This document shows positions 1 to 64,000 of a stretch of 64,000 nt of DNA, in pieces. A model generated the notes under the pieces. The model was not told the origin of the DNA. It saw only the letters and a list, made by a program, of their open reading frames with translations, and did no database searches. Source of the DNA: a virus. A program made the position numbers and the translations under genes. The stretch lies in IMG/VR virus record IMGVR_UViG_3300050343_000285, positions 1 through 64,000 of that record; one strand, 5' to 3'. How positions within the stretch are numbered: position 1 is the stretch's first letter; each line of letters begins with the position of its first letter.

Positions 1-226
1 CGTTGGTATTTAATAAGTAAATTAAGTATAAATTAGTGACTAAATTGGCCTAAAAAATTATAAAAACCAGTTGCTTTTGGTTCATACAGGAAAGGAAAAC
101 CCTAAAAATGGGTAGAAAATAGTTCTAAAACATAAAAAAATTCAAGAAACATAAGATTATTCTGTCTATTGTTATATTGTCTAGTAGTAGGGAAAATGTT
201 ATTAAAACCCGATAAAAATGAGTTTT

Positions 227-433
227 CTAAATTTGATCCTCTGTTACTGTATGGGTCATAGTAGGAGTAGTATCAAGGTTCTCTAATGAATGAGATACTT
301 TCATTATATTAATATTCAAAAAACAATCACTTAAATCCTTGCCATTTTCCTTGATCCAACTTTGTACTTCTTTTTCTATTGCCTTACAAACATTCTCACA
401 AGCCACATTATCTTTCATACTAATATTAATCAT
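227..433 (-). CDS. hypothetical protein (68 aa)
   Basis: ORF track; co-oriented with the early-region genes. Confidence 0.6.
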   Translation of the reverse strand: MINISMKDNVACENVCKAIEKEVQSWIKENGKDLSDCFLNINIMKVSHSLENLDTTPTMTHTVTEDQI

Positions 434-540
434 AACAAGTTCAACCCTAATAGTTTAAATGATACAAAATTTTGCTGACCTTATATTTTCACTGACTATC
501 AACTATTGGAGCAATCCTAATAGTTAAGGTAATACAAAGA

Positions 541-885
541 TCACTCTAATAAATCTTCATCAATATAAAGATCTTCATATAAATCTATTTGACCATCCTC
601 GACCTTTAAATCTTCCATACTAAAAGATTCTAAAATTTCACTAACAGGTGCTAGTTCCTCGACCTCACTTATCTCTGAATCAGTTGAGATAAATTCTGCA
701 ACATCTTCAATAGTTGTTTTTTCTCGATGAGGGTTATTTGGTACAGGATAATAATTTATAGGAGTATTATTCTCTAACCATATTGATACAGATATACTAG
801 TAGTTCCTGTTAAAAATAATAATATAATTATCCCAAAAAAGATTTGACCTAACATCCATCTTACTCCACGACCATTTATATCCAA
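541..885 (-). CDS. hypothetical membrane protein (N-terminal hydrophobic helix, acidic tail)
   Basis: IFFGIIILLFLTGTTSISVSIWL segment; upstream GGTGTATTAT motif at ~940-951. Confidence 0.7.
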   Translation of the reverse strand: MDINGRGVRWMLGQIFFGIIILLFLTGTTSISVSIWLENNTPINYYPVPNNPHREKTTIEDVAEFISTDSEISEVEELAPVSEILESFSMEDLKVEDGQIDLYEDLYIDEDLLE

Positions 886-1015
886 CTACCATATAGTAGG
901 GCTGTTTGTTTGTCGTCACAAGATACTGTTCGGCTAATCTAATAATACACCGGGTCTTAATATTCGCTGACTATGATTATACAGGGCAAACCTGATACAT
1001 AAGGTGGGACAAATA

Positions 1016-1282
1016 TTAGGCTAGTAAATTATTTGTTTCACTAATTATTTCTAATTCTTTATCATCAATTAATTTTGCAAAACAACTATAAGATATTTTT
1101 TGTCCTTCTAGTTGGGTTTCGGCATCTACCATATGTTTAGTGTAGACATTAATTCTATATCTATTTTCCCAAAGATTAGATGCCTTACACATTATTAAAT
1201 TTTTCGGTCTACCAATCCTTTTCATTATAAGATCGCATACTATTCCATCTGTTTCTACTGATACTGGATTTACTGCTGGCAT
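1016..1282 (-). CDS. hypothetical protein (88 aa)
   Basis: ORF with GGAGG SD; stop codon coincides with the edge of a 57-bp repeat. Confidence 0.75.
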   Translation of the reverse strand: MPAVNPVSVETDGIVCDLIMKRIGRPKNLIMCKASNLWENRYRINVYTKHMVDAETQLEGQKISYSCFAKLIDDKELEIISETNNLLA

Positions 1283-1506
1283 CTTAACCTCCTGTTGCTT
1301 TCTCTAGTTAATAAAATCTTTTAATCGGTTTTTTCTTCTTGACTATTTCTATATTTCTGTTATATTTATACAGGTCGGGAGGATAATACTAATATATTCT
1401 ATATATAAATACACCCTATCACCAACCAAGTACTATATCTTGATCATGCCTATAGATATTAAAATTATATAACCCATCATAATTGTTGTTATTAAAAATT
1501 CCATAA

Positions 1507-1689
1507 TTAAATTCTATTAGCCTCCATGCATTTGTTTTCATCTAATTTTGTATTAATATAAACTAAAGCAGACTCTAATGCTCCTTTAGCATCTTCTAGG
1601 TATTTTGTTTCTCCAGTACTATCGTGCCAATTCGTACGTATATTAGCAAAATTTATTAATTTCAATATCTGACTATTATAATTATTCAT
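1507..1689 (-). CDS. hypothetical protein (60 aa)
   Basis: ORF downstream of a 57-bp repeat. Confidence 0.6.
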   Translation of the reverse strand: MNNYNSQILKLINFANIRTNWHDSTGETKYLEDAKGALESALVYINTKLDENKCMEANRI

Positions 1690-1759
1690 AATACATTCCC
1701 TTAAAACTCGCTGACTATAACATCAAGACGCAAACCTGATAGGTTAGGTAATACAAATA

Positions 1760-1975
1760 TTAACCTAATTCACAACCATATAATCCAATACTAATCCCAT
1801 CCTTGTTATAACATTTACCAATAACAATAGAATTAAAACCATCATTATCAATACTTTGAATATAATGTTTCGTATACCTAGCACCTGACCAATAGTCATC
1901 AAATATTACAATCTTATCTATAATATTATCTTGACTAACAATCATTGCCCATCTTTCTTCCTGTATCAAAATCAA
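1760..1975 (-). CDS. hypothetical protein; probable start TTG at 1975 (track start 2014 lies inside the repeat)
   Basis: GGAGG immediately upstream of an in-frame TTG. Confidence 0.55.
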   Translation of the reverse strand: MILIQEERWAMIVSQDNIIDKIVIFDDYWSGARYTKHYIQSIDNDGFNSIVIGKCYNKDGISIGLYGCELG

Positions 1976-2281
1976 ATACCCTCCACTTTCGCTGACTATA
2001 ACCATTCTAACCAAACCTTTCGGTTTAGGTGTGACAATAGTTATCTCCTATTTATATTATAATTATAAAACCCTTCCTAAGTCCTTACTGGGAAACAACT
2101 TACGCCTCCTACCATTATATCGGATTTCAACCCCTTTGTCCATTAGGAAAAGAACGTAAGTCCTTGTCAGATATAGACTTATGAACATTAACTTTTCATC
2201 TTATTCATCTTATTATTATTGGCACATTTCGTGCGGCCGCTTTGTAGCTAAGTCCTTATCTAGTAACGACTTAGACATAAA

Positions 2282-2321
2282 TAAAAAAGAGAGGGCCGAC
2301 CTGACAACTAGGCCGACCCTC
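2282..2321 (-). terminator. intrinsic terminator after the DUF932 gene
   Basis: Minus strand GAGGGTCGGCCT-AGTTGTC-AGGTCGGCCCTC followed by TCTTTTTT. Confidence 0.75.
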
Positions 2322-2351
2322 AACTGGCAACGCACCACGAAAGGAGAGCGT

Positions 2352-3298
2352 TTAGAGCGAATTAGCGTATTCTGTTGCCAACGCTAAGGCTCGATTATTA
2401 GCAGCACCATTTTGACCAAACCACAGGCTTTCCATACGGTTATTAGTATTGCGACCTTTGGTGTAATTTAGATACTCGTTGAAGCCGTTGTAAGCAGCCC
2501 ACCACGTACCCTTAACTCCGGGCATACTTTGCTTTGGCCCTTCAATCGTAGCAAGAACATCATCAAGGATATTTTTGGTACGAGTTTTCAAGTCTTCGTC
2601 AGCAGTCTTTTCTACATTCAGCAATGTTTTAACATACTTGCGAACGTCAACCTGATTGAAGTTACGACCAGCAAGGAATCGGAACTGTTCAGCAGTAGCC
2701 TCGAACTGTCCGTTGATATTATCCATAATATCTCTGACATTATCTAGATTAGCCGCTGCACTTTTCGTATGTCTAATACGTAGAAGTTTGCTTACGCCGT
2801 TTTGGTGAGCAAAAGCCAAGGTATTGACACAAACAACACGAATTGGAGTGTATCCGACACGAATAGCGGTTGTGCCATCGTGACTGTTGGATAGAAGAAT
2901 AAACTTCTGCACCTCATCACCCTTGACAATTTCGCTAGGGTCACGGTTGAGTTGAGCCAAGGCCCAGACTTTTTGACCGTCACTTAACGAACCACCCGTA
3001 TGCAGACTGCATTCACCAGCATCAATAAATGGCTGAAACCAGTTAAAAGCATCTTTATTCTGAAGAGGAACATATCGTGGGCCGACTACACCTAAAATGG
3101 TATTGTCAGTCTTTCGATAGGTTGCTCTTGCAGGTACATCATAACCATCTTTGGTTACAAGGTCTTTCGTCCCTACTTCCCAATCAAGACCACTCGCCTC
3201 GATGCTTCCGAGATTGTTGGAGCATCTTCCAATTTTTCTCCAAGGCCATGCCAAGGAGTCGCTCCAGTGTAAAACATAGATTCAACATTAGCAGGCAT
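2352..3298 (-). CDS. DUF932 family phage/plasmid protein (frameshift near 3204)
   Basis: MPANVESMFYTGATPWHGLG start after SD AAGGA joins ASGLDWEV..., LLSNSHDGT, VRVVCVNTL, IRHT and GTWWAAYNGFNEY in another frame. Confidence 0.85.
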
Positions 3299-3453
3299 TT
3301 CAGTTCCTTTCGTAAGAGTGTCATTGCCTTTGTTCTCTCAGTATACCATATATATCGTCGGATGCAAGGGGTATTCTTTAAACAAAATAAAAATAAACGT
3401 AAGTCCTTGTCAGTAAACAACTTACGAGCAACCCGGCCGCACTATTTATGCCG

Positions 3454-4008
3454 TTATAGATATTCTATACCCAAGTCTTTTTTACAATATTCGGGATGGT
3501 TTCTGTATGCACACTCATCTTTTATATAAGAGTAAACCCCCATACACTTAGATCGTGAACTTTCTATATCAATACTTTTTAGGATATGCTTAATAGTATC
3601 TCCTGAACATATTAAATCATCAACAATAATATATTTCTTTGTATATGGGCCTTCTACATAGAATTTGCTGTACCCTTTTAAATCTTTCCTTACAATAATA
3701 ATGTTCTTTTTTAATAACTCAGCAATCTGTGGAACAATCATCAATCCGCTAGTACCACAACAGGCTATTGAATCATAATCAATATTTAACTTTTTTAGAT
3801 AAGAGTATGTTGTCATAATTATCCTATTTCGATATTTATGATTTAACAACTTAGAAGTATGAGCAGCGCCTTGTATAACGCTACCATCTTCATTTCTTCT
3901 GTATTCATCTAATTGTTGCATTAAAACATTCATAATATAAAGACTGGCGACCTGATTCGAACAGGCTATATAATTTATAACTAGATAGATATATGTGTCC
4001 CACCACAC
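3454..4008 (-). CDS. type I phosphoribosyltransferase-like protein (start probably ~3933)
   Basis: PRPP-binding motif YIIVDDLICSGDT; IACCGTSG and IIIVRK. Confidence 0.8.
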   Translation of the reverse strand: MWWDTYIYLVINYIACSNQVASLYIMNVLMQQLDEYRRNEDGSVIQGAAHTSKLLNHKYRNRIIMTTYSYLKKLNIDYDSIACCGTSGLMIVPQIAELLKKNIIIVRKDLKGYSKFYVEGPYTKKYIIVDDLICSGDTIKHILKSIDIESSRSKCMGVYSYIKDECAYRNHPEYCKKDLGIEYL

Positions 4009-4026
4009 CGCACCAGCCAGAAGAGA

Positions 4027-4206
4027 TCAGTATTCTATTTTATCACTAATATCATCATAATAATTCCAACTTTGTCTGTCAACGGTATCTTCTCTACAAT
4101 CTTCATCATACTCCTCATTATTAATCATGGACTCAATATAATTAGCGCTATTATCAAAAATATCATTATTGTTATCCTTTAATACTTTCCATTCAAAGCC
4201 ACTCAT
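4027..4206 (-). CDS. small acidic hypothetical protein (59 aa, below the track cut-off)
   Basis: MSGFEWKVLKDNNNDIF...; AAGGAGAG SD. Confidence 0.6.
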   Translation of the reverse strand: MSGFEWKVLKDNNNDIFDNSANYIESMINNEEYDEDCREDTVDRQSWNYYDDISDKIEY

Positions 4207-4244
4207 AAAATCTCTCCTTTGTGAAAACTACCGAACATCACCAG

Positions 4245-4317
4245 TACCCCCAGTAGGACTCGAACCTACAACATACGGTTTAAAAGACCGCTACTCTACC
4301 GATTGAGTTATAGGGGC
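4245..4317 (-). tRNA. trnK: tRNA-Lys(UUU), no encoded CCA
   Basis: Cloverleaf: GCCCCTA/TGGGGGT acceptor, anticodon loop CTTTTAA, GTTCGAGTC T-loop. Confidence 0.9.
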
Positions 4318-4321
4318 AAAG

Positions 4322-4394
4322 TAGGGCGTGAGGGAATCGAACCCACTTCTGTAGTTAATAAGACTACGGTCCTTGACCATTGAACGAACGCCCC
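4322..4394 (-). tRNA. atypical tRNA with anticodon UAU (Ile), U at position 37
   Basis: GGGGCGT/ACGCCCT acceptor, GTAGT-CTTATTA-ACTAC anticodon arm, GGTTCGATT T-loop with one T-stem mismatch. Confidence 0.7.
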
Positions 4395-4400
4395 GTAGCA

Positions 4401-4739
4401 CTACCACCAACTACTATATTCTACGCTCATGCCTTTGCAGATGGCTGCACGAGCATTCTGGATAAATTGAGTATCCTCATCCTTGTAATAATCATCACTA
4501 TCGCCACCAAAAAAGAAACCTTGAGTTTCTGGTAAATCTTTCTGATTAATGGCTTTATTGAGATCGTCAAGATCTTCTGTAGTTATTTCTACAGCCACGC
4601 AATTAAATTCTTCCTTGCCACCTTTTTTATGATACAAGTCTTCCATCCATCCCTGAAGATTAGGGTGTTTTCTCCAGCAAGCGATTTCTTCACTATTACC
4701 TTCTGAGTCTACAGCGTATGCAAATTGATCCAAACCCAT
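4401..4739 (-). CDS. conserved-looking phage hypothetical protein (MGLDQ...WRKHPNLQGWM...YSSWW)
   Basis: ORF with AAGGAG SD and sigma70 promoter TTGACT-16-TATAAT at 4759-4786. Confidence 0.8.
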   Translation of the reverse strand: MGLDQFAYAVDSEGNSEEIACWRKHPNLQGWMEDLYHKKGGKEEFNCVAVEITTEDLDDLNKAINQKDLPETQGFFFGGDSDDYYKDEDTQFIQNARAAICKGMSVEYSSWW

Positions 4740-4937
4740 TTGTCTCTCCTTTTCTTAAATTATACCCAAGATGTCCAATAAGTCAATAGTCCGCTAATGC
4801 TCTTCTCCGAATATCCATGCGGGTGCGAACTCTGCGAGGCCGGTTATCATGAGTACCAGAACCAGAACGATGAATGTTGTGTCCACGAGATACCTCCCAA
4901 GGTTTTTTAGTTGAAACTTTTATTGAACCACATTTAC

Positions 4938-5237
4938 TCATAGTTTATCCTTTAATAAGTCTTCAAGAAATTCCTTAGCAACATGATCAGGATCCTCTTC
5001 TACATCCACATCACATACATTTAGTTCTCCATCAAAAGCATCTCTGTATGCTACTCCTAAGTCTTCTAGTATGTAATCATCACGCTCATCTTCGTCTAAT
5101 TCCTGATACTCTGTACCTGTAATAATATGTTTATGAGATTCATTCTCTATATAATCTCCGATCCATTGAAATCTGATACTCTCAGGGTCAGCCTCAACCC
5201 AACCAGAAAACTCTATGATAATTTTAGTCATTACCAA
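4938..5237 (-). CDS. acidic hypothetical protein
   Basis: ORF track; GGAG SD. Confidence 0.65.
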   Translation of the reverse strand: MVMTKIIIEFSGWVEADPESIRFQWIGDYIENESHKHIITGTEYQELDEDERDDYILEDLGVAYRDAFDGELNVCDVDVEEDPDHVAKEFLEDLLKDKL

Positions 5238-5339
5238 GTTTCTCCACTATTAGGTCACAAATCATATCAATAGTGCTAGGATCACTACGACCATCAAGGA
5301 TACATCTAATGTCTTCTTGCATTTGTTCACATATCTCGT

Positions 5340-5513
5340 TCACTTTCTGCTCCAATCTCTAAAGAACTCCCATCGAATCCCAACGTCCATTGTACCATCT
5401 ACTGGTCGATTGTCAAGGGATATTGTTTTATTACAGAACATAGTGGTTTTTGTAGTTGTTACACATCCACTACAGAATATCAAGATGAACGCCAAACATA
5501 GTCTATATACCAT
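5340..5513 (-). CDS. small putative lipoprotein (57 aa)
   Basis: MVYRLCLAFILIFCSGC lipobox-like N-terminus; AAGGAGG SD; sigma28-like element at 5535-5562. Confidence 0.55.
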   Translation of the reverse strand: MVYRLCLAFILIFCSGCVTTTKTTMFCNKTISLDNRPVDGTMDVGIRWEFFRDWSRK

Positions 5514-5668
5514 TCCACTACCTCCTTAAGAGTTATATCGTCATCCTCAAGGATTTTCTTTACCTTATCTGTCTCTACCTGATTCATCACACTCATCTTG
5601 TGATTTAGGTAATCTAATACTGTTGTTATTTTTTCTTTTTTATCCAATATTATTCTCCAAATAGTTAA

Positions 5669-5740
5669 TAGCCCCGGCGAGAATCGAACTCACATCGACG
5701 GTTTAGAAGACCGCTGTTCTATCCGTTGAACTACGAGGCC
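5669..5740 (-). tRNA. trnR: tRNA-Arg(UCU)
   Basis: GGCCTCG/CGGGGCT acceptor, GCGGT-CTTCTAA-ACCGT anticodon arm, GTTCGATT T-loop. Confidence 0.9.
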
Positions 5741-5748
5741 AATAAGAA

Positions 5749-5797
5749 AGCCAGAGCCGCAGTCTTGGTTATCCCCATTGACGCTGCGACTCTGACT
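5749..5797 (-). other. long RNA hairpin (14-bp outer stem) between the ORF and tRNA-Arg; terminator or processing site
   Basis: AGTCAGAGTCGCAG/CTGCGGCTCTGGCT with G-U pairs only on the minus strand. Confidence 0.6.
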
Positions 5798-5804
5798 ATT
5801 CCGA

Positions 5805-6065
5805 TTAGGCTGTAGCAACTTCTGCTTCTACCCTAGCCTTAGATGCCTTATGAGCATCACCGGCTTCTTTAACGCCAATACCGAACTTACGGTTGCGAGC
5901 AACTTTCCATCCTTGTTCTGAATATTCCTTAACACCGTCTGCTTTACACAGGGCTAGAGTATCTTCAGGCAATCCGTCAGTAAGTGCTTGACGAATTGTA
6001 TCTTCGATAACTTCGGTATCAAGTGCCTCAGAAGCAATAGTAACATTAAAAGAAAAAGCCTTCAT
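5805..6065 (-). CDS. hypothetical protein (86 aa)
   Basis: ORF downstream of composite promoter 6142-6170. Confidence 0.7.
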   Translation of the reverse strand: MKAFSFNVTIASEALDTEVIEDTIRQALTDGLPEDTLALCKADGVKEYSEQGWKVARNRKFGIGVKEAGDAHKASKARVEAEVATA

Positions 6066-6252
6066 GGTGAAATCTCCAAAAGTAAACCAAACTTAGTAAC
6101 TCGCACAGTGCTTGTCACTTATAATATCATTCTACCATATATTATCGTCATGTCAACCTTAATAACTTGAGGAAAGGTAAAAAAATAATCTCTCGTAAGT
6201 CGTTGATATAAAACAACTTAGGCATGCTGCGTGCGGCCGTTTTTACAGAAAG

Positions 6253-6590
6253 ACCCGTTACAGCCCTACTTCTCAAAGATGTCTTTTAGTCAAATAAGAC
6301 TAATAACCCTCATAACGATTTTCAGCGATCTGTAACGGGTAATAGATAAACCGCCTTGCCCCATGAAACAATAACAGGATAGGTCTTACAGGCGGTTATA
6401 TTATTGGACGGGGAGGACTTCTTTTTCTACCTCCAACTTTTCAGGGCATGATATGTCAGTGTTCCCTACTTCGCACCGCTAGCCCAAACCTCAAGCACTC
6501 GCCCGTTGGTAAGGATTCGCGTACTGTTGCACCCTCATGCGGGCCAGCACACTTTCAGTCACCGTCCTATAACAGGGTAGCGAACCCTGC
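6253..6590 (-). ncRNA. structured non-coding cassette containing a 163-nt tRNA-like multibranch RNA (6405-6567) and flanking long stems
   Basis: GGACGG/CCGTCC+A closing stem stacked on GGAGG/CCTCC; GCTGGCCC/GGGCTAGC; AACCGCCT/AGGCGGTT; ACCCGTTACAG/CTGTAACGGGT; GC-rich; no ORF of 60 aa or more. Confidence 0.7.
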
Positions 6591-6601
6591 TATGTATTGT
6601 A

Positions 6602-7117
6602 TTATGTTTCCTCCATAGTATCATAGTATTCGTGCATACTGAACTCATCTCGCAGAGATTCTGGAAAATCGTTCCAGTTGCCCTCATAAGAATCATCCGT
6701 ACCATTGTGCCATATTCCGGCAAAACTCATCCCTGGCTCAAAATAGGACGCTTGTACGTCAAATCCCAAGACTACCAACCTCTCATAGAATCCCAATGGA
6801 GGACTCCATGCACTATCGAACGTTATACTAAGTTCGTTATCTACCCTAGTTGGTTCCAGACCATACCCATCTCCACATCCAATATCCCACTTTGTACCCC
6901 AATTGGCTACACGCCATAGATACCAGTTGTTGTTTACGTTATCATCTTTGCTCATAGCCTTATTCTCACCCATCATCATAGTTGGATCACTGGGATCTCG
7001 TGGAGTAGGATAGAAAGTTTCGATAGTCCAATCATTCCGATAGGCTTTCTCGAATTTGTCCAGCATAGACTTATCTTCGTGTGTTACAGTCAATTTATTC
7101 ATGCACCAATTAGGCAT
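6602..7117 (-). CDS. YubB/Api92-like (DUF1281) ferredoxin-like domain protein
   Basis: MPNWC...WYLWRVANWGTKWD...FDSAWSPP...YFEPGM signature. Confidence 0.8.
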   Translation of the reverse strand: MPNWCMNKLTVTHEDKSMLDKFEKAYRNDWTIETFYPTPRDPSDPTMMMGENKAMSKDDNVNNNWYLWRVANWGTKWDIGCGDGYGLEPTRVDNELSITFDSAWSPPLGFYERLVVLGFDVQASYFEPGMSFAGIWHNGTDDSYEGNWNDFPESLRDEFSMHEYYDTMEET

Positions 7118-7508
7118 AACATCTCTCCTCTACAATATGTATTCTGTTGCCGTCCGTGACCAGACTATTAAAGTCATAGTCGTCCCAATCAAAATCGCCG
7201 TCATCATTCACTCGTCTCCAACTTGGCTCGACTATAGGATTATAACATAATCTTTCTAGGTTGTCAATAGGTATACTACCCTTTTCATTTATAAAAAAGT
7301 TATCACATTCTACCCAACCACAGACATCCTTCTTTCCTGCTGCATGAACTTTCTTAGCAGCATTTTTTTTATTTATTAGTATACAGCCTGTCATTTCGAT
7401 CTGATACTTTTGTGGATCAAGATACGAGACTGTACCATCCCATGCTCTAATCTGCCAGTGCATATAGTGCTTACCACGTTGCAAGTGAAATCGTACTCTG
7501 TATTTCAT
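7110..7508 (-). CDS. hypothetical protein (start MKYRVRFHL; track start overlaps the promoter)
   Basis: GGAGAAGGAG SD before the ATG at 7508. Confidence 0.7.
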   Translation of the reverse strand: MKYRVRFHLQRGKHYMHWQIRAWDGTVSYLDPQKYQIEMTGCILINKKNAAKKVHAAGKKDVCGWVECDNFFINEKGSIPIDNLERLCYNPIVEPSWRRVNDDGDFDWDDYDFNSLVTDGNRIHIVEERCYA

Positions 7509-7601
7509 AATTATCTCCTTCTCCCTAGTATACATTATCGGCATTATATTGTCAAGAACTTTAGTAATTTCGCTGACTGCACCATTGCCACCAATCCTAT
7601 A

Positions 7602-7822
7602 GGATAGGGTGAGACATAATAGGACTTAGGCATTACTCGTACTAGAGCAACTCTTTCCCGTATACCTGTCAGGCTGCCAAGGTGGTATACGCCCTATCCA
7701 TCTTAATGTACGGCCATCGCACTAGGGACTTGCACCCTACAAGTATCTCCGAATGTTTGACGACAAAGCCTTATCGTATCACAATCTTGGGCTTGAATAC
7801 TTGGGTAACTCTTCCGTGCCAT
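7602..7822 (-). ncRNA. second structured non-coding cassette: tRNA-like ~107-nt RNA (7716-7822) plus a multibranch hairpin (7602-7699)
   Basis: ATGGCAC/GTGCGAT acceptor-like stem, TAGGG-TGCAAGT-CCCTA T-arm, CAAGTATT/GATACTTG; GGATAGGG/CCCTATCC enclosing GTATACC/GGTATAC; directly downstream of promoter 7843-7870. Confidence 0.65.
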
Positions 7823-7941
7823 GTATTGTAAGTATACTATATTTATCGTCATTGTCAATAGTATTCTTTAGTATAATATAGAAATAATTATGGCACAAGG
7901 AGTGCGGCCGGGTCGCACGTAAGTCCTTATTCTACAACAAC

Positions 7942-8169
7942 TTACGTAGGGTATCCTTCTTTTCTTAAAATGTCTTTAGTTGGTACGACAAAAGTTAATT
8001 GGTCCGCATTCGTATAGTCTTTCATTCCACGCTGATCAATATACATATACTCGTCTAAAATATCATGTTTATTCATTTCATGTATCACTGTTCTACAGGC
8101 AGCGTAGGGTTGTTGACTTGTCGAATAAATTAATTGTAGAGTACCACTTGAAATATAATATTTAGCCAT
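7942..8169 (-). CDS. hypothetical protein (75 aa)
   Basis: ORF; stop codon falls inside a 29-bp inverted repeat. Confidence 0.65.
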   Translation of the reverse strand: MAKYYISSGTLQLIYSTSQQPYAACRTVIHEMNKHDILDEYMYIDQRGMKDYTNADQLTFVVPTKDILRKEGYPT

Positions 8170-8389
8170 CTATCCATACCTCCGAGTGTGAATATTCCAT
8201 ATCTATATCACATCCACCGCAAACAGGAGTTCCATTCTGTTCGTACCAATCTGGCATTATCTCAACTTCTGTACTACAGTCTTGACATATCCAAAAATTT
8301 TTTATGTGATCATCTGGTATTTTTGTAAACATTATAGGATTCTTTCTTAATGAGATGGAAACAATACGTTGCCTAATCCCTTTACGCAC
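8162..8389 (-). CDS. small zinc-ribbon protein (start probably 8332)
   Basis: CQDC...CGGC pairs. Confidence 0.65.
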   Translation of the reverse strand: MRKGIRQRIVSISLRKNPIMFTKIPDDHIKNFWICQDCSTEVEIMPDWYEQNGTPVCGGCDIDMEYSHSEVWIDG

Positions 8390-9057
8390 AAATTACAGGC
8401 TACACTATTCTTAGTAGGGGTGCAAGTAACAACACCACGACCACGACGAATCTCTGGACAAGTAATATATTTTTCTTCACCAAGAACAACCAACTTGGGC
8501 AGACTATCACGCCATTCTTGAGCCTTAACCTTTCCCCTTGGACGTTTAGTAGCAATTTTTTCGTCGCTATCGCACCATGCGAATAATTTGAAACCTACCG
8601 CTTTGGCATCGAGAACATTTTGAGCATTGTGGACACTAGCATATACAGCCATATACTTGTCCAGACTAACAAGCCGACTATCATAAATATGAGTATAAAA
8701 CCACATATCTGGCAAATTACCACCAGAGGCAAGAATACTCTCGCAAGCCCATACGATATTATCGACATATTCTACATCCAATTCTGAACCATTTTTATAA
8801 AAATCACCACGCTCATGCCAACGAATAGACTTATCTTTTTTTTCTGCGTTCACTATCATAGCACGGATTTTGTTTTTCTCCGTGATTAGATTCTGCATAC
8901 CAGCAGGACGAACACCGGGATAAATTTTTTCTAATTGTTCGGCATAACAACCATTACCTAGAAAATCACAACTAGGCGGGCATGTGTCCCCAACTGGTCG
9001 AGAAACTACAATACATTTTTCTTTACCTAGTTTATCATTACCGTTTGCTGTTTTCAT
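8347..9057 (-). CDS. phage gp88-like protein
   Basis: TCPPSC...GCYA, IRWHERGDF, WFYTH, YASVH, TCPE...C...CNLC pattern. Confidence 0.7.
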   Translation of the reverse strand: MKTANGNDKLGKEKCIVVSRPVGDTCPPSCDFLGNGCYAEQLEKIYPGVRPAGMQNLITEKNKIRAMIVNAEKKDKSIRWHERGDFYKNGSELDVEYVDNIVWACESILASGGNLPDMWFYTHIYDSRLVSLDKYMAVYASVHNAQNVLDAKAVGFKLFAWCDSDEKIATKRPRGKVKAQEWRDSLPKLVVLGEEKYITCPEIRRGRGVVTCTPTKNSVACNLCVKGLGNVLFPSH

Positions 9058-9311
9058 AATACTGCTCTCCGTGTGTGTGCTTCAAGTATATCATATTATC
9101 GTCTGGTGTCAACTAAAAACTATAGAAAAAATAAAAATAATGTTTGGCACAGAATTTGCTACACTTTCGCTGGCTATACCATATCGGCCCAGCCTTTAGG
9201 CTTAGATAAGACATGAGGTCTTTCGGCACACGGAGTGCGGCCGGTCCGCACCTAAGTCATTGCTGGGCAACAACTTAGGGCGGTTCACGGCACACACACC
9301 ACGGAAGAGAG

Positions 9312-9695
9312 TTATGCTACTGCCCAACCAAATAATGGCTTGCGGCAGTTCTTTACACGTTCGCAGTAAAACTGTCGAACATTACCATCCACTGTTTCAC
9401 ATGTTACCAAATGATTGGTACGCTGAAACTTTGGATCATTTCGACGATAGGTACTATGAGCATTCATTTTACGAATTGTCCGCTCGTCGAACTTTACAAC
9501 AGGCTCCACAACGCGAGCCAAAACACGTTTTGAGTCTCCGTGTAGAGGTTGCATATACTCAAAGTTGTATACTTCTCCAACTTGAGCATTGCACAAACTA
9601 GCACGAAAACCACCATATACAGCATAGATACCAAACGCAATCAACGCAAGGGCTCCTGCTGCTAAGATACCAGCAATCAACATTACATTATCCAT
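9312..9695 (-). CDS. hypothetical protein with N-terminal TM helix (start MDNVML)
   Basis: Hydrophobic LIAGILAAGALALIAFGIYAV; upstream sigma70 promoter 9733-9761. Confidence 0.7.
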   Translation of the reverse strand: MDNVMLIAGILAAGALALIAFGIYAVYGGFRASLCNAQVGEVYNFEYMQPLHGDSKRVLARVVEPVVKFDERTIRKMNAHSTYRRNDPKFQRTNHLVTCETVDGNVRQFYCERVKNCRKPLFGWAVA

Positions 9696-9757
9696 TATAA
9701 AACTCCTAAGTGTGAAAACCAAACCTAAAACCATTCTACCATACTCTTGACACCGTG

Positions 9758-10060
9758 TCAAGCCTTAATCGTCATTCCATCCTCAAAAGGTGTAATCCCA
9801 TTTACATACCATTCCCAATTTTCTTGGCGTACATAAAAAGGACTAAACTTATTGATTCTGTCTTTTGTCGTGGGTGATTTGTGCCCACCATGTCTTAGCG
9901 TTACGCTGTCGTCATCATGAATAGTAACAACATCCGTACTGTATAACATGAAAGCCACGCTACCATCCGGCTTGATTCTTGCGGTGGTATTATTGGCTAC
10001 CTTACGTTGCATTCTGTTAGTCTTACCTAAAACCAATTGTGTTGCTTCTGCGTGTGTCAT
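9758..10060 (-). CDS. hypothetical protein (100 aa)
   Basis: AAGGAG SD; composite promoter 10082-10110. Confidence 0.75.
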   Translation of the reverse strand: MTHAEATQLVLGKTNRMQRKVANNTTARIKPDGSVAFMLYSTDVVTIHDDDSVTLRHGGHKSPTTKDRINKFSPFYVRQENWEWYVNGITPFEDGMTIKA

Positions 10061-10184
10061 AAGTATTTCTCCTTACTTGTTATATCGTCAATTATACAGG
10101 GTAAACTTTAGTTGTCAACAGAAAAAAAAGAAAATAATTTTTGGCATACTGCGTGCGGCCTCTTTTTATGTAAGTCCTTATAGA

Positions 10185-10529
10185 TCAATCACTTACGTTC
10201 ATATCTCTGTGACCCCAAAATCTCATTTCGTTTTCTTTATCATCCCAATAGCATTGTACCTCATCTTTAGAACATAGTTCGGCTAATACAAAACCCATAT
10301 TCATACTATTGACATCTTCTAAAAACATTTCCATTTTTTCTCTAGTAGATATAAACTCCCCATCGTCTTCTTCACAATAGCCACGTAAATGATTAATCAA
10401 CATACCCTCATTAAGATTTTCAAAGTCTGGAATTATATGTTCAACAACGCGATTAAGATCTACCGCAAATTCTTCCATGGTTTTTCTCCTTAATTTTTCA
10501 AAATCAGCAACTAACAACCAACTCATCAT
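10185..10529 (-). CDS. acidic hypothetical protein (start probably ~10478)
   Basis: ORF; 3' end overlaps a 29-bp inverted repeat. Confidence 0.6.
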   Translation of the reverse strand: MMSWLLVADFEKLRRKTMEEFAVDLNRVVEHIIPDFENLNEGMLINHLRGYCEEDDGEFISTREKMEMFLEDVNSMNMGFVLAELCSKDEVQCYWDDKENEMRFWGHRDMNVSD

Positions 10530-11097
10530 CCTGTACTAAATTACGCTCTAGCATACGATCCATAATAGTATCCATAAGCCTACCATAATCATATGTTGGC
10601 TCATCTTGAAAATCAAGCCCTTCCGACGGGTGAATAATAAAGTCTAAGGTATCATGAGGTATTGATGCTGTTATCTTATCCCCACTATGTTCAAAATACT
10701 TACAAATATTATTATAACTACCTACAGCAATAGAATATGGTGCAGAAGTTTGAGTAAGTATGATGTAATCAAACATTTTTTCTATATTATAGTTTTTACC
10801 TAACTTGTTAGCAATCGTTACAGCATTGGTTTTGCCAGTACGTTTCTGGAACATTTTTTGTTGAGATTTTCCAGATACTCGTTCTTTACAAAAAGTCCAA
10901 TCGTATCCAACCTCATCTACATATTCTAGATATGGAAAAACTTTAGCATATTTTTTATCAATCAGTTTTGCTTTCATAAATCTGTGACCAGAATCATTTA
11001 AGCTGGCTCCAATGTTATGGCATTGTTGAAGTAGTTCGTGACAGCTTTTTGGACTGTTAGTTAAATAAGCTGAGAGTAAATTACTTACGGTTTTCAT
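10504..11097 (-). CDS. hypothetical protein, possible PD-(D/E)xK nuclease fold
   Basis: GYD...ERVSGK and FDYIILTQ motifs (weak). Confidence 0.6.
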   Translation of the reverse strand: MKTVSNLLSAYLTNSPKSCHELLQQCHNIGASLNDSGHRFMKAKLIDKKYAKVFPYLEYVDEVGYDWTFCKERVSGKSQQKMFQKRTGKTNAVTIANKLGKNYNIEKMFDYIILTQTSAPYSIAVGSYNNICKYFEHSGDKITASIPHDTLDFIIHPSEGLDFQDEPTYDYGRLMDTIMDRMLERNLVQDDELVVSC

Positions 11098-11159
11098 AGC
11101 GTTGTCCTTTCGTATTTAGTATCTTACCATACTATTATCGACGTGTCAATATCAAAACT

Positions 11160-11465
11160 TTATTCTTCGTAAGTAATAAATACCCACGACCACTCTCTGG
11201 TTTTTAGATTGTATTTATAATGTTTATAAACTACCCTATTGTAAATATGTCTATTGTCCACAGTGGTTTTAAGAATATCATTTTCCAGACTTATATCTAC
11301 TATATCAGAGTAGGGAAAGTCTAACAGCAAACGATAGTCGCTACTGTAAAACCAGTAGGTATTATATGTCTTATTGTATGTTCTATGGACACGTTCACCT
11401 ATATAATCTAAATCAATTACACAGTTTCCTGAAATAGCTAATCCTAAAATTAGTTTTAATAACAT
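11160..11465 (-). CDS. hypothetical protein, signal-peptide-like N-terminus
   Basis: MLLKLILGLAISGNC; AAGGAG SD. Confidence 0.65.
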   Translation of the reverse strand: MLLKLILGLAISGNCVIDLDYIGERVHRTYNKTYNTYWFYSSDYRLLLDFPYSDIVDISLENDILKTTVDNRHIYNRVVYKHYKYNLKTREWSWVFITYEE

Positions 11466-11647
11466 TTTGTTTTCTCCTTGTTTTAGTCTTAAGTATTGCT
11501 ATTCTACCAATTATTATCGTCTAGATCAAGCAATTTCTTGATTTTTATTTTGGTAGCTGTAAGTGCTTGTCAAATAAGAACTTAGGCACGCAGAGTGCGG
11601 CCGGGTAGCCCCTCTAGGGGGTGAACCCTATTTGAGGAGCATTACCT

Positions 11648-11860
11648 TCAATTAGATGTAATATTGTTGTAAGGATAATTCCCATTATAAGGGCTGTTAC
11701 CATAATTCGGACTAGGCTCTTCTGGTCTTTCCTCGTAGTATTCTTCTCGTTCATATTCGCTCTCCTTAGCGTCTAACATATCCCTGAGATACCAACACAA
11801 CAACGTGCCGCATACATATCCTATCGTCAAACTAGCAACGTCAAGTTGAATAAAATTCAT
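11648..11860 (-). CDS. small membrane protein
   Basis: Hydrophobic N-terminal segment; overlaps the upstream stop codon (ATGA). Confidence 0.6.
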   Translation of the reverse strand: MNFIQLDVASLTIGYVCGTLLCWYLRDMLDAKESEYEREEYYEERPEEPSPNYGNSPYNGNYPYNNITSN

Positions 11861-12087
11861 TCTCCCTTATACTCCTCATAAGTGAAACTTTGTACGCCAT
11901 TACGATATTGTTGCTCTACAACACCTGAAATTGCTACAATATTTTCTTGACGATCTTCTGGTGTGTTAAGATCAATTCTAGGTACTGCTACCATGATTGT
12001 CAAGTTGTCCTGCTCTTCGCCTGTAATTTCATCGACAATATTTTTGCAATCGTAGTATCTAAAATTTGGATCCATCGCGTTATTCAT
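11857..12087 (-). CDS. hypothetical protein
   Basis: Translationally coupled ORF. Confidence 0.65.
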   Translation of the reverse strand: MNNAMDPNFRYYDCKNIVDEITGEEQDNLTIMVAVPRIDLNTPEDRQENIVAISGVVEQQYRNGVQSFTYEEYKGE

Positions 12088-12266
12088 TTTTCATCCCTGT
12101 ATCGTTTGAGTAATTCTTTAGAACCTGATCGAACCACATTTTCTAATATCTCTAATTCTGTCAAGTCTCCTCTCAATTTTGCTTTCGGGATGTCCTTTCC
12201 ACATTCCCTAACCCACATCTGTATATCTTCGGTTGGAAATTCGTCAAAATAGTATGGCATATCCAT
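12084..12266 (-). CDS. hypothetical protein
   Basis: Translationally coupled ORF. Confidence 0.6.
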   Translation of the reverse strand: MDMPYYFDEFPTEDIQMWVRECGKDIPKAKLRGDLTELEILENVVRSGSKELLKRYRDEK

Positions 12267-12269
12267 AGT

Positions 12270-12533
12270 TTAACCCCAATCTTCTGGATACTCAAGACAG
12301 TCGTGGTAGCATTCCCATTCCGCCCCGTATCCGTATAGATCGTTACATTCCTGCTCAAGATCAGGCTGTCCGTCATCATCCCCATCATAGAAGGCATGTT
12401 CGTACTGATCATCCTCCATCATGTCACGGGTGTCAAGACCATCAACAACGTCCTCATCTGAACGATAAATGTTTTCAGCAGGTGTCATAACTTTTCTCCA
12501 ATTGGGTCTTGTTGTTATATTCCAAGTATACAA
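12270..12533 (-). CDS. acidic hypothetical protein (start probably ~12488)
   Basis: Track start overlaps promoter 12537-12564; GGAGAAAAGTTATG. Confidence 0.6.
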   Translation of the reverse strand: MYTWNITTRPNWRKVMTPAENIYRSDEDVVDGLDTRDMMEDDQYEHAFYDGDDDGQPDLEQECNDLYGYGAEWECYHDCLEYPEDWG

Positions 12534-13022
12534 TCATTATCGACATTGTCAAGCGAAATCTTTATTTTTTTTCATAGATTGTGTCCAAGTAAATTTCCTC
12601 CGGCGTGATAACATAACCATACTCACAATTAGGGGTATACACTCCGAAATATACTTTTCCGTTGTCGTACCCTTCGAACCCGATCATCATGCCAAAGATA
12701 GTGTAGATTGTCAACATCATTTTTCTCCGTGGGTTATTGTTTCCTATATATATTATCGACTTGTCCAGGCGAAAACATTAGGATAAAAAAGAAAATTTTT
12801 GGGAATTCACTGGCTGTCGTGCTATGACAAGTGAAGCGGGAGGCTTAGGTGCGACAGAACGTATACCAACTTTGGCGGCCGGTCGAACTGCTCGTAAGTC
12901 CTTTACTGACAACAACTTACGATTACTTTATGTTAAATACTAATTTAGTAAACATATAAGCAAACAACAACACGTACCCCATCGAAACGATAGGGCCGTA
13001 TTGCTGAATGAATGGAACCAAG

Positions 13023-13286
13023 TCAAGCCACGGCTGCATCATCTTCTTCTACCTCGTCGTCTTCCGCATCTTCAGCAAAACATGCTGCGTTGATCTCATC
13101 TATATCTAAGTTGCTATCATTCCATGCTACATGGTCAGGAGTTTCCAGTGAATCCAACTCCCGCATAGTACCAACAAACTCATCATAATTAGCACAAGAC
13201 ATGCTGAGATTGTAGAGCCCTTCATCGTTAGCAATCCACAAGCAAACATTCCACGTTTCATAGTTTTCATATCCGTTGTAACTCAT
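13023..13286 (-). CDS. phage hypothetical protein (YNGYENYETWNVCLW type)
   Basis: GAGG SD; sigma70 promoter TTGACG-16-TATACT at ~13332-13359. Confidence 0.75.
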   Translation of the reverse strand: MSYNGYENYETWNVCLWIANDEGLYNLSMSCANYDEFVGTMRELDSLETPDHVAWNDSNLDIDEINAACFAEDAEDDEVEEDDAAVA

Positions 13287-13490
13287 GATAGCCTCTCAAG
13301 TAAAATCATTGAAACAGTAACCACTAAGAAAAGTATAACACACATTCCATCAGCGTCAAATCTTTTTTTCATCTTTAACTCCTTACTGTTATATCGACAT
13401 TATATACAGTATAACTTTAGTTGTCAATAGATAAATTTAAAATATTTTGCGGCCGCACTCCCTGTGCCTAAGTCCTTTACCGATAATGGT

Positions 13491-13919
13491 TTACGTCAAC
13501 AATACATATCGTTTCTTATTACCTCCCATTGTTTCCAGTTTTGAAATTTTATGTCGAAAAAATAAGGCTGCTTTCCCTTGTATATATCTACTGCTTAGAT
13601 GTTGATTCATTTCCTCGAATGATATTTTATCTTTACCCTCTACCATCTGATTCCATATAACATCTTTCTGCTCTGATGTAACATACTTAGGATTCATAGG
13701 AGTAGCAGTCATACTCTTCATCTTTTGTTCAATTTGTTTCTCTACAAACTCTGGTGATAGGTCACTCATAATATCAGAGTACTGTTCTTTTATATCCTTT
13801 ACTCTCTGCTCATATCGTTGGTACTGCTCTATTATCAGTCGATTCTGAATTAGTACTTCTGCCATATCTCTGCACATATCATCTAATGCTGTCAATCTTG
13901 TTTCAAAATCCATAATCAT
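13491..13919 (-). CDS. hypothetical coiled-coil protein
   Basis: ORF track; coupled to the upstream gene. Confidence 0.7.
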   Translation of the reverse strand: MIMDFETRLTALDDMCRDMAEVLIQNRLIIEQYQRYEQRVKDIKEQYSDIMSDLSPEFVEKQIEQKMKSMTATPMNPKYVTSEQKDVIWNQMVEGKDKISFEEMNQHLSSRYIQGKAALFFRHKISKLETMGGNKKRYVLLT

Positions 13920-14182
13920 TCTCCTTTGGATGTTTTATTGCCCCATGCTTTAATAGCAGATACTGAACATGCGTGAAGGTTATTGTCAAATTTAAATATA
14001 CCTCCTACCGTTTCAATACTCTCTGTTGCCCAACCCTTACCATCATTCATGTCTTCTCTGTAATAACACATCTCCGTTCCTTTATAAGTATACATATCTA
14101 CAACTTTCCTACGCCATCCATGACCCTTTTTTCTTTCCCATACACTTCCGGTTTCTACTGTAATTATTTTTCTGTTACTCAT
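13916..14182 (-). CDS. hypothetical protein
   Basis: Coupled ORF. Confidence 0.65.
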   Translation of the reverse strand: MSNRKIITVETGSVWERKKGHGWRRKVVDMYTYKGTEMCYYREDMNDGKGWATESIETVGGIFKFDNNLHACSVSAIKAWGNKTSKGE

Positions 14183-14343
14183 TGTAAAAGTTCCTGCAAT
14201 GTAAAATGTTGTCTGCTACTCTCATTCCGTCCTTATCGTCAGTCTCCCAACAAGACACGTAGTACATTTGTACCAAACGAGTTGATAACTTGTCAAGGAT
14301 ATCATATAGGTTCTTTTCAATTAGTTCGTTCATTGTAAGCATA
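14175..14343 (-). CDS. hypothetical protein (start MLTMNEL)
   Basis: GGAGAG SD inside the end of the upstream gene. Confidence 0.55.
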
Positions 14344-14679
14344 CTCTCCTGTGTCATAGTTTCTAATCTCTTGTAGTCTATCAGCAATTTCAAAATGGTC
14401 AAGCCATCCAAATACTTCTACCGCCCCATGTCGCTTGTGTATAGGATGACTCTCTAATACTTTGTACGACATATTAGGATCGGTGCCGTGTTTATGTTCT
14501 ATAATCCAGACTTCAAAGTAGCCGCTATTCCCGCCATAACTTTTGTCATGATTACACACAATAGCACCAAGCCCATTAGAGAAAAAATAACGCTTAACAT
14601 ATCGACCCTTCTCTTTCATATACTGGGAATCAAAATATGTTTCATTTAGTTTCAGTGGGTTCACTTTAGTTGTGATCAT
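14317..14679 (-). CDS. hypothetical protein (FSNGLGA...YGGNSGYFEV type)
   Basis: GAGGAG SD. Confidence 0.7.
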   Translation of the reverse strand: MITTKVNPLKLNETYFDSQYMKEKGRYVKRYFFSNGLGAIVCNHDKSYGGNSGYFEVWIIEHKHGTDPNMSYKVLESHPIHKRHGAVEVFGWLDHFEIADRLQEIRNYDTGEYAYNERTN

Positions 14680-14878
14680 TTTTTACTCCTCAATATGTGA
14701 TAGTGTGAATGGGATTATAACATGATCGGCTACCTTTTGTCTAGCCTCAGTTTCTGTCATGGCCCCAACTTCGCCAATCTTATTTCCTTGTAGGTCAATT
14801 ACAGCCCAAACATTTTTTCTAGGATACACTACGCAATTATTGTTACTCATTTTAATTTCTCCTTATTTATAAAGTTTA

Positions 14879-15061
14879 TCAGCCAGCCCCGTGGAAGTCA
14901 AGGCTAGATTCAAAATGTACAGCTTCCGAACAATCAAAGTCTGTACGATCTTCGATAACCTCACAATGTTCGTAGCATGTGGGACAGATGTCTGCGTCGG
15001 AGTGAACCGAAGCACCACAGCAGTCTGAAGAGTAAACGATTTCAAAGTTGTTATTTAACAT
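14879..15061 (-). CDS. small Cys-rich (zinc-binding) protein
   Basis: SDCCGA...ICPTCYEHC; promoter 15113-15140. Confidence 0.7.
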   Translation of the reverse strand: MLNNNFEIVYSSDCCGASVHSDADICPTCYEHCEVIEDRTDFDCSEAVHFESSLDFHGAG

Positions 15062-15299
15062 TTTCTTTTCTTTCTAATCTTTGTTACTTGTTATATCTGA
15101 AGTATATATACTATATCGGAATTTGTCAAGCAATAATTTAGAAATATTTTTATTTTTTTTCTGTGTGCAAATATCATGCCATAATTTTTTTTCTTTTGGC
15201 ACATGATTTGCTATATGTTAAGATAGGTAACCCGGCCGGGCGAAATGCTCGTAAGTCATGATGTGGCAACGACTTACGAACATCCACCCCAATGGGTGA

Positions 15300-15512
15300 T
15301 TATGCAGCCTGATAGTGGCGTATACGATTACTTCTTCTTACTCTTTTTAGTTTTTCTCGTACGGCTTCTTTCATAAGTTCAGCAACTACACTATATTTTT
15401 TTGTAGTGTAAGTCTGTTCATTATCTCTTAGATCTTGTCCAAGTGTACGGATCCAAGCATCTAGTTCAACTGTTTTCATTTGCTGGAAAGTACTCATAGG
15501 TTTATTCTCCAA
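15300..15512 (-). CDS. hypothetical protein
   Basis: ORF track. Confidence 0.6.
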   Translation of the reverse strand: MENKPMSTFQQMKTVELDAWIRTLGQDLRDNEQTYTTKKYSVVAELMKEAVREKLKRVRRSNRIRHYQAA

Positions 15513-15786
15513 ATGGTGATTGTTCTAAGGTGGTTGCATAATGTAAACGTAACGCTGCTATTCTTTCATCACTTCCCGGTTTACCTACTGGTATAATCAT
15601 ATCGTCTTTACTACTAAGATACCTATCGTCTACCTTCGCTTGCTCACTCTTTACAATTTTTCTCATAGCCTTTCTATTAAACTTATGAACCGTACCATCC
15701 TGTTCAACACCTTTCCATATCATACTACATTCATCCCATGCAGCGGATAAAATAGGATATTTTCTCATTAGTTTTTCTGTACTCAT
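15502..15786 (-). CDS. hypothetical protein
   Basis: ORF track. Confidence 0.65.
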   Translation of the reverse strand: MSTEKLMRKYPILSAAWDECSMIWKGVEQDGTVHKFNRKAMRKIVKSEQAKVDDRYLSSKDDMIIPVGKPGSDERIAALRLHYATTLEQSPFGE

Positions 15787-16148
15787 TTTTTATCATCCTC
15801 AAATATAGGGTCGCCACACTCATCAACTGGTATACCGTCTTCACTCATAAATATATCACCATTCCGCAGTCCGTCAATAGTAATTTCTAATTTTTCTTGC
15901 TCTGTAAACATTTAGAATCTTTCCTGTCTACTGTGCTGCATTTAAGTAAATTTCATCGAATAAGTCTACCCCAGTGACTTCACACCAATCAAGCGGGTGT
16001 GAATTGTTGTCATCGCAAGGTTCTACCACACCTTCATTTTCTAGGGCGGCAATTAACAGTTGAGTATTTATATCTAACATCTCAATTTCTCCGTGGTAAG
16101 TGTATCAAAAGTGTACCAAAATTTTTCTGTCTACGTCAATAGCAAAAA

Positions 16149-16346
16149 TTAACCTAATCCCCAAACGCGGTTTAGGTCATAACTATTCTGTAATGTTCTC
16201 ATTACAATAGAATCATCTTGACAAAATTTGCCATTCTTAGCATATCCGATTACCTTGTTGGTATCGGTTGTTACTACTACTTGACGATTGTGAACGTCTA
16301 CGATTTTAAGATTGTTAGCTATTCGATTTTTTTGTGAAATAATCAT
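16149..16346 (-). CDS. hypothetical protein
   Basis: AAGGA SD; promoter 16378-16406. Confidence 0.65.
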   Translation of the reverse strand: MIISQKNRIANNLKIVDVHNRQVVVTTDTNKVIGYAKNGKFCQDDSIVMRTLQNSYDLNRVWGLG

Positions 16347-16526
16347 TTTTTATCCTTTGTTTAATGTCCTATTTACTATATCGGAATTTTAGCATAGTAA
16401 ACTTTAATGTCAAGAAAAAACTTTTTTTCTTTTCTAATATATATATAGTGCAAGTATCATGCCATTCGGATAAAATTTTTTTGGCTATACTTGTATACTT
16501 TTTATATTGTCATTATGGCATAATTC

Positions 16527-16610
16527 ACATTATTGCGACACGTTTTGTCACGTTGTTGTGAATAGTGTATAAAACCCGTTAAATACGTGTCATATTATTG
16601 TGACACATTT
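16527..16610 (+). repeat. 19-bp imperfect direct repeat AYATTATTGYGACACRTTT x2 in the non-coding junction
   Basis: 16527-16545 and 16592-16610, with additional GACAC/TGTCAC half-motifs nearby. Confidence 0.65.
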
Positions 16611-16744
16611 TAAGATGATTCACACGTATGATACACTTAGCATGGGGGTTTTTTTGTTTTACGTATGTACGCTGTCGCCGTGCTAAAAAATGCCGGGTGG
16701 TCCAAAAATAGTAAGGACGGTCTATATTAAATGTAATACCTAAA

Positions 16745-18202
16745 CTATCCTGTTTGCCCCAACAGCTTCTTAGATCCTACTAGCTGCCTTAATTCTTGAA
16801 TAGCTCCATCATCAAATTCCATCTCTACCCCATACTCCCTTTTACATATCTCCAATAATTCCTCATCTGAATACCTATCGCCAAAATATTCAACTAACTT
16901 TTCCGCCTCTATTCCCCACCTAGATAGAGCATCTCTTCTGTATAAATCCCCTGACTTTTCTTGAATCATCTTTGGTTTATATAGACTTAAATGAAATCTC
17001 ATTGCTCTAATCGTTCCTAACTTATATGAAGTTCCTAACTTTTGATTAACTAGTATCGCTAGGTCCTCATCTGAATATTCTTCATAATTATCTCTAATAA
17101 CACTCATGGCCCCTGTTTTGTCGCAATTTTTGATTCTTTTTCTATTTTTATTGATTGATTTGCCTTTAATTTTTCTTTTCATATTGCTTACTTGACGAGG
17201 TGTTAACTTTAAATCAAATTTCTTATTCAAAGCTTCTGCTATTTTAATATTCTTTTTCCCATACCTCTCCTCACACTCCTGTACAAATTCCTGTATATCT
17301 TTTCTTTTCCATAAACCTGGTCTCATAGCTCTTTTGTTATTATATATATCAGGATACTTTTTCCTTAACCCTAATTTCTTTTCCCAGCTATATACTGCTG
17401 TAGACACACTCTTATATTTCCTTTGGCAATTTCTTTTCCATCCATATAATTCAGTCAACTTATCTGCATCTCCCTCTAACCTTACCCAATCGTTTTCGAA
17501 TCTTCTTGGAAAATCCCCTCTTTTATCAATACTATTTTCACTATGAGTACCAGCTTTTAAATGATCTGGATTATAACAGCATTTATTATTACATAAATGA
17601 CGTACCAATTCTGGGTATTCTCCATATTTTTCCCAATAAGCTACTCTATGCTTAGTTAAATGTTTTACTTCACCATTTATCCGTATTTGCACCTTACCAT
17701 ATCCTGATCGCTGAATAGCATTACTTTCTTTACAAGGTGTTGCATTATAAAAGTTTTTATTGCTATAACTAAAATTATTCTTATATGCCTTACTCTTGAT
17801 AGCTTTTTCTAACCATGGTTTAATTTTGTCCACACTAATTGCCACCCACTTATTTAATAAATTATCTTTCGCCCACTTATGCTGATACTCTCTTTCTTTT
17901 GACAAAATTTCATCTTCGCTAAAACGCTCTAGTATAACAAAATTCATTTGATATTTAGGATCGTTATAACACTCTAGTAATTTACTTGAAGTTTTATAGC
18001 TAGTATTCTTTATATCTCTTAGATGCTGTTGACATCTATATATAATATCCATACTACTACCAACATAAATTTTAACACTTTTAACATTCTTCTTATTAAA
18101 AACAATACCATACACTCCACAGACCTTTTCCCTTGATCCTAAATGTACTTTTTCAAACTTTTCTACTTGGTCTTGAGTTAGTCTTTTTTGTTTTTGGCTC
18201 AT
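16745..18202 (-). CDS. free-standing endonuclease: GIY-YIG domain + HNH (His-Cys zinc-loop) domain + C-terminal HTH-like region
   Basis: GVYGIVF...IYVGSS...YRCQQH...ILE; GYGK...HRVAY...VRHLCNNKCCYNPDHLKAGTHSEN. Confidence 0.8.
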   Translation of the reverse strand: MSQKQKRLTQDQVEKFEKVHLGSREKVCGVYGIVFNKKNVKSVKIYVGSSMDIIYRCQQHLRDIKNTSYKTSSKLLECYNDPKYQMNFVILERFSEDEILSKEREYQHKWAKDNLLNKWVAISVDKIKPWLEKAIKSKAYKNNFSYSNKNFYNATPCKESNAIQRSGYGKVQIRINGEVKHLTKHRVAYWEKYGEYPELVRHLCNNKCCYNPDHLKAGTHSENSIDKRGDFPRRFENDWVRLEGDADKLTELYGWKRNCQRKYKSVSTAVYSWEKKLGLRKKYPDIYNNKRAMRPGLWKRKDIQEFVQECEERYGKKNIKIAEALNKKFDLKLTPRQVSNMKRKIKGKSINKNRKRIKNCDKTGAMSVIRDNYEEYSDEDLAILVNQKLGTSYKLGTIRAMRFHLSLYKPKMIQEKSGDLYRRDALSRWGIEAEKLVEYFGDRYSDEELLEICKREYGVEMEFDDGAIQELRQLVGSKKLLGQTG

Positions 18203-18326
18203 ACCCAGTATCTCCTTTACTCCTGTATAAATACTATCCTTATAGTAACTAGTTTTATTATTTTTTTAATATCTTGGTGTATAATCTTAATATTGTAAGA
18301 TCAGCATTCTAATAAGGTATATAATA

Positions 18327-19673
18327 ATGGCTAATAATATAAGATTTAATTTTGGATCTAAAATGTGGGGCAAATTTCGCAAGGGAAATAATGACTCAAT
18401 AATGGATTATAAAGATACTACCTTAAACAAAAAAACACTTGACTATAAAAGTACAGATTATTTATTAGAAAGCAAAGATGCTAAAGTTATAGGCAATATG
18501 GATATTGATAGTAGTAAAAATTTTGCTATAGGAGGTAGAGTAGGGCAGGGTGATCGTGAACGTAGACTTGCTATAAAAAATGAGGAACTTAGTTATGATT
18601 TACAAGATAATTTAGACCCTTATACTTATCTTGGTAATAATAAAGTAGATAATGATGTTTTATTAATACTTAACTCACCGCATGATCCCGATCCTGCTGG
18701 TAAAACAATATTCAGTGGCGATCACTATACCACTTATCCAAATGATTATCCGCCACAAAACACGCCTTGTAATTGGTGCAGAATTCCAGATCCTGATAAT
18801 CCAGGTAAGTGTATATCTTATGAAAAGATGTATCCTTGTGCGAGATGCGATCCAAAAATGAAGCAATTCACGATCGAAGTAACGTATGATGCTAATAGTA
18901 TTAATAAGACATTGGCAGGAAAAACATTTACGCGTAGGGTTACGGTTGCTACCGGAGAAGAAATTAAACCTTCTCGTGCTTGCGAAAAATTTCAGCAAGA
19001 TTGCAAAAATTGTGTTACCTTTAATACTGGCAATGGAGTTGTTGAATGTGTCGGACAACCGCGAGCCAAAAACACACCATGCGATGAATGTATTGATGGG
19101 ACATACGAAGGTTGCGAAAGGCATGGTGCCTATACATGCGTAAACGGTGAATGTAAGCCTGATGATTGTGGTGGTGAGGTTTGTGATGAAACACAGTGCA
19201 TGTCATGTGAGAGTAAGAATCCGAAAAATCCAAAGCTGGGTAAACATTGTGTATTTCAATGTAAAGGATCAACTCCTGATTGCTTAGAAGTATTTACAGG
19301 CATGGGTCAGCCTAGACAATATGGTTGCGGTTGCGCAGTTGCGATGAATGGATGTCAAGATCCTGCTAAGCCTGACTTAGATACGGACTCTTGTAGCTGC
19401 CGTTGCGATGCAGAGGTAACTTTGATTGTCCCGTTGGGAAAAACACAAGCCCAGATATGCAATGAAGATACTAATAAACATTGGGATGGTGCGACATGTA
19501 GTTGCGTAACTCAGTGTGATCCACCATGTGAAGCTCCTGAAGTATGCGCTCAAGTTGAACCGGGCGTGTATTCGTGTATGTGTCCCGGAGAACCTGCTGG
19601 AGCTAGTAGTTTAAGCTCTAGTGTATGTTCTAATTATAGTCTCACTGAACTACCTTACTCGTTATTGCCTTAG
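18327..19673 (+). CDS. Cys-rich protein (448 aa), putative virion appendage
   Basis: Dense Cys in the C-terminal two thirds, including CSCRC; ends YSLTELPYSLLP. Confidence 0.75.
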   Translation: MANNIRFNFGSKMWGKFRKGNNDSIMDYKDTTLNKKTLDYKSTDYLLESKDAKVIGNMDIDSSKNFAIGGRVGQGDRERRLAIKNEELSYDLQDNLDPYTYLGNNKVDNDVLLILNSPHDPDPAGKTIFSGDHYTTYPNDYPPQNTPCNWCRIPDPDNPGKCISYEKMYPCARCDPKMKQFTIEVTYDANSINKTLAGKTFTRRVTVATGEEIKPSRACEKFQQDCKNCVTFNTGNGVVECVGQPRAKNTPCDECIDGTYEGCERHGAYTCVNGECKPDDCGGEVCDETQCMSCESKNPKNPKLGKHCVFQCKGSTPDCLEVFTGMGQPRQYGCGCAVAMNGCQDPAKPDLDTDSCSCRCDAEVTLIVPLGKTQAQICNEDTNKHWDGATCSCVTQCDPPCEAPEVCAQVEPGVYSCMCPGEPAGASSLSSSVCSNYSLTELPYSLLP

Positions 19674-19694
19674 TATTAATAAGTAGGAAGCTTC

Positions 19695-20528
19695 ATGTCA
19701 TATATTATCTATGGTTCTAGAATAGTTTCTCAGGTGTCTGTTAACAAGATACCTGAGGAGCCTATTATTAGCAACGACCCTAATGTTAAAGGGGTTAAGG
19801 GAAACGAACTATCTTCAGGCCACTCTAAAGAGACAGGTTCTATTGTGGGTCTGACAGCTGCTGCTGGAGCTTTACTAGGTTTTGCTAATATATCTAGTAT
19901 AGGAGGTCCGGGCACTTACACACCAGAATGTGAAGGCTTTGATGAACACCCTGATAATATGTGTGTAATTTGTTATAATGGTAGATGGACTCATTATGAT
20001 GAATTATATCCTTGCAGTCTGCATGCAGAAGGTACAAGGCCTTTTAATCTCATACCAGCTTGCTATGAGATAGATAATGCTGGTTGCCAAATTTGTGGTC
20101 CTTGTTTTCAGTGTAATTCTGATGGTGAGGGTAATTACAGTTGTGATGAGAGAGCAGTCTTCGATTCACTTACTGAGGAATGTTTAGAATGTCATAATAG
20201 TACTGAGTATTGTGGAAGTGCTCTTAGTCCTTATAGGTTTTTGTGTGAGGGTCAGGGTGAGATACCATTTTGTTGCAGTGGTACATGTATAGATGCTGCA
20301 AAAGAATGTTATTATTATCATGGAACATTTCCAAATGTTACTTGTGGCGTAGGATGTAAACCTTTTACTTGTGAAGTATGTGTAAATGGTTTCTGCACGT
20401 TTACTTGTGGAGAGTGTCAAAAATGTGATACAGGAGTTTGTGTACATGATAGTGACGCATATGATAATCAAGGAGAGCCATGTGGGAATTATGCTCAAAG
20501 TTTAATAAATGGTAAAATTATTCCATAA
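19695..20528 (+). CDS. Cys-rich protein (277 aa)
   Basis: Repeated CxxC...C units; ends YAQSLINGKIIP. Confidence 0.75.
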   Translation: MSYIIYGSRIVSQVSVNKIPEEPIISNDPNVKGVKGNELSSGHSKETGSIVGLTAAAGALLGFANISSIGGPGTYTPECEGFDEHPDNMCVICYNGRWTHYDELYPCSLHAEGTRPFNLIPACYEIDNAGCQICGPCFQCNSDGEGNYSCDERAVFDSLTEECLECHNSTEYCGSALSPYRFLCEGQGEIPFCCSGTCIDAAKECYYYHGTFPNVTCGVGCKPFTCEVCVNGFCTFTCGECQKCDTGVCVHDSDAYDNQGEPCGNYAQSLINGKIIP

Positions 20529-20609
20529 ATCCTTGACATACTTGTTTTGACCGTTATTATATTATAACGCGTTTGTTATTAATTCCCTATAGGATAAAGG
20601 AAATATTAC

Positions 20610-21212
20610 ATGAAATTAAATGAAAAAATTAGTATTCAGCCTCCTCCATATTCTGATAATGTAGGTAATGTTACTACCCCAGAAGCTATTGTGACAGATA
20701 CTCTAGCCCTTATTTTTGAAGACGATCCTCAGCGTAAGACGGTAAGTTGTAGGGTTCTAGATATTCCTGTTCCTGTTACTTTATACACCGGTGAAGCTTA
20801 CGATAAAGCAGGTGATTGGACTAAAGCCCAGCTAGAAGATCGATTAAAATCTTTAATGGGGGATAATCCAGCTAAGTTTTTACGAACATTTTTTCCTAAA
20901 ACTATGGAAGAGGATCCTCATGGACCGGGTACTCAATTAGCTAAGATGATTAAAACTCTAGGTATGCATATGAGTGATAGTTGTTCTTGCAGACGTCATG
21001 CCATCAAAATGAATGCTGAAGGAAACGATTGGTGTGAGCAGAACATTGACACTGTTGTTGGATGGATTGAGCAAGAAGCCAAAAATAGAGGATTACCATT
21101 CGTTAAAATGGTTGGTAAAGTAATGATTAATAGGGCTATTAAAAAGTCTAGAAAATTACTAGCTAATCAGCCAGTTCCAGAAAATGATGAAGATCTAGAT
21201 AACGAAGATTAA
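20610..21212 (+). CDS. hypothetical protein with GPGT...CSC...MN...WC...EAKNRGLPF C-terminal domain
   Basis: AAGGA SD; sigma70-like promoter at 20533-20560. Confidence 0.75.
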   Translation: MKLNEKISIQPPPYSDNVGNVTTPEAIVTDTLALIFEDDPQRKTVSCRVLDIPVPVTLYTGEAYDKAGDWTKAQLEDRLKSLMGDNPAKFLRTFFPKTMEEDPHGPGTQLAKMIKTLGMHMSDSCSCRRHAIKMNAEGNDWCEQNIDTVVGWIEQEAKNRGLPFVKMVGKVMINRAIKKSRKLLANQPVPENDEDLDNED

Positions 21213-21244
21213 TCTATTTTACATAAATAGAGAGATATTTTTTG

Positions 21245-21271
21245 AAGCACCTGAGAAATCGGGTGCTTTTT
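21245..21271 (+). terminator. intrinsic terminator
   Basis: AAGCACCTGA-GAAA-TCGGGTGCTT-TTT. Confidence 0.8.
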
Positions 21272-21328
21272 GTGTATATAATTATATAGCATTTGATATG
21301 TAAACGATAAAAATACAAGGGTATCACG

Positions 21329-22621
21329 ATGGCATGTTTTGAAGATGAAGCTCCAGAAGAAGAAGCACCTAAAATACCTGAATATGAAGGTAGCTTTGAG
21401 AAAAAGGAACGTATAAAAAAAGCACTTACAGGAGATATATGTTTTGCTTATGATGATGAAGCACTAGTTCAAGATGCTACAGACCCCTGTTCTTCAGAAC
21501 TTATATTTACGAAGGTAACTAATCCTGGTGAATATTCAATGAATGATGTATCGTTTTATGACAAAGCTGCTGGCGTAAAAGTTACTTCAAGATGGCAGAC
21601 AGCATCGACAAGAAAATTCGCTGTGTCATATCCTTGTAAAGCTTGTGCCAAAGGAACCGATTATGATAATCGAGCAATTGATAGATGGAAAAAAGGACTA
21701 CCTAATTCAGCATATCATCAATGCCATCGTGGCGAAGGCGAATCGGCTTATTGGGATATTTGTTGTATACAAAATCAAATACTTACAGAAGATATGAGAG
21801 GTGAAGGAATATGTGGTTATAATTCTACAGACCCTATAACATTTGATTGGGCTTGGACAAATTATAAGGGAGGTACGCCTCCACATTGCCCTGGTAGAGG
21901 AGGGGTTACTTTTATTGCTAAAACAAGGCCGAGAGTTCTATGTAAAGTAACTGCTAAGGCTTGTGTAGGCACCAAAAATGGAATTGTATGTGCGGACGGC
22001 ATAGGTAGATCTTCTAAGGCTTTCGGTGATGGAGCAGAAGCATATGGTCCGTTAGAGGGTGTAATTGAGACTGCCCCGGCAAGTGGTCCACACACATATA
22101 ATCCACAGTGTCTAGAGCTTTCAAAGCAAGATGCAGATCGACCATGTACAGGACTCGGCTTTAATAGTCGAGGAGGCTGCTATCCGTGTCCTTGGTACAA
22201 ATCTACTAAATCATGTGGATTTGGTTTTTATGAATGCAGTGCTTGGGCCCGTGTGGGCAGCGCTATGCCTGACATTCGCTGTAAGCATAATGGATTAAGT
22301 ACTTCTCCTAATTCCAGCCTTTCGTTAAAAACACTCGGAGACTTTGCTGATAAAAGTATGTTTAATGCTTTCGACATATCTTGGTGTCAAAAAGCGCAAC
22401 CAAGGAACAGTGCATTACCTTGCGCACCTGATCCTACTGTAGGTGCGATGGGGGCTTATTGTCTTACTTTAGCTGGAGCGATGAAATCAGCTGATTGGGG
22501 AGCCATAATAGACAGCGCTTATAGTCTTGCCAAGGCTGACGCTGAGAGCAAAATTTCGGGGGGATGTGACGGAAGTCCTGTCGCTACCTCTCTTGTTAGC
22601 GTAGAACTGACTTTCAAATAA
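21329..22621 (+). CDS. Cys-rich hypothetical protein (430 aa)
   Basis: Long ORF, scattered Cys; late motif at 21272. Confidence 0.75.
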   Translation: MACFEDEAPEEEAPKIPEYEGSFEKKERIKKALTGDICFAYDDEALVQDATDPCSSELIFTKVTNPGEYSMNDVSFYDKAAGVKVTSRWQTASTRKFAVSYPCKACAKGTDYDNRAIDRWKKGLPNSAYHQCHRGEGESAYWDICCIQNQILTEDMRGEGICGYNSTDPITFDWAWTNYKGGTPPHCPGRGGVTFIAKTRPRVLCKVTAKACVGTKNGIVCADGIGRSSKAFGDGAEAYGPLEGVIETAPASGPHTYNPQCLELSKQDADRPCTGLGFNSRGGCYPCPWYKSTKSCGFGFYECSAWARVGSAMPDIRCKHNGLSTSPNSSLSLKTLGDFADKSMFNAFDISWCQKAQPRNSALPCAPDPTVGAMGAYCLTLAGAMKSADWGAIIDSAYSLAKADAESKISGGCDGSPVATSLVSVELTFK

Positions 22622-22667
22622 ACGGTACAGACGTAACATTATAAGAATAATATTGAAGAGAGAATAA

Positions 22668-24062
22668 ATGATATATAATAAATTTAAAGAATCAAAAAAG
22701 AAAAAAATTACTCTTCCTATTAGAGATATATATTCTCATCAAGTTAGTAATTTAACTTACAAAGGTCTTGGAGATGGTACTACGATACAATTATCTTCTA
22801 ATATTACAAATATACCTGCTACATCTTCTTTGAAGTTTGATCAAACCGGAGGCGAAGAACCTGCTGTTGATGGAGTATTTTCAATAAACAGTAATACGTC
22901 TCAAATCTTAGATTTTTCTGATGGTAATTTAGATATAAGCAGTACCAATGTTTATCATATTATCAATTTAGCTCCTAATGTTTTTGACTCTATTGATGGT
23001 GCTTACATTCCTGGCGTTGTTAGATATACAGTTACCGCTGGTAAATTAACATCTCCTACTATATTACTAAATGGTTCTATGGAGTCTGAAGGAACATTTA
23101 CTGATGACCGAGATATATATAATTATAAACAAAACCATAACAATAAAACTTACCAAGAATATGTAAATGCTAATATTTCAGTTGATTATTTTGTTGAAAG
23201 TCTTGTAGGAACCAATGTTACAGATGCTACTATTATTATAAGTGGAGAGGGATATAAATTAGGTAGTACTTTCTATATTGATCAGTTTTATAATCTATCA
23301 GATCATATATTAAATCTGCAAACTAATAAATGTGAATTAGACAATTGTAAACTGTGCTTATCTCTCAATACAGTTTCTATTAGTGGTGGCACAGGATATG
23401 TTGTAGGTGATACATTTACAGTTCCTCCTTCACCCGGAGATGATGGTGAGATAACCGTAGCATCTGTAGATAGCAGTGGGGGTATTACTTCTACTACTGT
23501 AAGTAATGTTGGTTCTGGATTTACTTCTACTCCTTCAGTATCATATAATGGTTCTACTGGTAGTTCTGCTACTATTACCATTACTGATGATTATGGCATA
23601 TGTTATAATAATACATATTTTGAAGATGATGAAACTTATATTTCTGAGCTGACTCCGGGCGGAGACATATTATATATTAGTCAGACTATAGACTCTCCTT
23701 ATAGTATTATTACAGCCAGCGGAGAAGCTTATCTAAACGGTACTTATGAGATTAAAGCTAAAGATTCTCTTGGCGCTAATTATAGCATAGATACGCCAGC
23801 AACTGTTAATATTATAACTGAAGACATACCTAATGAAGATGTTATTATCTTTAATGCTGATGATTTTGATCTTGTTGATTTAGCATTAAAAAGTTCTGGT
23901 AATAATTTATCAACATCAAATGTAAAACTAAAATTAATTATCCATACCCCTAATAGCTTTAATATATCTGACGTTTCTTTAGATTTTATCGGGGATTTCG
24001 AAGATATAGACAAACCTGATAATTCTGATTTTACTATTACCGATCAATTTACAAGAGCATAA
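22668..24062 (+). CDS. putative virion structural protein (464 aa) with GxGY beta-repeats
   Basis: ISGEGYKLG, SGGTGYVVGDT, VGSGFTSTPSV motifs typical of phage fibre/baseplate proteins. Confidence 0.7.
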   Translation: MIYNKFKESKKKKITLPIRDIYSHQVSNLTYKGLGDGTTIQLSSNITNIPATSSLKFDQTGGEEPAVDGVFSINSNTSQILDFSDGNLDISSTNVYHIINLAPNVFDSIDGAYIPGVVRYTVTAGKLTSPTILLNGSMESEGTFTDDRDIYNYKQNHNNKTYQEYVNANISVDYFVESLVGTNVTDATIIISGEGYKLGSTFYIDQFYNLSDHILNLQTNKCELDNCKLCLSLNTVSISGGTGYVVGDTFTVPPSPGDDGEITVASVDSSGGITSTTVSNVGSGFTSTPSVSYNGSTGSSATITITDDYGICYNNTYFEDDETYISELTPGGDILYISQTIDSPYSIITASGEAYLNGTYEIKAKDSLGANYSIDTPATVNIITEDIPNEDVIIFNADDFDLVDLALKSSGNNLSTSNVKLKLIIHTPNSFNISDVSLDFIGDFEDIDKPDNSDFTITDQFTRA

Positions 24063-24074
24063 CCGGAGAAAATT

Positions 24075-25223
24075 ATGGTAAAATGTTGCAATGATAGTTG
24101 CTGTCCACCGATTAGTGACTATCTCTATTATCCTCCTAATGAGAAGAACGGTTGGCCAGAATGGGAAGTCGAGATACAGGCAATAGGAGACTATTTGCCG
24201 GGAAATCACAATGGGACATGCTGTCCTTGTCAATGGGATATAGATGGCAATGAATGCCCTGCTGCTACCCCTCATAGGTCTCCAGATGAAATAGTAGAGC
24301 TAACTAGACCTGGTAGTGGTGCGGTATACGAGTTCACCAGAAAGATCTGCGAATGCACTTGCGATCAAGAAAAAATTATGTCAAAAGTTAATTATGACAT
24401 GAGCGGTCCTTGCAATACAAAAGTTCCTTATGGTAAAGATGCGGATGGTAATGATATCTATCAATATAGATGTCCTGATTCTACACCTACTTTTAATAGT
24501 GCTAATTGTAGTTGTGAATGCACAGTTGAATCATGTCCTGCATCAGCTCCTACTTTCGTGAGTGAACTATGCTTGTGTCGTTGTGGCATTAGTCATCAGG
24601 CTTGCGTAGCAGAGACTACAGAAAGTGAAATATGTGCAGCTGACCCAGCAACTCCTGATTTTAATGGAGCTACATGTAGTTGTGTTTGCAATAAAAGTCA
24701 AGCTGATTGTGCCGCAGATGAAACATTTGATGATAGTATATGTGATTGTGTGTGCTCTAAAGTGTGTGATGATCCAGCACTTCCTGATTTAACTGATGAC
24801 TGCGAATGTGTGTGTAATGTTACAGCAGATGATTGTATGGGTAGTGATGAGTATGATAGTGCTACATGTAGTTGTATCCCTTGTAATCTTCATTGTCCTG
24901 GATGTCAGACATATGCTGATGATGCATGCGAATGCGTAGGATGCGAAAAGTGTAATGAAACTCAGTATTGTTTTGGAGATCCTGAAACATGCATTTGTTG
25001 CGGTCCTGGTACAGTAGAGTGCAATGGAGGTTGCGTTAATAATGACTGTGGGGGAGGTAAAACATTTAATTCGAGCTCTTGTCAGTGCGAATGTGATGGT
25101 GATAAAGTATTGTGCAATGAGACATGTTACGATCCTTGTCCAGAAGGAGAAGGCTTTGACCCTGATTGCGAATGTAGCTCTGCTTATGCTGAGTCTCTAT
25201 TGCATTCTTCCCTCTTACCATAA
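24075..25223 (+). CDS. CXCXC-repeat protein (382 aa, 58 Cys by hand count)
   Basis: CECTC, CSCEC, CLCRC, CSCVC, CDCVC, CECVC, CQCEC; ends YAESLLHSSLLP. Confidence 0.8.
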   Translation: MVKCCNDSCCPPISDYLYYPPNEKNGWPEWEVEIQAIGDYLPGNHNGTCCPCQWDIDGNECPAATPHRSPDEIVELTRPGSGAVYEFTRKICECTCDQEKIMSKVNYDMSGPCNTKVPYGKDADGNDIYQYRCPDSTPTFNSANCSCECTVESCPASAPTFVSELCLCRCGISHQACVAETTESEICAADPATPDFNGATCSCVCNKSQADCAADETFDDSICDCVCSKVCDDPALPDLTDDCECVCNVTADDCMGSDEYDSATCSCIPCNLHCPGCQTYADDACECVGCEKCNETQYCFGDPETCICCGPGTVECNGGCVNNDCGGGKTFNSSSCQCECDGDKVLCNETCYDPCPEGEGFDPDCECSSAYAESLLHSSLLP

Positions 25224-25232
25224 TTTTATATT

Positions 25233-25436
25233 CTATGGGGTGGGATGATTTTTCTTCCTACCTCTGTTTTTTACTATTTTTAATTTTCGTCTTTGTGCTC
25301 GCACCATATCTGTGGATATTTGATATCCTGTAATTTTGGAAAGTGTCATAGCTACAGTATTATCTGGCATATTAGGTCCATTATTTTTAATAAATTCAAT
25401 ATCTTCTTCTCTCCACTTTTTATATTTCTTAGACAT
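25233..25436 (-). CDS. small HTH/SANT-like DNA-binding protein
   Basis: KWREEDIEFI...LSKITG...VRAQRRKLKI pattern; divergent from the sigma gene. Confidence 0.6.
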   Translation of the reverse strand: MSKKYKKWREEDIEFIKNNGPNMPDNTVAMTLSKITGYQISTDMVRAQRRKLKIVKNRGRKKNHPTP

Positions 25437-25629
25437 ATTAAATCCTATACTTTACTTGGTGTAATTATATCGTATAATAGTATATTAATCCTTTTGAGAA
25501 AATGGTCAATCATGAAAAATAAAAAATACCGTAATGTAGCTCATTCTACCATTAAAGTCATTGCTTCTGAGAATATCGATATATCTCATGATCTTAATAA
25601 TAATGAGCATAAAAGTATAGCACAATTAT

Positions 25630-26289
25630 ATGAGGAAGAAAATTCCAAAGAAGAAAATCCTACAGAAGAAAACATCAAAAAAAACGAATCAGAAGAATGA
25701 AGTAGTATCAGAAGAAGAGTTTTTAGCTGTTTTAGAAAACATAAGTAAAAGACTATGCTATAAATTTAAATTTGCATATCATGATATTAATGATATGAAG
25801 CAACAAGCTGCTATTTTTGCTATAGAAGGCTTAGAAAAATATGATTACTCTAGACCATTAGAGAACTTTTTATGGACACATGTTAGGAATAGATTATTTA
25901 ATTATAAGCGAGATAACTATCAAAGGCCGGATAAGCCATGTTTAACATGTCCTTTATATAACATTAATTCATCAGATGGTAATGACTGTAATGAATTTAA
26001 TGATAAGTTTAATTGCCACGCTTATAGATCTTGGTTTCAACGTAATAATAATAAAAAAGGTATTATTCAACCATCTTACATAGATAAGATAGATCCAGCT
26101 AGTAACCAAGATTTTGTTGACAATATATCTGATCAGCAATTAATAGATTTTATAGAAGAAAATTTACCAGTTAAATATAGAAGCACCTACCTTAAGTTAA
26201 AATATGGTCAAAAGGTAGTTAAAAATGAAAAAGTGAAATTGCAGAATTTTATTAAAAAGAAACTCATACCTAAGTATAAAAATGAATAA
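25630..26289 (+). CDS. phage RNA polymerase sigma factor (sigma70 region 2) with Cys insert
   Basis: DINDMKQQAAIFAIEGLEKYDYSRPLENFLWTHVRNRLFNYKRD; CLTC...C...C. Confidence 0.75.
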   Translation: MRKKIPKKKILQKKTSKKTNQKNEVVSEEEFLAVLENISKRLCYKFKFAYHDINDMKQQAAIFAIEGLEKYDYSRPLENFLWTHVRNRLFNYKRDNYQRPDKPCLTCPLYNINSSDGNDCNEFNDKFNCHAYRSWFQRNNNKKGIIQPSYIDKIDPASNQDFVDNISDQQLIDFIEENLPVKYRSTYLKLKYGQKVVKNEKVKLQNFIKKKLIPKYKNE

Positions 26290-27100
26290 AAAAAGAGGAC
26301 AGCTTTCTTTAAAGGAAGAAAAGTATATAAGAGATAATGCTACTACTTCTAGTATTGAAGAGATAGCAGAATACTTAAATAGAAATACTACTCCAGTTAA
26401 GAAATATATAGAAAAAAACCAGTTATTACAAACCCCTGCTGAACATGCAGATACTGAGATATTAAGTATGAAATTAAGATCCAAAACCTTTTGGAGTGAG
26501 GTATGTAAACAGTTTGATAGAGAAACTGGAGAATTAGACTATTTCGAAAGTACATGGGTTAATCTTATTAAGCAGTTTAGAGAAGATGTTTTACCAGCAG
26601 AAGAATTACAGATCAAACAGTTTATCACTATAGATATTCTTATTAATAGAAGTATGAAAGAAAGAAAAAGGCATATAGCAGAAACTGAAAAACTACAAAA
26701 GCAAGTTGATTTTGAATATTCTATGCCAGACGTAGATAGGGACACAGCGAAGCTTGCTAATTTAGAAACTCAGCTTAGTTTCGCTAGAAACAGTATTGCT
26801 AGTTATACCAATGAATATACTAAGCTTTTAAGTGAACAGCAAAAAATTAGCAAAGATCTTAAAGCTACTAGAGAACAAAGAATTAAAAGAATTGAAGATG
26901 GTAAAAGTAGTTGGACAGGATTAATTAGAATGTTGGAAGATGAAGAGATTAGAGAGAAAGAAGGTAGACAGCTTGAAATATTAAAGATGGCTACTGATAA
27001 ATCTAAAAATGACTTACAATCTCCACATCAATACCAAGATAATGAATTTGATACACCTATACTAAATGCAGAATCAGTATTAAAGAATCAAGATGAATAA
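26282..27100 (+). CDS. helical protein, candidate terminase small subunit
   Basis: N-terminal HTH-like segment, coiled coil, position upstream of TerL (inference). Confidence 0.45.
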   Translation: MNKKRGQLSLKEEKYIRDNATTSSIEEIAEYLNRNTTPVKKYIEKNQLLQTPAEHADTEILSMKLRSKTFWSEVCKQFDRETGELDYFESTWVNLIKQFREDVLPAEELQIKQFITIDILINRSMKERKRHIAETEKLQKQVDFEYSMPDVDRDTAKLANLETQLSFARNSIASYTNEYTKLLSEQQKISKDLKATREQRIKRIEDGKSSWTGLIRMLEDEEIREKEGRQLEILKMATDKSKNDLQSPHQYQDNEFDTPILNAESVLKNQDE

Positions 27101-27359
27101 AAGACTATACGATAAACAATATAAGGACTGGATTAAAAAAGTTTTTGCAAGAGACAAGTTTAAGTGTCAGTGGCCAGAATGTAAAAAACACAGAGGGCGA
27201 TTAAATGCTCATCATATTAAAAAGTGGGCAGATTATCCAGGTTTAAGATTACATCCTGATAATGGAATTACTTTATGTAAATATCATCATGATCTTATAA
27301 AAAGCAATGAAGAAAATTATGAAATGATGTTTTTTAAGATTGTAGCAGGTAAAAAATGA
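27093..27359 (+). CDS. HNH endonuclease
   Basis: RDKFKCQWPEC...LNAHHI...NGITLCKYHH. Confidence 0.85.
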   Translation: MNKRLYDKQYKDWIKKVFARDKFKCQWPECKKHRGRLNAHHIKKWADYPGLRLHPDNGITLCKYHHDLIKSNEENYEMMFFKIVAGKK

Positions 27360-27988
27360 TAGTATTACATGATTATAAGATATGTTTTTTACGAAAACCT
27401 AAATGTGGCAGTACTTCTCTAGAAAAAGCTATCAGAAAATCGAATGTTAATTTACATTCTAAAATTTTCTATAGTACTAAAACTTTAGTAGATTGTGGAT
27501 GGAATCATCATCATTTTAATTGGGTTCATTCAAATTTAGATAGTGCGATTGTCTTTTTACAACAAAAACATAAACAAAATATAGATGATTGGACTTTCAT
27601 AGTTACTACTAGAGAACCAATTGATATGTTTAAAAGCTTATATTTTTTTGATATTCGTAGACAAAATCTTCTTCTACATGGAAGAAATATTTGGCATCAA
27701 TTTAGTTGCGCCCAGAGCATGATGAAAACAGTTCATTACAAAATGCTAACAGATAAAGTATTTTTTAATAATCATCAAGAAGTTAATTTAAAATTATTTA
27801 AACTAGAAGATATCTCTTCTTTAGAAAAGTATCTACACTCTAAATTTAATATAGATATTGATTTTCCTCAAGATAATGTTAATCAAGCTAGACTAATAAA
27901 TAAAGATATAGATATTTCTCACTTAGAATCACAAATTTATAAAGATTTTTACCTATATACCAAATTTTACAATATAGATGTCCAATAA
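27356..27988 (+). CDS. sulfotransferase-family-like protein
   Basis: FLRKPKCGSTS (5'-PSB-like) and TTREPID (3'-PB-like). Confidence 0.65.
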   Translation: MIVLHDYKICFLRKPKCGSTSLEKAIRKSNVNLHSKIFYSTKTLVDCGWNHHHFNWVHSNLDSAIVFLQQKHKQNIDDWTFIVTTREPIDMFKSLYFFDIRRQNLLLHGRNIWHQFSCAQSMMKTVHYKMLTDKVFFNNHQEVNLKLFKLEDISSLEKYLHSKFNIDIDFPQDNVNQARLINKDIDISHLESQIYKDFYLYTKFYNIDVQ

Positions 27989-28655
27989 CTTATACTTATA
28001 TAATTTAATTTTTAACTCTGAATTTTGTAATTACACTCCAGAATGTTCTTGTATTTTAGGTATGGAGCCATCTTTAGCATTATATCTCTTTAACTATTCT
28101 AAGAATTTATTTTTTAGTTATCCAAGAAGCTTTACTAAGAATTCTTTAGTAATTAATAATTATAAATTCTTTAATACCTGTATTTACTTAAGCAAAACAC
28201 ATCCTCAAGTATCTAAATTTTCTTTTAATTATAAAAATATTAATTTTAAATACTTAGAAGACTATAATGTGAACATTCGCTATATTGATTATGTTAATAA
28301 GTATGACAAAGTTTATCTAAATAATCCTCCAGAGTTTTTAGAATATAATGGTATAGGTTATTATTTACCTAAAGTAGAAGATGTCATAGGCTATTGTTTG
28401 TATCTGTATAGTAAATCCTTTAATCTTAATTATTTAACAGATGCTTGTGTTATAGGCTCTATTTATATAAATAGAATAGTAAAGAATAATATATTGACTA
28501 ATTTATTGATAGCAGGGTGTAATATAAAAAAGGTTTTCTCTAAAGCTTTAAGAGATTTTAATAAACTTAAATTTTTAGATATGGATTTCGAAATATCGCA
28601 AAATATTATAGAACAAAGAATGTTACCCGTATTGAATTTTTGCCATGACTCATAA
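27978..28655 (+). CDS. hypothetical protein (very AT-rich, Y/N-rich)
   Basis: Coupled ORF. Confidence 0.55.
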   Translation: MSNNLYLYNLIFNSEFCNYTPECSCILGMEPSLALYLFNYSKNLFFSYPRSFTKNSLVINNYKFFNTCIYLSKTHPQVSKFSFNYKNINFKYLEDYNVNIRYIDYVNKYDKVYLNNPPEFLEYNGIGYYLPKVEDVIGYCLYLYSKSFNLNYLTDACVIGSIYINRIVKNNILTNLLIAGCNIKKVFSKALRDFNKLKFLDMDFEISQNIIEQRMLPVLNFCHDS

Positions 28656-29121
28656 ACCAGATAAGAAATATAGTTTTAACATTATTATAGATACCAGAGA
28701 ACAAAAACCTTGGGCTTTTGCTGGTTGTGATACTATTAATAGAAAGCTAGATACAGGAGATTATAGTATTGAGGGGTTAGAAGAGCTTTTATGCATAGAG
28801 AGAAAAAATAGCGTAAGCGAAATAGCTAATAATATTTCTGAGGCTAGATTTAAAGCTGAGATACTTAGAATGAATGATTACTTATATAAGTTTATATTAC
28901 TAGAGTTTAGTTTACAGGATGTTTTAAAATACCCTATTGGTTCTAATGTTCCTAGACATATGTGGTCTAAAATTAAAATTAGACCTGCTTACATATTAAA
29001 GTACTTAACAGAACTACAAATTAAACATAATATAAATGTAGTATTTTGTGATAACCCAGAAGCTGCTAACCAAATGGCTTTTTCTATTTTTAAGAGAGTG
29101 AACGAATTACATGGTAAGTAA
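28645..29121 (+). CDS. ERCC4/XPF-type nuclease domain protein
   Basis: IIIDTREQ...KLDTGDY...CIERK. Confidence 0.85.
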   Translation: MTHKPDKKYSFNIIIDTREQKPWAFAGCDTINRKLDTGDYSIEGLEELLCIERKNSVSEIANNISEARFKAEILRMNDYLYKFILLEFSLQDVLKYPIGSNVPRHMWSKIKIRPAYILKYLTELQIKHNINVVFCDNPEAANQMAFSIFKRVNELHGK

Positions 29122-31142
29122 CAGCTATTTAGATAACGCATGGTTAAATATAGGCGATATAGATAAGATCAACATAGATAAAAATGTTATGATCAATCGC
29201 TCTGAAACAGATATAGAGAATCCAGATAGACATTTAGTTAATATAATTAAAGACCCAGCTAATTTTTCCATGACTGCAAAACTTTTAATGGATATAGAAT
29301 TGCATCCCATTCAAGCAGCTATTTTAGAGGAATTTTGGGATAGGCCATTCCCAATGTTTATTGCTAGTCGTGGATTTGGTAAATCTTTCTTACTTGAGTC
29401 TATATTGCATACTTTAAAATGCATTTTTGTTCCTGGTAGTAAGATCGTTGTAGTTGGTGCTGCTTTCAGACAGAGTAAAATTATTTTTGAATACATGGAA
29501 AATATGTGGCGCACTAGCCCTATAATACGTAGTATTTTTAATGGTAATGACGATGGTCCTAGAAGAGATGTAGATAGATGTACTATGCGATTATGGAGAT
29601 AGTTGGACTATTGCTATCCCTCTTGGTGATGGTAGTAAGATTAGAGGCTTAAGAGCTCATATTATTATTGCTGATGAATTTGCGTCTATTTCTCCAGATA
29701 GTATATGAGACTGTTGTATGCTGGTTTTGCTGCTGTGTCTGCTAGATCCTATGGGTAATGTTAAAGCAGAAGCTAAAAAAGAACTAATGAAAGAACTTGG
29801 CATTTGGAACGAAGAGCTAGAGTCTTTACAATATCGGAAAAGTAATCAAGCTATCATTGCAGGTACTGCTGATTATAGTTTCAAACACTTCGCTCGGTAT
29901 TGGGAGAGATATAGATCTATTATACATAGTAAAGGAGATAAGGAAAAGTTAGGTAAAATATTCCAAGGAGAAGTCCCTAATAATTTTAATTGGCAAGATT
30001 ATAGCGTTGTTAGAGTTCCATATGAATTAATACCTAAAGGCTTTATGGATGATAGACAGGTTGCTAGAGCAAGAGCTACGATACATAGTGGTATTTACAA
30101 TATGGAATATGCAGCTTGTTTTACTAAAGATAGTAGTGGATTTTTTCGTAGAAGCTTAGTTGAGAGTTGTGTAGCTAATGTTAAAAACCCTATTATTATT
30201 AATGAAGAACCTATGATTTTTGATGCTAGGGTAAAGGGAGATCCTGATAAAAAATATGTTTATGGTATTGACCCAGCGAGCGAACAGGATAACTTTTGTA
30301 TAGTAGTTATAGAATTACACCCTAATCATTCGAGAATAGTATATGTCTGGACTACCAACAGAACTAATTTTAAGAAGAGACAAAAAACAGGATTAGTAGA
30401 AGAGAATGATTTTTATGGCTTTTGCGCTAGAAAAATTAGAGAATTAATGACTGTATTTCCATGCGAAAGAATAGGCATTGACGCACAGGGAGGCGGTATA
30501 GCTATTGAGGAAGCTTTACACGATAATAATAAGCTAAAGGAAAATGAAGTTCCTATATGGCCTATTATAGATGGAAAAAAGCATAAAGATAGTGATGATA
30601 AACCAGGATTACATATTTTAGAGTTAGTGCAATTTGCTAGATCTGATTGGACCAGTCATGCTAATCATGGACTTAGAAAAGATTTCGAAGATAAAGTCTT
30701 ACTATTTCCATCATTTGATAATCTAACACTAGGTTTAGCTATGGAGAAAGATGCTCAGAATGTTATGGAAACTGATCTAGAGAATGTTTATGATACTCTA
30801 GGAGAGTGTATTTTAGAAATAGAAGAACTAAAAAACGAACTAACAACTATAGTAATGAGTCAAACTAGCAATAGTTCTGGAGCTAGAGAAAAATGGGATA
30901 CCCCAGATAATAAGGGAGCAGGAGCCAAAAGAGGTAAATTAAGGAAAGATAGATACAGCTCACTAGTTATAGCCAATTCTATAGCTAGATCTATTAGCAG
31001 AGCAGACGCTCCTGTTGAGTATGATGTTATCGGAGGTGTAGATGGTAGATATAAAGACGATAAAGAAAGTCTCTATAAAGGTCCAGCATGGTTTACAAAT
31101 GATGCTAATAATGATATATATCTTGGTATTTACAAAAAATAG
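29111..31142 (+). CDS. terL: terminase large subunit (broken by several 1-nt insertions at ~29.6-29.75 kb)
   Basis: Walker A SRGFGKS; restored frame IRGLRAHIIIADEF (Walker B); nuclease YGIDPASEQDNF...IGIDAQGGG...KDRYSSL. Confidence 0.9.
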
Positions 31143-31200
31143 TGTATAATAATAGAGTCTTCCATAATCATTAGAATTGCAATAGAAATACAATAGAATT

Positions 31201-33390
31201 ATGTCCAAAAAATATCCGAAAAGTGATGCTATAGAAAACGCAGAGATCGAAAAAGAAGAACTATACGTAACATGGGGAGAAGATTTAAAATCTAAACAAC
31301 AAGCTCTAGAAGAATCTTCTAAGTCTATCAGTGAGTTTGAAGGGATACATAAAACCACTGGTTATGCTAGATATAATAGGGATTTTTCTAATTTATCAGA
31401 CAATACTTCTGGTAGGCCAGGACTAACCAGATCTGATTATGATTATTTTAGACCTAACGAGGCAGTGCCCGTTAAGCTAAAAAATATTATTAAGACAGCA
31501 GATACTATATATCAAAGAGTTGGTCTTGTTAAGAATGTTATTGATTTAATGGGGGATTTTGGTTCCCAAGGAATTAGACTGTCTCACAGAAATAAAAGAA
31601 TAGAAAGATTTTATAGAAATTGGTTTAGAAAAGTTAATGGTTTAGATAGAAGTGAAAGATTTCTTAATAATTTATACAGAGTTGGCAATGTTGTTATCAA
31701 TAAGCAGACAGCTAAAATTAACAAAAAAATATCTGATGAATTATACAAGGCGAATGCTAAAGCTGATATAGACCCATCTTTAGAAGAAATTAAAGTTGAA
31801 AGAAAAGAGATTCCGTGGAGATATACTTTTATAGATCCTTTTTATGTTGATGTTTTGGGAGAGAGTTTGTCTTCTTTTGTTGGTAAAAAACAATATGCTA
31901 TATCAATGCCTTCTCAATTAAGGAAAACAATTAATAGCCCTAAGAATAGTGTTGAGAAACAAATAGTTGCAGAATTACCAGAAACTATTTTATTAGCAGC
32001 TAAAAATAAAACACTATACCCTTTAGAAGTTGAAAAAACTTTAGTATTCCATTATAAAAAAGATGACTGGCAAAATTGGGCTTATCCTATGATATATGCT
32101 ATCATGGATGATATTAATATTATTGAAAAACTTAAACTTGCAGATTTAGCAGCCTTAGATGGCGCTATTTCTAATATTAGAATTTTTAAGTTAGGTAATT
32201 TAGAGCATAAGATTGCACCAACAAAAGCGGCAGCAGCAAAGTTATCAAATATTTTACAAAATAATGTTGGTGGTGGCACTATGGATTTAATTTGGGGTCC
32301 AGACATTGAATTATTAGAAAGTAAAACTAATGTTCATCAATTCTTAGGAGAGGCAAAATATACGCCACATCTAAATAGTGTTTATGCTGGTCTTGGCATC
32401 CCCCCTACTCTTACGGGTACATATGGAGCTGCTGGAACTACTAATAATTTCATTAGTTTAAAAACATTAACTCAAAGATTAGAGTATGGAAGACAAGTCT
32501 TAATGCAGTTTTGGCAGCAAGAAATTTATGCAGTTCAAAAAGCTATGGGTTTCAGATATCCAGCCAAAATAGAATTTGACAGGATGGACCTTAGTAATGA
32601 AGAAGCAGAAAAAGCCTTATTAATACAACTTGCTGACAGAAACTTAGTTAGTGAGGAATTAATACAAACTAGATTTGGTCTTGATTCTGATATGGAGCAA
32701 AGTAGAATTAGCAGAGAAAGCAAGGAAAGAAAGTCTAATAAGAGACCTACTAAGTCTGGACCATATCATGACGCAGAATTCCTAAACAGTCTGAAAAAAA
32801 TAGCTTTACAGGCTGGAATGGCTACTCCTAGCGAGGTGGGCTTAGATCTTAATAAAAAGAAACGAGGAGAAAAAAATCTTTATGAACTAAAAAATAACAC
32901 AGAAAAGACTAACACAACGAAGTTGGTTAAAGATTCTCCGGAATCTTTACCTGGCGTCCCTGGAGAAGGCCGTCCAAAAATGTCAAAAGATACTGATAAA
33001 CGAAAAACTAAAGAATTTAGACCAAGAACTGGAGCTACTCTAGACATATGGGCGCAAGACGCTCAGGAAAAAATAGCGGGAATAATTAATCCTCTGATAT
33101 TAGAATTTTATGATAAGAAAAATTTGAGATCTTTGTCTAATGGAGAATCTAAAAATTTGGAATTCATAAAAACCCAAGCTTTATTTTCATTAAGTCCTTT
33201 TGCAAAAATTGACTCAGATAAAATTTCTTCTAATATAAAAAATATTTCAAAGAATACCAAAACGTTAATATCGGGGTATGAATACTGGGTAAGATCTATA
33301 TCTAATAATTTACGAAGAAACTTGACAACAGAAGAGCAAAAATTGGTTAAATCTATTTACTACTCATCTATTCACACGGAAGAGAATTAA
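31201..33390 (+). CDS. portal protein
   Basis: 729 aa directly after TerL; late motif at 31142. Confidence 0.8.
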   Translation: MSKKYPKSDAIENAEIEKEELYVTWGEDLKSKQQALEESSKSISEFEGIHKTTGYARYNRDFSNLSDNTSGRPGLTRSDYDYFRPNEAVPVKLKNIIKTADTIYQRVGLVKNVIDLMGDFGSQGIRLSHRNKRIERFYRNWFRKVNGLDRSERFLNNLYRVGNVVINKQTAKINKKISDELYKANAKADIDPSLEEIKVERKEIPWRYTFIDPFYVDVLGESLSSFVGKKQYAISMPSQLRKTINSPKNSVEKQIVAELPETILLAAKNKTLYPLEVEKTLVFHYKKDDWQNWAYPMIYAIMDDINIIEKLKLADLAALDGAISNIRIFKLGNLEHKIAPTKAAAAKLSNILQNNVGGGTMDLIWGPDIELLESKTNVHQFLGEAKYTPHLNSVYAGLGIPPTLTGTYGAAGTTNNFISLKTLTQRLEYGRQVLMQFWQQEIYAVQKAMGFRYPAKIEFDRMDLSNEEAEKALLIQLADRNLVSEELIQTRFGLDSDMEQSRISRESKERKSNKRPTKSGPYHDAEFLNSLKKIALQAGMATPSEVGLDLNKKKRGEKNLYELKNNTEKTNTTKLVKDSPESLPGVPGEGRPKMSKDTDKRKTKEFRPRTGATLDIWAQDAQEKIAGIINPLILEFYDKKNLRSLSNGESKNLEFIKTQALFSLSPFAKIDSDKISSNIKNISKNTKTLISGYEYWVRSISNNLRRNLTTEEQKLVKSIYYSSIHTEEN

Positions 33391-33392
33391 TT

Positions 33393-35105
33393 ATGCAAAT
33401 TTATCAACAAGAATGGGATGATGGTGTCGCTGAAAAAGTGATGGCTAATGCGTCTGTAGCATATGTCACTAAAATTCAACCAACTACTGTATCAAATATT
33501 AATATAGCAAAAGCTAGTCTTGATACGGAGATTGAAAAAGTTTTAGAGAATATCTCTGATCCAGATGGTAAATCTTTAGCCTCGGTCGACGATGACGACT
33601 TGTATTATGTGCAGTCTATTCTTGTCTCTTCTTCATGGAATCGTAATGATGACATCTTTGATAAAGCAGAAGTTTGGAAAGCTAAAAATACACCTGAAGA
33701 TAAACCCACAAATTTAGAGCATGATGAAGACCAAATAGTAGGTCATATTATTTCTAATTGGCCTATAGATTCTGAAGGCAATAAAATACCAGAAAATTCA
33801 GACATTTCTGTATTACCAAATAAATTTCATATTGTTACAGGCTCTGTTATATATCGTAATTTTTCTAATCCAGAATTAAGAGAAAGAGCTGCGTCTCTTA
33901 TACAAGACATTGAGGCTGGTAAGAAGTTTGTCAGTATGGAGTGTTATTTTAATAATTTTGATTATGGATTATTAAATGCAGAAACTGGAGAATATAAGAT
34001 TTTAGCTAGAAATAATAATACATCTTATTTAACAAAATTCTTGAGGTCTTATGGTGGTATTGGTGAATATGATAATCATAAAATTGGCAGGGTGTTAAGG
34101 AATATTAGCTTTTCTGGAAAGGGTTTTGTAGACAAGCCTGCGAATCCAGAGAGTATTATTTTTGATAAAGACACCACTGATAAAATTTTTCTTAAAAAAG
34201 ATGATAACCTTTTAGCCAATAATAGTGTATTTAATATCCAAGCGTCCTTTAACCCGGAGAATGATAATATGAGTCTAGAAAAAGATGTAAAAGAACTCAC
34301 AGAAAAAGTCGAAGCTATGACCGGCTGTGGCGAAGTTCTTAAAGAAGCTTATAGTCGCGTTAGCGAACTAGAAGCCAAAGTCATGCAACTAGAAGCTACT
34401 ATGAAAGATAAAGAAGAAGAAATGGCTAGAATGTCAGACTCCTCTTCTAAACTCAGTGAATCAGTAGCTGAAAAAGATAAACTTTTAGAAGAACATAAAA
34501 ATAAAATGGAATATGATGTTGCACAGCTTGACGAAGTTAAAGCAAATGAGCTTAAAGAGCTTGCTGTCACTCATGAAGAATCCATTAAAGCTAAAGATTG
34601 CGATCTTGAGGCTTTAAAAACCGAACTTGCTGCTGCTAATGAAGCTATTGAAGCGTATAAAGCAAAAGAAGCTGAACTTGCTAGGCAGGCAATTATTGTT
34701 AGTAGGGTCTCTGAACTTGTCGAGTCTGGTGTTGCTCACGATGTAGCTACTGTTACAGTGAGTAAATTTGAAGATCTAGACGACGAGGCTTTCGCTACTA
34801 TCAAGTCTTTGGTAAGTTCTAATGTCCCTGAGTGGGCTCAGACTAAATCAGAAGAAGTTGCTTCAGAAGAAGTTGCAGAAACTGAAGAAGTTGTAGAGGC
34901 TACTGAAACTGAAGAACAAGAAAGTGAAACAGAAGATTTAGTTGCTGAAGTTGCTGAAGAAGCTTTAGAAACTGCAGAAGCTGAAGAAGCTGTTGATCTT
35001 AGTGTTGGTAGTGATGAAGATTCAGAGATCGATCACACTAGAGCATCATTAGTAGATTTTGTTTATTCTAGACTAGGCAAACAACAGTCCAATAAAGGAG
35101 AATGA
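33393..35105 (+). CDS. prohead protease/scaffold fusion
   Basis: N-terminal NLEH...GH...SMECYF...FSGKGFVDKPANP; C-terminal acidic coiled coil; possible nested start at 34269. Confidence 0.7.
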   Translation: MQIYQQEWDDGVAEKVMANASVAYVTKIQPTTVSNINIAKASLDTEIEKVLENISDPDGKSLASVDDDDLYYVQSILVSSSWNRNDDIFDKAEVWKAKNTPEDKPTNLEHDEDQIVGHIISNWPIDSEGNKIPENSDISVLPNKFHIVTGSVIYRNFSNPELRERAASLIQDIEAGKKFVSMECYFNNFDYGLLNAETGEYKILARNNNTSYLTKFLRSYGGIGEYDNHKIGRVLRNISFSGKGFVDKPANPESIIFDKDTTDKIFLKKDDNLLANNSVFNIQASFNPENDNMSLEKDVKELTEKVEAMTGCGEVLKEAYSRVSELEAKVMQLEATMKDKEEEMARMSDSSSKLSESVAEKDKLLEEHKNKMEYDVAQLDEVKANELKELAVTHEESIKAKDCDLEALKTELAAANEAIEAYKAKEAELARQAIIVSRVSELVESGVAHDVATVTVSKFEDLDDEAFATIKSLVSSNVPEWAQTKSEEVASEEVAETEEVVEATETEEQESETEDLVAEVAEEALETAEAEEAVDLSVGSDEDSEIDHTRASLVDFVYSRLGKQQSNKGE

Positions 35106-35108
35106 AAA

Positions 35109-35570
35109 ATGGCTTTAAAACCAGATCGTGTTGAAAGTTTTACCGATGTATCTTTCTTTATGAACACCACCGGCGATCGTGGCGGTGTTGTAGTATACAA
35201 CGGTAATGGTGGTATCGGTTCATCCATGGATGACGCTGATGCCGTAGTTATCTATCCGACAGGCAGCCCATCAGGTACTGCACCAGCAGGTGTTTTACTA
35301 AATGATGTTGTTAATCTTGATCTTACAAGACAGCACATCAATTATCATAAAGATGAGGTTCAGGCTGGAGGCAAAGTGGCTCTTCTTCGTAGGGGTCAAG
35401 TTACTACTGACAGTCTTACTGCTGGTCAAGCACCAGTGGCTGGAGACGCTGCTTATTATGATGGTGCTGGTGATCTCACCACAGTATCTACAAATAGCGT
35501 TAAAGTTGGTACATTTTTAAGCGGCAAAGATGCCGATGGCTACGTCAAAGTAGATATTAACATTACCTGA
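35109..35570 (+). CDS. putative capsid decoration/cement protein
   Basis: 153-aa Gly-rich beta protein between scaffold and MCP. Confidence 0.6.
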   Translation: MALKPDRVESFTDVSFFMNTTGDRGGVVVYNGNGGIGSSMDDADAVVIYPTGSPSGTAPAGVLLNDVVNLDLTRQHINYHKDEVQAGGKVALLRRGQVTTDSLTAGQAPVAGDAAYYDGAGDLTTVSTNSVKVGTFLSGKDADGYVKVDINIT

Positions 35571-35591
35571 TTAAGAAGGAGATTTATAAAC

Positions 35592-36593
35592 ATGGCTAAT
35601 AAATTTGAACCATCCGCTGAGCTTACTGATCTTCTGATTAGATCAGGTTCGGCAGAAAAAGAGCAGTCTTTAGCTGCAAGTAAAGAGTTTGCAAAAGCTC
35701 TTGAGCTTCCATTGCGTCAAGCTATTCTTAGTGGAGATATTCTCGATAACATCTTTGAGCCAATTCAATTAGCTCCAGGTGCTACTCCAGAATTTCCATT
35801 AGATTTCTTGGCCCCTGGAACAGAGGCTGATTTTGTTGCGTATACTTTACCTAATCATGGTTATGTGCCAGAACGACATGTCGAAGGCGACTATGTCATG
35901 GTTCCAACCTATGATATTGGTGCAAGTATCGATTATCTTTTAAAGTATGCTCGTGACGCCCGTTGGGATGTTGTCGGTCGTGCTATGGAAGTTCTCGAAG
36001 CGCAGTTTACCAAGAAAATGAATGATGATGGATGGCACACCTTGCTTGCTGCTGGTGTTGACAGAAACATCGTTGTTTTTGATAGTGACGCTGATGCTGG
36101 TCAGTTTACTAAGAGACTTGTTTCTCTCATGAAAACTGTCATGCGTCGTAATGGTGGTGGCAACTCTGCTAGCAATAACAGAGGTATCCTCACCGATCTT
36201 TATGTTTCGCCAGAAGGTATGGAAGACATCAGAAACTGGGGCGTAGATCAAGTTGACGAAATTACTCGTCGTGAAATCTACACCGCTGCTGATGGCAATG
36301 TAAACCGTGTCTTTGGTGTTAACCTTCATGATGTTGATGAGCTTGGCGAAGGTCAAGAATATCAAGAGTTTTATGATAATGTTCTTTCTGGAACAATGGA
36401 TGCTGGCGACAGTGAAATTGTTGTTGGTCTCGATCTTCGTAAGAGAGACTCATTTATCATGCCGGTTCGTCAAGAAGTTCAGATTTTTGAAGACGATACA
36501 TTACATCGTCAGAAGAGAGCTGGTTTCTATGGATGGGCTGAGCAAGGGTTTGCTGTTCTAGATAATAGAAGAGTGCTTCTTGGTTCTCTCTAA
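35592..36593 (+). CDS. major capsid protein
   Basis: 333 aa; position; AAGGAG SD; followed by a strong terminator. Confidence 0.85.
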   Translation: MANKFEPSAELTDLLIRSGSAEKEQSLAASKEFAKALELPLRQAILSGDILDNIFEPIQLAPGATPEFPLDFLAPGTEADFVAYTLPNHGYVPERHVEGDYVMVPTYDIGASIDYLLKYARDARWDVVGRAMEVLEAQFTKKMNDDGWHTLLAAGVDRNIVVFDSDADAGQFTKRLVSLMKTVMRRNGGGNSASNNRGILTDLYVSPEGMEDIRNWGVDQVDEITRREIYTAADGNVNRVFGVNLHDVDELGEGQEYQEFYDNVLSGTMDAGDSEIVVGLDLRKRDSFIMPVRQEVQIFEDDTLHRQKRAGFYGWAEQGFAVLDNRRVLLGSL

Positions 36594-36617
36594 GATTTAA
36601 GCTTATATTGCTTAATA

Positions 36618-36652
36618 AAGGTAGCCACCTCTTTTGGGGTGGCTATTTTTTT
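36618..36652 (+). terminator. intrinsic terminator after MCP
   Basis: TAGCCACC-TCTTTTG-GGGTGGCTA followed by TTTTTT. Confidence 0.85.
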
Positions 36653-36718
36653 ATATACATGCAGTCTATAATGGGGTATATAAATATAGTTAGTCCACTA
36701 TTATCATAAGAGGTTATT

Positions 36719-37255
36719 ATGTCAGCAGAAATTAGAACTATTGTACGTGCCTTGATTAATGACCCAGCTCCACCAGATGCTAATAATGTATATAGCGACA
36801 CAAAAATAAACGATCTCATATCTGTTGCTGCTAGGTATGTTGTTATTGATCTAAATTTAGATCAGGAATATAAAATTGATGTTGTAACAAATACAATAAC
36901 GCCAGATCCTACTGGGGTAAACACAAGAGATGAAACATTCATTAGTTTTGTAGCATTAAGGGCATCTTGCTTTTTAGATCAAAGCACCTACAGAACTAGA
37001 GCTGCTACTGAAGGTATTAAAGCAGGATTAGGACCAGCTCAACTTAATGTATCTGGCAATTTATCTGGATATAAAAATATTATTGATATTGGTCCTTGTG
37101 GAGTTTACGAATATCTTAAACAACAGCATAATATAGGTAATGCTACTGCGATTAGTGCTGTGCTTAGTCCGTTTGCTGGCAATAATTTTGATCCTAGATT
37201 TTTGTTCGTTGCTGATTTACCAGCCCGTAGTACTCGTGATGGATTTTATACATAA
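36719..37255 (+). CDS. putative head-tail adaptor
   Basis: Synteny; helical 178 aa. Confidence 0.55.
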   Translation: MSAEIRTIVRALINDPAPPDANNVYSDTKINDLISVAARYVVIDLNLDQEYKIDVVTNTITPDPTGVNTRDETFISFVALRASCFLDQSTYRTRAATEGIKAGLGPAQLNVSGNLSGYKNIIDIGPCGVYEYLKQQHNIGNATAISAVLSPFAGNNFDPRFLFVADLPARSTRDGFYT

Positions 37256-37752
37256 TGGATTTGACACCACTTAAGACTTTATATAATCAACAAATAGACA
37301 TTATCTTAGCGGATACTGGGCTAACCATACCGTGTAATTTAATATACGAAACTACAAAATTAACTCAATGTCCTAATTGTGTTTATGATAGTATTAGTAA
37401 AAAATCTGCTAATATATATAATGGTACAGGACCTATTTCTTTCGTTAATGGACAAACTTGCCCTTTTTGTTTAGGTTCCGGTTTGACTAACTCCTCCGTA
37501 GCAGAAGACGCTGTACATTTCGCTGTTTTAACAGATAGTAAGAATTTTGTAGGAGCTGTTAATGCACCGAATATTGATGCTCAAACTATATGCAATATTA
37601 GCTATTTAGATAACATTAAAAAGTGTTCTAAAATTGTTTTTAACACAGATATACCTAGTTTAACTAATAATATATTTATTAGAGCTAACGAGCCTGCACC
37701 GGTTGGTCTTGGTGATAGTAGATATATTTTTACTAATTGGAAAAGAACATAA
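37255..37752 (+). CDS. putative head closure/neck protein with CPNC...CPFC zinc motif
   Basis: Synteny. Confidence 0.55.
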   Translation: MDLTPLKTLYNQQIDIILADTGLTIPCNLIYETTKLTQCPNCVYDSISKKSANIYNGTGPISFVNGQTCPFCLGSGLTNSSVAEDAVHFAVLTDSKNFVGAVNAPNIDAQTICNISYLDNIKKCSKIVFNTDIPSLTNNIFIRANEPAPVGLGDSRYIFTNWKRT

Positions 37753-38387
37753 TGAATGTTGATATTAACATTAAAGAAACCAGTTCGCAAATATCTGTAA
37801 AAATACTCAAAGCCTTATCTGGTGAGGTAGATAAATATTTTCAACAAGCCTTTAATAGATGCAAAAGAGATATTGTGAGTATAGTTTCTGAGGCTATAAC
37901 TAGCCATAGAACATATCAATCTTTAACCTCAGGAAAATTAAGAGCAGAATTTGGCTTAGATAGTTCTAGTAGTAGATTATCTCAAATATTAAGGTTCTGG
38001 GAAAATTTAGAAGTAGAATATAAAAAACCTAAAATTAAAAGTAATCAAATAATCGGTTCTTTCTCCCTCTCTATGATTCAATCTGATTACTCCGATGTTT
38101 TAAGTAGTGCTGCTGCGGTAGTAAATACAGAAAAGGGATCTCAGTTAGAATGGTTAAGATGGTTATTATTATTTGGAGACAAAGAGATTATTAAAGATTA
38201 TGATATTAAGTTTGGTAGCAATCCTAGATCTAGATCTGGTAATGCTATTATGGTTGGTAAAACTGGTAGTAGATGGGGAGTACCTTCATCTTTTGCTGGT
38301 ACAGCCAATAAGAATTGGATTACAGAGGCCATAGATAGCGTAGAAGATCAGGTATTTAGACTGTTAGAACAATCCCTAAGGAAATAA
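37737..38387 (+). CDS. putative neck/tail-completion protein
   Basis: Synteny; EWLRWLL...GRSG...W.VP. Confidence 0.55.
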   Translation: MEKNIMNVDINIKETSSQISVKILKALSGEVDKYFQQAFNRCKRDIVSIVSEAITSHRTYQSLTSGKLRAEFGLDSSSSRLSQILRFWENLEVEYKKPKIKSNQIIGSFSLSMIQSDYSDVLSSAAAVVNTEKGSQLEWLRWLLLFGDKEIIKDYDIKFGSNPRSRSGNAIMVGKTGSRWGVPSSFAGTANKNWITEAIDSVEDQVFRLLEQSLRK

Positions 38388-38390
38388 AAC

Positions 38391-39362
38391 ATGGCTAAAG
38401 GTGATGAAAAATTTAGTGGTATAGATTCAATTAATGATTATTTACTTATATCTAATATAGAAAATAATATGAAGTCTTTTCTTGATTGGGGTTTTTTGAA
38501 TATTGGTGGATTTGTTAATGTTAATTCTACAGCTAATAGTTCAAGTGCAGACCCTAACAAACTAGCATATGTTAATGACCCTAACTATTCTGATGGTCAG
38601 GTATGGCAGACTAGACATCAGGATTGGGTTTATGAAAGTATAGACGATTATTCTCCTACTATTGCTAATAGTATCACTGTAGATGGTGTTGCTGCTCCTT
38701 CTCACACTTTAGATTTTATGAATAGTAGAGTTATTTTTGATACTGCTATTAGTCTTACTAGTGATGTTAGAATGGATTATGCATATAGATGGGTGCAAGT
38801 GCATAAATCTAGTAGTAATTTAGTATGGTGGAAACAATTTCAATCCGATATTGTTAATGACCCTACACAATTTAGCGAGAATACTGGAGAATATGCTATT
38901 TTTAATCAAAATAGAGTTCAGATGCCTAGTGTTATTATAGAAACAGTCCCCAAAGGAACTTCAAAACCTTATCAATTAGGTAATAAATCTTTAATCTCTC
39001 AACAAGATCTTATCTTGCATGTTATAGCTAATAATGCTGCTCATAGAAATTCTATTATAGATATCATTCGTTTACAGGAAGATAAGGTAATATGGCTGTA
39101 TGATACCAAAAAATTAGCGACTAATGGTGTTTTGCCATTTAGTTTTGATGGGTCTTTAAATTCTGCTAGATTATCTTATAATGATCTTATTATGGATTGT
39201 ACAGATCCAGACCCTGTTACTGGTGAAATTACCTGCGATGATACCTATAGATGGAAAACTTGCTATTTAAAGGATTTTATAGTCTCCGAAGTAGAAAGTA
39301 GATATTTCTTTGAAGAGGCTAAGATTAGAGTTACAGCTGAAATAATATTTGATACACTTTAA
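38391..39362 (+). CDS. putative tail terminator
   Basis: Synteny, immediately before the tube genes. Confidence 0.5.
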   Translation: MAKGDEKFSGIDSINDYLLISNIENNMKSFLDWGFLNIGGFVNVNSTANSSSADPNKLAYVNDPNYSDGQVWQTRHQDWVYESIDDYSPTIANSITVDGVAAPSHTLDFMNSRVIFDTAISLTSDVRMDYAYRWVQVHKSSSNLVWWKQFQSDIVNDPTQFSENTGEYAIFNQNRVQMPSVIIETVPKGTSKPYQLGNKSLISQQDLILHVIANNAAHRNSIIDIIRLQEDKVIWLYDTKKLATNGVLPFSFDGSLNSARLSYNDLIMDCTDPDPVTGEITCDDTYRWKTCYLKDFIVSEVESRYFFEEAKIRVTAEIIFDTL

Positions 39363-39428
39363 AAAATTGGTGTATATACCTGTAAGTGTTCCCACTAGTT
39401 CCTTATAATATTAGACGGAGATTTAACT

Positions 39429-40325
39429 ATGCCAAATAATAGAGTATTTTACGCCTCTCATGGCGTTAAAATTGGTACTACAGTTGTACAAGGCGCTCAG
39501 AGCGTAGGTATAACCACCAACTTTAATCTTGAGCAGGCTTTCCAGCTTGGTCAGCTCGCTCTTTATGACAATATTTCACTTGATCCAGAAGTTGAAATTA
39601 CAGTATCTAAAGTTCTTGATGGACAAAGCAGTATCTGGAATCTTGCCACAAATGGTGGTGGTAGTTTGATTGAAAATGCTCAAGATGACGCCGTTGTTGT
39701 TGTTGGAGTTGGTGATGATACATCAGCTACTCTTGCAAACACCAGCGCTATTACTTGTAGCGGTATGTTTGTTTCTAGCGTTAGCTACTCATTCCCTGTA
39801 GATGGAAATCTTACAGAAGAAGTTAGTTTTGTTGGTAATGCAAAAGCTCTTACTGGTAGTGTCGCTGCTCCGAGTACTGCAGAATCAACAATTCTTAGAA
39901 GACAAAATGTTGATATTGCTAGTTCGACTATCCCATCAGAGGTTTCTGGTAAAAACATTACTAGTATTAGTATTAGTGCTGATCTTGGTCGTGAAAGTAT
40001 GTATAAGCTTGGTAGCTTAAAGCCTTTTCATCGTTTCGTTAACTTCCCTCTTGAGGTTACTTGCGAGTTTGAGGTTATTGCTATTACTCATGATGGCGTT
40101 GAAGTAGACGTTCCAGAAACAGCTTGTAGCGGTCTTGCTGCTAATGATCGTGAAATTGTAGTGAAGATTTGTGGTAGCGATGGGGCTAATGACTATACCT
40201 TTGACCTTGGTGACAAATGTAAGTTAACAAGTGTAAATTATAGTGGTGGAGATACTGGTGGTGGAAACGCTACTATCACCTATAGCTATAGCACCTTTAA
40301 TGAATTAACTATCGACGACAGTTGA
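39429..40325 (+). CDS. major tail tube protein (paralogue 1)
   Basis: 298 aa; GAQSVGITT...FQLGQ; GGAG SD; late motif at 39369. Confidence 0.75.
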   Translation: MPNNRVFYASHGVKIGTTVVQGAQSVGITTNFNLEQAFQLGQLALYDNISLDPEVEITVSKVLDGQSSIWNLATNGGGSLIENAQDDAVVVVGVGDDTSATLANTSAITCSGMFVSSVSYSFPVDGNLTEEVSFVGNAKALTGSVAAPSTAESTILRRQNVDIASSTIPSEVSGKNITSISISADLGRESMYKLGSLKPFHRFVNFPLEVTCEFEVIAITHDGVEVDVPETACSGLAANDREIVVKICGSDGANDYTFDLGDKCKLTSVNYSGGDTGGGNATITYSYSTFNELTIDDS

Positions 40326-40351
40326 TTCTTACCTGTTGGGAACACGTATTG

Positions 40352-40385
40352 GTGGGGATTTCGGTCCCCATCAATTTATTTTTAA
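40352..40385 (+). terminator. intrinsic terminator between the tube paralogues
   Basis: GGTGGGGA-TTTCGG-TCCCCATC followed by AATTTATTTTT. Confidence 0.7.
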
Positions 40386-40403
40386 CATAGCTAGGAGAGA
40401 TAA

Positions 40404-41264
40404 ATGTCAAATAGAGTTTTTTATGCTTGTCACGCTGCATTTCTAGATAATAGCCCTGTTAAAGGCGCTCAAAGTGTAGGTATAACAACCACTTTTGATC
40501 TCGAACCTGTATTTCAATTAGGTCAAGTAAAGCCTGTAGATATTATGAATCTTGCTCCTAGTGTAGAGTTTACCGTTAGTAGAGCTTTGACAAGTAGTAG
40601 TGGTACAATGTGGAGTGGAAACTTTATTACTAATGTAGGATCAGCTGATAAGACTTTATGTCTTGGCATTGGAGATGACACATCACCTCTTTTAACTAGT
40701 ACAGCTAGTGTGCAGTGTACAGGTGCTGGTATTAGTGGTGCAACTTATAATTTTCCTGTTGACGGTATTTTTACTGAAGAATTAACATTTTTTGCTGATA
40801 ACAAAGTATTAGGTGGTGGTTGCGGTAGTGTCAGTGAAGACACCAGCTCTACAGCTAAAACTAGACAGCACTATAATGGAGGCGCTCCGTCTTTAGTAAC
40901 TAACGCTGGTAATTTAACTAATATTAGTATTAGCACATCTGTTAGTCGTGAGCAAATTTTAGCTCTTGGAAACTTTAAATCTGTTCATAACTATGCTAGT
41001 TTACCAGCAGAAGTAACCGTTGAGTTTGAGGTTAGCGCAACAAGTACGGACGGTGCAGCGTTTGGTACCGTAGCGGCTTGTAATAGTCCTACTAATGGTG
41101 TTTACGAGAAGCAAGATATAAGTTTAAATATGTGCGGGATAACTTTCTTAATGGAGGATTGTAAACTTAGTAATGTGACTTATGGAGGCGGTGATACTGG
41201 TGGCGGAAATGCTACTATCAGCTTTACATATACTACATATAATAATCTAACGATTACAACATAG
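40404..41264 (+). CDS. tail tube protein (paralogue 2)
   Basis: Shares NRVFYA, GAQSVGITT, FQLGQ and GGDTGGGNATI with the upstream gene. Confidence 0.75.
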   Translation: MSNRVFYACHAAFLDNSPVKGAQSVGITTTFDLEPVFQLGQVKPVDIMNLAPSVEFTVSRALTSSSGTMWSGNFITNVGSADKTLCLGIGDDTSPLLTSTASVQCTGAGISGATYNFPVDGIFTEELTFFADNKVLGGGCGSVSEDTSSTAKTRQHYNGGAPSLVTNAGNLTNISISTSVSREQILALGNFKSVHNYASLPAEVTVEFEVSATSTDGAAFGTVAACNSPTNGVYEKQDISLNMCGITFLMEDCKLSNVTYGGGDTGGGNATISFTYTTYNNLTITT

Positions 41265-41281
41265 TTTATTTTTGAAAATTT

Positions 41282-42340
41282 ATGGATATAGAAGGAACTC
41301 TATACAGGATTATTAATGGCAGTTATTATACTTTTGTAAAAAGCAAAAGATATAAAGTAGTTTTGCCTAATCTACAAATCAAACAACAAGCACATGCTTT
41401 ATCTTTAGATATCATACAAAATAATAGGTTCGATACTACTCATTGGCTAACTAAACATCAGGCTGAGAAAATATTAAGAACTAATGATATATGGAATAAT
41501 GAACAAGAAGAACAATTAAAGATTTTAAATAACAGACTAGAGGATATGAAAATTGAATTATACCTTAAGTATATTGATCCGGCTATGAAAAAGAAAATTA
41601 AAGCTAGCTTAGAAACAGGCAAATCTGCTATAGCAGAATTATTAGGCAAAAAACACTCTATGGATCACCTAACTCTAGATAGTCATGCTGAGAGTGCCAA
41701 AAATTCATATATTTTAACTCATACTATTTACGACGATAAAGATAATTTAGTATTTAATGATGAGCATGTAGACTCTGGAGAATTGGAAGATTTTATGACT
41801 GCTGTACAAAAACATGATGTATCTCATGATGATTTGAGAACTTTGGCTAGAAGTGAGATATGGAAATCTTATTGGGATGCTGCTAAAGGTAATATTTTTG
41901 CACCTCCTGCATATCTTTGGACAGATGAACAAAGACTCTTAATTAATATTAGTAAAATGTATGATTCCGTACGAGAACACCCTGAATGTCCTGAAGATGC
42001 TGTTATAAATGATGATGATGCTTTAGACGGATGGGTATTATTTTGGAAAAGAAAGGCTGAAAAAGAACGTAAGAAAAATAAACTTATGGAAGATGTTGGC
42101 GGTAAATATAAAAATGCTGGAGAAGTATTTGTTATAGCTAATTCTACAGAAGAGGCTAAAGAAATTTATGGTCTGAATGATGCTAAAGGTATGGCAGAAA
42201 TTAGACATATGCAAAAATTGGCAGCAGATAATACATCAGAATCTGGTATTCCTTGGCAGGATTTACCACATGTAAAGACTCAAATACAAAATCAAGTTAA
42301 TAGTAAACAACAATCTATGGCAGCCCAAAAGGGAAATTAA
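41282..42340 (+). CDS. hypothetical protein (tail assembly region)
   Basis: Long helical ORF. Confidence 0.6.
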   Translation: MDIEGTLYRIINGSYYTFVKSKRYKVVLPNLQIKQQAHALSLDIIQNNRFDTTHWLTKHQAEKILRTNDIWNNEQEEQLKILNNRLEDMKIELYLKYIDPAMKKKIKASLETGKSAIAELLGKKHSMDHLTLDSHAESAKNSYILTHTIYDDKDNLVFNDEHVDSGELEDFMTAVQKHDVSHDDLRTLARSEIWKSYWDAAKGNIFAPPAYLWTDEQRLLINISKMYDSVREHPECPEDAVINDDDALDGWVLFWKRKAEKERKKNKLMEDVGGKYKNAGEVFVIANSTEEAKEIYGLNDAKGMAEIRHMQKLAADNTSESGIPWQDLPHVKTQIQNQVNSKQQSMAAQKGN

Positions 42341-42341
42341 T

Positions 42342-42635
42342 ATGAAAAATCATAGTAGACGACAAATGATAGATCAAATGGAAAAAAGATTTAAAACTAC
42401 AATAATTGGTGCTCTTGCTAGATTTGAAAATGAATTTGGATATCTTTGGAATGGTAATCAAGAACCTTCAGATGGTCAAGAAGCTTATTTTAGAGATAAG
42501 TGGGAAGACTTAAGAAGTGATTTGCTAGATCATGGAAATGATCAAATGAGAAACGGAATACAGGATTTGAACAATTACTTAAACAAGGTGGAGAAATACC
42601 ATCTACAAATTTATTATAATAAAGGAGATAGATAA
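42342..42635 (+). CDS. hypothetical protein
   Basis: Coupled ORF. Confidence 0.6.
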   Translation: MKNHSRRQMIDQMEKRFKTTIIGALARFENEFGYLWNGNQEPSDGQEAYFRDKWEDLRSDLLDHGNDQMRNGIQDLNNYLNKVEKYHLQIYYNKGDR

Positions 42636-43519
42636 TGGCAGAAACATTTAGTTTACAGGTTGATGGAAAAGCTGTTGAGTTTCTCGTACAGTCACCCACA
42701 CTACATCAACAAAGAGAAGGACAGAAAGTATATAATCAAGCATTCTCAGATGCTGTAAAATCAGGCTCTATTGTTAGAGCCAAATTAGATGATCTATTAA
42801 AAGATCAAGGACTATGGGATGATAATAAGCAAGCTAGATTTATGGCTATTCAAACAGAATTAAATGATTGTGAAAAACAATTAGCTACGGGTGGCATATC
42901 TCTACAAAATGCTAAAGGTGTAGCCCTTAAAATGAAAAATTTACGAGAAGAGCTAAAAGATCTTATATCTGTTAGAACTAATCTCGATACGCATACGGCA
43001 GAAGGACAGGCTGATAATGCTAGGTTTAATTATTTAGTTTCTTGCTGCTTGGTGTATAGTAGTAATAAGAAAGTTTATTTTAGTAGCTATGAAGACTACC
43101 TAAATAGATCTTCTGATCCTATTGGAGTTATGGGAGCACAAAAATTGGCAGCCATGTTATATGGTTTAGATTCAGAATTTGAGAAAAAATTACCAGAAAA
43201 TAAGTTTTTAATTAACTATAAATTTGTTAATGATGACTTAAGATTCGTTAATCCAGCAGGTCAGTTGGTAGACGAAGATGGTAGACGAGTTGATGAGAAT
43301 GGCAGATATGTTAATGAGGCAGGAAAATTTGTTGATAGGGATGGAACCTTAGTTAGTGCAGATGGTGATTATGTTGTAGATTTTGTTCCTTTTACTGATG
43401 ATAGTGGTAAGCCCGTAGTTTTGGAAAATGAAAATGAAAACAAAACAGAAGAATCAACAGATCAACCGGAAGTTTCAACTAAAGAAGATAAGGAACCAGA
43501 AACCCAACCAGTTGAATAG
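42635..43519 (+). CDS. putative tail assembly chaperone with VD(E/R)xG short repeats
   Basis: Immediately upstream of the tape measure gene. Confidence 0.55.
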   Translation: MAETFSLQVDGKAVEFLVQSPTLHQQREGQKVYNQAFSDAVKSGSIVRAKLDDLLKDQGLWDDNKQARFMAIQTELNDCEKQLATGGISLQNAKGVALKMKNLREELKDLISVRTNLDTHTAEGQADNARFNYLVSCCLVYSSNKKVYFSSYEDYLNRSSDPIGVMGAQKLAAMLYGLDSEFEKKLPENKFLINYKFVNDDLRFVNPAGQLVDEDGRRVDENGRYVNEAGKFVDRDGTLVSADGDYVVDFVPFTDDSGKPVVLENENENKTEESTDQPEVSTKEDKEPETQPVE

Positions 43520-43545
43520 ACATAATTTGTTTATATCATACATTC

Positions 43546-43573
43546 AAGATCCTCTATTAATTTAGGGGATTTT
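43546..43573 (+). terminator. hairpin/terminator before the tape measure promoter
   Basis: AAGATCCTCTA-TTAATT-TAGGGGATTTT. Confidence 0.6.
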
Positions 43574-43600
43574 GTGTGTATATTAGATTAAGGTAAATAA

Positions 43601-46600
43601 ATGGCAGCGGCATTCAATCTCACAGCACAAATTAATCTTAGAGGCCCTAGAAATACTAGAGCAATTGCTTCTCAAATGAGGAAACAATTATCTGGTGTTA
43701 AAGTTAAAGTAGATCTTGATTTAAAAGGAGCATCTGCTAAAAACGTAGCTAATATTAACAAACAGCTACAAGGTTTATCTAGAAATGCAGCATTAGCTCA
43801 TAAGAATGTAGCTAGACTAAATCAAAGCGTAGTTCAGTTAGGTGCAGGACTAAAAGGAATGGGTGCTGGCTCAGTTCAGTCTATTGCTAAGGTGCAGAAG
43901 CAAGTTAATAATGCTGGTAAATCTATAGATACTGCTACTTCACAGATACAAGAATTTGGTAAGCAATCAGGCTTGGCTATTAGAAGATTTGCTGCGTTTA
44001 GTGCTGTTACAGGTGTTGTGTATGGTTTAACCAATGCTATTAATAGTGCTTATAAAGAATTCGTACAATTTGATAGACAATTAATTAGATTAAGTCAAGT
44101 TACTGGTACTAGTGTTGCTGGGCTCCAAGGTATTACTAAAGAGATAACAAGTCTTTCTACTAACTTAGGGGTAGCTTCTACAGACTTAATGCAAATTTCA
44201 GTAACTTTAGCTCAGGCTGGTTTAAGTGCTCAGGAAGCTAAAACAGCATTAGAAGCTCTGGCTAAATCTTCACTAGCTCCTTCTTTTGATAATCTGAACG
44301 ATACTGTTGAGGGTAGTATCGCTTTAATGAAACAGTTTAGCATATCTTCTACGGACCTTGAGGCAGCTTTAGGTAGTGTTAATGCTGTTGCTGCTAGTTT
44401 TGCTGTTGAAGCTGGAGATATTATTAAAGCTATTCAGCGTACTGGTGGCGTGTTTGCTAGCGCTAGTAAAGGAGTAAGTACAGGTACTCAGGCTTTGAAT
44501 GAATTTGTTGCGCTTTTTACTAGTGTTAGATCAACTACTCGTGAAGGTGCAGAGACTATCGCTACTGGTCTGCGAACTATTTTCACTAGGATTCAGAGAG
44601 GTTCTACAATAGAATCTTTAAAAGAATTTGGTATTACGTTAACAGATTTAGAAGGTAAATTTGTAGGGCCGTTTGAAGCAGTTAAAAGATTAAGCCAAGG
44701 TCTTAGTGGTCTTGATCCTAGAGATTTAAGGTTTGGACAGATTGTTGAAGAGCTTGGTGGTTTCCGTCAGATTGGTAAAGTTATTCCTTTAATTCAACAG
44801 TTTGCTACTGCTCAAAAAGCTTTAGGCGTAGCTCAATCTGGGCAAGGCAGTTTAAGTAAGGCCGCTATACAAGCGCAAGCTTCATTAGCTGTGCAGTTTG
44901 AAAAAACTAGGCAATCTTTTGTGGGTTTAATTAGAGAGATTGGAGATAGTACAACATTTAGGACTATTGCTACGGTTAGTTTAACAACCGCTAATGCTTT
45001 TATTAGTCTTGCAGGTGCTTTGAAACCATTACTTCCTATGCTTACAGCTCTTACTGCTATTAAAGGAGCTTCTATCCTGAGTGAATTTGGTAGTGGCTTT
45101 CTTGGTGGAGTAGGTAAGTCTGGTGGCGGTGGAGGTGGAGGTGGTCTTGGAGGTCTTCTTGGTGGAGGTAAAGGGCCAAAGGGTTCTGGTGGTGGTAGAA
45201 AAGGTAGTCCTGCTAGCTTAAAAGCCAATACAGCTGCCTTAGCAGCAAATACATCTACTATGGCAGAGTTGATTGCTTCAATGCAAAATTTAAACTCTAT
45301 GATTGCTGGTATGTCGGGAGGATCTACTAAGGCTTTTGCTAGTGGTGGTTTAGTGCCTGGTAGTGGTAACAGAGATACTGTATCAGCTAAGCTGACTCCT
45401 GGTGAATATGTTATTCGCAAGAAAGCTGTAGAAAAAATAGGAGCTGATAAGTTAAGTAAATTAAATCGTGGAGGCAGGATTCAAAAGTTTGTTACAGGTG
45501 GTTCTGTAGAAGAATTAGCTGAGCAAAGAGGAGTAAGCGCAACAGATATTGTAGCTCAAGAGATACAGAATGCTAAATCGATTAAGAATGTTAAAGAGCT
45601 TGCGGGTATAGACAATAGAAGCAAATTTAGTAAAAGCCTAAATAATATATTAAGAAAAGGAGTTTATGACGATCCAAGTAATCCAGAAGCACTTGCTACA
45701 GCTATAGATGTGATCAATAAAGTTTTAGCTAAAAAAGCTGGAGATGCCGAAAAGCTAGAAGGAGAAAAGGCGGTTGCTCCATCATACGCTCTAGTAGGAT
45801 TACGAGGTAAGCCCGCAGACCACTTCATGGAAGCTGAAGATGGTACGATGGTTAATCTTGTAGGTCGCAGAGCCAAATTTGGAAGAAGTTATGATAAACA
45901 AATGAGAGAAGGTTTTGTAGGTACAGTTCAGGATGTTGCTGGGTCAATGGCTCAAAAAATTGGCGGGGGAACGAAAGTTAAAATACCAGATAAAAAAGGA
46001 TTGGCAAGAGCAGGTTTATACAATGCTATAGGAGCTTATCTTGAAGCAGCAGTAGCTTCTATTGGCGCTCCTTACGATAAAGATCAAAGTAATGATCCTT
46101 TAGACTTTGAAAAGGGACTAGGTCCTGCTGCTAGTATGTTTGGCGTGCCATCAGATATGCCTGCTGATACTACTAGAACAGTTTTCGGCAAAGGTAAAAG
46201 TCCTGCAAAATTCCTTGATCAAGTAAATAGATATAGAAAAAATAGAATGGCTACAGGAGGTTCTGTAGAAGATACAGTTCCCGCATTACTTACTCCGGGA
46301 GAATACGTCCTTAATAAAAAAGCTGCTCAAAAATTAGGCTCTCAAAAACTAGATAAGCTAAATAAAGCAGATAAAATTCAAGGCTTTAATAAGGGTGGTG
46401 CTGTCGGTTTTGTTCAAAGATTTGCTGCTGGAGGCGGCGTACAAGCTGATCAAGCTGCTTATGTTGCTAGAATGGCTAAGAAATTAGGAATGACTGTTGA
46501 AAAATATGAGAAAAGTATTAGAAACAGAATTCTTAATCAAGCTGAAAAACAAGCTACTAGTAAAACTGGAGCCCAAACAGATCTTCTAAACGTTCTTGTG

Positions 46601-49600
46601 AAAAATATTGAATCTATTGGCGATGCTGATGTAGAAAATCTGGTAAGAGGACAAGCTCAAGAATTAGTAGAGAAAATTTATGGTGGAGCAGATCAAATTG
46701 ATCCTGATGTTTTAAGCGATTCAATAGACGATCTTGTTGCTTCAATGAAGAGTGGATTATCTATAGAAGAAATTAAGGCTAGTTCAAGCCAATGGGCTGA
46801 AACATTAGATATGCAAATTAATGCATCTGGTGAAGTTGCTAAAGCTCAAGAAAATATGGCAAAGAAATTAGGTTTTCTTAGTTCTGGAATGAAAACTAAA
46901 GATATTGACATTAGAGCCAGACAATCGCTCAATGAAGGTAAGTTTGGATCTTTTGATAAAATGAATTTACGAAATGCTCAAACCAATATAGAGTCTGGAT
47001 TTGGTAGCATTTTAGATAACATCGGTCAGAAACTTAGTACTGCAAATATACCCGGTATGAATAAGCTTTCTAAAGCTTTTCCTGATGCAGCAAATAAGAT
47101 TACTTCTATTGGCGATAAAATGGGTGGCCTAACTGGTATTTTAGGATCAGGAGCAACTATATTATCTACTCAATTACCTAAGATGTTTGATAGCTTTGAC
47201 AAGTTGACAGGTTCTGTTTCAGATCATAGCGAGACTCTTGCTGGAGTTACTGGAGCTTTAAGTTCTGGTGGTAGTTTTGGTATGAGTGGAGCTATATTAG
47301 GACAACAAGCATTCGGCAGACGGGGCGCTGCTATTGGTGGAGTAGCTGGAATGGCTGGTGGTGCGATTAGTGGCTTTATTAAAGAGTCTACAGCTAGAGA
47401 GCTAGAGAATGCTATGAGGGGCGTAACAGCTGCGTCTAGTAATCTTGATAAAACATTAGGTCGTTTAGATATGGCTCAAACTATAGAAGAAAGACAAGAG
47501 CTTGTTCAACAACTTAATAGAGATTATGAAAATCTTAATCAAGCTTTAAATCAATCAGCACAAGAAATAGAAAAAAATAGAATTTGGAATGCTTTAAGTA
47601 GTGGTTTAGAAGGATTTATGTCATCGCTTACTACTGTTATAGGCTTCATGGCTGCGGCTAAGATAAGTGCTGCTGCATCTTCATTTATACCTAGAGGAAA
47701 AGCAAAAGGCGGCTCTATTGGTTTTAATACTGGAGGTATGGTTCCTGTTAAATTAGCTAGTGGAGAAGGAGTATTTACACCACCATTACCGACATCTATT
47801 GGTAATCTTAAAAAGATGAATCAAGCGGATAGAAACGGTTATAAACCAAATTTTGCTGGTGGCATGGGGATTGTTCCTGGTTCAGGTAGCGGGGAAGTTG
47901 ATAATTACGATACTATGTTGCCAGAAGGTAGTTATGTTATTCGTGCCAAGGCTATGAAAAGCATGCAGGCTGCAACAGGGGGTAGAATTGGTAGTAGTTC
48001 TGTAGGAGTTAAGGGCTATGCTAGTGGTGGAGGTGTTCAAGGATATTTCTTGGGTGGTTTGATAAGACCACTTATAAAGGTAGGCTTTAGAACTATCGGT
48101 CCTTATCTAACTAAAGCTTTAGTACAAGGTGTGAAAACTACAGGTCTCATTGCTGCGGTAAATCTTATACCGGCGGCTATACAAGGTGCTTTGGGTTTCC
48201 TCGATAATACAGCTACTGATCAGCAATTAGCAGCACAAGTAGCTAGTTTAGAACAACTGAGAAAACTTGTAGATATACAGACCAACTTTGTTGTTAAAGA
48301 TCAGAAATCTTCTCAAAGATTATTAAGCCAGATGGATCCTATTGAAAGAGCTAATCTTACTACTGAACAAAGACAGGCGATGTATGCTAGTCCTACATCA
48401 GCTAGTGGTGATTTTAATGAATTAAATATTTTAGGTTCTAGACAAGCTAGAGCTAAGCTAAGTGGTGCTGGTTTTGATGTAGGTCAAGGACAAGGCATTC
48501 AAGAATATTTAGATAGTTTAAATAGTAATGATAGGCAGGCAGCTGAAGAACTTGTTGTTGAAGCTAATCAAGAATTAGCAAAAAGAATTTATATAGAAGC
48601 TAGGCAAAGAGAGGGTATAGAACTATCTACAGCTAGAAAAGAATTTGAAAGTTCTGATCCTGAAACTCAAACAAAAGTTAAGAAACGTATTGATGAAGAG
48701 TTAGGTAGTCAAAATAGACGTATAGCTTTAGCTAGACGTATGATGGTTGTTAATAGACAATTACAAAAATTCACATTAAGTTTAACAGATGTTATGAATA
48801 GACTTGGTAGCACTATGCAAAGAGTCACATCTGAGATTGTTTCTAGCACAAATAGATTATCACAATTATCTGGTGAGTTTACTGGAGAAACTGTTGGTGC
48901 AGCTAATCCATCAGAAAAAATGGCTCAAACATTATCTAATATTACAGCATACTCTGCTCAGGAATTAGCTCGTGTGGTCGATGGTGTTAATAGTAGTTTA
49001 GGTAATACGAAAGAAACTAGACAGATGGGAGATCTTATTAAAGGTCTTCAAATTATACAAAAAGAATTGCCATTAATTTTAAGAGACACTGCTGAAGGTG
49101 GAGACTTAGACGCTGGTGCAGAAAGTAGTATTAGAGATAGATTAGATACTATGTTTGCGGGTGTTGATATTGGTAACAATATAAAGAAAAATCTGGAAGA
49201 TAGTATTATCAACTATATAACAGATTCTACAGGCAACAGACAGGGAATGAGTTATGAAGACTTAGCTAATAATATTGAAGGACTTAAAGAGTTAGATGCC
49301 GCAGCAGAAAAAGCTAGATCTACCTTTGAAGATTATGCTAATAAACAAATAGAAACAAATAGACTTTTAGGTGGTGTTTCCAATCAATTAGCTAGCCAAT
49401 TAGATAAATTAAAAGACAATGTTATTAAAGTTCGAGATATTCAGTTACAAAGCGCTTTACAACTAGCTGATAAATTTAATAAGACTATAAGTTTATCCGA
49501 TTTAAATTCTCCTTTTAATAATTCTGTAAAAGGACTTACAGGAGGTACAACAGACGCGGCTGAAATAGGTAGAATAATAGCAGAAGCAATTGAACAAAAA

Positions 49601-52600
49601 CGCATGTTGGAAGCTGATCCAGCTACACAAACCAGCGCCTTGGGCGCAGGTCAGATAGCTAAGTTGACTTCGAAGATTAATAGATATCAAAGAGCTTTAG
49701 GTCTCTTAGCAGATAGTACTGATAAAGCTTCTAACGCATTGAAAAAAATTGATGAGCAGCAAAGAATCTCTGCTGGTCGTAGAACTGGAGTAATGGATTT
49801 TCTGTCTAATATCAATAACCCAGAAGCTTTGCTTGGTATGAGAAGAGATCAGGTTTCCTATTCTAATGTAATGTCTGGAACAGGAACTATTAATGATATT
49901 GCTCAGGGTATTTCTCAATTAAGACTTGTTGAAAATACACAAACCCCAGAGGACTTCGCTAGAACTCAAGAAGCATTTTTTAATAATGCTATGGGCATAC
50001 TTGAATCTTCTGGTGGAAATCCTGAAGTCTTTAGGCAGTTCAAAGAAATGTTTGCTGCTGATTTTGGTCCACAAGGACAGAACCCAGCTATATCTCCTTT
50101 TGTAGATGCATTTAGGCAAGCTTCAGAGAAGCAAATAGAGGCAGCTAAGGTGCAATCTGGATTAATAACTAGCGGTGCTGAAATTGCCGGAGATGCTTTA
50201 CGCAAAGGGGCTGAGGACTTTACATCAAAGATGAAAGTAGCTACAGATGCTATAGTAGCTGAACTTAATGGGGTAGCTGATAGACTTGGTTTAGGACAGC
50301 CTAGTGGCAGTCAAACGTTTGCTAATGGAGGTGTAGTATATGCTTCTGCTGGTCAGATGATTAATTTCCAACCAAAAGGTACAGACACAGTACCAGCAAT
50401 GCTTACTCCTGGCGAATTTGTTGTTAATAGAGCATCAACTTCTAAAAACCTACCTTTACTTAAGTCTATAAATAGTGGAGGTTACAGTAGAGGAGGAAGT
50501 GTATCTTATTATGATCAAGGAGGCTATGTATCAACTAGTGGTAATAAATTTCAAGGGGCTCAAAATAAACTTGATAAAAATTTAGAAACAGATTTTCAAG
50601 AACTTATTAGTGGCATATTAAAGGAATCTAAACAAGAATTACCAATGCAGGATGCTGGTTCTTATCAGATTCAAAAGAATATGTTTAAACGTAATAGGAA
50701 ATTGACCAACAAAATGACTGGTATACAGTCTGGTATGGACTTTTTTAATAATTTAGATAGTGGTGATTCTAGAAAGATAAAAAAACTAGACGTATTCAAA
50801 ACTCCTTCACAAACAATTACTAATAAAGATTTATACAGAACACTTGCTGGAGATAACAGGCTGGTTTCTTCAATAAATCCATATTTAACATCAGGTAAAG
50901 AAAATTCTTGGTGGAGTTTCTTTGAAGGACAGGGAAAAAACAACGAAAAATATAAAGGTAATTTAGCAGACTCTAAAGCTACCATAGAAACTCTTGGACC
51001 TAAACTTGATCAGTATTCCGGTATTATGGGAGATAGAATATCTGAACTTCCTGAACTTAAGAAAGTAGCAGCTAAAGATAGATCGATTGCATCAAGAAGA
51101 AAAATTCCTGAACTTGAATCGTTAAAACAAAGAAAAGGACTTATTGATGGTCTTATTGATTTTAGGGCTTTTGGTCAAGGACTTGTAGATACTGATAGCA
51201 TACGACATCTTTTCGGTTTTGGCGACACTGCGCTTGGTGGATCCGGTGGAAGTAGCACTGGTAAATATAGTAATGATCTGACATCTTTAATAAAAACTGG
51301 TTTATTGCCTGAAGATATCTTAGACGAAGGCGCTAAAGAAGGTGTGAGAAAAGGTCTAAGAAATGCTGCCATAGGATTAGGTGCTGGGGCTGCGGTAGCA
51401 GCGGCTCCTTTTACTGGTGGTGCTAGCTTAGCTTCTCTTGGATTAATGTTGGGTGGCACTATGGGTGTTAGCATGGGTGCTATTAATATTGCAGATATGA
51501 TAGAAGAACAACAATTTCAAAAACTAAAAAATAGTGATCCTTTAACCTATGAAAAGATTAGAGCTTTAAAAGATAATGAAAACTTTAAATCTACAGCGAG
51601 CACGTACGAAGGTTTAATAGATATTGCGGATTTGGGTGTGTCTGCTGGTCCCGGTGTTGCTAAATTTTTGCGCAATAGAGGTAGCAGATTAATGAAGAGT
51701 GTCGTTAAACCTGGTGCTATAGGTATGGCGGATGATGCTGTTAGTCCTGGTAGTAAACAATTGCTAAAAGATATTACATCAGATAGTCCTTCTACTAAAA
51801 ATAGTCCTTCTACTAAAAAACCTCCTAAACTTAAAGGTGGCACAAATCCCGATACAATAATGCGAATGACAGATGATGTTCGCTCAATGCTTACTAAGAT
51901 TGAAGGTCAGAGAGGTAGTGAATTAGCTGCAAGTTTTTCTAAAGCTGGTTCAGATAATCTTCTCCAGAATGTTCGAAATTCTCTGGATATATTAGGAGTA
52001 AATCCTGAAGACTTTTATAAAGTTTTACCTAGAGAGATTTCAGTTTCTGATAACTTACCGGGTGCTCTAGGTTTCTTCCGATCTAATCAAGGAGCTTTTG
52101 GAGATATGGGAGATATAGGAATTAGAAGATCCGCTTATGCAAAAACTTTGTATCATGAAATGACTCATTCTATGATGGATCAGATAAAAAAGAAGAGACC
52201 GGAAGCTTGGACAAGATATCAAGACAAGGTGAAGAGTGTGTTTTCAGGAAAAGATCCTCATAAGCTTGGTGATGCTATTACCTCTTTGAGTAAAAATTAT
52301 CAACCTGCAGATATGATGTATGGAAGATATTATAAATTACTAAGATTGCAAAAATTTGGTCAAAAAACATGGCAAAGGAACGTACCAAAAAATTACTAAG
52401 AAATATCCATCGCTAAGGACATTCTTAGATAATCCAGGTAATTATAAGCAGCCTTATGATGGTGCTACAGATGCCATAATGAATGGAGCATTAACAGATT
52501 TAGGGGCTAGCCCAGCACAATTAACCTGGGATGCTAGTTCTGGCATGGAAGAATTTTTAACAAAATTGGTTGATAGCGCTAATGATATGAGTAACAAGCA

Positions 52601-55600
52601 AAGAAAAGGCTTAGGAGGTATATTAGATAACCTGTTGATGGGTCCACCTCCACCACCAATATCTAGGAACAATAGCGCATTAAAAAGTTTAGATACTCCT
52701 AATAAATTAACAGTTATGAAACAGTCATGGAGTAGATTTACCAAGCCTATCAGAAGATTTATGGGTGATGACCCCGATATCTTTTATGGATCAGATTCAC
52801 TTCCTGTTATGGTAGAAAATTCATTCCCCTCGACTGTAGCAGGAGGGGTATTGGCAGGGGCGATAGCGGCTGCTGAAGACCTTTATTCAAATCCGACAGC
52901 TGGTAGTGGTTCTGCTAGTGGTAGTTCTTCTAGTGGTAGTTCTGCTAGTGGTAGTTCTTCTAGTGGTGGTTCTGCTAGTGGTGGTTCTTCTGGTGCAAGC
53001 ACTTCTGTTCCACCTACTAGTAGTAGTGCTGGAGGTAGCGCTGGAAGTAGTGGCGCACAAGAAGCTATAGAACAACACTTGGAAGAGACTAGAAGAGTTT
53101 TTGCAACGACTAACGCTTCTCTTTTAGATGCTACTGGAGGAGAAGGTATAGGTGAGGATAATAGTAGATATAGTTTTGGACAAGCTGTTCAAGGTCGTAA
53201 TAAAGGTCTTGTAGATCCTCTTGATGCTGTCAATTATTATGCTAGAAGAATTCGTATTCCTGAATTTGAGCTTGGTGGTACTAGTCAAAAGGGTGGTGTT
53301 GCTGCTGGTGAGCTATTAACTGAAGATCAAAGACAAGTATATGAGAGTCAATATTATGATGTTTTAAATAAAATTAAATCATTGTATAAATCTAGCGGTA
53401 TGTCTCCTGATCCAGCAAAATTATCAGATTTTACCAATGAAAGAGATTTACTTAAAGAAGTTTTAGATAGTGATTATAGGGCTCAATTTAATCTTGGCCA
53501 ACCTACTAAAGCGCCTAAATTCAATTTAACATCTCCTACACAACCTAATAGTAGTCCTCCTAGCAATGCTGAAAAAATGATGCTAGAGGATGATGTACCA
53601 AAAGATAATAAAAGATTATTAGAGTTGATGTCACATATAAAAACTGGAACAACTACCAAAACTAATGAAGAGATTTTAAAACCTTTTGGCTCAAGATTTA
53701 CCAGTGTTGGTCAATCTTTAAACGAAGCGTTAAAACCAGGCTCAAAGATAGATTATCAAAAACAAGTTTTATCAGATTTTAATAAACTTAAAGCAGATTA
53801 TTTAAAAGCTTATGCTGCTCCACAAGATGTTACAGCTACCAATATTGGTTTTTCAAGTAGCACAAGTGGGCCTTCATCAACTCAAAAAGCTATAGCAGAG
53901 CTTAATCTTTTAAAAAAGGATAAATCAGCAAAGACTCAGGATCCGCAATTTATGTCTTCTCCAGGTGGTTTACCAATTACACCAGCAGAGTTAAATAAGG
54001 TGAACGATGATGTAAATAGTTTAGTAGCAAAATATCAAGGTCAATATGGACAACAGAGCCCAGCAGACTTAAAAGATATTCTGCAAAAAGCTACTGAAAG
54101 AAGAGATCTTCTTAGAATTCAACACGGAAACTGGGATAAGTATTATAAAGAAAAAAGCGGATATGATAAGAAAAGATTAGAGTTTGAGTTTTTAGAAAAA
54201 AGATGGAATTTCAGAGATGAGCTTAAGGCAGATCCTGAAGGTAGAATGTCCGGAGGTGGACAATTTGGTATGGGTTCTTTAGAATATGCATTATTTAACC
54301 ACCCAAGCCCTATCGGTAAAGTAAATCCTTTTGAGGTATTCAAAAAAGATCCTGAAAGTACACTTTATGGTAGACCTGCTACAGATCTTGATTCTGTCAT
54401 GGGCTCAGTCAATAAAACTACTAATAAGATTATTGAAAATCTAATTAAAAATTATGGACAAGCTTTAGGTATTAATCCAGGTTTACCTATACCGAAAAAA
54501 TCCAGTGATATGGATACTTGGCTTAGTAATATTAATCCCGACGCTGTATCATTAATGGATAGTAGTGTGCCAAATCCAGGATGGATGTTGGATGTTTTAA
54601 AAAATCAGTACACCCCAGGTAGGGTTTCAAACGGTGAGACGCTTGCAAGTAAATTTGGATTATGGAGTGTTACTGGTGCTAAAAATGGTTGGAATAGTAA
54701 CTTTGGTAAAGATTATGAAGCAGAATTCCAAAAAAGAGTTAGAGAAAAATTGACAGATTGTATACGAACTTAAAGGTAAAAGAGCAGACACGCTTGATGG
54801 AGGTAAAGTATCTACTCAGGAAAGTATCATAGACTCTTTAGCTACATATAGTGGTTTAATGAATCCTGCGGTTTATAGAGCTGGTAATCCTGCGTTTGGT
54901 CCTTTGATTATACCTAAAAATAATGCTAATATACCAGACGATAAAAAGGTTGCAAGATATAGAAAAGATATTGGAAGAGCATACCAAGCCTACACTAAAT
55001 CTAATTTTGATATGACATTTGGCGGCCGTACTAGTGTAGATGGATATCAAGCAATTGCTGATAGATTAGGTATTCCTTTAGGTGGAGAAGCTCTTAGAGA
55101 AACAGTTTTAACAGATAGAAATGCTTTAAAAAGAATTAAAGAAGGTAGAACTTTTGCTGTAGGCAGAGCAGGTAAAGGTACGGAAGGAGCTAAACAAAGT
55201 ACTGGTATCGCCAATCTTTTTGCTGCTGGTCGTAGTGCCGAGGTACCAGAGGGTGATCGTGGCAGATTCACAGATTTAGACGGTAATGAAGAAAAAAGTA
55301 AAACCATATTAGGATTACTAGCTAGTGGATTGAATTTTAGTAATAGATTAGGTATTACTAATAGACAATCTAGACTAGATTATGTTAAAGATTTTAAATT
55401 TGCTGATCTTTTACAAGATCCTATATACGCTAAATATGAAAAAGATCATTTAGATCCTAGTATCTCAGCCCTCAAACCTGTGTATAAAGTTTGGGATTCA
55501 TTAAAAAATTATTTTGTTAAAGATGGTCTAACTACCGCTAGAATTATTGATGAAAATGCTTCTGGAGTTGTTAGTCGAACTCAAAAAAGTAAAAATGATA

Positions 55601-56484
55601 GATTTCTTATTGGTGGCAAACCGATAGGGGCAGAGAATTTCTTAGATAATTATGCAAATGCTTTGAAAGATGGTAAAGATCCTTATAGTTTAATTCTTGA
55701 GGGTGCTAGTATTCTCAAAGATGCTACAAAGGACGGAGGCGCATTTAGCTCAATAGTAGGTAAACCAACTCCTTTTAATAATAAAGAATTTATCTTAGCT
55801 AAAAAAGAAATACAAATGCAAGATCCGCTTAATAGAGCAAAAGGCGGTTCAATACCAAATTATTTCAGTGGTGGTGGCTCTACACTTGTAAACTATCAAG
55901 CCAAAGGGACGGATACTGTGCCCGCGATGCTTACTCCGGGAGAGTTTGTAATTAATAGGGCCGCTACCCAAAAACATCTTCCATTATTAAAATCTATAAA
56001 TAATGGATCAATGCCTTCTAGCATAAGCGGTACTACATACGCCAGATCCGGCGGTGTTATACAAGCTAGGAACTATTTTGATGGAGGTCTTGGTAAGATG
56101 GGAAATCTTGCTTCAGGAGGTCTTGGCTTAGATTTATCGAGTGCTGAAGGTGTATTTAATACATTTATTAGAAACTTTAGTAGTGAAACTAGTGCTTTTG
56201 GTGGGCTTATTAATAACTTAGCTAGAGTCTTCCCTGCTCTTAGCGGACCTGTTAATAATTTTGGCAATCATGTTGATAAACTAGTTAATGCCCTTAATGG
56301 TCTTAAAAATATAGAAATAAAAGGACCAAATATTCCAGATACAATTAATGTTAATAGTGAGACTATTAGGGTCGAATTAATAGCACCACAAGATAGTAAC
56401 TATAAATTAAGTGATGATGATAGAAGACAGATTACTCAGTCTTTAGAAACTAGACTAAAAGAATTGACTACATTAGGTAGATAA
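43601..56484 (+). CDS. giant tail tape measure protein (~4,290 aa; frameshifts near 52,350 and 54,765)
   Basis: TP901-like core (FVQFDRQLIRLSQVTG...VNAVAASFAVEAGD); six (G)xDTVPAMLTPGE-type motifs, including one in the last fragment; coding frame continues across the breaks. Confidence 0.85.
52902..52994 (+). repeat. 15-nt tandem repeat encoding (S/G)GS(A/S)S
   Basis: ggtagttcttctagt/ggtagttctgctagt units x6. Confidence 0.85.
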
Positions 56485-56511
56485 GTATTATATATTAAGG
56501 AATAATATTTT

Positions 56512-58119
56512 ATGAAAATTAGAGACGAAAAAACAACAGTTCAAAATGTATCCATACAAAATGTAGGTGCTGGTGGAGCTAGTGTTTCTGTTAATGGAAC
56601 GTCTTTAGACCCAGCTCCTTTTGTTAGTCTCTCTACAGATCAGTATCGTGTTGGGGAATTAATAGTTGGTGGAGTATTAAGCGTATCTCTTAATGGTACG
56701 ATTTATACAGCTAGTGCTAGCAGTGGTGGTTTTTCAAATATAGCTGGTAAAGCAAACAATATATTAAACTCTGTAGGTAGCAGTGGGGATTGTGTAAATA
56801 TTAATATTAATTGTAATGGAACAGTTTTAGTTAATGGTTTTGGTACTATTAGATCTGTTAGTGTAGAAGAGGGTCCAGATCCTACATGGACAAAGTTAGC
56901 TACATATAATATAGAAATAGAAATGTATCATAATAATGGCCAACTAGCTGTTAAACCTAATACGGCTGCTGGTAGTTATGTTACTACTAATGAGATTATT
57001 AAAGATGTCAGCGAAAGCGTTACCCTTAATGTAGATAATGATGGTTTTGCTGTAGATGACGCTAATGGTACTAAAGCAGGTAGGGCACATGCTAAATATA
57101 GTTTTAGTATTAGTGCTACAGGAGGTAGCGTAGGTTGTAAAGGTCAACTTTCCCAAAAGACTGGTATTGAGGCTGCTGAAGAGGTTGTGAAAAGACGTAT
57201 AAGTAGTATTTCAAGTGGTAGTATCGGTACAGGCTTAGGTTCTCCTTCAGAATTAACTAGCCAATTAAACACCTATCATAGTGGTAGTAAAAAATTACAT
57301 GTACGTAATGTTGATGCCGATCCTATTAATGGAAGTATGACGGTTTCTGGTGATATTATTTTAAGACCTAGCGGTTGCACACATCCTGAAGCTTTTATCG
57401 ATATTACTGTTGATTCTAGGGCAGATAGTTCACAGGTGGGTAGAACTGTAACGGTGAGTGGAACTGTAGAAGGTCTATATAGTCATGATTTTAATTCCAT
57501 TATAACTAATGGTACTTTTCATTCACACGGTGCGGATCGTCTTGGCTCGGCAGAAGGAGTGTATAATAGCATAAAAGGCTCTTTCGAAAGTATGGCTCAA
57601 ACTTATTTAGAAGGAATTCTTAACGACACCAGCGATTGTACTAATGGAGGCTTGTTAGGTATCTGCGAAACTATCGTTACTCCTGCTGAATGTAATTTGA
57701 GAGAAGTAAATAAAAGTGTTACTAGGAATTTTGGTCAAGGTACTGTATCTTTTACTCATGAATATTCAACAGCTAGAAATTGTAGTATTCCTGGTGCTGC
57801 TAAAACAGACATAGAGATTAGTCATACTTATCCTACAGATGTTTTCGCAGAATTTACTATACCTTTTCGTGGTGGTGGACCACTACTGCAAAGTTTAGGC
57901 ACAACGACAAAAGAAACGATATCTGTTAATGTTAATGTTACTGTAGACGATACAGGTTGCGAGGAGAGATATTTAACTTCTTGCGCTACTTCAAAAGCTG
58001 ATGAAGCTGGGAATACAGAGGGTGCTGGTGGCTGGTATTTAACCCAAAACTCTATTACTAAAACAAACACAGGTTCTTTTAGAGTAACAAAGGAATGGAC
58101 GAAACCAAGTAATTGTTAA
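56512..58119 (+). CDS. tail tip / distal tail-like protein
   Basis: Beta-rich 535 aa after the tape measure gene. Confidence 0.6.
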   Translation: MKIRDEKTTVQNVSIQNVGAGGASVSVNGTSLDPAPFVSLSTDQYRVGELIVGGVLSVSLNGTIYTASASSGGFSNIAGKANNILNSVGSSGDCVNININCNGTVLVNGFGTIRSVSVEEGPDPTWTKLATYNIEIEMYHNNGQLAVKPNTAAGSYVTTNEIIKDVSESVTLNVDNDGFAVDDANGTKAGRAHAKYSFSISATGGSVGCKGQLSQKTGIEAAEEVVKRRISSISSGSIGTGLGSPSELTSQLNTYHSGSKKLHVRNVDADPINGSMTVSGDIILRPSGCTHPEAFIDITVDSRADSSQVGRTVTVSGTVEGLYSHDFNSIITNGTFHSHGADRLGSAEGVYNSIKGSFESMAQTYLEGILNDTSDCTNGGLLGICETIVTPAECNLREVNKSVTRNFGQGTVSFTHEYSTARNCSIPGAAKTDIEISHTYPTDVFAEFTIPFRGGGPLLQSLGTTTKETISVNVNVTVDDTGCEERYLTSCATSKADEAGNTEGAGGWYLTQNSITKTNTGSFRVTKEWTKPSNC

Positions 58120-58135
58120 AGGACATGCAAACGGA

Positions 58136-60076
58136 ATGAAATCTTATAATATAGACATACAATCTCCTGAATGCTTATCTAATTCTAATGGTCGTATTAC
58201 CATAAGGGATTTGACAGAGAATCAATCCCTATCTTTTACATGGAAGAACTTGCCTATTGACTCTAAAATAGAAAACAAAGGATCTATAGTTTCAAATTTA
58301 GAATGTGGTACTTATGATATAGATATATATGATTTAGAAAGCAAAAAAAATATTAATGAAAAGATAACTATAGAATGCAAGGATGTTCTGTCTTTAGATT
58401 TACTGCAAATAGAAGGGTTGCATTGTTATGAAGATGTTGGTCAAATGAATATTGCATGGTCTGGAGGCCAAGCTCCATATACACTATCTATAGGCTCGGA
58501 CAACCATACTACTTATAATAATGTATTTTCTTATAATATATTAGCTAATCATACCTATTCTCTAACTATCAAAGATGCTAATGGGTGTTTAATTAATAGA
58601 AATAATATTACTAAAAATATTGATTTGCTAAACATTGATGTATATTGGGAACCTATTAGCCATTATGGAGGCTCTTCTGCTCATGTCAAATGCGAAATAT
58701 CTGGGGGTAAACCTCCATATCAAATAGCATGGTTTATAGATGGTCAAGATAAGCCTATTATTGTCAATAAGTCAAAAATTACCGATACATTAGATTCTAA
58801 TCATTATCTTATTACTGTTGAAGATAGTAATAAATGCAAAACAACAAAAGAGTTTTTTATATCAGAACCTTCTAATATAATGGTTAATTTAAAAACAAGT
58901 GCTGACTATCATAGTAATTCTTATTTTCCAGAAGAGGATGCTCAAAAGATCTATAATCTTCTGCTCTTTCCTGTAAAAAAAGATAAAATCAAAGATTTTC
59001 ATAAAAAACTTAAAAGTAATAAGCTAGTATTAAATCATAAAAATCAAAAAATAACACAGAATATTGTTTTAGATTTTGATATAGTAACTATAAATAATAT
59101 AGAATATATGTATTTTTATATTAGTCCTGGATTATTAGCTATTCAACAGGCCACATCTAAACTTTCTATAGGTGATGAAGAAATTACCTTACATCACAAT
59201 CCTGAACTTAATAATCAGAATAAACTATTAATGGGTTCTATTATTTTAGATCAGAATTATGAGTATCTATTTCATGAAAACGATGTGGTTAACTTATCTA
59301 GTAATAATAATGATAAAATTTTAAAAACAAAAATTAAATATGCATATACTATGAGTGGTTTATATCTATCTCCTAATATATCAACTATTATTAATTTTTT
59401 ACCTAATAATTCAGATCAAGTTTTGAATTTACTGAATCAAAAAAATGATTTAAAAATACAATGCTTAACTACTAAATCTAATAACAAATTAGGCGAAATA
59501 TCTTTATATGTGAATGGTGGACATACCGATTCTTTACAAGTGGAATTAGTAGATAGCCATCATAATGCGTCATACCATCATATAAAAAATCATTATGTAA
59601 ATATAAGCAATTTATCTTATGGTGATTACAAAATTAAAGTTTTTGATAAATTTAATACTGCAACAGAATATAATAGGACAATAATAGACGACCTACATTA
59701 CCCTGTTAAAATTATGCAGTCTTTTCAAGAAGAACAGGCTCATGCTCAGCTAGAAATATCGAATAAATATAATATTTCTCATACCCTTTTAAATAAATAT
59801 GACTCAACTCCTAGTAAATTATTATTTACATCTCCAGAATTCGAAAATGGGGTATTAATAAATATATCTCCATCTGAAGCTTATTTTGAGATTGTTGATG
59901 CGGACGGAAATAAGGTAGATGGTTGTGGTTATAGCGTTGTGGATTTAGATTATGGAAAATATACTATAACAGCTTTTCATGATGGTTATAAGACACAGAC
60001 TAAAGATTTTTTTGTTAATAGTTCTAAGGATTTAGTAACAGTTTTATTAGAGAAGGAAGATTATGGCTTCAGCTAA
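58136..60076 (+). CDS. tail-associated protein with SprB-like Ig repeats and C-terminal PEGA-like domain
   Basis: SGGQAPYT...TIKDANGC; SGGKPPYQ...VEDSNKC; INISPSEA...GKYTITAFHDGY. Confidence 0.65.
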   Translation: MKSYNIDIQSPECLSNSNGRITIRDLTENQSLSFTWKNLPIDSKIENKGSIVSNLECGTYDIDIYDLESKKNINEKITIECKDVLSLDLLQIEGLHCYEDVGQMNIAWSGGQAPYTLSIGSDNHTTYNNVFSYNILANHTYSLTIKDANGCLINRNNITKNIDLLNIDVYWEPISHYGGSSAHVKCEISGGKPPYQIAWFIDGQDKPIIVNKSKITDTLDSNHYLITVEDSNKCKTTKEFFISEPSNIMVNLKTSADYHSNSYFPEEDAQKIYNLLLFPVKKDKIKDFHKKLKSNKLVLNHKNQKITQNIVLDFDIVTINNIEYMYFYISPGLLAIQQATSKLSIGDEEITLHHNPELNNQNKLLMGSIILDQNYEYLFHENDVVNLSSNNNDKILKTKIKYAYTMSGLYLSPNISTIINFLPNNSDQVLNLLNQKNDLKIQCLTTKSNNKLGEISLYVNGGHTDSLQVELVDSHHNASYHHIKNHYVNISNLSYGDYKIKVFDKFNTATEYNRTIIDDLHYPVKIMQSFQEEQAHAQLEISNKYNISHTLLNKYDSTPSKLLFTSPEFENGVLINISPSEAYFEIVDADGNKVDGCGYSVVDLDYGKYTITAFHDGYKTQTKDFFVNSSKDLVTVLLEKEDYGFS

Positions 60077-60998
60077 AGCTTTTAATTGTGAAATTGCTAG
60101 TTTAACATGTAATTTAGGATTCGGTTCTAGCGAATCGAGTGTATCATTAAAATTAATAGAGCAACAAGAATGCGGAACATATAACGGCTCTTTGGGTTGT
60201 GTATATACTATTAATGTGGGAGGTTTTAATTTTAGTGGTGTTTTAGCAGACCATACTTACCAACAATCTTCCTCAGGATTAGTATGGGATGTTAGATTAA
60301 CCGATGGTAGACAAAGCCTTAATAATGTCTCTGTTATTATGAACGACTATTATTGTAGTCTCGATACACCCAATCTAATTAATGTTTTAGCTCTGTTGGA
60401 ACCATCTGTTTGTAATTTTGATTGCGGAGATTTTATGGCTTCGTTTAAAGATGAATCAGGTATACCCATGTTATATGTATTAAGAGCACTGCATCAACAG
60501 TCTGTCTTGCTGCCAGTTTGTGGAGCAACGTTAAGTCTTGATCTTTCTCAGGTCATAGCTATTTGCCCATTTTACTTACGAATTAACGATACAAGCTCTA
60601 ATGTTTTAAATATTATAGATCAAGCCTGCAAAGAAGCTGGTTTTGATTTTTTTGTACAGATTGTTGGCGGAAATTTTGAGGTAGTTCCTATAAATAAAAA
60701 AGTTGCGCCACCTAGTGGTGCGTTAAGAACATTATTAAATACTATAGCTGCTAGTTCCTGTGGTGGTCAAGGGACTATAGACCATAGATATGGAGAAGAA
60801 ACATCGTATGAACCTAGTAAGAAATTTGTTTTAGGAAATAAGGTACATTATTTAACACAAGTAGACAAAGATGGGGTTTGTACTGGTAATCCTGGTACAG
60901 ATATTAGACCTCCTGTACCTGACGACGGAGTAGTAACCAGTGCTGGGTTTATTCAAAATAATAACGATATTATAACACCTCAACCCAAAATTATATAA
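60063..60998 (+). CDS. tail tip protein
   Basis: Beta-rich N-terminus; synteny. Confidence 0.55.
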   Translation: MASAKAFNCEIASLTCNLGFGSSESSVSLKLIEQQECGTYNGSLGCVYTINVGGFNFSGVLADHTYQQSSSGLVWDVRLTDGRQSLNNVSVIMNDYYCSLDTPNLINVLALLEPSVCNFDCGDFMASFKDESGIPMLYVLRALHQQSVLLPVCGATLSLDLSQVIAICPFYLRINDTSSNVLNIIDQACKEAGFDFFVQIVGGNFEVVPINKKVAPPSGALRTLLNTIAASSCGGQGTIDHRYGEETSYEPSKKFVLGNKVHYLTQVDKDGVCTGNPGTDIRPPVPDDGVVTSAGFIQNNNDIITPQPKII

Positions 60999-61011
60999 GC
61001 GAAGGATTATT

Positions 61012-64000
61012 ATGGCTTGTAATGTAAAAATGTTTTTTGGAGAAAGATTAACAGGTAATGGTTTTGAGGCTTACCTATCAGAACCAGAGAGTGTATTTAT
61101 CGCAGATTTTGATTGTACCATGATATCTACCGCTCTTGGTATGGGCTTTACGGAGTTTGAATTAACTGAAAAAGAACTATTATCTACAGCTACTTTTCAA
61201 ACATGGTGCATGTATATTTCTGAGACAAATAATAATAATCTCTATGGGCCACAGGTTTTTGATGCTTTAGGTTTAGATTTGGCCGAACTTAGAGAGATCA
61301 CTGGTAAATTTTTTCAAGATATTATAGATAATAAAAATCCCACCTCTATCAATGCACATATTAATCAATTGGTTAAAGATGATGTTGCAGTTACAATGCC
61401 AAAATTAGAACAGGCGTTCAAGTGGATTAAAAATGTTCATGATAACTATTACGGTAAAACATATCTAATACAAATAGGGGATGCTAATAGTGGGGTTTGC
61501 ATTAAAGATAAATTCGGGAATGCTCCTGCTTTCGACTTAAAAGCAGAGCCTGGAGGACTATATTATACTAGCGATTCGCCTTCTACAGCTGGGGCTTGGC
61601 CAAACCCAAATGTAAATAATATATTAGGACTACAGATTGGTCAAGAAACTCTTTTATTTCACGGTTCTGATAATAGAGTTGGTTCATTTTGTAGATTTGA
61701 CGAAAAAGAAAATATAATAAAGTCGGGATTTGCAAATCTAAACTGGAGTATAGATCTTTCTAGTATTGATGATGGATCATTTGTTCAGAAGAATGATCAA
61801 CTTTTTTTAAGTTGTTCTATAGATGAATCTATTTATCAGATAGATGGTGATCAGTATGTTAAAGTTGAAGTTAATGGTCCCCCAAAACTTAAATTACAGG
61901 CTGATGGAGAATTATGTGAAGTTAATTTAATGAGTCAGGGTGCTGTAGCATTAATGGCATTATTTGGAGATCAACACCCTGAATTATCTACAGCTTTAGG
62001 AGATACTTTTTGTGATGATCCTGATGACACTCAAGATGGTGCCCCAACTAATAGAAGTGCTTTTAATATTCTAAAAAGTAATAGACCGGCTGTTGTTCCT
62101 AGTCATTTTATATTACCTATGAAAAGCAATTTGTTTGTATACGGACCATGGAGTTATGTATCAAATCCTGTAGGTGGAACTATGGTAGATAATAATCAGG
62201 AGTTGTGCCCATGGAAATTTAGCGATGGATTTGATGATGGTTATGATAGAATGAATCAGTATGGTGCTCTTATTGCTCAAGATGGCCCAAGGGGTTTACA
62301 AAAACAAGAATCTGGCTCTATCACAGTACCTTCTTTACCTTCTTATAATCTTGGTTTTATGGTAGGTACTAATGCAGCTACATTAACAGACATTAATATT
62401 AATATAGGGGAAAGTGGTTATACAACTACTTATAATTTTCAAACATACACACCTAAGTTTGGAGAGCCCGGAAGAGCTTTAGCTGATTTATGGTCTAAGA
62501 GCTATCAATCAATGTCTTACATTAATAAGTTTTTCAAAGATCAGGCTATAGATTTACAAAAGTTAATAAATTCTACAGACCAGGAACTGTCTAAAAAAAG
62601 ATTTTTTGATATTCCTAAAGTTAATCAGGATGGCATTAGTCAAGAAGATGGTGGAGATAATACTCCGGGTAGTGGCAGAAGTCCTGGATTATTACTTATT
62701 GGTTCGTTTTTTATGAGAGATAAAGCAACCAATGCTAGTGGAGGAACTGATTGTTCTGACGGCACAGCAGGGTTAGCTAGAGGGTGTCATGCTTGTGGGC
62801 CAACTCCACCACCGCCTCCTCCATTACCACCCCCATCAAATGCTTCTACTGGTAACATTCTACAGAACAGACCAAAAACAGAACTAGAGAAGGGCTACAC
62901 TTGGGAACATATTAGAAAAAATACATTTCATCGTGTAGCGATATCAACACTTGATTTAATTTTTACGCCCATCAGTACTAATCAAGAAGGAGATGATAGG
63001 GCGCATCTACCTAGATTGACTATGTATCAAGATTATGAGTGTTCGCAGATGGAATTTAGTGATAAGCCAGTAGATACTCAGCCAGGTAGACCTCCATCGT
63101 CTAGACCAAGGAGTGAAATACCTCCTTTCCTTTTAGATTCTGCTTTAACATATGACCTACCAGTGAACCAACAGTATTTAAACGCTGTAACTTCTGAAAC
63201 TATGTTAAATGATTGGGGAGATAGAATTAACGGCAGTACTAAAGGTTTTATTTGTCACTTAATTAGTTATGGTAATGATTTTGAAGATTTTAAATATAGT
63301 AATCAGGATAGTGATGAGGAAGCCAGACAAGCAGAAGAGAATTTTAGGTATAACATATTGAAAGGCCCATTAAGTTTGCAAGGTTGGGGATATGACACTT
63401 CCGGAAAACCTATACCTAATGCTGTCGATTCTGCAGAAGACACAGAGAAAGGCATGTTTAGAAGAAAAGGACTCAAAGACCAATTCTTAAAAGATTGGCT
63501 AGAAAACCCCAAAACGTGGCCTGCTGGACCCATTGATTTACGATGGGATAGAGAAAGAGGTGTTTGGGTAGCTCCCCCAGCTAATAAAATAGTAGTGGCT
63601 AGATTACTAGGTAATTTACAGAAATATGGTACTGTTGAAGCTGAATTAATTAATCCTACTGGTGGAGAGGTAGCTTTCTATGAATATTATGATATATGGG
63701 ATGCTGAAGGTAGAAATATTAAACAGTCTATTAATAAAGCTAAGATAAAAATATATGATTATTTAGGAATAGAGCTTTGTAAATGTGATACAGTGTATGC
63801 TTACTATGATGATAATAGATATATTGTTCTAGAAAGTAGTAGAGCTTATCAAGACCCTAACGAAGCTTGCTGTCCTACTACCACACTTGCGACAGAACCT
63901 GTTTCAGTTGCAACACCCACTCCTACATCATGTTGGTGTAACCTTGAATGTTTACAAACATTAAAAAATTATAAAGAAGGTAAACATCAAGCACTAGTTC
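61012..64000 (+). CDS. large tail protein, 3'-truncated by the window edge (>990 aa; missing from the ORF track)
   Basis: AAGGA SD; ATG at 61012; frame open wherever checked, including the last lines; KGPLSLQGWGYD, WPAGPIDLRWD. Confidence 0.75.
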   Translation, partial: MACNVKMFFGERLTGNGFEAYLSEPESVFIADFDCTMISTALGMGFTEFELTEKELLSTATFQTWCMYISETNNNNLYGPQVFDALGLDLAELREITGKFFQDIIDNKNPTSINAHINQLVKDDVAVTMPKLEQAFKWIKNVHDNYYGKTYLIQIGDANSGVCIKDKFGNAPAFDLKAEPGGLYYTSDSPSTAGAWPNPNVNNILGLQIGQETLLFHGSDNRVGSFCRFDEKENIIKSGFANLNWSIDLSSIDDGSFVQKNDQLFLSCSIDESIYQIDGDQYVKVEVNGPPKLKLQADGELCEVNLMSQGAVALMALFGDQHPELSTALGDTFCDDPDDTQDGAPTNRSAFNILKSNRPAVVPSHFILPMKSNLFVYGPWSYVSNPVGGTMVDNNQELCPWKFSDGFDDGYDRMNQYGALIAQDGPRGLQKQESGSITVPSLPSYNLGFMVGTNAATLTDININIGESGYTTTYNFQTYTPKFGEPGRALADLWSKSYQSMSYINKFFKDQAIDLQKLINSTDQELSKKRFFDIPKVNQDGISQEDGGDNTPGSGRSPGLLLIGSFFMRDKATNASGGTDCSDGTAGLARGCHACGPTPPPPPPLPPPSNASTGNILQNRPKTELEKGYTWEHIRKNTFHRVAISTLDLIFTPISTNQEGDDRAHLPRLTMYQDYECSQMEFSDKPVDTQPGRPPSSRPRSEIPPFLLDSALTYDLPVNQQYLNAVTSETMLNDWGDRINGSTKGFICHLISYGNDFEDFKYSNQDSDEEARQAEENFRYNILKGPLSLQGWGYDTSGKPIPNAVDSAEDTEKGMFRRKGLKDQFLKDWLENPKTWPAGPIDLRWDRERGVWVAPPANKIVVARLLGNLQKYGTVEAELINPTGGEVAFYEYYDIWDAEGRNIKQSINKAKIKIYDYLGIELCKCDTVYAYYDDNRYIVLESSRAYQDPNEACCPTTTLATEPVSVATPTPTSCWCNLECLQTLKNYKEGKHQALV

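Follow-up and report, generated by a model that had tools for sequence, protein, structure and literature searches.

Background

Vaccinia, a large DNA virus, forms disulphides in the cytoplasm by means of its E10R-A2.5L-G4L pathway, while the Hoc protein of phage T4 docks via its C-terminal domain. In the cyanophage Pam3 the fibres are disulphide-linked to the baseplate and are detached by reduction (PMC9942802), so that functional disulphides have a precedent among virion components of cytoplasmic origin. The BR3P motif is defined as a tandem C-X10-C-X-C-X(1,3)-C, and the VEGF-A heparin-binding domain contains one complete and one incomplete repeat of it (PMC10328876). Here we describe a cluster of Cys-rich genes from an uncultured, widespread marine phage, for whose products the evidence favours an extracellular, adhesin-type role. 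The window, i.e. the whole stretch of DNA analysed, comprises the first 64,000 nucleotides of the 194,787-bp (~195 kb) record IMGVR_UViG_3300050343_000285. The phage is a common one, near-identical DNA being found in runs from 13 studies, mostly of seawater and viral metagenomes.

A conserved cluster of cysteine-rich genes

Six consecutive + strand ORFs, g1 to g6, occupy positions 18327-25223 of the window:

18327..19673, + strand: g1, 448 aa, 36 Cys (8.0%), one CXCXC
19695..20528, + strand: g2, 277 aa, 28 Cys (10.1%)
20610..21212, + strand: g3, 200 aa, 4 Cys
21329..22621, + strand: g4, 430 aa, 24 Cys (5.6%)
22668..24062, + strand: g5, 464 aa, 4 Cys, acidic, with GxGY motifs
24075..25223, + strand: g6, 382 aa, 58 Cys (15.2%), seven CXCXC, 19 CXC

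The initial annotation, made from the letters and their translations, had described four of six consecutive genes as Cys-dense and singled out a 382-aa protein with 58 Cys and seven CXCXC motifs. Recounting gives the same figures for that protein, g6, and 36, 28, 24 and 58 Cys for g1, g2, g4 and g6, which are the top four in Cys content among window ORFs of at least 100 aa; the background in 180 ORFs of the genome is 2.0% (median 1.8%). Equally borne out is the lack of an obvious signal peptide: neither signal peptides nor membrane helices were detected in the cluster, whose proteins have polar N-termini. The highest 19-residue Kyte-Doolittle mean (1.57) falls on residues 48-66 of g2, where homologues are not hydrophobic, and the polar, Cys-rich N-terminus of g6 is accompanied by a top hydropathy window of 1.06.

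The genes are real and conserved, with homologues in related uncultured marine phages in which the cysteines are nearly invariant. Cysteines are retained in homologues of 33-92% identity, which indicates that the genes are under selection. An independent assembly from DNA run X7 contains exact contigs spanning 18657-19971 and 20715-25747, in which the ORFs are intact. RNA contigs from three libraries cover parts of g1, g2, g5 and g6 plus structural genes, a weak line of support since such contigs cannot exclude DNA carry-over. A tblastn search against 50,697 phage records returned no match and no cultured relative, and searches of Pfam, PHROGs, NCBIfam and the PDB linked none of the cluster proteins to known families of fibre, baseplate or decoration proteins. 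In genomic position the cluster precedes regulatory and nuclease genes and is outside the head and tail gene blocks, which counts against a virion reading; the usual tail-tip genes are encoded elsewhere, at 56-64 kb.

Two operons headed by a box shared with virion genes

Four transcription-related elements accompany the genes:

18277..18286, + strand: promoter-like box GTGTATAATC, 50 nt upstream of g1, heading the g1-g2 operon
20533..20560, + strand: sigma-70-type promoter for g3 alone (TTGACA, 16 nt, TATTAT; 11/12), kept in the related locus L014
21244..21269, + strand: intrinsic-terminator-like hairpin after g3, 11 pairs and then a T run, kept in L014
21272..21282, + strand: promoter-like box GTGTATATAAT, 57 nt upstream of g4, heading the g4-g5-g6 operon

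The two boxes conform to a consensus GTGTATA(A/T)A that also occurs before the portal gene (at 31142, 59 nt upstream), the gene at 39429 (at 39370, 59 nt upstream) and the tape-measure gene (at 43576, 25 nt upstream). Thus, the earlier statement that two of the four Cys-dense genes are preceded by a late-promoter motif stands, g1 and g4 carrying the box of the portal and tail genes. Half of its + strand copies between 18 and 64 kb (5 of 10) are intergenic, and the leftward early region has the box at one site only. In L014 it is kept 53 nt before the g1-like and 47 nt before the g4-like gene. The genes g2, g5 and g6 trail g1 or g4 in shared operons (gaps of 21, 46 and 12 nt, respectively), and both operons are predicted from these sequence features to be co-regulated with virion genes.

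The intervening g3 is the sole slowly evolving gene of the island, being 78% identical to its L014 counterpart versus 52% for g2, and has an invariant CxC-x14-C core. It has thirty relatives in IMG/VR; in four of ten synteny-checked loci it immediately precedes the gene for the large terminase and no neighbour is Cys-rich, which also holds for an additional copy in a fifth, L022. It is probably not part of the Cys-rich system.

Divergent bodies between conserved ends

Genes flanking the cluster are 83-93% identical to those of L014, versus 52% for g2 and 38% for g5, and g1, g4 and g6 are scarcely alignable though positionally present. Such divergence, faster than that of neighbouring core genes, coupled with what may be a conserved docking end, is the pattern of tail-fibre, receptor-binding and decoration proteins. 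The putative docking end is a C-terminal tag of about 12 residues that terminates in hydrophobic-hydrophobic-Pro and is common to g1, g2, g6 and their relatives:

19635..19670, + strand: g1 C-terminal tag, last 12 residues, end LLP
20490..20525, + strand: g2 C-terminal tag, last 12 residues, end IIP
25185..25220, + strand: g6 C-terminal tag, last 12 residues, end LLP

Only 4 of 315 genome ORFs of at least 60 aa show this ending, three of them being g1, g2 and g6; in 25 related loci it is found in 7 of 352 ORFs, and all seven are Cys-rich. Invariant positions in the tags include Y437, L447 and P448 among g1 homologues, Y266 and P277 in g2, and S374, L380 and P382 in seven g6 homologues, down to 33% identity.

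The tagged proteins share a modular layout. In g1 a Cys-free N-terminal domain of ~145 aa with a conserved motif is followed by a body rich in Cys, in which CxxC pairs occur along with two BR3P-like repeats, and then by the tag; g2 shows a conserved Cys-free N-terminal part of ~78 aa bearing the g1-type motif, a Cys-rich body and the tag. Within the genome this N-terminal motif is confined to g1 and g2. In L014 and L028 it resides on separate Cys-free ORFs of 100-115 aa; most tagged Cys-rich ORFs there follow such an ORF, with a gap usual between genes. The g6 protein and its relatives have the tag and are devoid of the N-terminal motif; in g6 a CC-x3-CC cluster at the N-terminus is followed by seven BR3P-like repeats, a CxxC-rich part and the tag.

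The remaining two members differ from this plan. Lacking both tag and CXCXC, g4 represents a separate, moderately Cys-rich family with only four relatives among 1.84 billion representatives, in which seven Cys are invariant and the others variable. Conservation in g5 is confined to a central domain of ~90 aa. Where present, g5 is always directly upstream of a g6-type gene, and L003, L004 and L014 retain the pair. The suggestion that g5 is fibre-like found no backing in Pfam, PHROG or PDB relatives: no family was recovered save for a weak match to an unnamed PHROG, and its structural neighbours in the Atlas, all of them viral, have TM <0.3.

A BR3P-type repeat in g6

Two segments of the cluster display BR3P-like repeats:

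19353..19517, + strand: two BR3P-like repeats of g1, residues 343-397, the part aligning with g6; from the motif scan
24471..25094, + strand: BR3P/CXCXC-type repeat region of g6, residues 133-340

The g6 protein has three strict copies of the motif and seven loose ones (spacer 9-13), compared with means of 0.10 strict and 0.31 loose copies and maxima of 2 and 4 in 2000 shuffles. Two loose copies are present in g1, and BLASTP aligns g6 with g1 over residues 343-397 of the latter (E 0.008). The proposed Pfam check was positive, as PF03128 (CXCXC) matches g6 residues 328-340 with 17.5 bits (22.5 bits in a six-frame search), relative to a gathering cut-off of 15 bits; the match is marginal, and only two of seven g6 family members reach the model at E 0.1. 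None of g1, g2 and g4 matches PF03128. Hence the assignment to the BR3P/VEGF-C type, first made in the initial annotation, holds for g6 on both the spacing motif and the Pfam model. As a label for all four proteins, "CXCXC-repeat" is too wide: it fits g6 and, weakly, g1, and therefore one to two of the four, with g2 and g4 having different Cys-rich folds.

AlphaFold2 predicts beta-hairpin repeats in g6 with pLDDT 67-83 for about residues 200-370, which takes in only the C-terminal part of the repeat region, and overall confidence in the structure models is low (pLDDT 54 and 56). The top fold match to g6 among 48,161 chains is the VEGF-A heparin-binding domain (1kmx_A; Z 3.7, rmsd 2.9 A, 52 of 55 residues), a weak hit in a part of the model with pLDDT of only 53-73. 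All fold matches fall below the level proving a shared fold, and every one of the weak Foldseek rows is an extracellular Cys-rich domain. Metagenomic relatives of the repeat occur in proteins with SprB and CHU_C domains, in proteins with VWA and SdrD_B domains, or with CXCXC at 42 bits; CHU_C is a type IX secretion signal. The motif, the Pfam match, the weak fold matches and the adhesin-type relatives thus point to a repeat of the extracellular kind.

Cysteine parity and the state of the thiols

Cys counts in the g1, g2, g4 and g6 families are even, with changes mostly by even numbers not divisible by four. Among g1 homologues of 38-77% identity, with counts of 36, 36, 38 and 38, 35 of the 36 g1 cysteines are invariant. 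The cysteines are likewise invariant in the g2 alignment (15 sequences, 44-92% identity), and exactly 28 are found in g2 itself, in its L014 copy and in 12 of 13 database homologues; the remaining homologue has 18, a deletion having taken out exactly 10. The g4 family shows counts of 24, 18 and 20 and the g6 family 58, 58 and 56, with Cys making up 36 of the 52 invariant columns of the g6 alignment. The tagged relatives in L014 and L028 have 40, 28, 28, 48, 40, 40, 28 and 34. Four distant g6 relatives with odd numbers (57, 55, 55 and 55) count against parity.

The initial annotation had spoken of disulphide- or metal-stabilized proteins. Because the counts are even and change mostly in even steps, disulphides are favoured over zinc sites, so that the first half of this description gains and the second loses ground. 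Counting against a disulphide reading, CxxC pairs, whose spacing is typical of cytoplasmic zinc sites, are numerous in g1, g2 and the g6 end. A phage thiol oxidase, looked for elsewhere in the genome at the suggestion of the annotation, did not come to light: PF04777 (Erv1/ALR) and PF01323 (DsbA) have no match in the 194,787-bp record. One thioredoxin-fold ORF at 168 kb has a WCPYC site and a hydrophobic N-terminal stretch that might be an export signal. As to radical-SAM-modified, ranthipeptide-like Cys-repeat fibre proteins, whose mark would be a radical-SAM/SPASM enzyme encoded nearby, PF04055 (radical SAM) is likewise without a match anywhere in the genome.

Mechanistic interpretation and alternatives

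We tentatively propose, at a probability of about 0.45, that the cluster is a swappable accessory module encoding late, disulphide-rich adhesins or receptor-binding ends that act outside the cell, most likely on the virion surface, where they would be docked by the tag. Virion location, disulphide state, the docking role of the tag and adhesin function are what we infer from the genes. The g1-g2 and g4-g5-g6 operons would be read from the promoter type of the portal and tail genes, and the proteins would be made in the cytoplasm without export signals. Each tagged protein would combine a short conserved N-terminal motif or adaptor, a fast-evolving Cys scaffold and the ~12-residue C-terminal tag, with the adaptor fused in g1 and g2 and supplied as a separate small ORF in relatives; g5 may be the adaptor for g6. 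The scaffold of g6 and of the g1 end would be formed by BR3P or "silk-homology" beta-hairpin repeats, and the tag would dock differing bodies onto one common site. Intramolecular disulphides might form in the oxidizing seawater at lysis, or late in infection, and their pairing would give rigid rods with variable loops.

A bolder version, which we consider doubtful, is that tag and N-terminal adaptor constitute a plug-in system by which a phage clade exchanges unrelated disulphide-rich bodies on one fixed docking site of the virion. These bodies, including the BR3P "silk" repeats, would be of a type known from extracellular matrix and adhesin proteins of animals and bacteria and, along with the mucin-like glycoproteins of the genome, would produce an adhesive, matrix-like coat, mature only once oxidized after lysis. 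If true, these would be phage appendages of a new class, offering a novel means of altering the binding of hosts or particles.

The evidence for extracellular, disulphide-type proteins would fit equally well if these were late products freed at lysis rather than parts of the particle, binding host debris, particles, polysaccharide or other cells as decoys, matrix binders or aggregation factors; the tag would then serve some other shared step, e.g. recognition by a folding helper or a protease. The location outside the head and tail gene blocks and the fact that no docking partner was found are also in line with such free proteins. We regard them as unlikely, given that fast divergence beside a conserved tag and N-terminal motif points to parts fitting a fixed structure at one end, that the promoter box is common to virion genes and that a bacterial virus would gain little from proteins diluted in seawater. 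Less likely still are cytoplasmic metal-thiolate proteins, i.e. zinc-ribbon arrays or metallothionein-like Cu/Zn stores that remain reduced inside the infected cell. These would be compatible with the absent signal peptide, the CxxC pairs and CxxCxxCxxC runs of g1, g2 and g6, the metallothionein-like CC and CXC motifs of g6 and the zinc-finger arrays that are the sole PDB sequence rows for g2 (E 0.15-0.6, not significant). However, the Cys number shifts by 2, 6 and 10 rather than by fours, the repeat relatives sit in secreted adhesin-type proteins, the best fold matches are disulphide domains, and Pfam at E up to 1 yields CXCXC only and no metallothionein model; moreover, the proteins are 277-448 aa long with aromatic residues, and loop hypervariability is unexpected for a metal store.

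Two further readings turn on the tag itself. Encapsulin cargo peptides and phage internal proteins are loaded by a short signal, and a short tag common to the very C-termini of proteins that are unrelated in other respects and are encoded near packaging and head genes is reminiscent of encapsulin cargo. The Cys-rich proteins would accordingly lie inside the capsid and be delivered to the next host. This is very unlikely, since passage through a tail would be difficult for rigid, disulphide-prone rods with 28-58 cysteines, the repeat relatives are surface adhesins and the conserved N-terminal motif of g1 and g2 would be left without a role. Alternatively, the N-terminal motif of one subunit might bind the tag of the next to form head-to-tail mixed filaments, which would give concrete shape to the filament idea of the initial annotation. 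Both termini are conserved while the bodies vary, and the N-terminal part is able to exist as a polypeptide of its own, as the split forms show, but g6 and its relatives are tagged and lack the motif, and such filaments are just as improbable as a cargo role.

Should the tag-docked adhesins of our preferred reading indeed be on the particle, open-sea phages would build adhesive parts from disulphide-locked modules of animal and bacterial extracellular type, and would do so in a reducing cytoplasm with neither export nor an oxidase of their own. As a docking signal of general use, the short C-terminal tag would allow unrelated bodies to be swapped, with a bearing on host-range evolution, on the sticking of virions to particles and mucus-like matter, and on display engineering. 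The BR3P or "silk-homology" repeat, an animal motif in the literature, would extend to bacteria and their viruses.

Comparison with known systems

The closest known repeat is that of BR3P/PF03128, found in the Chironomus Balbiani-ring-3 protein, the VEGF-C/D C-terminal domain and the VEGF-A165 heparin-binding domain (PMC10328876, PDB 1KMX). With these g6 shares the tandem C-X10-C-X-C-X(1,3)-C, the hydrophobic-Asp/Asn pair a few residues before the CXC and a predicted beta-hairpin repeat. It differs in being phage-encoded and without a signal peptide, in its common 11-13-residue spacers and in being joined to a CxxC-rich part and a phage-specific C-terminal tag; further, the VEGF-A heparin-binding domain is basic, whereas g6 is strongly acidic (pI 4.05). 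The resemblance of the g6 repeat to animal BR3P may reflect common descent or convergence. Metallothioneins, metal-thiolate cluster proteins with under ~100 aa, ~30% Cys and almost no aromatics, contrast with the cluster proteins of 277-448 aa, 8-15% Cys and many Tyr, Phe and Trp.

Pam3 offers a likeness of another kind, namely virion parts from the bacterial cytoplasm that are disulphide-reliant in the free particle, as the cluster proteins may be. There, however, a few interface cysteines are set in ordinary fibre and wedge folds, whereas here whole proteins are Cys scaffolds (8-15% Cys). The vaccinia E10R-A2.5L-G4L and Erv1/ALR pathways resemble the proposed situation in forming disulphides in proteins made without export, but the 195-kb phage genome has no Erv1/ALR or DsbA gene. 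Although they have no sequence or fold relation to the cluster, the gp37 fibre and gp38 adhesin of T2/S16 and the Hoc-type rods present architectural parallels: a carrier gene followed by a fast-evolving distal protein, as may be the case for g5-g6, late expression, and a body that varies while its docking end is conserved. Here the putative docking would instead proceed via a 12-residue C-terminal tag common to several unrelated bodies. Among the new observations on this phage are the shared C-terminal tag, the shared N-terminal motif with its split and fused forms, the Cys parity, the fast divergence and the promoter box.

A cluster of cysteine-rich proteins in an uncultured marine phage

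The source record (194,787 bp), an IMG/VR phage rated complete whose initial 64 kb constitute the window, codes for six genes in succession on the + strand at 18327-25223, here termed g1-g6.

Genes of the cluster in their order along the + strand
g1, 448 aa, 36 Cys
g2, 277 aa, 28 Cys
g3, 200 aa, 4 Cys
g4, 430 aa, 24 Cys
g5, 464 aa, 4 Cys
g6, 382 aa, 58 Cys, seven CXCXC motifs

Against a genome background of 2.0% Cys, g1, g2, g4 and g6 are the richest proteins in the window. The counts of cysteines and motifs in the initial annotation were exact on recount, and its observation of a Cys-rich cluster is confirmed. These four proteins are acidic (pI 4.05 to 5.7), and, in agreement with the initial annotation, no signal peptide was found in them, nor was any membrane helix: residues 48-66 of g2 were ruled out as a membrane anchor by the Pro and Lys that homologues carry at the same stretch. 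Cys-rich proteins encoded elsewhere in the genome (116-128 kb, 61-64 kb) are unrelated to the cluster. The ORFs are identical letter for letter in an independent DNA assembly (run X7), and near-identical DNA was found in runs of 13 studies, mainly seawater and viral metagenomes. Contigs from RNA libraries also overlap parts of the cluster, but such contigs do not allow transcription, strand or level to be deduced, and the parts left uncovered in those runs are evidence in neither direction.

Conservation and genomic context

Conservation of the ORFs, on which the initial annotation had made its proposal depend, was found for g1, g2, g4 and g6. Relatives of g6 share 33-78% identity, with Cys occupying 36 of the 52 invariant columns, and those of g1 38-77%, with 35 of the 36 g1 cysteines invariant. 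The 14 relatives of g2 span 31-92% identity, while g4 has just four among 1.84 billion representative proteins, its cysteines being fixed only in part. No member of these proteins was found in cultured phages: blastn and tblastn searches with the cluster, g2, g6, terminase and portal against 50,697 phage records returned only a 29% terminase match in Bacillus phages. Synteny is described from IMG/VR and metagenome loci.

Two related loci, L003 and L004, keep the g5-g6 pair; in L003 it is followed by sigma-like, terminase and portal genes, and L004 stops shortly past a small leftward gene, which in the window is:

25233-25436, - strand: basic 67-aa ORF between g6 and the sigma-like gene

This ORF recurs at 45-87% identity in every related locus covering the junction and is therefore a genuine small gene, which may act as a regulator where the island ends. 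The related locus L014, with a terminase 91% identical to that of our phage, holds the entire island, i.e. two g1-like units, g2, g3 and g4-like, g5-like and g6-like genes. Whereas the flanks of the two are 83-93% identical, g2 shows 52% and g5 38% identity, and g1, g4 and g6 barely align; as judged from these alignments, the island is hypervariable within a conserved frame. Two further features of the surroundings are:

16745-18202, - strand: 485-aa protein matching HNH endonucleases (PHROG E 6e-16), with a GIY-YIG-like motif at its N-terminus
29111-31142: large terminase gene broken into 163-aa and 474-aa ORFs

The former, 66% identical in L014, sits where the early genes, read leftward, diverge from the rightward arm. 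In the latter, the 115-nt 'gap' between the ORFs encodes the Walker B region, and relatives have a single ORF of 671-677 aa. Contigs from other runs differ by 1 nt at 29590, 29699, 29720 and 29744, so that the split probably stems from several sequence errors in this record.

The g3 family comprises 30 IMG/VR loci (39-78% identity) and matches no Pfam, PHROG or NCBIfam family. Its invariant core is CxC, 14 residues and C, within a GNDWCEQN-type stretch. One locus, L022, has two copies (7001-7597 and 12641-13192). Many relatives lie directly upstream of the large terminase gene, and as they do so in phages without Cys-rich neighbors, g3 was rejected as a dedicated chaperone or oxidase of the Cys-rich proteins; its role could lie in packaging or in redox activity. 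In more distant phages the g3 homolog is preceded by large Cys-containing proteins:

L030, 2607-6949
L031, 3988-6921
L033, 3200-6428
L035, 3350-6979

These proteins (431-1209 aa, 26-53 Cys) are without the hydrophobic-hydrophobic-Pro ending described below; one ORF (L033, 4574-5815) and a shorter one in L032 terminate in CVP. They may represent an alternative version of this island.

Shared termini

A C-terminal tag of ~12 residues is common to g1, g2 and g6. A Tyr comes shortly after the final Cys and is followed by a Ser/Leu pair, a hydrophobic doublet and Pro as the last residue; tag residues are invariant within each family. Among the 315 ORFs of the genome, just four have this hydrophobic-hydrophobic-Pro ending, and three of them are g1, g2 and g6. 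Across 25 related loci the ending occurs in 7 of 352 ORFs, all seven Cys-rich, and an eighth ORF, in L028, has a TIP end. At the other terminus, the motif G-[S/G]-x-[I/M], placed among residues 1-16 and derived post hoc, is confined to g1 and g2 among the ORFs of the genome. In L014 and L028 it is found on Cys-free ORFs of their own (100-115 aa), located 2-24 nt upstream of most tagged Cys-rich ORFs. The occurrence of both fused and split forms argues that the small N-terminal part and the Cys-rich part act jointly.

Transcription units

The initial annotation had noted a late-promoter motif before two of the Cys-rich genes, and at the level of sequence this is supported. The box GTGTATA(A/T)A precedes g1 by 50 nt, g4 by 57 nt, the portal gene and the gene at 39429 by 59 nt each, and the tape-measure gene by 25 nt. 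Of its ten + strand copies in the interval from 18 to 64 kb, five are intergenic, in DNA whose intergenic share is roughly 3%. L014 has the box 53, 47 and 59 nt ahead of its g1-like, g4-like and portal genes, respectively. The T4 late type TATAAATA was rejected as the late motif, as its 60 copies in this AT-rich genome form no pattern. With g3 under a near-consensus sigma-70-type promoter of its own and followed by a terminator, both conserved in L014, the cluster is therefore predicted to form two operons, g1-g2 and g4-g5-g6, having their promoter type in common with virion genes, and g3 an independent unit in between. A candidate sigma factor is encoded nearby:

25630-26289: ECF-type sigma-factor-like protein (TIGR02937, E 2.4e-5, below cut-off), whose weak matches include a Rhodopirellula/Verrucomicrobium sigma subfamily

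The GTGTATA box may be read by this protein.

Disulfides or metal

The Cys-rich proteins all have even numbers of cysteines (g1 36, g2 28, g4 24, g6 58), and their relatives differ mostly by even numbers not divisible by four: 36 and 38 in the g1 family, 24, 18 and 20 in that of g4, 58 and 56 in that of g6, and 40, 28, 28, 48, 40, 40, 28 and 34 in tagged relatives. Both g2 and its L014 copy have 28, as do 12 of 13 homologs from databases, the remaining one having 18 owing to a deletion that takes out exactly ten. Four distant g6 relatives have odd counts (57 and 55), which would mean one free thiol. The even numbers and even-step changes favor paired disulfides over four-cysteine zinc sites; given the many CxxC pairs, a metal-bound state, perhaps temporary in the cytoplasm, is possible.

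The search for a phage thiol oxidase elsewhere in the genome, proposed in the initial annotation, was negative: no Erv1/ALR oxidase, DsbA or radical-SAM enzyme was found. The sole thiol-redox gene detected is:

L013 (another part of the same genome), 1501-1728, - strand (genome 168025-168252): thioredoxin-fold ORF, Pfam PF00085, 37 bits, WCPYC site

Its hydrophobic N-terminal stretch resembles an export signal or lipoprotein anchor. With no Erv1/ALR or DsbA and only this thioredoxin-fold protein, we infer that oxidation of the cluster proteins would be spontaneous or host-dependent.

Repeat and fold

The BR3P motif is defined as C-X10-C-X-C-X(1,3)-C (PMC10328876). Three strict and seven loose copies are present in g6 (shuffled-sequence means 0.10 and 0.31), and two loose ones in the part of g1 that aligns with g6. 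In the Pfam CXCXC search suggested earlier, g6 passes narrowly (17.5 bits, cut-off 15), and only two of the seven family members do so. AlphaFold2 predicts beta-hairpin repeats for g6 residues 200-370 (pLDDT 67-83), the remainder of the model being poor. Compared with 48,161 PDB representatives, the model is closest to the VEGF-A heparin-binding domain (Z 3.7, rmsd 2.9 A, 52 of 55 residues), a score too low to prove a shared fold. That domain is nevertheless the solved one with BR3P repeats (PMC10328876), and in an earlier modeling study of PF03128 the PDB entry listed as nearest to the model is likewise a VEGF heparin-binding domain, 1vgh_A (PMC8078820). Foldseek gave no PDB match to g6 with E <= 0.001, and its weak matches are, without exception, extracellular Cys-rich domains. 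For the g2 model, the sole match (Z 2.5) is to an amoebic surface lectin, in its Cys-rich part. PDB sequence searches with g1, g2, g5 and g6 had no significant match, and in the ESM Atlas g5 had only viral matches of low TM and g1 none that could be used.

Metagenomic relatives of the g6 repeat sit in adhesin-type proteins. The first combines SprB repeats with a CHU_C type IX secretion signal, the second has VWA together with SdrD_B, and the third, which is bacterial, scores 42 bits for CXCXC. A predicted giant CXCXC adhesin is seen in a metagenome contig:

L011, 2-11278: single open frame of >3,759 aa at 13% Cys, with 100 CXCXC motifs, a proline-rich end, and VWA and SdrD_B domains

Functional interpretation

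We propose, tentatively and with a probability of about 0.45, that the cluster proteins are made late and without export, that they would be disulfide-type scaffolds in which the loops vary and both ends are conserved, and that they act extracellularly, the particle being the likeliest site, where the tag would dock differing bodies, as adhesins, at one common site. The interpretation in the initial annotation, i.e. disulfide- or metal-stabilized virion filaments or adhesins oxidized at lysis, is partly supported. The 'fibre' label of g5 has as its whole basis the GxGY motifs and one conserved ~90-aa domain; the prediction of a g5-g6 complex (score 0.00) counts neither for nor against binding.

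No family relation of the cluster proteins to known virion proteins was found. Instead of particle parts, they might be free extracellular proteins released on lysis, which, set beside the promoter type common to both operons and virion genes, we consider unlikely. Cytoplasmic metal proteins, to which the CxxC pairs would be suited and the even-step cysteine counts less so, are a still more doubtful option. The tag could alternatively load the proteins into the capsid as cargo, or both end motifs could join them head-to-tail into filaments, the N-terminal one being found on g1 and g2 but the tag also on g6; we regard either as very improbable.

For the preferred reading of particle-bound disulfide scaffolds, a precedent is presented by phage Pam3, which shows that phage parts of cytoplasmic origin are able to rely on disulfides in the free virion (PMC9942802). 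The cluster is a set of undescribed phage protein families, best filed among the phage accessory adhesin/decoration modules, in which its unusual features are the BR3P-type repeat and the shared docking-type tag.
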